In this document: one piece after another, positions 1 through 678 of the stretch | Layout of the letters: the number at the start of each line of letters is the position of its first letter | How positions within the stretch are numbered: the first letter of the stretch is position 1 | Source: Escherichia coli | GTDB taxonomy: Bacteria > Pseudomonadota > Gammaproteobacteria > Enterobacterales > Enterobacteriaceae | Assembly: GCF_003334335.1 (NCBI RefSeq) | Contig: NZ_QOWQ01000161.1 | DNA length: 678 nt | Reading direction: 5' to 3' (one strand) | The notes under the pieces: generated by a model | Databases searched by the model: none | What the model saw: only the letters and a program-made list of their open reading frames with translations | What the model was told of the DNA's origin: nothing | Made by a program: the position numbers and the translations under genes

Positions 1-125
1 TCCGGGATATAACGGCGGTTCTCCGGCAGGAAAAACTCCCTCGCCAGTATCACACTGTGTTCCTTCAGTAACGCCTGCAGACCATACTCCAGATAGCGAT
101 TCCTGGTAGCCAGAATCACCTTCAT
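1..125 (-). CDS. Hypothetical protein, N-terminal 41 codons only (gene continues beyond window start); possibly a receiver-like/LuxR-family-type regulator N-terminus (weak)
   Basis: ATG at 125..123 with a well-spaced SD. Manual translation gives MKVILATRNRYLEYGLQALLKEHSVILAREFFLPENRRYIP with no stop through position 3. It is absent from the supplied ORF track, presumably because the visible part is short. The pattern hydrophobic-L-x-T-[RK]-[ND]-x-[YF]-L-x-x-G-L-x-x-LL resembles the beta1-alpha1 start of atypical receiver-like domains (compare GadE MIFLMTKDSFLLQGFWQL, recalled from memory). The product call is speculative. Confidence 0.4.
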   Translation of the reverse strand, partial: MKVILATRNRYLEYGLQALLKEHSVILAREFFLPENRRYIP

Positions 126-132
126 CGCAGCA

Positions 133-139
133 CCTTCCT
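133..139 (-). promoter_or_regulatory. Shine-Dalgarno sequence (AGGAAGG) for the downstream minus-strand gene
   Basis: Minus-strand sequence reads ...CATAAAAAACAGGAAGGTGCTGCGATGAAGGTG...; the purine-rich AGGAAGG lies 7 nt upstream of the ATG at 125..123. Confidence 0.5.
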
Positions 140-153
140 GTTTTTTATGCCCC

Positions 154-189
154 ATGAAAAACGGCAGACCAGAGTCCTGCGCCTGCCGT
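154..189 (-). terminator. Putative Rho-independent terminator downstream of the adhesin gene
   Basis: Exact inverted repeat acggcag (161..167) / ctgccgt (183..189) gives a 7-bp GC-rich stem. On the minus-strand transcript it is followed immediately by UUUUU (plus-strand aaaaa at 156..160). The hairpin starts 24 nt after the TAA stop (216..214). The loop is long (15 nt) but can partly pair internally (gcagac / gtcctgc). Confidence 0.45.
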
Positions 190-213
190 CATACTTCATG
201 TCACCTTCAGCAA

Positions 214-678
214 TTAAAACTCGAAGTTCACACCAACGTTCCAGGAGGCATCGCCATCACTGAATGCCACGCCTGCTTTCGCTGCGGTCTGCTCGTTGAA
301 GCGGTAACCCACACCCACTGCCAGTGCCTGCTGGTCGCTGTAACCACCAACCGCTGCCGTGGCGTTGAATTTACCCACACTGTACGGCTGGAACAGACCT
401 GTCAGGGCCGCAGACTGTGCTGCTGCTCGTTTCATTTCCTTGTGGTTTTCATTAATCTGGCGCTGCTGGCTGTCCAGACGTGCTGAATGTTGCTGCAGCG
501 TACGGGTATTGGCTGCAATCGCCTTGCTGTTTTTCTCAATGGATTGCGTGTTACGGGTGACACGGCCATCAATGGCACCAACTGCTGCATCAATACGGTC
601 AGTACGACCAGACAGGGCCACCAGACCATCGTTAACAGAAATGGTGTTCTTTGCACCTTCTGCACGGGTCAGGGTGCC
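214..678 (-). CDS. Trimeric autotransporter adhesin (YadA/Eib-like), C-terminal part: coiled-coil stalk plus YadA-type beta-barrel membrane anchor. Partial: the 5' end of the gene lies beyond the window end; stop codon TAA at 216..214.
   Basis: Manual minus-strand translation in the frame of the 214..621 ORF is open through to position 678: [154 protein letters not shown]. The last ~70 aa align closely, from memory, with the Yersinia YadA membrane anchor (...[36 protein letters not shown]..AGVAY....NASFNIEW). Present are the conserved GG pair (343..348), alternating small/hydrophobic beta-strand residues, and a C-terminal aromatic residue (Phe) typical of outer-membrane beta-barrel insertion signals. 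Upstream of the anchor is a polar, Ala/Gln/Asn/Arg-rich segment typical of a trimeric autotransporter stalk. Confidence 0.85.

Follow-up and report, generated by a model that had tools for sequence, protein, structure and literature searches.

The gene that follows an Eib-type adhesin gene in this stretch of DNA encodes ORF-156, which is probably a small orphan regulator of the LuxR/GerE class belonging to the TosE family. The protein would be expressed by read-through from the adhesin gene, would bind DNA as a dimer, and would act on host genes, above all those for motility. We put the probability of this reading at roughly 0.7. The window, that is, the whole stretch of 678 bases analyzed here, has all of its features on the minus strand (Table 1).

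Table 1. Features of the window (positions within the 678 bases).
Feature	Position	Strand	Basis
Eib-type (immunoglobulin-binding) trimeric autotransporter gene, 3' end	214..678	-	Translation; YadA model; EibA likeness
Intergenic spacer, 88 nt, from adhesin stop to regulator start	126..213	-	Read from sequence
Intrinsic-terminator-like element: hairpin GACGGCAGGC...GUCUGCCG and U run	157..190	-	RNA fold; terminator scan; GenBank stem_loop
Shine-Dalgarno sequence AGGAAGG, 7 nt 5' of the ATG	133..139	-	Read directly from sequence
orf-156, first 41 codons and 2 nt (putative regulator)	1..125	-	Full ORF; predicted fold; TosE homology; purifying selection

The adhesin gene ends with the stop codon TAA at nucleotides 216–214, and the C-terminus of its product is ...VGVNFEF. 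The part inside the window corresponds to the coiled-coil stalk and the YadA-type membrane anchor. In L001 the adhesin is complete (419 aa) and scores E = 9e-19 against the YadA autotransporter model NCBIfam NF033478. The C-terminal 165 residues are near-identical to those of EibA, but the head region differs, and the overall identity is 51%. The sequence of the window is found unchanged (100% identity) in Escherichia phage PhiR5_2 and in a prophage of E. coli SW070917, and it is about 96% identical to the prophage fragments P-EibA, P-EibC, and P-EibD of strain ECOR-9 (the eibA, eibC, and eibD loci). In the GenBank records of the ECOR-9 eib prophages, the upstream gene is eib and the downstream gene is labelled only "ORF-156". 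This label is present in the records of P-EibA, P-EibC, P-EibD, and P-EibE, and the annotation dates from 2000. ORF-60 follows ORF-156, and in P-EibA the serine-protease autotransporter gene eaaA comes next. The eib promoter region carries a palindrome, TGTATACA. Open reading frames on the plus strand, such as that at 154–486 (110 aa), are antisense to the eib coding sequence and were taken to be shadow ORFs. A search of the window for structured RNA gave no Rfam match at E ≤ 1.

The start codon ATG of orf-156 is located at nucleotides 125–123, and the gene extends about 346 nt past position 1 of the window. The original prediction, made from the window sequence, described a gene with a strong Shine-Dalgarno sequence and an ATG, 88 bp past the adhesin stop on the same strand. 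This is confirmed, and the 41 residues quoted there are the exact start of the translation. The full orf-156 (L001:6554–7024; 156 aa) was taken from the records 100% identical to the window, PhiR5_2 and SW070917. The part inside the window encodes β1-α1-β2 of what appears to be a degenerate receiver-like domain. The full-length protein matches no unrelated family, and both a receiver-like domain and a helix-turn-helix (HTH) are predicted in it.

ORF-156 alone shows no Pfam match even at E ≤ 10, the GerE model PF00196 included, and no match in NCBIfam. A single-sequence phmmer search against PDB gave nothing significant. A profile of close relatives (A2) shows only weak matches in PDB, to the LuxR-family protein VqmA and to GerE, at residues 93–149. 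With the profile A3, which contains the close relatives plus divergent family members, GerE is matched at E = 7e-4; the next matches, VraR, VqmA, and EvgA, cover the same residues. Up to E = 1, all 15 matches of A3 are LuxR-type HTH or sigma region 4 domains, and all of them fall on residues 84–149. Two distant family members match Pfam GerE PF00196 at E ≤ 1e-3 (best 2.3e-6), and clusters of the TosE branch carry precomputed matches to PF00196 or PF08281. A GerE-type HTH, for which an HMM search had been proposed, is thus not seen by a direct match, but it is recovered by the family profile.

The predicted structure is consistent with the profiles. The AlphaFold model based on the family alignment (pLDDT 80.3, pTM 0.73) consists of four β-α units (β-α-β-α-β-α-β-α, residues 1–92) followed by four helices (102–155). 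In a Foldseek search against PDB, ranks 1–39 are all full-length LuxR-HTH regulators with a receiver-type N-terminal domain, nearly all of the NarL/FixJ type, including StyR, RcsB, FixJ, EvgA, DesR, LiaR, VraR, DosR, VpsT, and NarL. The probability is 0.9–1.0 for the top 29 of them and 0.5–0.85 for the remaining ones. In hhalign, A3 aligns with NarL+RcsB+EvgA over 148 collinear columns (probability 80%, E = 1.4e-5). Because ORF-156 itself is below the Pfam and NCBIfam thresholds, the HTH assignment rests on profiles, transitivity, and the predicted structure. On these grounds, residues ~98–155 are predicted to form a four-helix LuxR-type HTH domain. There is good support for reading ORF-156 as a regulator of the LuxR type whose receiver is a pseudo-receiver.

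Three other leads were rejected. Residues 83–108 resemble the Protein G B-domain (E = 0.59), but the model places no β-hairpin there, and the likeness is therefore judged as chance. A GadE-like lead from the Psr regulators of O157:H7 prophages was dropped, as Psr proteins are of the AraC/XylS type. Sensing of c-di-GMP as in VpsT was also set aside; the motif W[FLM][TS]R is absent from the ORF-156 sequence. Neither ORF-156 nor ORF-60 has PADLOC matches that would point to an anti-phage defence role.

The HTH domain is unusual in its recognition helix. N133, T134, and Y137 of ORF-156 align in hhalign with K188, V189, and K192 of NarL, and the canonical basic residues are missing from the helix. 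The three NarL residues contact DNA in the NarL-DNA structure. Since they are replaced in ORF-156, sequence-specific DNA binding is not assured. It could be speculated that the domain does not bind DNA and is instead a mimic of sigma-70 region 4 or another protein-binding module, e.g., an anti-sigma or anti-activator decoy. We consider such a reading very improbable.

Residues 1–95 constitute a shortened receiver-like β-α domain. In the hhalign alignment, the Mg2+-binding acidic pair D13-D14 of NarL corresponds to T7-R8 of ORF-156, so the acidic pair is lost. The phospho-acceptor D59 of NarL corresponds to D52; this Asp is kept, and it is retained in TosE too. All 21 sequences of the family alignment have T7, G15, and D52. 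T7 and G15 are the conserved Thr and Gly of the original prediction, and the receiver-like N-terminus proposed there is borne out by the β-α domain, on which the first 39 Foldseek ranks and the 148-column hhalign alignment agree. The label "atypical LuxR-family regulator" also holds, given T7-R8 in place of the acidic pair and the LuxR HTH indicated by profile and model. Only four clear β-α units are present, and neither the ORF-156 model nor the alignment contains equivalents of helix α5 or of the conserved Lys after β5.

The flanks of orf-156 hold tail-fibre genes, ORF-60, a SPATE autotransporter gene, Lom, and DinI, and no sensor histidine kinase gene is among them. Near the homologue of one lineage, P0021, a kinase/regulator pair with His_kinase and LytTR Pfam domains is seen beyond DinI. 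This pair is probably chromosomal and outside the prophage.

Members of the NarL/FixJ family (NarL, RcsB, EvgA, FixJ, and StyR) share with ORF-156 the order of a receiver-type α/β domain and a LuxR/GerE four-helix HTH. However, their receiver is about 125 aa long, against about 95 aa in ORF-156. Because of the short receiver, the missing α5 and Lys, the T7-R8 replacement, and the lack of a cognate kinase gene, ORF-156 is not a bona fide phospho-dependent response regulator. The replaced acidic pair, the missing α5 and Lys, and the lack of a nearby kinase gene suggest a pseudo-receiver. The N-terminal domain might then serve for dimerization or partner binding, and the protein would most likely be independent of phosphorylation.

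Such a build is known from several small LuxR-type proteins of E. coli. GadE, DctR (YhiF), and RcsA are also small (175–207 aa) and combine a degenerate N-terminal receiver-like region with a LuxR HTH, without a kinase. The motif T-[KR]-[DN]-x-[YF]-L-x-x-G of the ORF-156 family is visible in GadE and DctR of K-12 too. Shared with both is a hydrophobic strand followed by T-[KR]-D-x-F-(L/F)-x-x-(G/A), and an Asp after β3. The likeness to GadE and RcsA originally proposed is therefore visible at the N-terminus. Closer kinship is not indicated: the hhalign probabilities are 11% for GadE+DctR (collinear over 136 columns), 6% for RcsA, and 16% for MatA, all of them weak. The HMM scores of the GadE/DctR/RcsA comparison are 5–9 bits, and TosE is nearer. 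The genes also differ in location; those of GadE, DctR, and RcsA are in the chromosomal core or an acid island, whereas orf-156 is an adhesin-linked mobile gene. No link of ORF-156 to acid resistance or capsule was found in this analysis, and nothing in it points to the suggested acid-resistance targets.

RcsA, GadE, BglJ, MatA, and DctR work as partners of RcsB. ORF-156 might likewise have no autonomous DNA binding and form a heterodimer with RcsB via its HTH and pseudo-receiver domains, redirecting RcsB, e.g., onto flhDC. The shared build and the GadE/DctR motif would fit this, as would the RcsB chains among the best Foldseek matches (best TM 0.51), the weak match of TosE to the EcpR/MatA model (E = 0.005), and the recognition helix without canonical basic residues. 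But the profile similarity to these partners is as weak as given above, and their likeness to ORF-156 could simply reflect shared descent from NarL-type regulators. We regard an RcsB partnership as quite unlikely.

The closest characterized relative of ORF-156 is TosE, a protein not mentioned in the original prediction. In BLASTP, the two proteins are 32% identical across 151 aa (E = 5e-31). When TosE is left out of the profile, P0050, a 160-aa protein of strain Nissle, is still matched at E = 2e-33 over positions 1–152. The gene of P0050 sits 3' of the end of a gene for a very large RTX-type repeat protein, and a gene for a 169-aa GerE-domain protein is next. The whole order at the Nissle locus, which adjoins pic, is PapB-family regulator, TolC-family protein, type I secretion ABC transporter, HlyD adaptor, repeat protein, 160-aa protein, and 169-aa protein. 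This order is that of the tosRCBDAEF operon of uropathogenic E. coli, and P0050 is therefore TosE. Judged by sequence, ORF-156 can be placed in the same narrow, essentially E. coli-only family. AFDB50 holds family members from UTI89, CFT073, and Salmonella, some of which are automatically labelled "LuxR family".

Two papers assign TosE and TosF of the tosRCBDAEF operon to the LuxR family and associate them with suppressed motility (PMC5956150; PMC7545054). In the former, the effect is reported for TosE and TosF jointly, and its mechanism is described as unknown (PMC5956150). TosEF is listed among the regulators of fliC in PMC10392849.

TosE and ORF-156 are alike in several respects. Their lengths are 160 and 156 aa, and the invariant T, G, and D are at the same positions. 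Each gene comes right after a surface adhesin gene in the same orientation, a hairpin and a U run separating adhesin and regulator, and both are on horizontally acquired DNA. There are also differences. The adhesin upstream of tosE is TosA, a type I-secreted RTX protein, whereas that upstream of orf-156 is a type Vc trimeric autotransporter. The next gene after tosE is tosF, which also encodes a LuxR-type protein; the next after orf-156 is that of ORF-60, which is a small membrane peptide and not a GerE-domain protein. The tos locus is on a chromosomal pathogenicity island and has its own PapB-type regulator, TosR, while orf-156 is in late/moron regions of prophages. Finally, proteins of the TosE branch reach Pfam GerE or Sigma70_r4_2, and ORF-156 does not.

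The family of ORF-156 is real but very narrow. The search for homologues yielded 44 protein clusters, none of them annotated and every one from E. coli, and an exhaustive profile search of 1.84 billion representative proteins yielded only 37 matches. Among 5,426 complete E. coli genomes, 437 contain some match to orf-156 and 185 contain most of the gene (≥80% coverage), which corresponds to roughly 3–8%. In at least 71 genomes an Eib-type anchor is directly adjacent (a lower bound from blastn).

Pairwise dN/dS across the lineages is 0.09–0.34, with synonymous sites near saturation, and these values indicate selection on the ORF-156 protein. They bear on the possibility that the ORF is a decaying or non-functional leftover of a prophage moron, or that it has no part in regulation and is a structural or accessory gene of the phage. 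orf-156 is located among tail-fibre genes and annotated only as hypothetical, and pseudogenes or remnants are common, which would agree with such an origin. In PHROGs it belongs to families of "unknown function", the sole annotated match being a very weak one to a "transcriptional regulator". However, PHROGs gives no match to structural proteins, the predicted fold is confident and resembles regulators, and the low dN/dS and the 185 genomes with intact copies are not those of a decaying gene. A leftover or structural gene is hardly credible.

The YadA-anchor gene is found immediately upstream of homologues at 46–100% identity in prophages, plasmids, and one island. Genes of the ORF-156 type are 81–88 nt 3' of a YadA-anchor gene in all of the following settings: the four eib prophages of ECOR-9, PhiR5_2, SW070917, and RM13752; the abundant P0021 lineage (67% identical), located at prophage ends; the P0023 lineage (66% identical), carried by plasmids of ~100 kb, where the preceding gene is a second trimeric autotransporter gene of far larger size; and the P0046 lineage (46% identical), from an island in strain 1105. 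More distant members follow an RTX-lipase-like gene, neighbour TonB-receptor genes on IncF plasmids, or are close to fimbrial/pap genes. The arrangement of adhesin, hairpin, and regulator is a recurrent one, found in prophages, on plasmids, in genomic islands, and also at tosA-tosE.

The linkage to trimeric autotransporter genes, which the original prediction had proposed to check, is frequent but not obligatory. In phage 2B8 and related effector-carrying prophages, the gene comes directly after tail-fibre genes and the adhesin is absent. One lineage is found alone near hpaBC, also without an adhesin. In E2348/69, an O111:H11 strain, and Stx2 phages, only pseudogenes or a 106-nt remnant are present. 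These pseudogenes and remnants, together with the adhesin-free copies, indicate that orf-156 is dispensable and not strictly tied to an adhesin.

orf-156 is on the strand of eib, 88 nt 3' of it, and the spacer between them contains a hairpin. The GC-rich hairpin spans nucleotides ~190–162 and is followed by a run of five U at 161–157; the original prediction did not mention this element. The fold of the spacer RNA has a ΔG of −32.5 kcal/mol (z = −3.6), and none of 200 shuffled sequences folds equally well. A terminator scan also detects the hairpin, and it is annotated as stem_loop in GenBank AF151091 and AF151676. A promoter scan of the spacer found no sigma-70-like promoter between the hairpin and the ATG.

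A hairpin with a U run is seen about 25 nt past the adhesin stop in all eight of the adhesin-regulator junctions examined, which include the sequence-unrelated P0046 and tosA-tosE junctions. The hairpin sequences differ. Spacers of the same layout, 81–120 nt long, are present in seven other lineages, tosA-tosE among them. The tos genes are reported as one operon (PMC5956150). Based on the hairpin and U run at all eight junctions, the spacer without a detected promoter, and the single tos operon, the hairpin is probably a leaky terminator or attenuator which sets the ratio of adhesin to regulator expression. Transcripts reading through the adhesin terminator would then supply the regulator in small amounts, in proportion to the transcription of the adhesin gene.

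What the regulator would do can be approached from TosE. ORF-156 might bind DNA as a dimer and tune host genes for sessile life with the adhesin expressed. If the analogy with TosE/TosF holds, its most likely target would be flagellar motility (fliC/flhDC). This picture fits because other adhesin loci also encode repressors of motility, namely MatA, as well as PapX and MrpJ. It fits also because EibG expression is high in static culture and low with agitation, and Eib expression drives the formation of chains (PMC4352079). The Eib literature that was searched contains no mention of the downstream gene or of a LuxR protein.

ORF-156 could instead chiefly regulate the adjacent eib, by activation or repression as local feedback, rather than host genes. 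The gene is immediately next to YadA-type genes and co-inherited with them in several lineages. There is also a precedent: AutA and AutR, orphan LuxR/GerE regulators, bind the promoter of the neighbouring autotransporter gene upaB, and they act globally (PMC4844996). MatA/EcpR, whose gene heads the operon for the E. coli common pilus, and AutA/AutR are LuxR-type proteins encoded beside an adhesin locus, as is ORF-156. They are considered here as analogues, AutA/AutR being likened by description and not by sequence; their genes are upstream of the adhesin or separately transcribed, whereas orf-156 is downstream. The response of EibG to static culture or agitation, for which no local regulator is named (PMC4352079), would also fit such feedback.

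On the other hand, the known activators of eib are IbrA and IbrB, which are encoded elsewhere in the genome (cited in PMC7649339). Intact homologues exist without an adjoining adhesin, as in phage 2B8 and the hpa-linked lineage. The eib upstream regions are poorly conserved across lineages except for a short promoter-proximal block. In the tos system, as described in PMC5956150, the adhesin is under the control of TosR, whereas TosE and TosF are linked to motility. Local control of eib is thus unlikely as the chief function, and regulation of host genes remains the preferred reading.

A broader reading can be put forward only tentatively, as it may well prove wrong. The series of adhesin, leaky terminator, and TosE-like pseudo-receiver regulator could be a general mobile cassette of E. 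coli, which reprograms host regulons, most likely by shutting down motility and perhaps via RcsB. Such a cassette would span surface proteins gained horizontally and of unrelated secretion types, each with a small LuxR-type regulator of its own: trimeric autotransporters of prophages and plasmids, the RTX adhesin TosA, and possibly the RTX-lipase-like and fimbrial loci.

Eib proteins enable commensal as well as Shiga-toxin-producing E. coli to bind immunoglobulin and to adhere in a chain-like manner. To our knowledge, no regulator encoded at the eib locus has been described. With the present analysis, a hypothetical protein found in a small share of complete E. coli genomes gains a testable role as a TosE-like regulator of the LuxR family. 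The result helps annotation but will hardly surprise a specialist. The Eib prophage module is now connected to the tos system of uropathogenic strains, and it may be asked whether an adhesin carried by a prophage comes with its own means of switching between adhesion and motility. Should ORF-156 act on host genes, orf-156 would be one more prophage moron that rewires the behaviour of its host. If the cassette is general, the prophage would control host behaviour through the expression of Eib.

The gene for the 156-aa TosE-like LuxR-type regulator (orf-156; protein, ORF-156) is directly followed by ORF-60, as the stop codon of orf-156 overlaps the start codon of ORF-60 (TGATG). The C-terminal 42 residues of ORF-60 consist of a basic N-terminal part and a single hydrophobic helix (MNKERCRTIGRKRYTTGAMCFMLFVWLGGVLALVATAAVVMQ). 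Several lineages keep this 42-residue segment 3' of their orf-156 homologues; in PHROGs it matches phrog_9340 (function unknown). A PADLOC search with ORF-60 gave no match.

Upstream of the adhesin gene eib, an 8-bp palindrome, TGTATACA, lies between the predicted -35 and -10 hexamers. The block TTTGTATACA(G/A)ATAA is common to the eib prophage lineages EibA and EibE, the phage PhiR5_2 and the lineage of the homologue P0021, while the remaining upstream region is divergent. This could be an operator site.

A 110-aa ORF antisense to eib is rich in Cys and His; it is read as a shadow ORF opposite the coiled-coil and anchor region of the adhesin gene. Residues 83–108 of ORF-156, coded past the window, weakly resemble β3-β4 of the immunoglobulin-binding domain of streptococcal Protein G (GVWTY..A...T..EMV), with a non-significant E-value of 0.59. 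The resemblance is curious in that orf-156 adjoins the gene of an immunoglobulin-binding adhesin. A Protein G-like reading was rejected, the predicted structure of these residues being a helix, a loop and a short strand.

Table. Coordinates of features in the window and in loci (L numbers) holding full-length orf-156 (L001) or its relatives and remnants
Feature	Coordinates	Strand	Remarks
110-aa ORF	window 154–486	plus	antisense to eib coding sequence
ORF-60	L001:7024–7206	minus strand of the window's source	just past window position 1
Hairpin with an A run on one side and a T run on the other	about L001:7206–7235		3' of ORF-60; terminator-like on the opposite strand by scan
ORF-60-type segments	L011:6525–6647; L014:3056–3169; L023:4529–4651
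Predicted eib promoter	L001:5160–5188		-35 TTGAAC, -10 GATAAT
orf-156 remnant	L010:6001–6106		O157:H7 RIMD 0509939
Distant family members	L041:1–5570; L004/L005:1252–3678		L041, IncF plasmid p113Kb
IbrA-like entry, further coordinates	L004:9559–9678; L005:9548–9667
ibrA/ibrB-like genes	L022:5296–7157		E. coli strain 1105 island
tos-like region	L022:16346–31457		strain 1105

Stx2a-type phages and many O157:H7 genomes carry a remnant of orf-156 amid tail-fibre genes, and about 150 records of Stx-converting phages contain it. With blastn, the remnant matches orf-156 over 106 nt in the 3' part that codes for the HTH; with tblastn, two pieces are aligned over residues 25–156, amounting to 58% of the protein. 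The backbone of the prophage bearing it is like that of PhiR5_2, but this prophage has no eib gene. E2348/69 (L009) and the O111:H11 strain 88.0502 (L012) have pseudogenised copies of orf-156.

Distant members of the family, at 34–37% identity, are found on IncF plasmids and related contigs. On their 5' side, hypothetical proteins of very large size are encoded, or a split gene of RTX-lipase-like (PueAB-like) type is present. Genes for DUF4198 proteins and TonB-dependent receptors adjoin them, as does a PapB-like regulator gene on the IncF plasmid. There, residues 1–153 are aligned by tblastn, although the RefSeq annotation is limited to an 86-aa C-terminal fragment, "LuxR C-terminal-related".

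Work cited in PMC7649339 identifies IbrAB as the known activators of eib. An IbrA-like gene (PAPS_reduct and DUF3440) is located near the distant member P0049. In strain 1105, an ibrA/ibrB-like pair, encoding a PAPS-reductase-like protein and an IbrB-like domain protein, lies about 9 kb 5' of a YadA-like gene and a TosE-like gene. This YadA-anchor gene and the TosE-like gene (P0046) are just 5' of genes for a type I secretion system resembling tosCBD and for an RTX repeat protein of 2,284 aa. The annotation of this region shows neither tosR nor tosEF; strain 1105 has the YadA-anchor/P0046 pair instead. The two adhesin types are therefore linked in a single island.

Follow-up and report, generated by a model that had tools for sequence, protein, structure and literature searches.

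The window, that is, the whole stretch of 678 bases of Escherichia coli DNA that was analysed, carries three features, all of them on the minus strand: the 3' end of an Eib-type adhesin gene, a terminator, and the start of a small gene homologous to ORF-156 of the published Eib prophages. A compact unit of adhesin, terminator and small gene had been proposed by a sequence-only reading of the same bases, and this arrangement is confirmed by translation, by a match to the YadA_anchor family, by a hairpin followed by a T-run, and by the homology of the small gene to ORF-156. The same reading had remarked that nothing within the 678 bases directly reveals a mobile element, which holds, as the window contains no tRNA, Rfam match, repeat, integrase or IS end. 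A 110-aa open reading frame on the plus strand (154-486) and other short ORFs were also considered; they run antisense to the adhesin gene or across the terminator, have no supporting annotation in the examined records, and are regarded as chance occurrences.

The adhesin gene occupies positions 214..678, with residues 266-419 encoded by 678..217 and a TAA stop codon at 216..214. In phage PhiR5_2, where the gene is complete, it is 1260 nt long and encodes a protein of 419 aa, the last 154 codons of which lie inside the window. The C-terminal part, residues 361-419 (217..393), is a YadA-like beta-barrel membrane anchor, matching Pfam PF03895 YadA_anchor over the full length of the model (positions 1-60 of 60; E 4e-16) as well as the YadA anchor structure 2lme (E 1.5e-18). 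It is preceded by a coiled-coil stalk, residues 266-360 (394..678), homologous to the solved stalk of EibD (2xqh_A, E 2.7e-32; 2xzr_A, E 5.8e-27) and nearly identical to it over residues 266-326. Immunoglobulin binding in EibD maps to the stalk region that corresponds to 394..678. By the homology of its anchor and stalk, the adhesin is an Eib-type trimeric autotransporter. At its N-terminus the protein begins with MSKKFTKTILSSAVAGLMFVSFSSLSA, which resembles a signal peptide and aligns with the N-terminus of EibA.

Within the window, 152 of 154 residues (266-419) are identical to EibA of prophage P-EibA, whereas the full-length proteins share only 51% identity because their passenger halves differ. 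No published name for the PhiR5_2 eib allele was found. YadA of Yersinia and UspA2 of Moraxella have the YadA_anchor barrel and a coiled-coil stalk in common with the adhesin, but the NCBIfam model YadA_autotrans scores 67.8 bits against a cut-off of 750, and no YadA_head domain was detected in the PhiR5_2 allele by Pfam search. YadA, moreover, is plasmid-borne (pYV) rather than phage-borne.

Between the adhesin gene and ORF-156 lies an intergenic spacer of 88 nt (126..213), as delimited by the annotated coding sequences in PhiR5_2, AF151091 and E. coli SW070917. An intrinsic-terminator-like hairpin with its T-run is situated on the minus strand at 157..188, supported by pattern scan, RNA folding and a homologous annotation. 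The hairpin, at approximately 188..162, consists of 13 pairs with one bulge and the loop GACU, and leads into TTTTT at 161..157; for the 90-nt intergenic RNA the folding energy is -30.7 kcal/mol, with a z of -3.24 against dinucleotide shuffles. In the GenBank record of P-EibA (AF151091), a stem_loop is annotated at the homologous place, and annotated stem-loops flank eibA on both sides. A Shine-Dalgarno-like AGGAAGG, read from the sequence, lies at 133..139 on the minus strand, seven bases upstream of the ATG of ORF-156. Consensus scans for sigma-70-like promoters of eib or ORF-156 found none in the window, and across 19200-22400 of the PhiR5_2 locus returned five promoter-like sites versus 4.9 expected, none of them above chance.

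The ORF-156 homologue enters the window with its 5' end at 1..125 on the minus strand, as given by translation and the annotated coding sequence (ATG at 125..123; 41 codons plus 2 nt). The full protein has 156 aa and is 98% identical to ORF-156A of P-EibA. It matches phrog_6585 (E 5e-99), a group with no assigned function, has no Pfam match even at E 10 and none in NCBIfam, and ORF-60, which follows it, likewise returned nothing in Pfam or NCBIfam searches. All 44 clusters of homologous ORF-156 proteins are unnamed or called 'hypothetical protein', and all those with a species label are from E. coli; no paper on ORF-156 was found in literature searches.

Structure prediction says more. An AlphaFold2 model built on 22 homologues reaches a pLDDT of 91 and a pTM of 0.86, and among its best 40 Foldseek matches in the PDB almost all are NarL/FixJ-type regulators, including RcsB, StyR, FixJ, EvgA, DesR, VpsT, VraR, LiaR and DosR, with modest scores (E from 7e-4, TM 0.29-0.47). 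The predicted fold thus resembles a truncated receiver-like domain joined to a LuxR-type HTH, in the manner of NarL/FixJ proteins. The receiver-like part spans only some 95 aa and has four strands, with no fifth predicted. A LuxR/GerE HTH is not recognisable by sequence; when PDB sequences were searched with a profile, every match stayed below threshold, and all were to LuxR-type HTH proteins (VqmA/LuxR, E 0.056; GerE, E 0.33). A phospho-acceptor pocket requires an acidic pair after beta1, an Asp after beta3, a Thr or Ser after beta4, and a Lys after beta5. In ORF-156 the acidic pair is replaced by T7, R8 and N9, which are invariant or nearly so among homologues, and of the pocket residues only D52, after the third strand (46-51), is invariant. 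The model therefore points to a regulator-like protein with an atypical receiver, probably non-phosphorylated, rather than to a canonical member of the NarL/FixJ family. The 'regulator-like' label that the sequence-only reading had given to the small gene draws its support from structure prediction only, and from no sequence family.

Linkage of ORF-156 to eib is kept in four draft genomes in which the ORF-156 protein is only 67% identical, and in the STEC2018-607 locus, which has 76.5% DNA identity to the window. A strict linkage of the two genes was considered and rejected as incomplete, since a 55%-identical homologue of ORF-156 stands without eib.

The complete genome of phage PhiR5_2 (PV340546.1, 61.5 kb) is 100% identical to the window over all 678 bases, and it is one of 12 phage records that contain the window. 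It carries the genes of a lambdoid temperate phage, including integrase, exo/bet/gam, kil, N, cI, cro, cII, O, a DnaC-like gene, NinB and RusA, together with the late genes for holin, lysozyme, Rz, terminase, portal, capsid and tail fibres. The right end of the same genome encodes IbrA and IbrB. Its GenBank record describes a complete genome with K-12 MG1655 as host, and it is on this record that the formation of infectious particles rests. No paper describing PhiR5_2 was found in literature searches; phage names such as PhiR40.1, PhiR47.1 and similar ones (PMC13190303) suggest that it comes from the ECOR temperate-phage panel of Brenes and Laub.

On chromosomes, the unit is likewise found in prophages. 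The lambda-like prophage of E. coli SW070917 is also 100% identical to the window, and the prophages P-EibA, P-EibC and P-EibD of ECOR-9 (AF151091, AF151674 and AF151675) share 95.7-96.0% DNA identity with it. In SW070917, the siphovirus prophage runs in the order portal, capsid, tape measure, J, tail fibre, tfa, eib, ORF-156, an eaaA-like SPATE gene and DinI, and adjoins a truncated ybdK. In JNEC-KY177, a 933W-like prophage with an N4-gp56-type capsid adjoins yfdC, and a UPEC strain carries an eib prophage of the same kind. The eib prophage of 2012EL-2448, with HK97-type head genes, adjoins btsS, as do the prophages of the four draft genomes with the 67%-identical ORF-156, whose right end from J to DinI is like that of 2012EL-2448. 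NCTC9112 and STEC2018-607 have lambda-like eib prophages beside a truncated ompW. All seven sampled chromosomal contexts are therefore prophages, representing three kinds of backbone and at least four integration sites (ybdK, yfdC, btsS and ompW). In every sampled context the gene order is tail fibre, DUF4376 tail-fibre assembly gene (tfa), eib and ORF-156, and in the chromosomal ones ORF-156 is followed by SPATE or DinI and then by the end of the prophage. The flanks thus hold what the sequence-only reading had looked to them for, with integrase, lysis and tail-fibre genes in PhiR5_2 and prophage flanks in SW070917. Its suggestion of tRNA-adjacent insertion fared worse, for ARAGORN found no tRNA within 20 kb at the examined ends of five loci.

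Taken together, we consider, with a probability of roughly 0.94, that the window belongs to a cassette for lysogenic conversion (a 'moron') found in temperate lambdoid phages of E. coli. The prophage-cargo interpretation of the sequence-only reading is hence borne out by the identity to PhiR5_2, by the seven prophage contexts out of seven, and by the presence of the window in 42 of 5426 genomes.

The surroundings of the cassette are mosaic. The 933W-like genome of PhiR5_2 and the lambda-like prophage of SW070917 have DNA in common only at 19473-20700 and 21441-23887 of the PhiR5_2 locus (L001). The shared parts comprise ORF-60, ORF-156 and the 3' half of eib, and then the 5' end of eib, the upstream spacer, tfa and the C-terminus of the tail fibre, whereas the middle of eib is unrelated. 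The joints of the mosaic lie within phage genes, at the C-terminus of the tail fibre, and within eib. Among phage records, 187 have the gene that follows the cassette in PhiR5_2, most of them from Stx-converting phages, and 12 contain the window. Along the Stx2a phage F422 (Traversvirus tv933W), collinearity with PhiR5_2 extends to position 19517 of the same locus and resumes at 23466; between these points F422 has about 1.2 kb in place of the approximately 3.9 kb (about 19518-23465) that hold tfa, eib, ORF-156 and ORF-60. As the cassette is missing from this nearest Stx2 phage backbone, it is dispensable for the phage.

Base composition adds to this picture. The phage locus has 51% GC, whereas the passenger half of eib has 38% with a GC3 of 27%, and the upstream spacer 40%, which favours the view that part of the cassette is of foreign origin. 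The part of eib in the window has 54.6% GC and does not deviate. Within the window, GC ranges from 49 to 60% and is about 53% overall, near the E. coli average; the shift begins approximately 20 bases beyond the right window edge, in the half that encodes the passenger. A GC shift, which the sequence-only reading had named among the features to be sought, is therefore present in the passenger half and not in the window itself.

Of the other explanations, the one that survives best, very improbable as we judge it, is that a non-phage genomic island holds the cassette, or that IS elements move it, the association with prophages being secondary. It draws on an ISEc12 element of the IS21 family, inserted between tfa and eib in NCTC9112, and on the 55%-identical ORF-156 homologue, which resides without any eib remnant in an island that does not look like a prophage, beside hpaBC, a PerC gene and a Y1 transposase. 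In the other six contexts, however, no IS flanks the cassette, neither an adjacent tRNA nor an adjacent island-type integrase was found at the examined ends, and the joints in the tail-fibre C-terminus and in eib are those expected of homologous recombination between phages.

Less probable again is a role in the virion, in which the Eib-like protein would be built into the particle as a tail fibre or adhesin instead of serving lysogenic conversion. The position of eib directly after the tail-fibre and tail-fibre assembly genes would fit such a role, as would weak matches to PHROGs labelled 'tail' (phrog_17426 'adhesin', E 5e-12; phrog_26246, E 1e-9). The best PHROG matches, however, are phrog_9547 (E 5e-184) and phrog_10464, neither of which has an assigned function, and a signal-peptide-like N-terminus combined with a complete YadA-type barrel is how cell-surface autotransporters of type Vc are built. 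In addition, close relatives of the 933W type make tails although they have no eib, and in published work the Eib proteins reside in the outer membrane of the lysogen (PMC4352079; PMC3153244).

The window is rare among strains. By megablast it is present in 42 of 5426 complete E. coli genomes (0.8%), in 112 places that are all chromosomal; carrier genomes have three such places in the median and six at most. The more sensitive blastn found any match in 280 genomes (5.2%) and most of the query in 67 (1.2%), and no plasmid in PLSDB matches the window. The control core gene btsS, which lies beside one of the eib prophages, is present in all 5426 genomes, so that the strain comparison proposed by the sequence-only reading comes out as expected of cargo. 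That reading had set against itself the pattern of conserved core flanks with syntenic orthologues in all related genomes; what was found are prophages at ybdK, yfdC, btsS and ompW. Several copies per carrier genome recall the four eib genes of ECOR-9 (PMC4352079, Table 2). The weakest explanation is vertical inheritance, with the adhesin gene belonging to the chromosomal core or to a lineage and having phage neighbours by coincidence. It accords with the near-average GC of the window and with 112 of 112 megablast places being chromosomal and none on a plasmid. It is refuted by the presence and absence counts (0.8% of complete genomes by megablast, 1.2% with the whole unit and 5.2% with any match by blastn, versus 100% for btsS) and by the number of sites on the chromosome, at least four, each of them in the late region of a prophage; the identity of the window to a free phage genome further speaks against it, leaving it scarcely credible.

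A lysogenic-conversion cassette of lambdoid phages would work as follows. The cassette, in the order eib, terminator, ORF-156 and ORF-60, lies in the late region, directly downstream of the side tail-fibre and tail-fibre assembly genes. It would spread by lysogenisation of new hosts by cassette-bearing phages, and also by homologous recombination between co-resident lambdoid prophages through conserved flanks, formed on one side by the tail-fibre C-terminus and tfa, and on the other by the 3' half of eib with ORF-156 and ORF-60. Such recombination would shuffle the variable, low-GC passenger region, and spread by lysogeny and by recombination at conserved flanks would explain why one conserved eib 3' half is found with different passengers. 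In the lysogen, Eib would be exported by its signal peptide, trimerise, insert its YadA-type barrel into the outer membrane and display the coiled-coil stalk. By analogy with the published EibA, C, D, E, F and G, the stalk would bind immunoglobulin Fc non-immunologically and promote adherence and serum resistance. The hairpin would end the eib transcript, and ORF-156 is probably a DNA-binding regulator.

Immunoglobulin binding by the PhiR5_2 allele is accordingly best called putative, extrapolated as it is from published Eib relatives. The Eib proteins are outer-membrane trimeric autotransporters with non-immune immunoglobulin binding (PMC4352079). The related Cla adhesins do not bind IgG (bioRxiv 10.64898/2025.12.25.695649) despite the same architecture, so that binding cannot be assumed from architecture.

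The cassette has the features of known lambdoid morons, such as lom and bor of lambda and stx of the 933W-type phages: it is an accessory and dispensable unit of the late region, has its own terminator and a part with deviating base composition, and encodes a host-surface factor. Another trait of morons, an own promoter, was not apparent from the consensus scan, where five promoter-like sites stand against 4.9 expected. Among Eib loci, P-EibA, P-EibC and P-EibD are arranged like the PhiR5_2 locus, with tail fibre, the tfa-like ORF-191, eib, stem-loop, ORF-156 and ORF-60. The record of P-EibD runs into a gene like L0124 of 933W, which is 100% identical to PhiR5_2 over the 364 overlapping bases. 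PhiR5_2 differs from the ECOR-9 prophages in that its cassette is followed by 933W-type tail genes and not by an eaaA SPATE, and its adhesin has another passenger half than EibA.

Sandt and Hill are said to have described the ECOR-9 prophages P-EibA, P-EibC and P-EibD in 2000, placing the eib genes on lambdoid prophages. A prophage-borne Eib cassette is thus already known, published in 2000, and its exact sequence stands in a deposited phage genome. A later paper citing Sandt and Hill 2000 places eaaA and eaaC on prophages that are linked to eib genes, and records the transduction of eaaC from one E. coli strain to another (PMC3153244). A review tabulates EibD as a factor borne by an ECOR-9 prophage, temperate and 'induced from bacteria' (PMC8065619). 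The title of Sandt et al. 2002, cited in PMC8065619, credits eib expression to IbrA and IbrB, which are distinct activators.

The result adds little to current knowledge of eib genes. In practice it helps annotation: the two genes, which RefSeq lists as 'YadA C-terminal domain-containing protein' and 'hypothetical protein', can be understood as an Eib-type adhesin and its conserved ORF-156 partner in a phage cargo cassette. The presence of eib and of its published activators ibrAB on one phage genome, that of PhiR5_2, may merit a small follow-up, as may the predicted regulator fold of ORF-156, whose uncharacterised family is the one thread with some novelty. It is conceivable, if rather unlikely, that ORF-156 founds an undescribed, E. 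coli-restricted and phage-borne family of transcription factors, composed of a truncated pseudo-receiver and a LuxR-type HTH, which could control eib or rewire host genes of the lysogen, for example as a non-phosphorylated partner of RcsB, by analogy with the way RcsA, GadE and MatA act.

ORF-156, whose start occupies positions 1-125 of the window on the minus strand and which is complete in locus L001 of phage PhiR5_2 (19655-20125, minus strand), has no family in Pfam or NCBIfam, and all of its species-labelled homologues are from E. coli. Its structural model is confident (pLDDT 91) and predicts a truncated receiver-like domain joined to a LuxR-type HTH, with RcsB, FixJ, and EvgA as the top structural matches; residue D52 is invariant, and the acidic pair is absent. 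P0032, a homologue of 55% identity that is indexed in 391 blocks of the contig collection, lies at 8001-8495 of loci L010-L013; there it stands alone downstream of hpaB/hpaC, and both a Y1 transposase and a gene of the PerC family are close by. Because no eib remnant is present in the vicinity of P0032 in L010-L013, the ORF-156 family is not strictly linked to eib.

The eib gene itself is mosaic among alleles in its passenger-encoding half, which lies just to the right of the window (L001 20701-21473) and has a GC content of 38% and a GC3 of 27%. The recombination joint between the passenger and the conserved 3' half falls ~22 bases past window position 678, and the eib alleles of PhiR5_2 and the lambda-like prophage of SW070917 have only residues 254-419 in common, despite a window that is 100% identical in both.

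In the lambda-like prophages, ORF-156 is followed by an eaaA-like SPATE (S6 family peptidase, ~1330 aa; L004 15374-19381, L008 4270-8262, and L009 4374-8381), the same order as in P-EibA, the published ECOR-9 prophage, whereas 933W-type tail genes take this place in PhiR5_2 and DinI takes it in the btsS-site prophages. In E. coli NCTC9112, an insertion of the IS21-family element ISEc12 (istA/istB, L009 10859-13161) separates eib from the tail-fibre assembly gene. The eib-carrying prophage of strain 2012EL-2448 has a further outer-membrane cargo gene (L006 30652-31815): it is full-length, its annotation is porin OmpC, and it sits amid the tail genes, with minor tail protein L on one side and a phage tail protein on the other. 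Toxin-antitoxin cargo is also present on Eib phages: PhiR5_2 has higBA in its early region (L003 15605-16133), and the JNEC-KY177 prophage has a hok/gef gene close to lom in its late region (L005 14292-14432). The Stx2a phage F422, a cassette-less relative of PhiR5_2, retains at the site of the missing cassette 106 bp with 89.6% identity to the ORF-156 3' end (L018 8858-8963 versus L001 19666-19771); this segment could have been left behind when the cassette was lost, or could be an anchor for recombination.

Expression of eib is reportedly activated by ibrA and ibrB, which in ECOR-9 are said to reside on a separate 'IbrAB island'. In PhiR5_2, by contrast, both genes are found at the right end of the same phage that carries eib (L001 84-1897, plus strand), ibrA with weak PAPS-reductase-like matches and ibrB with one weak Noc/ParB-like match. 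Therefore, a single phage genome holds eib together with its published activators.

Follow-up and report, generated by a model that had tools for sequence, protein, structure and literature searches.

A probable Rho-independent terminator between the prophage adhesin gene eib and orf-156 of Escherichia coli

How is the transcription of a prophage adhesin gene brought to an end when the next gene on the same strand starts only a short distance downstream? The stretch of DNA analysed here raises this question. It is 678 nt long (hereafter, the window), comes from Escherichia coli (GCF_003334335.1, contig NZ_QOWQ01000161.1), and all its features are read on the minus strand. The original prediction had noticed an inverted repeat and a run of U residues in the gap between the two genes, and had proposed that the adhesin is terminated, or attenuated, separately from the downstream gene. 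Our answer is that the hairpin and its U-run very probably constitute a Rho-independent (intrinsic) terminator of the adhesin gene, eib, carried by the minus-strand, eib-sense transcript. The reasons for this reading, and the others that have to be weighed against it, are given below.

The eib locus and its record in GenBank

Judged from its sequence, the upstream gene is eib, the gene of an immunoglobulin-binding trimeric autotransporter of lambdoid E. coli prophages, since the window matches Escherichia phage PhiR5_2 (PV340546, 39102-39779) with 100% identity, and the eibA, eibC and eibD loci (prophages P-EibA/C/D of E. coli ECOR-9) with about 96%. The matching gene is annotated eibA in AF151091 and eibC in AF151674. 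The product has a coiled-coil stalk and a YadA-type membrane anchor and ends in ...NVGVNFEF; it matches PHROG 9547, and its match to the NCBIfam YadA-autotransporter anchor model is weak and below cut-off (67.8 bits, for a curated cut-off of 750). eib is a prophage-borne adhesin and serum-resistance factor of some STEC and commensal E. coli. One E. coli chromosome is also 100% identical to the window, and related sequence was found in 42 of 5,426 complete E. coli genomes, chromosomal in all of them and typically in several copies; a search of plasmids with the window returned no match. A scan of the GTDB species representatives with a motif of the eib end gave five chance matches only, all in unrelated organisms, and the element is therefore absent from these representative genomes.

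The gap between the two genes is 88 nt long, as originally measured (Table 1). Behind it stand orf-156, which encodes a 156-aa protein of PHROG 6585 ('unknown function'), and orf-60 (PHROG 9340, function unknown), and searches of both against Pfam, NCBIfam, PADLOC and PDB sequences gave no match. The two genes follow eib in every locus examined (for example at 5554-6206 of locus L002). No orf-156 promoter was found within the window at the threshold of the scan, nor any sigma-70-like site in the ~30 nt available between the hairpin and the orf-156 ATG. More distant orf-156-like genes also occur without eib, downstream of collagen-like tail-fibre genes and with a different, canonical terminator in front of them. 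In a group of loci (L032-L045), we observed a tract of 7-10 G, varying from locus to locus, about 60-70 nt upstream of the orf-156-like match (~1130-1145 of L039); the tract, which looks prone to slippage, has a canonical terminator (AAAAACCGGAGCCCGGCTCCGGTTTTT) on one side and a truncated orf-156-like ORF on the other, and a collagen-like tail-fibre gene lies upstream of it.

Other terminator-like hairpins with long T-runs were seen in locus L002 on the minus strand, opposite to eib (3417-3434, 3544-3565, 3713-3734 and 6213-6231). The last three share a similar GGGGAGC...CTCCCC (or GCTCCCC) stem, and two of the hairpins with this stem follow 49-aa minus-strand ORFs (3596-3745 and 3799-3948) located between the tail-fibre assembly gene and eib.

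The hairpin behind eib has a history of its own in the databases. A 29-nt 'stem_loop' stands between eib and orf-156 in each of AF151091 (P-EibA) and AF151674 (P-EibC), and a 'stem_loop' feature lies beneath the match in AF151675 (P-EibD) as well. The one in AF151674 (2509-2537), ACGGCAGGCGCAGGACTCTGGTCTGCCGT, equals window 189-161 at every base; in the eibA version the arms are unchanged, the loop differs and the T-run counts eight T. These three records belong to the prophages P-EibA, P-EibC and P-EibD of E. coli ECOR-9 (Sandt & Hill 2000). As the feature is present in a deposition of 2000, the element has been on record since that year: the hairpin is an ordinary, already known element, annotated some 25 years ago. 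The primary papers on eib are Sandt & Hill 2000, 2001 and Sandt et al. 2002; the other Eib papers, as far as they were consulted, mention neither the terminator nor the downstream genes. The GenBank records also carry a second 'stem_loop', upstream of eib (for eibC, at 844-872 of locus L003, AF151674). In eibC this second feature, an inverted repeat with an extreme AT content, lies in the promoter region; it is not a hairpin of the terminator type and could be a regulatory site.

Table 1. Features of the window and the evidence on which each is placed (position 1 is the first base of the window).
Feature	Position	Strand	Evidence or remark
eib gene, 3' part (last 465 nt)	214..678	minus	ORF list; identity to PhiR5_2 and eib records
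eib stop codon TAA	216-214	minus	ORF list; sequence
eib/orf-156 spacer, 88 nt, carrying the predicted terminator and the orf-156 ribosome-binding site	126..213	minus	
CAUGAAG, complementary to UUUUCAUG (159-153), extension of the hairpin base	194..200	minus	61-nt fold
Predicted terminator hairpin, core	161..190	minus	RNAfold; GenBank 'stem_loop'; pairing kept in variants
U-rich tract UUUUUCAUG	153..161	minus	Sequence; expected transcript release site
Shine-Dalgarno-like AGGAAGG, 7 nt 5' of the orf-156 ATG	133..139	minus	Sequence
orf-156, 5' part (first 125 nt; ATG at 125-123)	1..125	minus	orf-156A/C annotation

Structure of the hairpin and its variation among relatives

The perfect 7-nt inverted repeat that had first drawn attention is present as ACGGCAG (161-167) and CTGCCGT (183-189), with 15 nt between the arms. 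These 15 nt had been taken for a long loop and the structure, accordingly, for a non-canonical terminator, an interpretation that the RNAfold structure contradicts, as the loop is mostly paired. Two pairs beyond the repeat, G182·U168 and C181-G169, complete a lower stem of 9 bp (189-181 with 161-169) with a single G·U, at 182·168; above it come G180 as a 1-nt bulge, an upper stem of three pairs (C179-G170, A178-U171 and G177-C172) and the tetraloop GACU at 176-173. A lower stem of 9-10 bp, a bulge, an upper stem of 3 bp and a loop of 4 nt fall in the canonical range.

For the 30-nt core the folding energy is -19.0 kcal/mol (z = -3.5). Folding of the minus strand had been suggested as a check on the original prediction, and a stable hairpin was indeed obtained: the 61-nt context reaches -26.7 kcal/mol against -12.7 +/- 2.6 for its shuffles (z = -5.5), and none of the 200 shuffles equals it. 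The fold of the hairpin exceeds chance. Furthermore, the hairpin region is the most stable 60-nt window on both strands of the 678 bases (-29.5, for a mean of -13.65 and a standard deviation of 4.43). On the eib-sense strand the stem begins 24 nt past the eib TAA; on the complementary strand the hairpin is followed by no T-run and the fold is weaker (-14.2 versus -19.0). A simple terminator scan catches the site solely through a sub-optimal 5-bp pairing, and in the window it found two candidates, barely above the 0.7 +/- 0.8 of the shuffles. A search of the window against Rfam (E <= 10) gave nothing at the hairpin and only a chance match to CC0196 (E = 3.3) on the plus strand, at 239-283.

Six of the 9 nt of the U-rich tract are U, and U161 doubles as the closing base of the stem. 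Five U had been placed straight after the 7-bp stem. A run of five U does exist (161-157, followed by CAUG), but its first U belongs to the stem arm, so that one may count either a 7-bp stem and four U or a 6-bp stem and five U. With so short a tract, termination in the window variant may be incomplete. In the 61-nt fold, part of the tract pairs with CAUGAAG on the other side of the hairpin; this pairing is missing in variant V11, so its conservation is incomplete, and it concerns the read-through RNA only, as termination does not need it. The U-run also belongs to another inverted repeat, rich in A and U (GTTTTTTATG / CATGAAAAAC as read on the plus strand; window 140-162), through which it can pair with the A-run that precedes the orf-156 ribosome-binding site. 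The resulting second hairpin (153-162 with 140-149) was set aside as a candidate switch, with only -3.2 kcal/mol and a downstream half that is not conserved among eib alleles.

Is the pairing kept in other copies of the locus? Spacers were taken from annotated phage and E. coli records, from IMG/VR loci through ORF-156, and from viral and metagenome contigs through a search motif placed just upstream of the hairpin, which leaves the stem itself unconstrained. The alignment holds 12 distinct full spacers, those of eibA and eibC and eight further spacer types among them, and the wider set, drawn from viral, gut-metagenome and E. coli DNA, about 118 instances, which amount to 18 distinct 75-nt sequences. 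In the more distant loci of the spacer set the downstream ORF-156 proteins are 67-70% identical to that of the window, and the spacer measures 87-92 nt in all relatives.

In the 12 aligned spacers the 9-bp stem comprises 106 pair cells, and each of them holds a standard pair. Of the nine stem pairs, five are invariant; in the remaining four only one of the two bases changes, always to give G·U or U·G, and the alignment contains no double compensatory change. These one-sided changes keep the pairing only in the eib-sense RNA, as they leave A·C mismatches on the opposite strand, and the weaker plus-strand fold is consistent with such strand-specific pairing. The change at 182·168 is found on two backgrounds (V1-type and V6), which makes at least five events, all compatible with pairing; by our own estimate, all five would keep pairing by chance with a probability of about 0.004-0.03 if a random substitution is assumed to preserve it in 1/3 to 1/2 of cases. 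No stem-breaking variant was found in the ~118 instances. Conservation taken alone is nevertheless modest evidence, because the sequences are closely related and the changes are one-sided wobble changes.

Around the arms the relatives diverge to varying degrees. Their stems are uninterrupted over 9-10 bp and the core energies of all variants range from -15.7 to -19.3 kcal/mol. The loop drifts in sequence and in length (14-16 nt between the 7-bp arms) and the T-run counts 5 to 8, so that the U-tract of the window variant is at the weak end of the range. A d'Aubenton-Carafa-style score gives the tails of the relatives 3.9-5.3, values that serve to rank the variants only, the formula being uncalibrated as a predictor. 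Between the eib stop codon and the 5' arm, 35 nt show almost no variation, whereas past the T-run the next 30 nt belong to several unrelated sequence types; the AGG-rich motif before orf-156 is kept in the variants. The sharp change of conservation at the putative terminator places the hairpin at a boundary between mosaic modules.

Termination, read-through and competing explanations

Intrinsic terminators are expected to form, on the transcribed strand, a stable G+C-rich hairpin with a short loop and a stem of about 5-14 bp, followed without a gap by about 7-9 nt rich in U, and to lie downstream of the stop codon, in sense orientation and clear of the terminating ribosome. The hairpin behind eib has each of these properties, and in addition its pairing is kept in relatives in which the loop drifts. 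Moreover, no structure competes for its 5' arm: the hairpin is present in both the MFE and the centroid structures of the nascent RNA that ends with it. The analysis establishes its structure, position, stability, strand-specific conservation and prior annotation; termination itself, how efficient it is and any part played by read-through or antitermination are inferred. The proposal that the adhesin is terminated separately from its neighbor is thus supported, as a prediction drawn from anatomy, position, conservation on one strand and earlier annotation.

How would termination proceed? Once RNA polymerase has reached the U-rich tract (161-153), the hairpin (190-161), rich in G+C, would fold in the exit channel, the weak rU:dA hybrid would be disrupted and the transcript would be released about 50-60 nt past the eib stop codon, its 3' end being afterwards shielded by the same hairpin. 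In a lysogen, transcripts from the eib promoter would mostly end at 161-153, and orf-156 and orf-60 would be transcribed only via read-through or, in lytic growth, via antiterminated late transcription, a step proposed from the general biology of lambdoid phages. If an intrinsic terminator closes eib, orf-156 would be reached in these two ways only; orf-156 and orf-60 appear to depend on read-through or on late antitermination by the phage, a small point that bears on the timing of their expression. The element would mark the 3' end of the eib transcription unit, and its value lies mainly in a correct annotation rather than in a new kind of element.

Could the terminator be a partial one? Attenuation instead of full termination is plausible. 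A leaky or regulated terminator which fixes a low ratio of orf-156 and orf-60 to eib, or which a factor can override, with the genes functionally coupled, seems to us possible but rather doubtful. Such an attenuator would account for the start of orf-156, only ~30 nt past the U-tract and with a good Shine-Dalgarno sequence but no promoter-like site, for the fact that eib, the hairpin, orf-156 and orf-60 come in the same order at every eib locus examined, and for the mere five U of the window variant. However, an attenuator or a riboswitch should possess a mutually exclusive antiterminator or a conserved leader peptide, and neither was found. The nascent RNA offers no antiterminator pairing that competes with the hairpin. 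The one candidate leader, a 25-aa ORF (MKYDGRRRTLVCRFSWGIKNRKVLR, window 122-199, minus strand) which spans the hairpin and whose TGA overlaps the orf-156 ATG (ATGA), is found in each of the three possible frames with respect to orf-156 when the 12 variants are compared, and many of these lack its Shine-Dalgarno-like GAAGG; as its frame is not conserved, this ORF is not a conserved coding region and probably not a gene. It was rejected as a leader peptide, and the regulatory or attenuator alternative offered by the original prediction is left without support from either side. Besides, other variants have 7-8 U, which predicts stronger termination, and the distant orf-156-like genes do without eib and sit behind a different terminator. 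A stricter version, in which the terminator is tuned to be partial and is the sole gate for orf-156 and orf-60 in the lysogen, Eib and ORF-156 being made at a fixed ratio and functionally linked, we hold to be improbable. If it were true, ORF-156 might act for instance in the biogenesis or the regulation of Eib, and the length of the T-run (5-8) would set allele-specific ratios.

The two remaining explanations dispense with termination altogether. The hairpin could stabilize or process the mRNA, as a barrier to 3' exonucleases, a site at which RNase III/E cuts a longer transcript of eib and orf-156, or the source of a 3' UTR small RNA, without stopping the polymerase. Indeed, in the full-length RNA the pairing of the U-tract with CAUGAAG yields a nearly continuous helix of ~20 bp (-26.7 kcal/mol), and the 24 nt between the eib stop codon and the stem are highly conserved. 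But this conservation is no higher than that of the adjoining eib coding sequence, V11 lacks the extended helix, Rfam gave no match, and the stem is always followed by a run of 5-8 T, superfluous for a pure stabilizer or processing site; all this makes such a role very unlikely. A DNA-level element, be it the binding site of a dimeric regulator or a recombination joint of prophage modules, is hardly credible, even though the perfect 7-bp repeat and the sharp fall of conservation past the T-run, at a mosaic-module boundary, could be read in this way. The arm changes are asymmetric in DNA, where what is a G·U in RNA becomes a half-site mismatch, and the spacing of the arms varies from 14 to 16 nt, and a DNA-binding site is therefore unlikely; the position after a stop codon and the presence of a T-run likewise speak against a DNA element, and a drop of conservation at terminators is what moron boundaries would be expected to show. 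We retain the intrinsic terminator of eib as the preferred reading.

Comparison with known systems

Morons are accessory genes which bring their own promoter and terminator into the late region of a phage (PMC8065619). Such a gene is expected to be dispensable for phage growth and deviant in composition, and its promoter to be active in the lysogen. In PhiR5_2, eib is an accessory gene of the late/tail region, with tail-fibre genes before it and lom after it, all reading the same way, and its composition is deviant, its upstream region and 5' half having 36-39% GC against 52-65% in the flanks. Just 5' of the eib ATG lies a promoter-like site, TTGAAC-17-GATAAT, with 9 of 12 consensus positions, such matches being as frequent in the region as expected by chance. 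Activation of eib by IbrAB is stated in the title of a cited paper. The gene is best read as a self-contained 'moron', closed by the predicted terminator, within the late, tail-fibre part of a lambdoid prophage genome.

The GenBank 'stem_loop' of the eibA, eibC and eibD records is the same element in the same position between eib and orf-156, with no structural difference; it marks only the 7+15+7 repeat, to which our folding adds the pairs inside the '15-nt loop'. Like canonical intrinsic terminators of E. coli, the hairpin has a G+C-rich stem of ~9-12 bp, a tetraloop and an adjoining U-tract, and lies on the sense strand soon after a stop codon. It differs from them in its shortish U-tract, with five U before CAUG, and in a stem interrupted by a bulge and a G·U; termination at this site is predicted.

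Among lambdoid morons, lom and bor of lambda and the HK97 moron are examples. eib resembles the morons of these phages as an AT-rich gene for a surface protein amid tail-fibre genes, with a promoter-like site upstream and a predicted terminator downstream. It differs in that the inserted block extends beyond this terminator, with orf-156 and orf-60, and in ECOR-9 also eaa, downstream in the same orientation. Since orf-156 and orf-60 come after it without a visible promoter, the boundary of the eib unit is less clean than that of the textbook morons.

Follow-up and report, generated by a model that had tools for sequence, protein, structure and literature searches.

The window, the 678-nt stretch of DNA that was analysed, carries four features, all on the minus strand. 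The largest is the 3' portion of a trimeric autotransporter gene of the eib family (E. coli immunoglobulin-binding proteins; 214..678), which encodes, from its C-terminal end inwards, a YadA-like membrane anchor (217..393), a coiled-coil stalk (394..609) and a putative segment of the Eib saddle (610..678). It is followed by an intrinsic-terminator-like hairpin (157..190), a Shine-Dalgarno-like AGGAAGG (133..139) and the first 41 codons of a second gene, orf-156 (MKVILATRNRYLEYGLQALLKEHSVILAREFFLPENRRYIP..., 1..125), cut by the left window edge.

The minus-strand frame 217-678 translates into 154 residues with no stop. Its TAA stop codon occupies 214-216, and the frame is open through the right window edge. 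An adhesin at 214-678 had already been proposed in the first-pass annotation, and the open reading frame and its translation agree with these coordinates. In comparison with the reference records P-EibA, P-EibC and P-EibD, the changed codons of this frame are mostly synonymous (synonymous:non-synonymous, 6:2 and 16:5). Judging from these substitutions, selection on the eib frame is purifying.

A 110-codon, ATG-started open reading frame runs antisense to eib on the plus strand (154-486). It could be taken as the real gene, with the minus-strand frame as its shadow, and it is indeed present in the mechanical list of ATG-started reading frames. However, the same comparisons give it synonymous to non-synonymous ratios of 1:7 and 0:2, the reverse of what is seen on the minus strand. 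Moreover, it crosses the terminator hairpin, and no gene is annotated at this place in any of the chromosomal, phage and P-Eib reference records. Because its codon changes are mostly non-synonymous, this frame is considered a shadow that is under no selection as a protein. The substitution pattern rules it out as a true gene, an interpretation that has a negligible chance of being correct.

The C-terminal part of the fragment contains its sole significant Pfam domain, YadA_anchor (PF03895), which covers residues 96-154 and the complete model (positions 1-60 of 60, E = 6.7e-17). The structure of the YadA anchor (2LME) aligns with the same stretch in a PDB sequence search (E = 2.1e-19, 73 bits), and the NCBIfam model YadA_autotrans also matches, in the C-terminal region only. 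A YadA-type anchor had been predicted from the sequence alone, together with a GG pair and a terminal aromatic residue; the profile search bears out the first, and both others are present, as AAVGGYSD and as a C-terminal Phe. The predicted span of the anchor, 217-426, was broadly right but slightly generous, as the Pfam match corresponds to 217-393. Four segments with an alternating pattern are visible in the stretch aligning with 2LME. In the AlphaFold2 (AF2) monomer model of the 154-residue fragment, the anchor (residues 92-154) has a pLDDT below 50 and is uninformative on the number of strands; the four-strand topology hence rests on homology with YadA. By this homology, each monomer would contribute four beta-strands, one third of a 12-stranded barrel.

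N-terminal of the anchor, where a coiled-coil stalk had been expected, residues 24-95 form ten clean heptads in a single register. The residues in position a (T V V I I L L I M S) are hydrophobic, while those in position d (I I N N N H Q N A L) are mostly Asn, His or Gln. Asn at position d is a typical feature of the stalks of trimeric autotransporter adhesins. Residues 33-83 are identical to the crystallised coiled-coil construct of EibD, 2XZR (PDB search, E = 6.6e-28), and in the AF2 monomer, residues 21-80 are helical, with a mean pLDDT of 86-96 per 10-residue block. Together, the heptads and the identity with 2XZR support the predicted stalk.

The first residues of the fragment (1-23) probably belong to the C-terminal part of Eib's "saddle" minidomain and to the stretch leading into the left-handed coiled coil. 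This assignment and its boundary are taken from the published domain order rather than from structural coordinates. The last part of the EibD crystal chain 2XQH aligns with residues 1-61, five of which differ (PDB search, E = 3.7e-26).

Over its 154 residues, the fragment shares 98.7% identity with EibA and 96.8% with both EibC and EibD, in agreement with the Eib type suggested earlier. The Pfam match, the alignment with 2LME and the heptads equally support its description as a trimeric autotransporter with a YadA-type anchor. Since the anchor domain is common to all trimeric autotransporter adhesins and the YadA_autotrans model matches the C-terminus, the gene could in principle encode a different adhesin of E. 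coli or Yersinia (YadA, Saa, UpaG/EhaG or a SadA-like protein) that shares only the anchor fold. On the NCBIfam YadA model (NF033478), however, the fragment scores 75.5 bits and the full-length protein of E. coli SW070917, whose chromosome contains the window DNA, 70.5 bits, in both cases over the C-terminal region only, against a curated cutoff of 750 bits; the protein is therefore not YadA itself. Stalk and anchor together share 97-99% identity with EibA, EibC and EibD; the similarity to the YadA anchor is much lower (73 bits). Furthermore, the flanking stem-loop and orf-156 belong to eib loci, and no SadA, UpaG or EhaG structure was matched in the PDB sequence search at E < 0.01. On the PDB matches, the score on the YadA model and the Eib identity, a non-Eib adhesin is ruled out, with hardly any probability left to it.

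The hairpin downstream of eib (GACGGCAGGC...GUCUGCCG) begins 24 nt past the stop codon, is G+C-rich and is followed by UUUUU. With an A-rich/U-rich extension, the stem spans 153-200. The RNA folds with -30.7 kcal/mol (z = -3.07), a terminator scan also matches, and the same element is annotated as stem_loop in the reference records AF151091, AF151674 and AF151675. Across five loci, the stem is kept: each difference either is located in the loop or replaces a G-C pair by G.U. The T-run after the hairpin varies from five to eight, with five T in the window and in P-EibD and eight in P-EibA. The hairpin at 157-190 thus fits an intrinsic terminator, as in the reference records. No RNA family was found by an Rfam scan of the window (E <= 1), and a scan of the window for sigma-70 promoters yielded no site.

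The AGGAAGG motif, read directly from the sequence, stands 7 nt upstream of the ATG of orf-156 (123-125) and is invariant in five loci. The gene follows every eib gene examined, and the reference records annotate it as ORF-156A, ORF-156C and ORF-156D. Its full version in SW070917 (L001:11655-12125, minus strand) encodes 156 residues. Compared with P-EibA, nine of its changed codons are synonymous and one is non-synonymous. The product is annotated as hypothetical everywhere: no NCBIfam or Pfam model matches it, the PHROGs families to which it relates are all of unknown function, and it has 32 cluster representatives among 1.84 billion proteins.

With a profile built from 14 homologues, the best PDB matches of ORF-156 are helix-turn-helix domains of the GerE/LuxR type, although these matches are weak (GerE, E = 0.012). 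Its AF2 model is confident (pLDDT 91, pTM 0.87), and the top Foldseek matches of this model are almost all response regulators of the NarL/FixJ type (RcsB, FixJ, EvgA, VpsT), with weak scores (E = 7e-4 to 0.1, TM 0.3-0.47). The receiver-like half is short, consists of four strands and has no acidic pair following strand 1; strand 3 ends with a conserved Asp. On the basis of the predicted model, ORF-156 looks like a small NarL/FixJ-like DNA-binding protein, composed of a short receiver-like domain and a helix-turn-helix of the LuxR/GerE type. As a hypothesis, it might regulate the eib/eaa cassette.

At the DNA level, the window matches both the E. coli SW070917 chromosome and, in a phage collection, Escherichia phage PhiR5_2 at 100% identity. 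Of 5,426 complete E. coli genomes, 42 contain some match to it, always on the chromosome and often at several sites per genome; in 20 complete genomes, the identity reaches at least 99%. The original GenBank records of P-EibA, P-EibC and P-EibD, from strain ECOR-9, are 95.7-96.0% identical to it; beneath the match, they annotate eibA/C/D, the stem_loop and orf-156A/C/D.

The gene order around eib, established from four chromosomal prophages, is J, (lom), tail fibre, orf-191/DUF4376, eib, orf-156, (orf-60), (eaa SPATE) and DinI, the last only where the flank reaches that far, and it ends at the prophage-chromosome junction. The eaa gene, downstream of eib and orf-156, encodes an S6/SPATE autotransporter. 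The prophage origin claimed in the first-pass annotation is thus well founded: in lambdoid prophages, eib lies at the right end, beyond the J, lom and tail-fibre genes, and it is also present within the PhiR5_2 genome. This is consistent with the literature, in which the eib genes are described as prophage-borne and linked to eaaA and eaaC on the ECOR-9 prophages (PMC3153244). The database entry for PhiR5_2 is that of a complete phage genome and gives E. coli K-12 MG1655 as the host, which suggests that the gene travels with a viable phage. A literature search on phage PhiR5 or PhiR12 returned nothing relevant.

The lambdoid prophages carrying eib occupy four sites: a truncated ybdK-like gene, a position beside btsS, a truncated ompW and a position beside yecD. 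A DinI-like gene ends the annotated flank in three of the four, and none is annotated at the ompW site (NCTC9112). The eaa SPATE gene is intact (4,008 nt) in SW070917 (L001:7374-11381, minus strand) and in NCTC9112, is split into three open reading frames in strain G1/2 (L004:2393-6357, minus strand) and is absent from the prophage of 2012EL-2448; it appears to be a cargo gene that is variably kept.

Taken as a whole, the window very probably represents the 3' end of an eib gene, encoding a type Vc adhesin and carried as prophage cargo, followed by its own terminator and by the start of orf-156. None of the results speaks against this reading. The Eib finding is correct but already known, and the prophage setting is the standard one.

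The state of the complete gene was assessed in 16 related alleles. All 16 translate into intact proteins of 386-511 residues, with a start codon and no internal stops. All begin with MSKKF, MSKKL or MNKKF, followed by a hydrophobic stretch that resembles a signal peptide, as judged by eye. In 11 of them, the C-terminal 154 residues are identical to those of the window. An in-frame stop or frameshift shortly upstream had been named as the mark of a pseudogene remnant; none is present in these alleles, in which the frame reaches the start codon.

A decayed eib remnant in a degraded prophage could nonetheless be suspected, as no more than the final 154 codons fall within the window, decay is frequent among prophage cargo genes, and the neighbouring eaa SPATE gene is in pieces in strain G1/2. 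Against such decay stand the full length and the MSKKF-type leader of every allele examined, the mostly synonymous substitutions, and a terminator and downstream gene that are intact. A pseudogene is unlikely because all 16 alleles are intact, including those 99-100% identical to the window. Given the intact alleles and the synonymous bias, this explanation was rejected as very improbable. The integrity and the passenger type of the window's own copy we infer from identical or near-identical records.

Comparison of these loci reveals a mosaic gene. The DNA homology between loci runs from eaa through orf-60, orf-156 and the terminator into eib, and ends around window coordinate 701-718, approximately 25-40 bp beyond the right window edge; it resumes at the 5' flank and the signal peptide. 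Between these points, from about 701-718 to about 1450 in window coordinates (L001:12701-13450), the passenger-coding DNA is swapped. At least three classes of passenger, with no detectable mutual similarity, are joined to the conserved 3' block. As far as these alignments indicate, the passenger DNA of these unrelated classes is exchanged as a cassette.

EibA-like passengers are present in SW070917, NCTC9112, SCU-104, 2013C-3033 and G1/2, and a passenger related to EibC/D, although only partly, in SW071611. The remaining class, called P here, was found in PhiR5_2, 2012EL-2448, STEC2018-553, DETEC-S792, S1-CAM-02-A, JNEC-KY177 and 2015C-3121. It comprises 134 sequence clusters, whose source names are all E. 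coli except for one Shigella entry. The name Eib is absent from every source of these 134 clusters, no Pfam domain other than the anchor was detected, and the PDB offered no convincing relative but one marginal match (E = 0.0026). The class P alleles studied here measure 417-436 residues, and most database members are shorter (350-384 residues). In PhiR5_2, the gene is located at L006:8214-9473 (minus strand); the class also occurs at loci L002, L009-L012 and L016. Residues ~184-211 of the 423-residue SW070917 protein (L001:12214-13485, minus strand) constitute an extra sequence, GLDKDGKLTEDEKSIVTPLRINDGVVT, that is absent from EibA and is also carried by the alleles of G1/2, P0001, P0021 and P0022. 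Possibly, this segment forms an additional connector or minidomain that separates the N-terminal domain from the stalk.

DNA identical to the window joins an EibA-like passenger in SW070917 and an unrelated, unnamed passenger in PhiR5_2. As the window lies wholly in the shared 3' block, the head of its gene is not decidable from the window. The Eib stalk and anchor could thus be fused to the unnamed class P passenger, as in PhiR5_2 and STEC 2012EL-2448, with a tip of uncharacterised specificity. PhiR5_2 and SW070917 both match the window at 100%, and 6 of the 11 alleles whose 154-residue C-terminus equals that of the window carry class P, for which, among the 134 clusters, neither an Eib name nor a Pfam domain beyond the anchor nor more than a marginal PDB match was obtained. 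On the other hand, the equally identical SW070917 has an EibA-like passenger, and a sequence situated inside the shared block has no discriminating power. We give a class P head slightly less than an even chance. Even then, the assignment as an eib gene would be refined and not contradicted, as stalk and anchor would still be those of Eib. A broader proposal, that the window belongs to a class P allele, that orf-156 encodes a NarL/FixJ-like regulator of eib and eaa, and that the 3' block serves as a recombination handle for swapping tips, is tentative, and its three parts are unlikely to hold jointly.

The stalk of the characterised Eib proteins binds the Fc part of IgG, and in some members IgA, without antigen specificity. 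Eib proteins also make the bacteria resistant to serum and cause autoaggregation and the formation of biofilms or chains. In published work, they are described as trimeric autotransporter adhesins that bind the Fc of IgG and IgA (PMC12511318); the EibD stalk has two binding regions for IgA and IgG (PMC7247746), and serum resistance and adherence have been attributed to the family (PMC7247748). Because the coiled-coil segment in the window is identical to the crystallised EibD segment, binding of IgG Fc is expected of the encoded protein.

The secretion steps of type Vc systems comprise Sec export, assembly of three anchors into a 12-stranded barrel, threading of the passenger to the outside and formation of a trimeric coiled coil with a distal domain (PMC12511318). 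By analogy with this family, the full-length protein would be exported by Sec via its N-terminal signal peptide, after which three of the 59-residue C-terminal anchors encoded at 217-393 would form one 12-stranded barrel in the outer membrane. The three chains would then traverse the barrel and zip up as the coiled coil specified by 394-609, and the variable passenger would be displayed at the tip. Trimerisation, export and immunoglobulin binding are attributed to the window's own allele by the same analogy.

Eib is a prophage-delivered factor of the cell surface that lets E. coli, including Shiga-toxin producers, bind Fc, resist serum and clump into chains or biofilms, and its recognition marks the contig as carrying Eib-type prophage cargo. 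The window itself adds nothing new, being identical to deposited sequences and near-identical to reference proteins. Two observations point further: an invariant stalk and anchor block is common to very different, partly unstudied passengers, and the always-adjacent ORF-156 looks like a DNA-binding regulator.

The closest characterised relative is EibA of E. coli ECOR-9 (P-EibA, AF151091; AAF63234, 392 residues), which has the same residue as the window fragment at 152 of 154 positions. P-EibA also displays the same downstream arrangement of stem-loop, orf-156, orf-60 and eaaA. Its DNA is 95.7% identical to the window, with 25 substitutions and two single-base indels, the latter outside the eib coding frame. 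Over the whole length, the full-length product of SW070917, the chromosome identical to the window, shares 83% identity with EibA. This allele has 423 residues, with the extra passenger sequence described above that the reference EibA lacks.

EibD (P-EibD, AF151675; structures 2XQH and 2XZR) matches the window fragment at 96.8% with its residues 358-511, and the intergenic terminator region of P-EibD shows no difference to the window at 126-213. Upstream, EibD possesses a head of the YadA-like beta-roll type and a coiled coil that is right-handed; the passengers of the window-identical alleles mostly have no similarity to this upstream part. YadA of Yersinia is plasmid-borne and collagen-binding and is no immunoglobulin receptor. 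It shares with the protein encoded here the anchor family (2LME, NF033478) and the lollipop logic of anchor, coiled-coil stalk and head, but the likeness is limited to the anchor region, with 73 bits against 2LME and 75.5 bits on the YadA model.

Follow-up and report, generated by a model that had tools for sequence, protein, structure and literature searches.

The window analysed here, a 678-nt stretch of an Escherichia coli contig (NZ_QOWQ01000161.1), is occupied along its minus strand by what we read as the edge-cut 3' end of a gene of the eib family, an intrinsic-terminator-like hairpin and the 5' end of a homologue of ORF-156 that runs off the left edge (Table 1). Eib proteins are the E. 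coli immunoglobulin-binding trimeric autotransporter adhesins, which belong to type Vc secretion. The eib-type frame is free of stops from position 678 down to a TAA at 216-214, giving 154 codons; the initial annotation had described it as open between the edge and a GTG at 621, and the residues there read exactly as it had quoted them. This GTG, which corresponds to CAC at plus-strand positions 619-621, is codon 20 of the 154, and it is also the first codon of the 135-aa entry (214..621) in the list of open reading frames. The entry begins at this point because the edge of the window leaves no upstream stop, so that the first in-frame start-like codon was taken.

The hairpin downstream of the eib-type gene was recovered by a terminator scan (match at 180-164, followed by CGTTTTTCAT); the RNA of positions 126-216 folds with -30.7 kcal/mol (z = -3.1), and a stem_loop is annotated at the same place in the prophage records P-EibA, P-EibC and P-EibD. 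A scan of the window against Rfam at E-values up to 1 gave no match. The ORF-156 homologue is preceded by a good Shine-Dalgarno (SD) sequence, AGGAAGG at 139-133 (-7.8 kcal/mol), and in related records it always lies immediately downstream of eib. Its complete product of 156 aa, encoded down to position 4655 of locus L001 (PhiR5_2), matches phrog_6585, a family without an assigned function (E = 5e-99), and has no match in Pfam or NCBIfam. On the plus strand an ATG-initiated ORF of 110 aa at 154-486 lies antisense to the eib coding region, and is most likely a by-product of codon bias on the opposite strand.

Table 1. Features recognized in the 678-nt window
Feature	Position	Strand	Evidence
3' end of eib-family trimeric autotransporter gene, 154 codons plus TAA, cut by the edge	214..678	-	translation, homology, PDB matches, phrog_9547
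C-terminal part of the saddle minidomain (window residues 1-21, EibD 358-378)	616..678	-	aligns to 2XQH chain residues 221-241
GTG, internal Val codon (window residue 20, EibD Val377)	619..621	-	invariant Val in all homologues, SD pairing, no leader
Left-handed coiled-coil stalk segment (about window residues 22-95), adjoining the anchor	394..615	-	2XQH and 2XZR matches, AF2 helix, domain order in PMC12511318 and PMC7247746
YadA-like membrane anchor (window residues 96-154), ending NVGVNFEF	217..393	-	PF03895, 2LME match
Intrinsic-terminator-like hairpin and T-run, downstream of eib	157..191	-	terminator scan, RNA fold, stem_loop annotations
ORF-156 homologue, 5' end, ATG at 125-123, runs off left edge	1..125	-	annotated CDS in all related records

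Domain architecture of the encoded C-terminal region

Over the 154 residues, identity to the C-termini of EibA, EibC, EibD and the PhiR5_2 protein amounts to 97-100%. Their distal part contains the YadA_anchor domain (PF03895, E = 4e-16), which is matched over the full model and lies at the extreme C-terminus of both full-length versions that were searched; Pfam detected nothing else of significance in these. The anchor typical of type Vc trimeric autotransporter adhesins was also recovered by sequence match, with window residues 77-153 aligning to the YadA anchor structure 2LME (E = 2e-19). Proximal to it, the EibD crystal construct 2XQH is matched over its last 61 residues by window residues 1-61, and the EibD fragment 2XZR by residues 24-86, so that window residues 1-86 as a whole match stalk fragments of EibD. 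These matches, together with that of the anchor, bear out the initial identification of the product as a trimeric autotransporter. The window protein aligns from its very first residue to positions 271-413 of the 413 in phrog_9547, which means that about 270 profile positions lie outside the window.

Window residue i corresponds to residue 357+i of EibD (511 aa), and this register can be used to place the boundary of the saddle. A deletion in EibG 'up to and including the saddle' spans Q28-A375, and the same study pairs EibG 447 with EibD 450, an offset of 3 (PMC12511318); EibG A375 is thus equivalent to EibD A378 and to window A21. The 'V450' given for EibD in that study mismatches the ECOR-9 EibD sequence, which has T450, and our placement of the boundary depends on the equivalence of A375 with A378 and on the offset of 3. 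By this mapping the GTG would encode the penultimate residue of the saddle, with the left-handed coiled coil following next. The initial annotation had called the residues upstream of the GTG stalk-like, which is approximately right in that they belong to the Eib stalk, although as the saddle, a non-helical insertion in it (PMC7247746), and not as coiled coil proper. An AF2 monomer of the 419-aa version, built on an 11-sequence alignment, is of low confidence (mean pLDDT 58.7, below 50 across the saddle and the anchor) and gives no more than a weak hint of the start of the helix. In qualitative agreement with the mapping, it is non-helical to residue 290 and helical over residues 291-357 of the L001 protein, i.e. 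window residues 26-92. Immunoglobulin binding in EibD maps to the stalk (PMC7247746, citing Leo et al. 2011); at 97% identity the coiled coil of the window may therefore carry the putative IgG site.

Among the closest named systems is EibA from the prophage P-EibA of E. coli ECOR-9 (AF151091, AAF63234), with 99% identity over the 154 residues and complete identity over residues 1-100. The likeness extends to the stop codon, the terminator stem-loop and the downstream ORF-156, and, in the full-length relatives of the window, to the 5' UTR and the context of the ATG; the DNA of the window, however, is only 95.7% identical to that of P-EibA. EibD and EibC (P-EibD, AF151675; P-EibC, AF151674) are 97% identical over the window protein, with saddle, left-handed coiled coil and anchor collinear and five substitutions in the saddle and the beginning of the coiled coil (T2K, K10T, N11K, S14A and A31Y). 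They differ from the 386-436-aa relatives of the window in having a beta-roll head like that of YadA as well as a right-handed coiled coil, both of which are absent from the latter. The likeness to YadA of Yersinia, the prototype trimeric autotransporter adhesin, is limited to the anchor and the adjacent coiled coil, and the YadA model NF033478 is matched only in part (positions 359-458 of 459; 75 bits, far below its 750-bit cut-off). YadA is plasmid-borne and binds collagen, whereas the Eib proteins are prophage-borne and bind immunoglobulins. The order of saddle, left-handed coiled coil and anchor, here conserved at 97-99% identity over 154 aa, is the C-terminal architecture common to Eib proteins (PMC12511318).

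The start of the gene in full-length relatives

That 19 codons upstream of the GTG are free of stops is in itself unremarkable, since such a run has a chance probability of about 0.44 at the base composition of the coding sequence; across 619-678, two plus-strand frames out of three are open as well. The open frame was therefore rejected as sole evidence, and it is homology that decides the question of the GTG. To this end 13 related loci were read, namely PhiR5_2 and the chromosome of SW070917 (both 100% identical over the window), eight chromosomes matching at 99% or better, P-EibA, P-EibC and P-EibD; 11 of these were measured by script, and EibC and EibD were handled apart. In all 13, the two perfect matches included, the frame continues past the position of the window edge, with no stop right beyond it, until it reaches an ATG. 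This ATG lies 696-846 nt past the edge in the 11 measured loci, which encode products of 386-436 aa, and further out, at about 1070 nt, in EibC (504 aa) and EibD (511 aa). In each of the 11 it is preceded by an identical 20-nt segment, AATTTTATAGGGTATACCAC, and by a stop 6 codons on its 5' side, with no other start in between. The annotated coding regions of PhiR5_2 and SW070917 (419 and 423 aa) end at the same stop as the window, and every annotation in the related records places the start at the distant ATG. The initial annotation had located the true start beyond 678 and considered the 135-aa call an underestimate of the gene; relatives of 386-511 aa that end in a matching C-terminus support it on both counts.

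The strength of ribosome binding separates the two starts only in part. At the GTG the SD pairing amounts to -2.7 kcal/mol, a value within the range given by the other in-frame ATG and GTG codons inside the gene (+0.6 to -3.4 kcal/mol), and there is thus no ribosome-binding site of the kind that the initial annotation had named as evidence against itself. Yet the conserved ATG also has a weak SD (TAGGG, -3.9 kcal/mol), and because of this ribosome binding is not decisive; it is homology and the leader peptide that tell the starts apart. All 13 full-length relatives begin with MSKKFT(K/M); a hydrophobic segment some 15 residues long, small residues and a polar mature end come next, with cleavage-like motifs such as LSA|K, IMA|G and VSA|Q. 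The best mean hydropathy over 12 residues (Kyte-Doolittle) is 2.23 for the product of the ATG versus 0.88 for that of the GTG. Judged heuristically by charge, hydrophobicity and cleavage-site features, these N-termini are predicted Sec signal peptides, situated outside the window; the use of Q27 as a mature EibD residue in PMC12511318 agrees with cleavage after VSA26. Of the start with a ribosome-binding site and a Sec leader that had been anticipated beyond 678, the homologues therefore show the ATG and a signal-peptide-like leader, but only a weak ribosome-binding site.

The predicted leader has a bearing on export. Trimeric autotransporters require a signal peptide, a passenger and an anchor (PMC12511318, PMC7247746), and the outer membrane is inaccessible to an anchor-bearing protein devoid of a Sec signal, as established for these proteins and restated in PMC12511318. 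The earlier argument that a signal peptide and a passenger must be accommodated beyond the 135 residues is in keeping with the relatives, all full-length members of which carry, besides the leader, passengers of about 230-350 aa. If the GTG were a genuine start, alone or as a second, internal one, the product would be a 135-aa protein of coiled coil and anchor. GTG is a permitted bacterial start codon, and this one falls almost exactly at the boundary between the saddle and the left-handed coiled coil, so that translation from it would yield a stalk-anchor unit that is coherent in structure. However, such a product would have no hydrophobic core and hence no Sec export, which would keep its anchor from the outer membrane. 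The 19 codons before the GTG are, moreover, conserved as protein: EibA and ten other near-identical loci share all of the residues, and EibC and EibD share 15 of the 19. With the SD pairing and the annotations also against it, initiation at the GTG is so improbable that it can practically be disregarded, and the GTG is an ordinary internal valine codon. We accordingly favor, at a probability of about 0.93, the reading that an Eib-family gene ends in the window with its last 154 codons, that the 135-aa ORF is an artefact of truncation and that the real start is the distant ATG. Continuity of the gene past 678 is here projected from homologues, which diverge from each other 2-19 nt beyond the edge.

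Distribution and prophage context

Of 5,426 complete E. coli genomes, 42 have matches to the window, all of them chromosomal; the number of places per genome has a median of 3 and reaches 6. Identity is 99% or better in twenty records. Each of the 25 genome matches listed lies under an annotated 'YadA C-terminal domain-containing protein' CDS, with a hypothetical protein coming next. Among phage records the window is 100% identical to Escherichia phage PhiR5_2 and 95.7-96.0% identical to the ECOR-9 prophage records P-EibA, P-EibC and P-EibD, whose annotation names the product immunoglobulin-binding protein EibA, EibC or EibD. PhiR5_2, nine E. coli chromosomes and P-EibA/C/D have the gene order ORF-191/DUF4376 tail-fibre assembly, eib, ORF-156, ORF-60 and eaa, and with the start of ORF-156 lying within the window, the locus has the prophage setting of the Eib genes. 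In strain NCTC9112 the usual tail-fibre assembly gene is replaced by an IS21-family element (ISEc12 istAB; L010 4359-5678).

The multiplicity of the module and its position in prophages leave room for a different kind of locus, namely a degraded or rearranged eib copy, interrupted by an IS insertion or a deletion just past 678, in which the GTG would again be internal and no intact start would exist upstream. The window does end within 2-19 nt of the point where the homologues cease to be alike, the module is multi-copy and prophage-borne (with the median of 3 places per genome given above), and the eib-type gene of NCTC9112 has its IS21-family element about 460 nt upstream. Nevertheless, the genes are intact in all 13 loci, that of NCTC9112 (393 aa) included, and all 25 genome matches listed have the annotated YadA-type CDS under the match; we regard a broken copy as quite unlikely, and the intact gene with a distant ATG remains our preferred reading. 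As a matter of speculation, a short window that ends at the edge of a multi-copy module may stem from a repeat-collapsed assembly contig.

A conserved 3' module joined to unrelated passengers

Alignment of the loci showed that a conserved 3' module of about 485 nt begins 2-19 nt past the right edge of the window (L001 5679-5700); one locus shares about 240 nt more with PhiR5_2 beyond this boundary. A second conserved segment lies at the other end of the gene, where the 5' UTR or promoter region hardly varies (2-7 mismatches over 300 nt, L001 6474-6773), and neither do the first 12-43 nt of the coding sequence. Near-invariance over about 300 nt ahead of unrelated passengers points to a conserved regulatory leader, and a stem-loop is annotated in this region, 5' of the eib ATG, in the P-Eib records.

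The passengers between these segments fall into two classes, an EibA-like class (L002, L003, L008, L010 and L011) and an AT-rich class (L001, L004-L007 and L009), which are 16-24% identical to each other. Their GC content is 38-44% versus 54.5% in the module; the AT-rich class, which in PhiR5_2 occupies L001 5700-6392, has 38%. Searched against the phage collection, the AT-rich passenger matched only CDSs annotated 'hypothetical protein' or 'adhesin' in PhiR5, PhiR12 and GER2, with no match in the P-Eib records. The 419-aa PhiR5_2 protein that bears it matches phrog_9547 over its full length.

The two perfect matches of the window belong to different classes: one (423 aa) has an EibA-like passenger with insertions, 71% identical to the EibA passenger, and the other (419 aa) the unrelated AT-rich passenger, 21% identical to it. 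Neither differs from the window at any of its 678 nt, and the first base that tells them apart lies 2 nt past the edge, so that the window itself fits either class of passenger equally. From these alignments we conclude that the window is a conserved 3' module that is joined to at least two unrelated classes of passenger. A more tentative proposal, which we rate at somewhat less than even odds, is that the window represents a recombination cassette, composed of saddle, IgG-binding-type coiled coil and anchor, which has been grafted on to unrelated passengers, and that the passenger in the source strain is perhaps one of the AT-rich class.

Under the preferred reading, the gene would lie within a lambdoid prophage, in its late or accessory region, and would start at the conserved ATG about 700-850 nt past 678, or at about 1070 nt were it of the EibC/D type. 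The predicted product would begin with the Sec signal peptide (MSKKFTK...), continue with a variable passenger made up of head and N-terminal stalk, and end with the conserved module of the window, i.e. saddle, left-handed coiled coil and four-strand YadA anchor. By analogy with the established biology of trimeric autotransporters, three such anchors would assemble into a 12-strand barrel for export and display of the passenger trimer, with IgG Fc probably bound by the stalk.

Implications

What was noted at the GTG is a window-truncation artefact in a gene family that has been characterised since 2000. Its significance is mostly one of quality control: the ORF called in a short window may begin at an arbitrary internal GTG, and reasoning from the length of such a call is unsafe. 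The Eib family is associated with virulence (serum resistance, immunoglobulin binding and chain-like adherence); its binding of IgG Fc is non-immune, and some of its members bind IgA as well. For this family the added value is modest, and consists in the window being almost exactly the conserved 3' cassette common to Eib-type proteins with different heads. Should the source strain indeed carry the AT-rich passenger, its protein would represent an unnamed Eib subtype, probably one that still binds IgG Fc.
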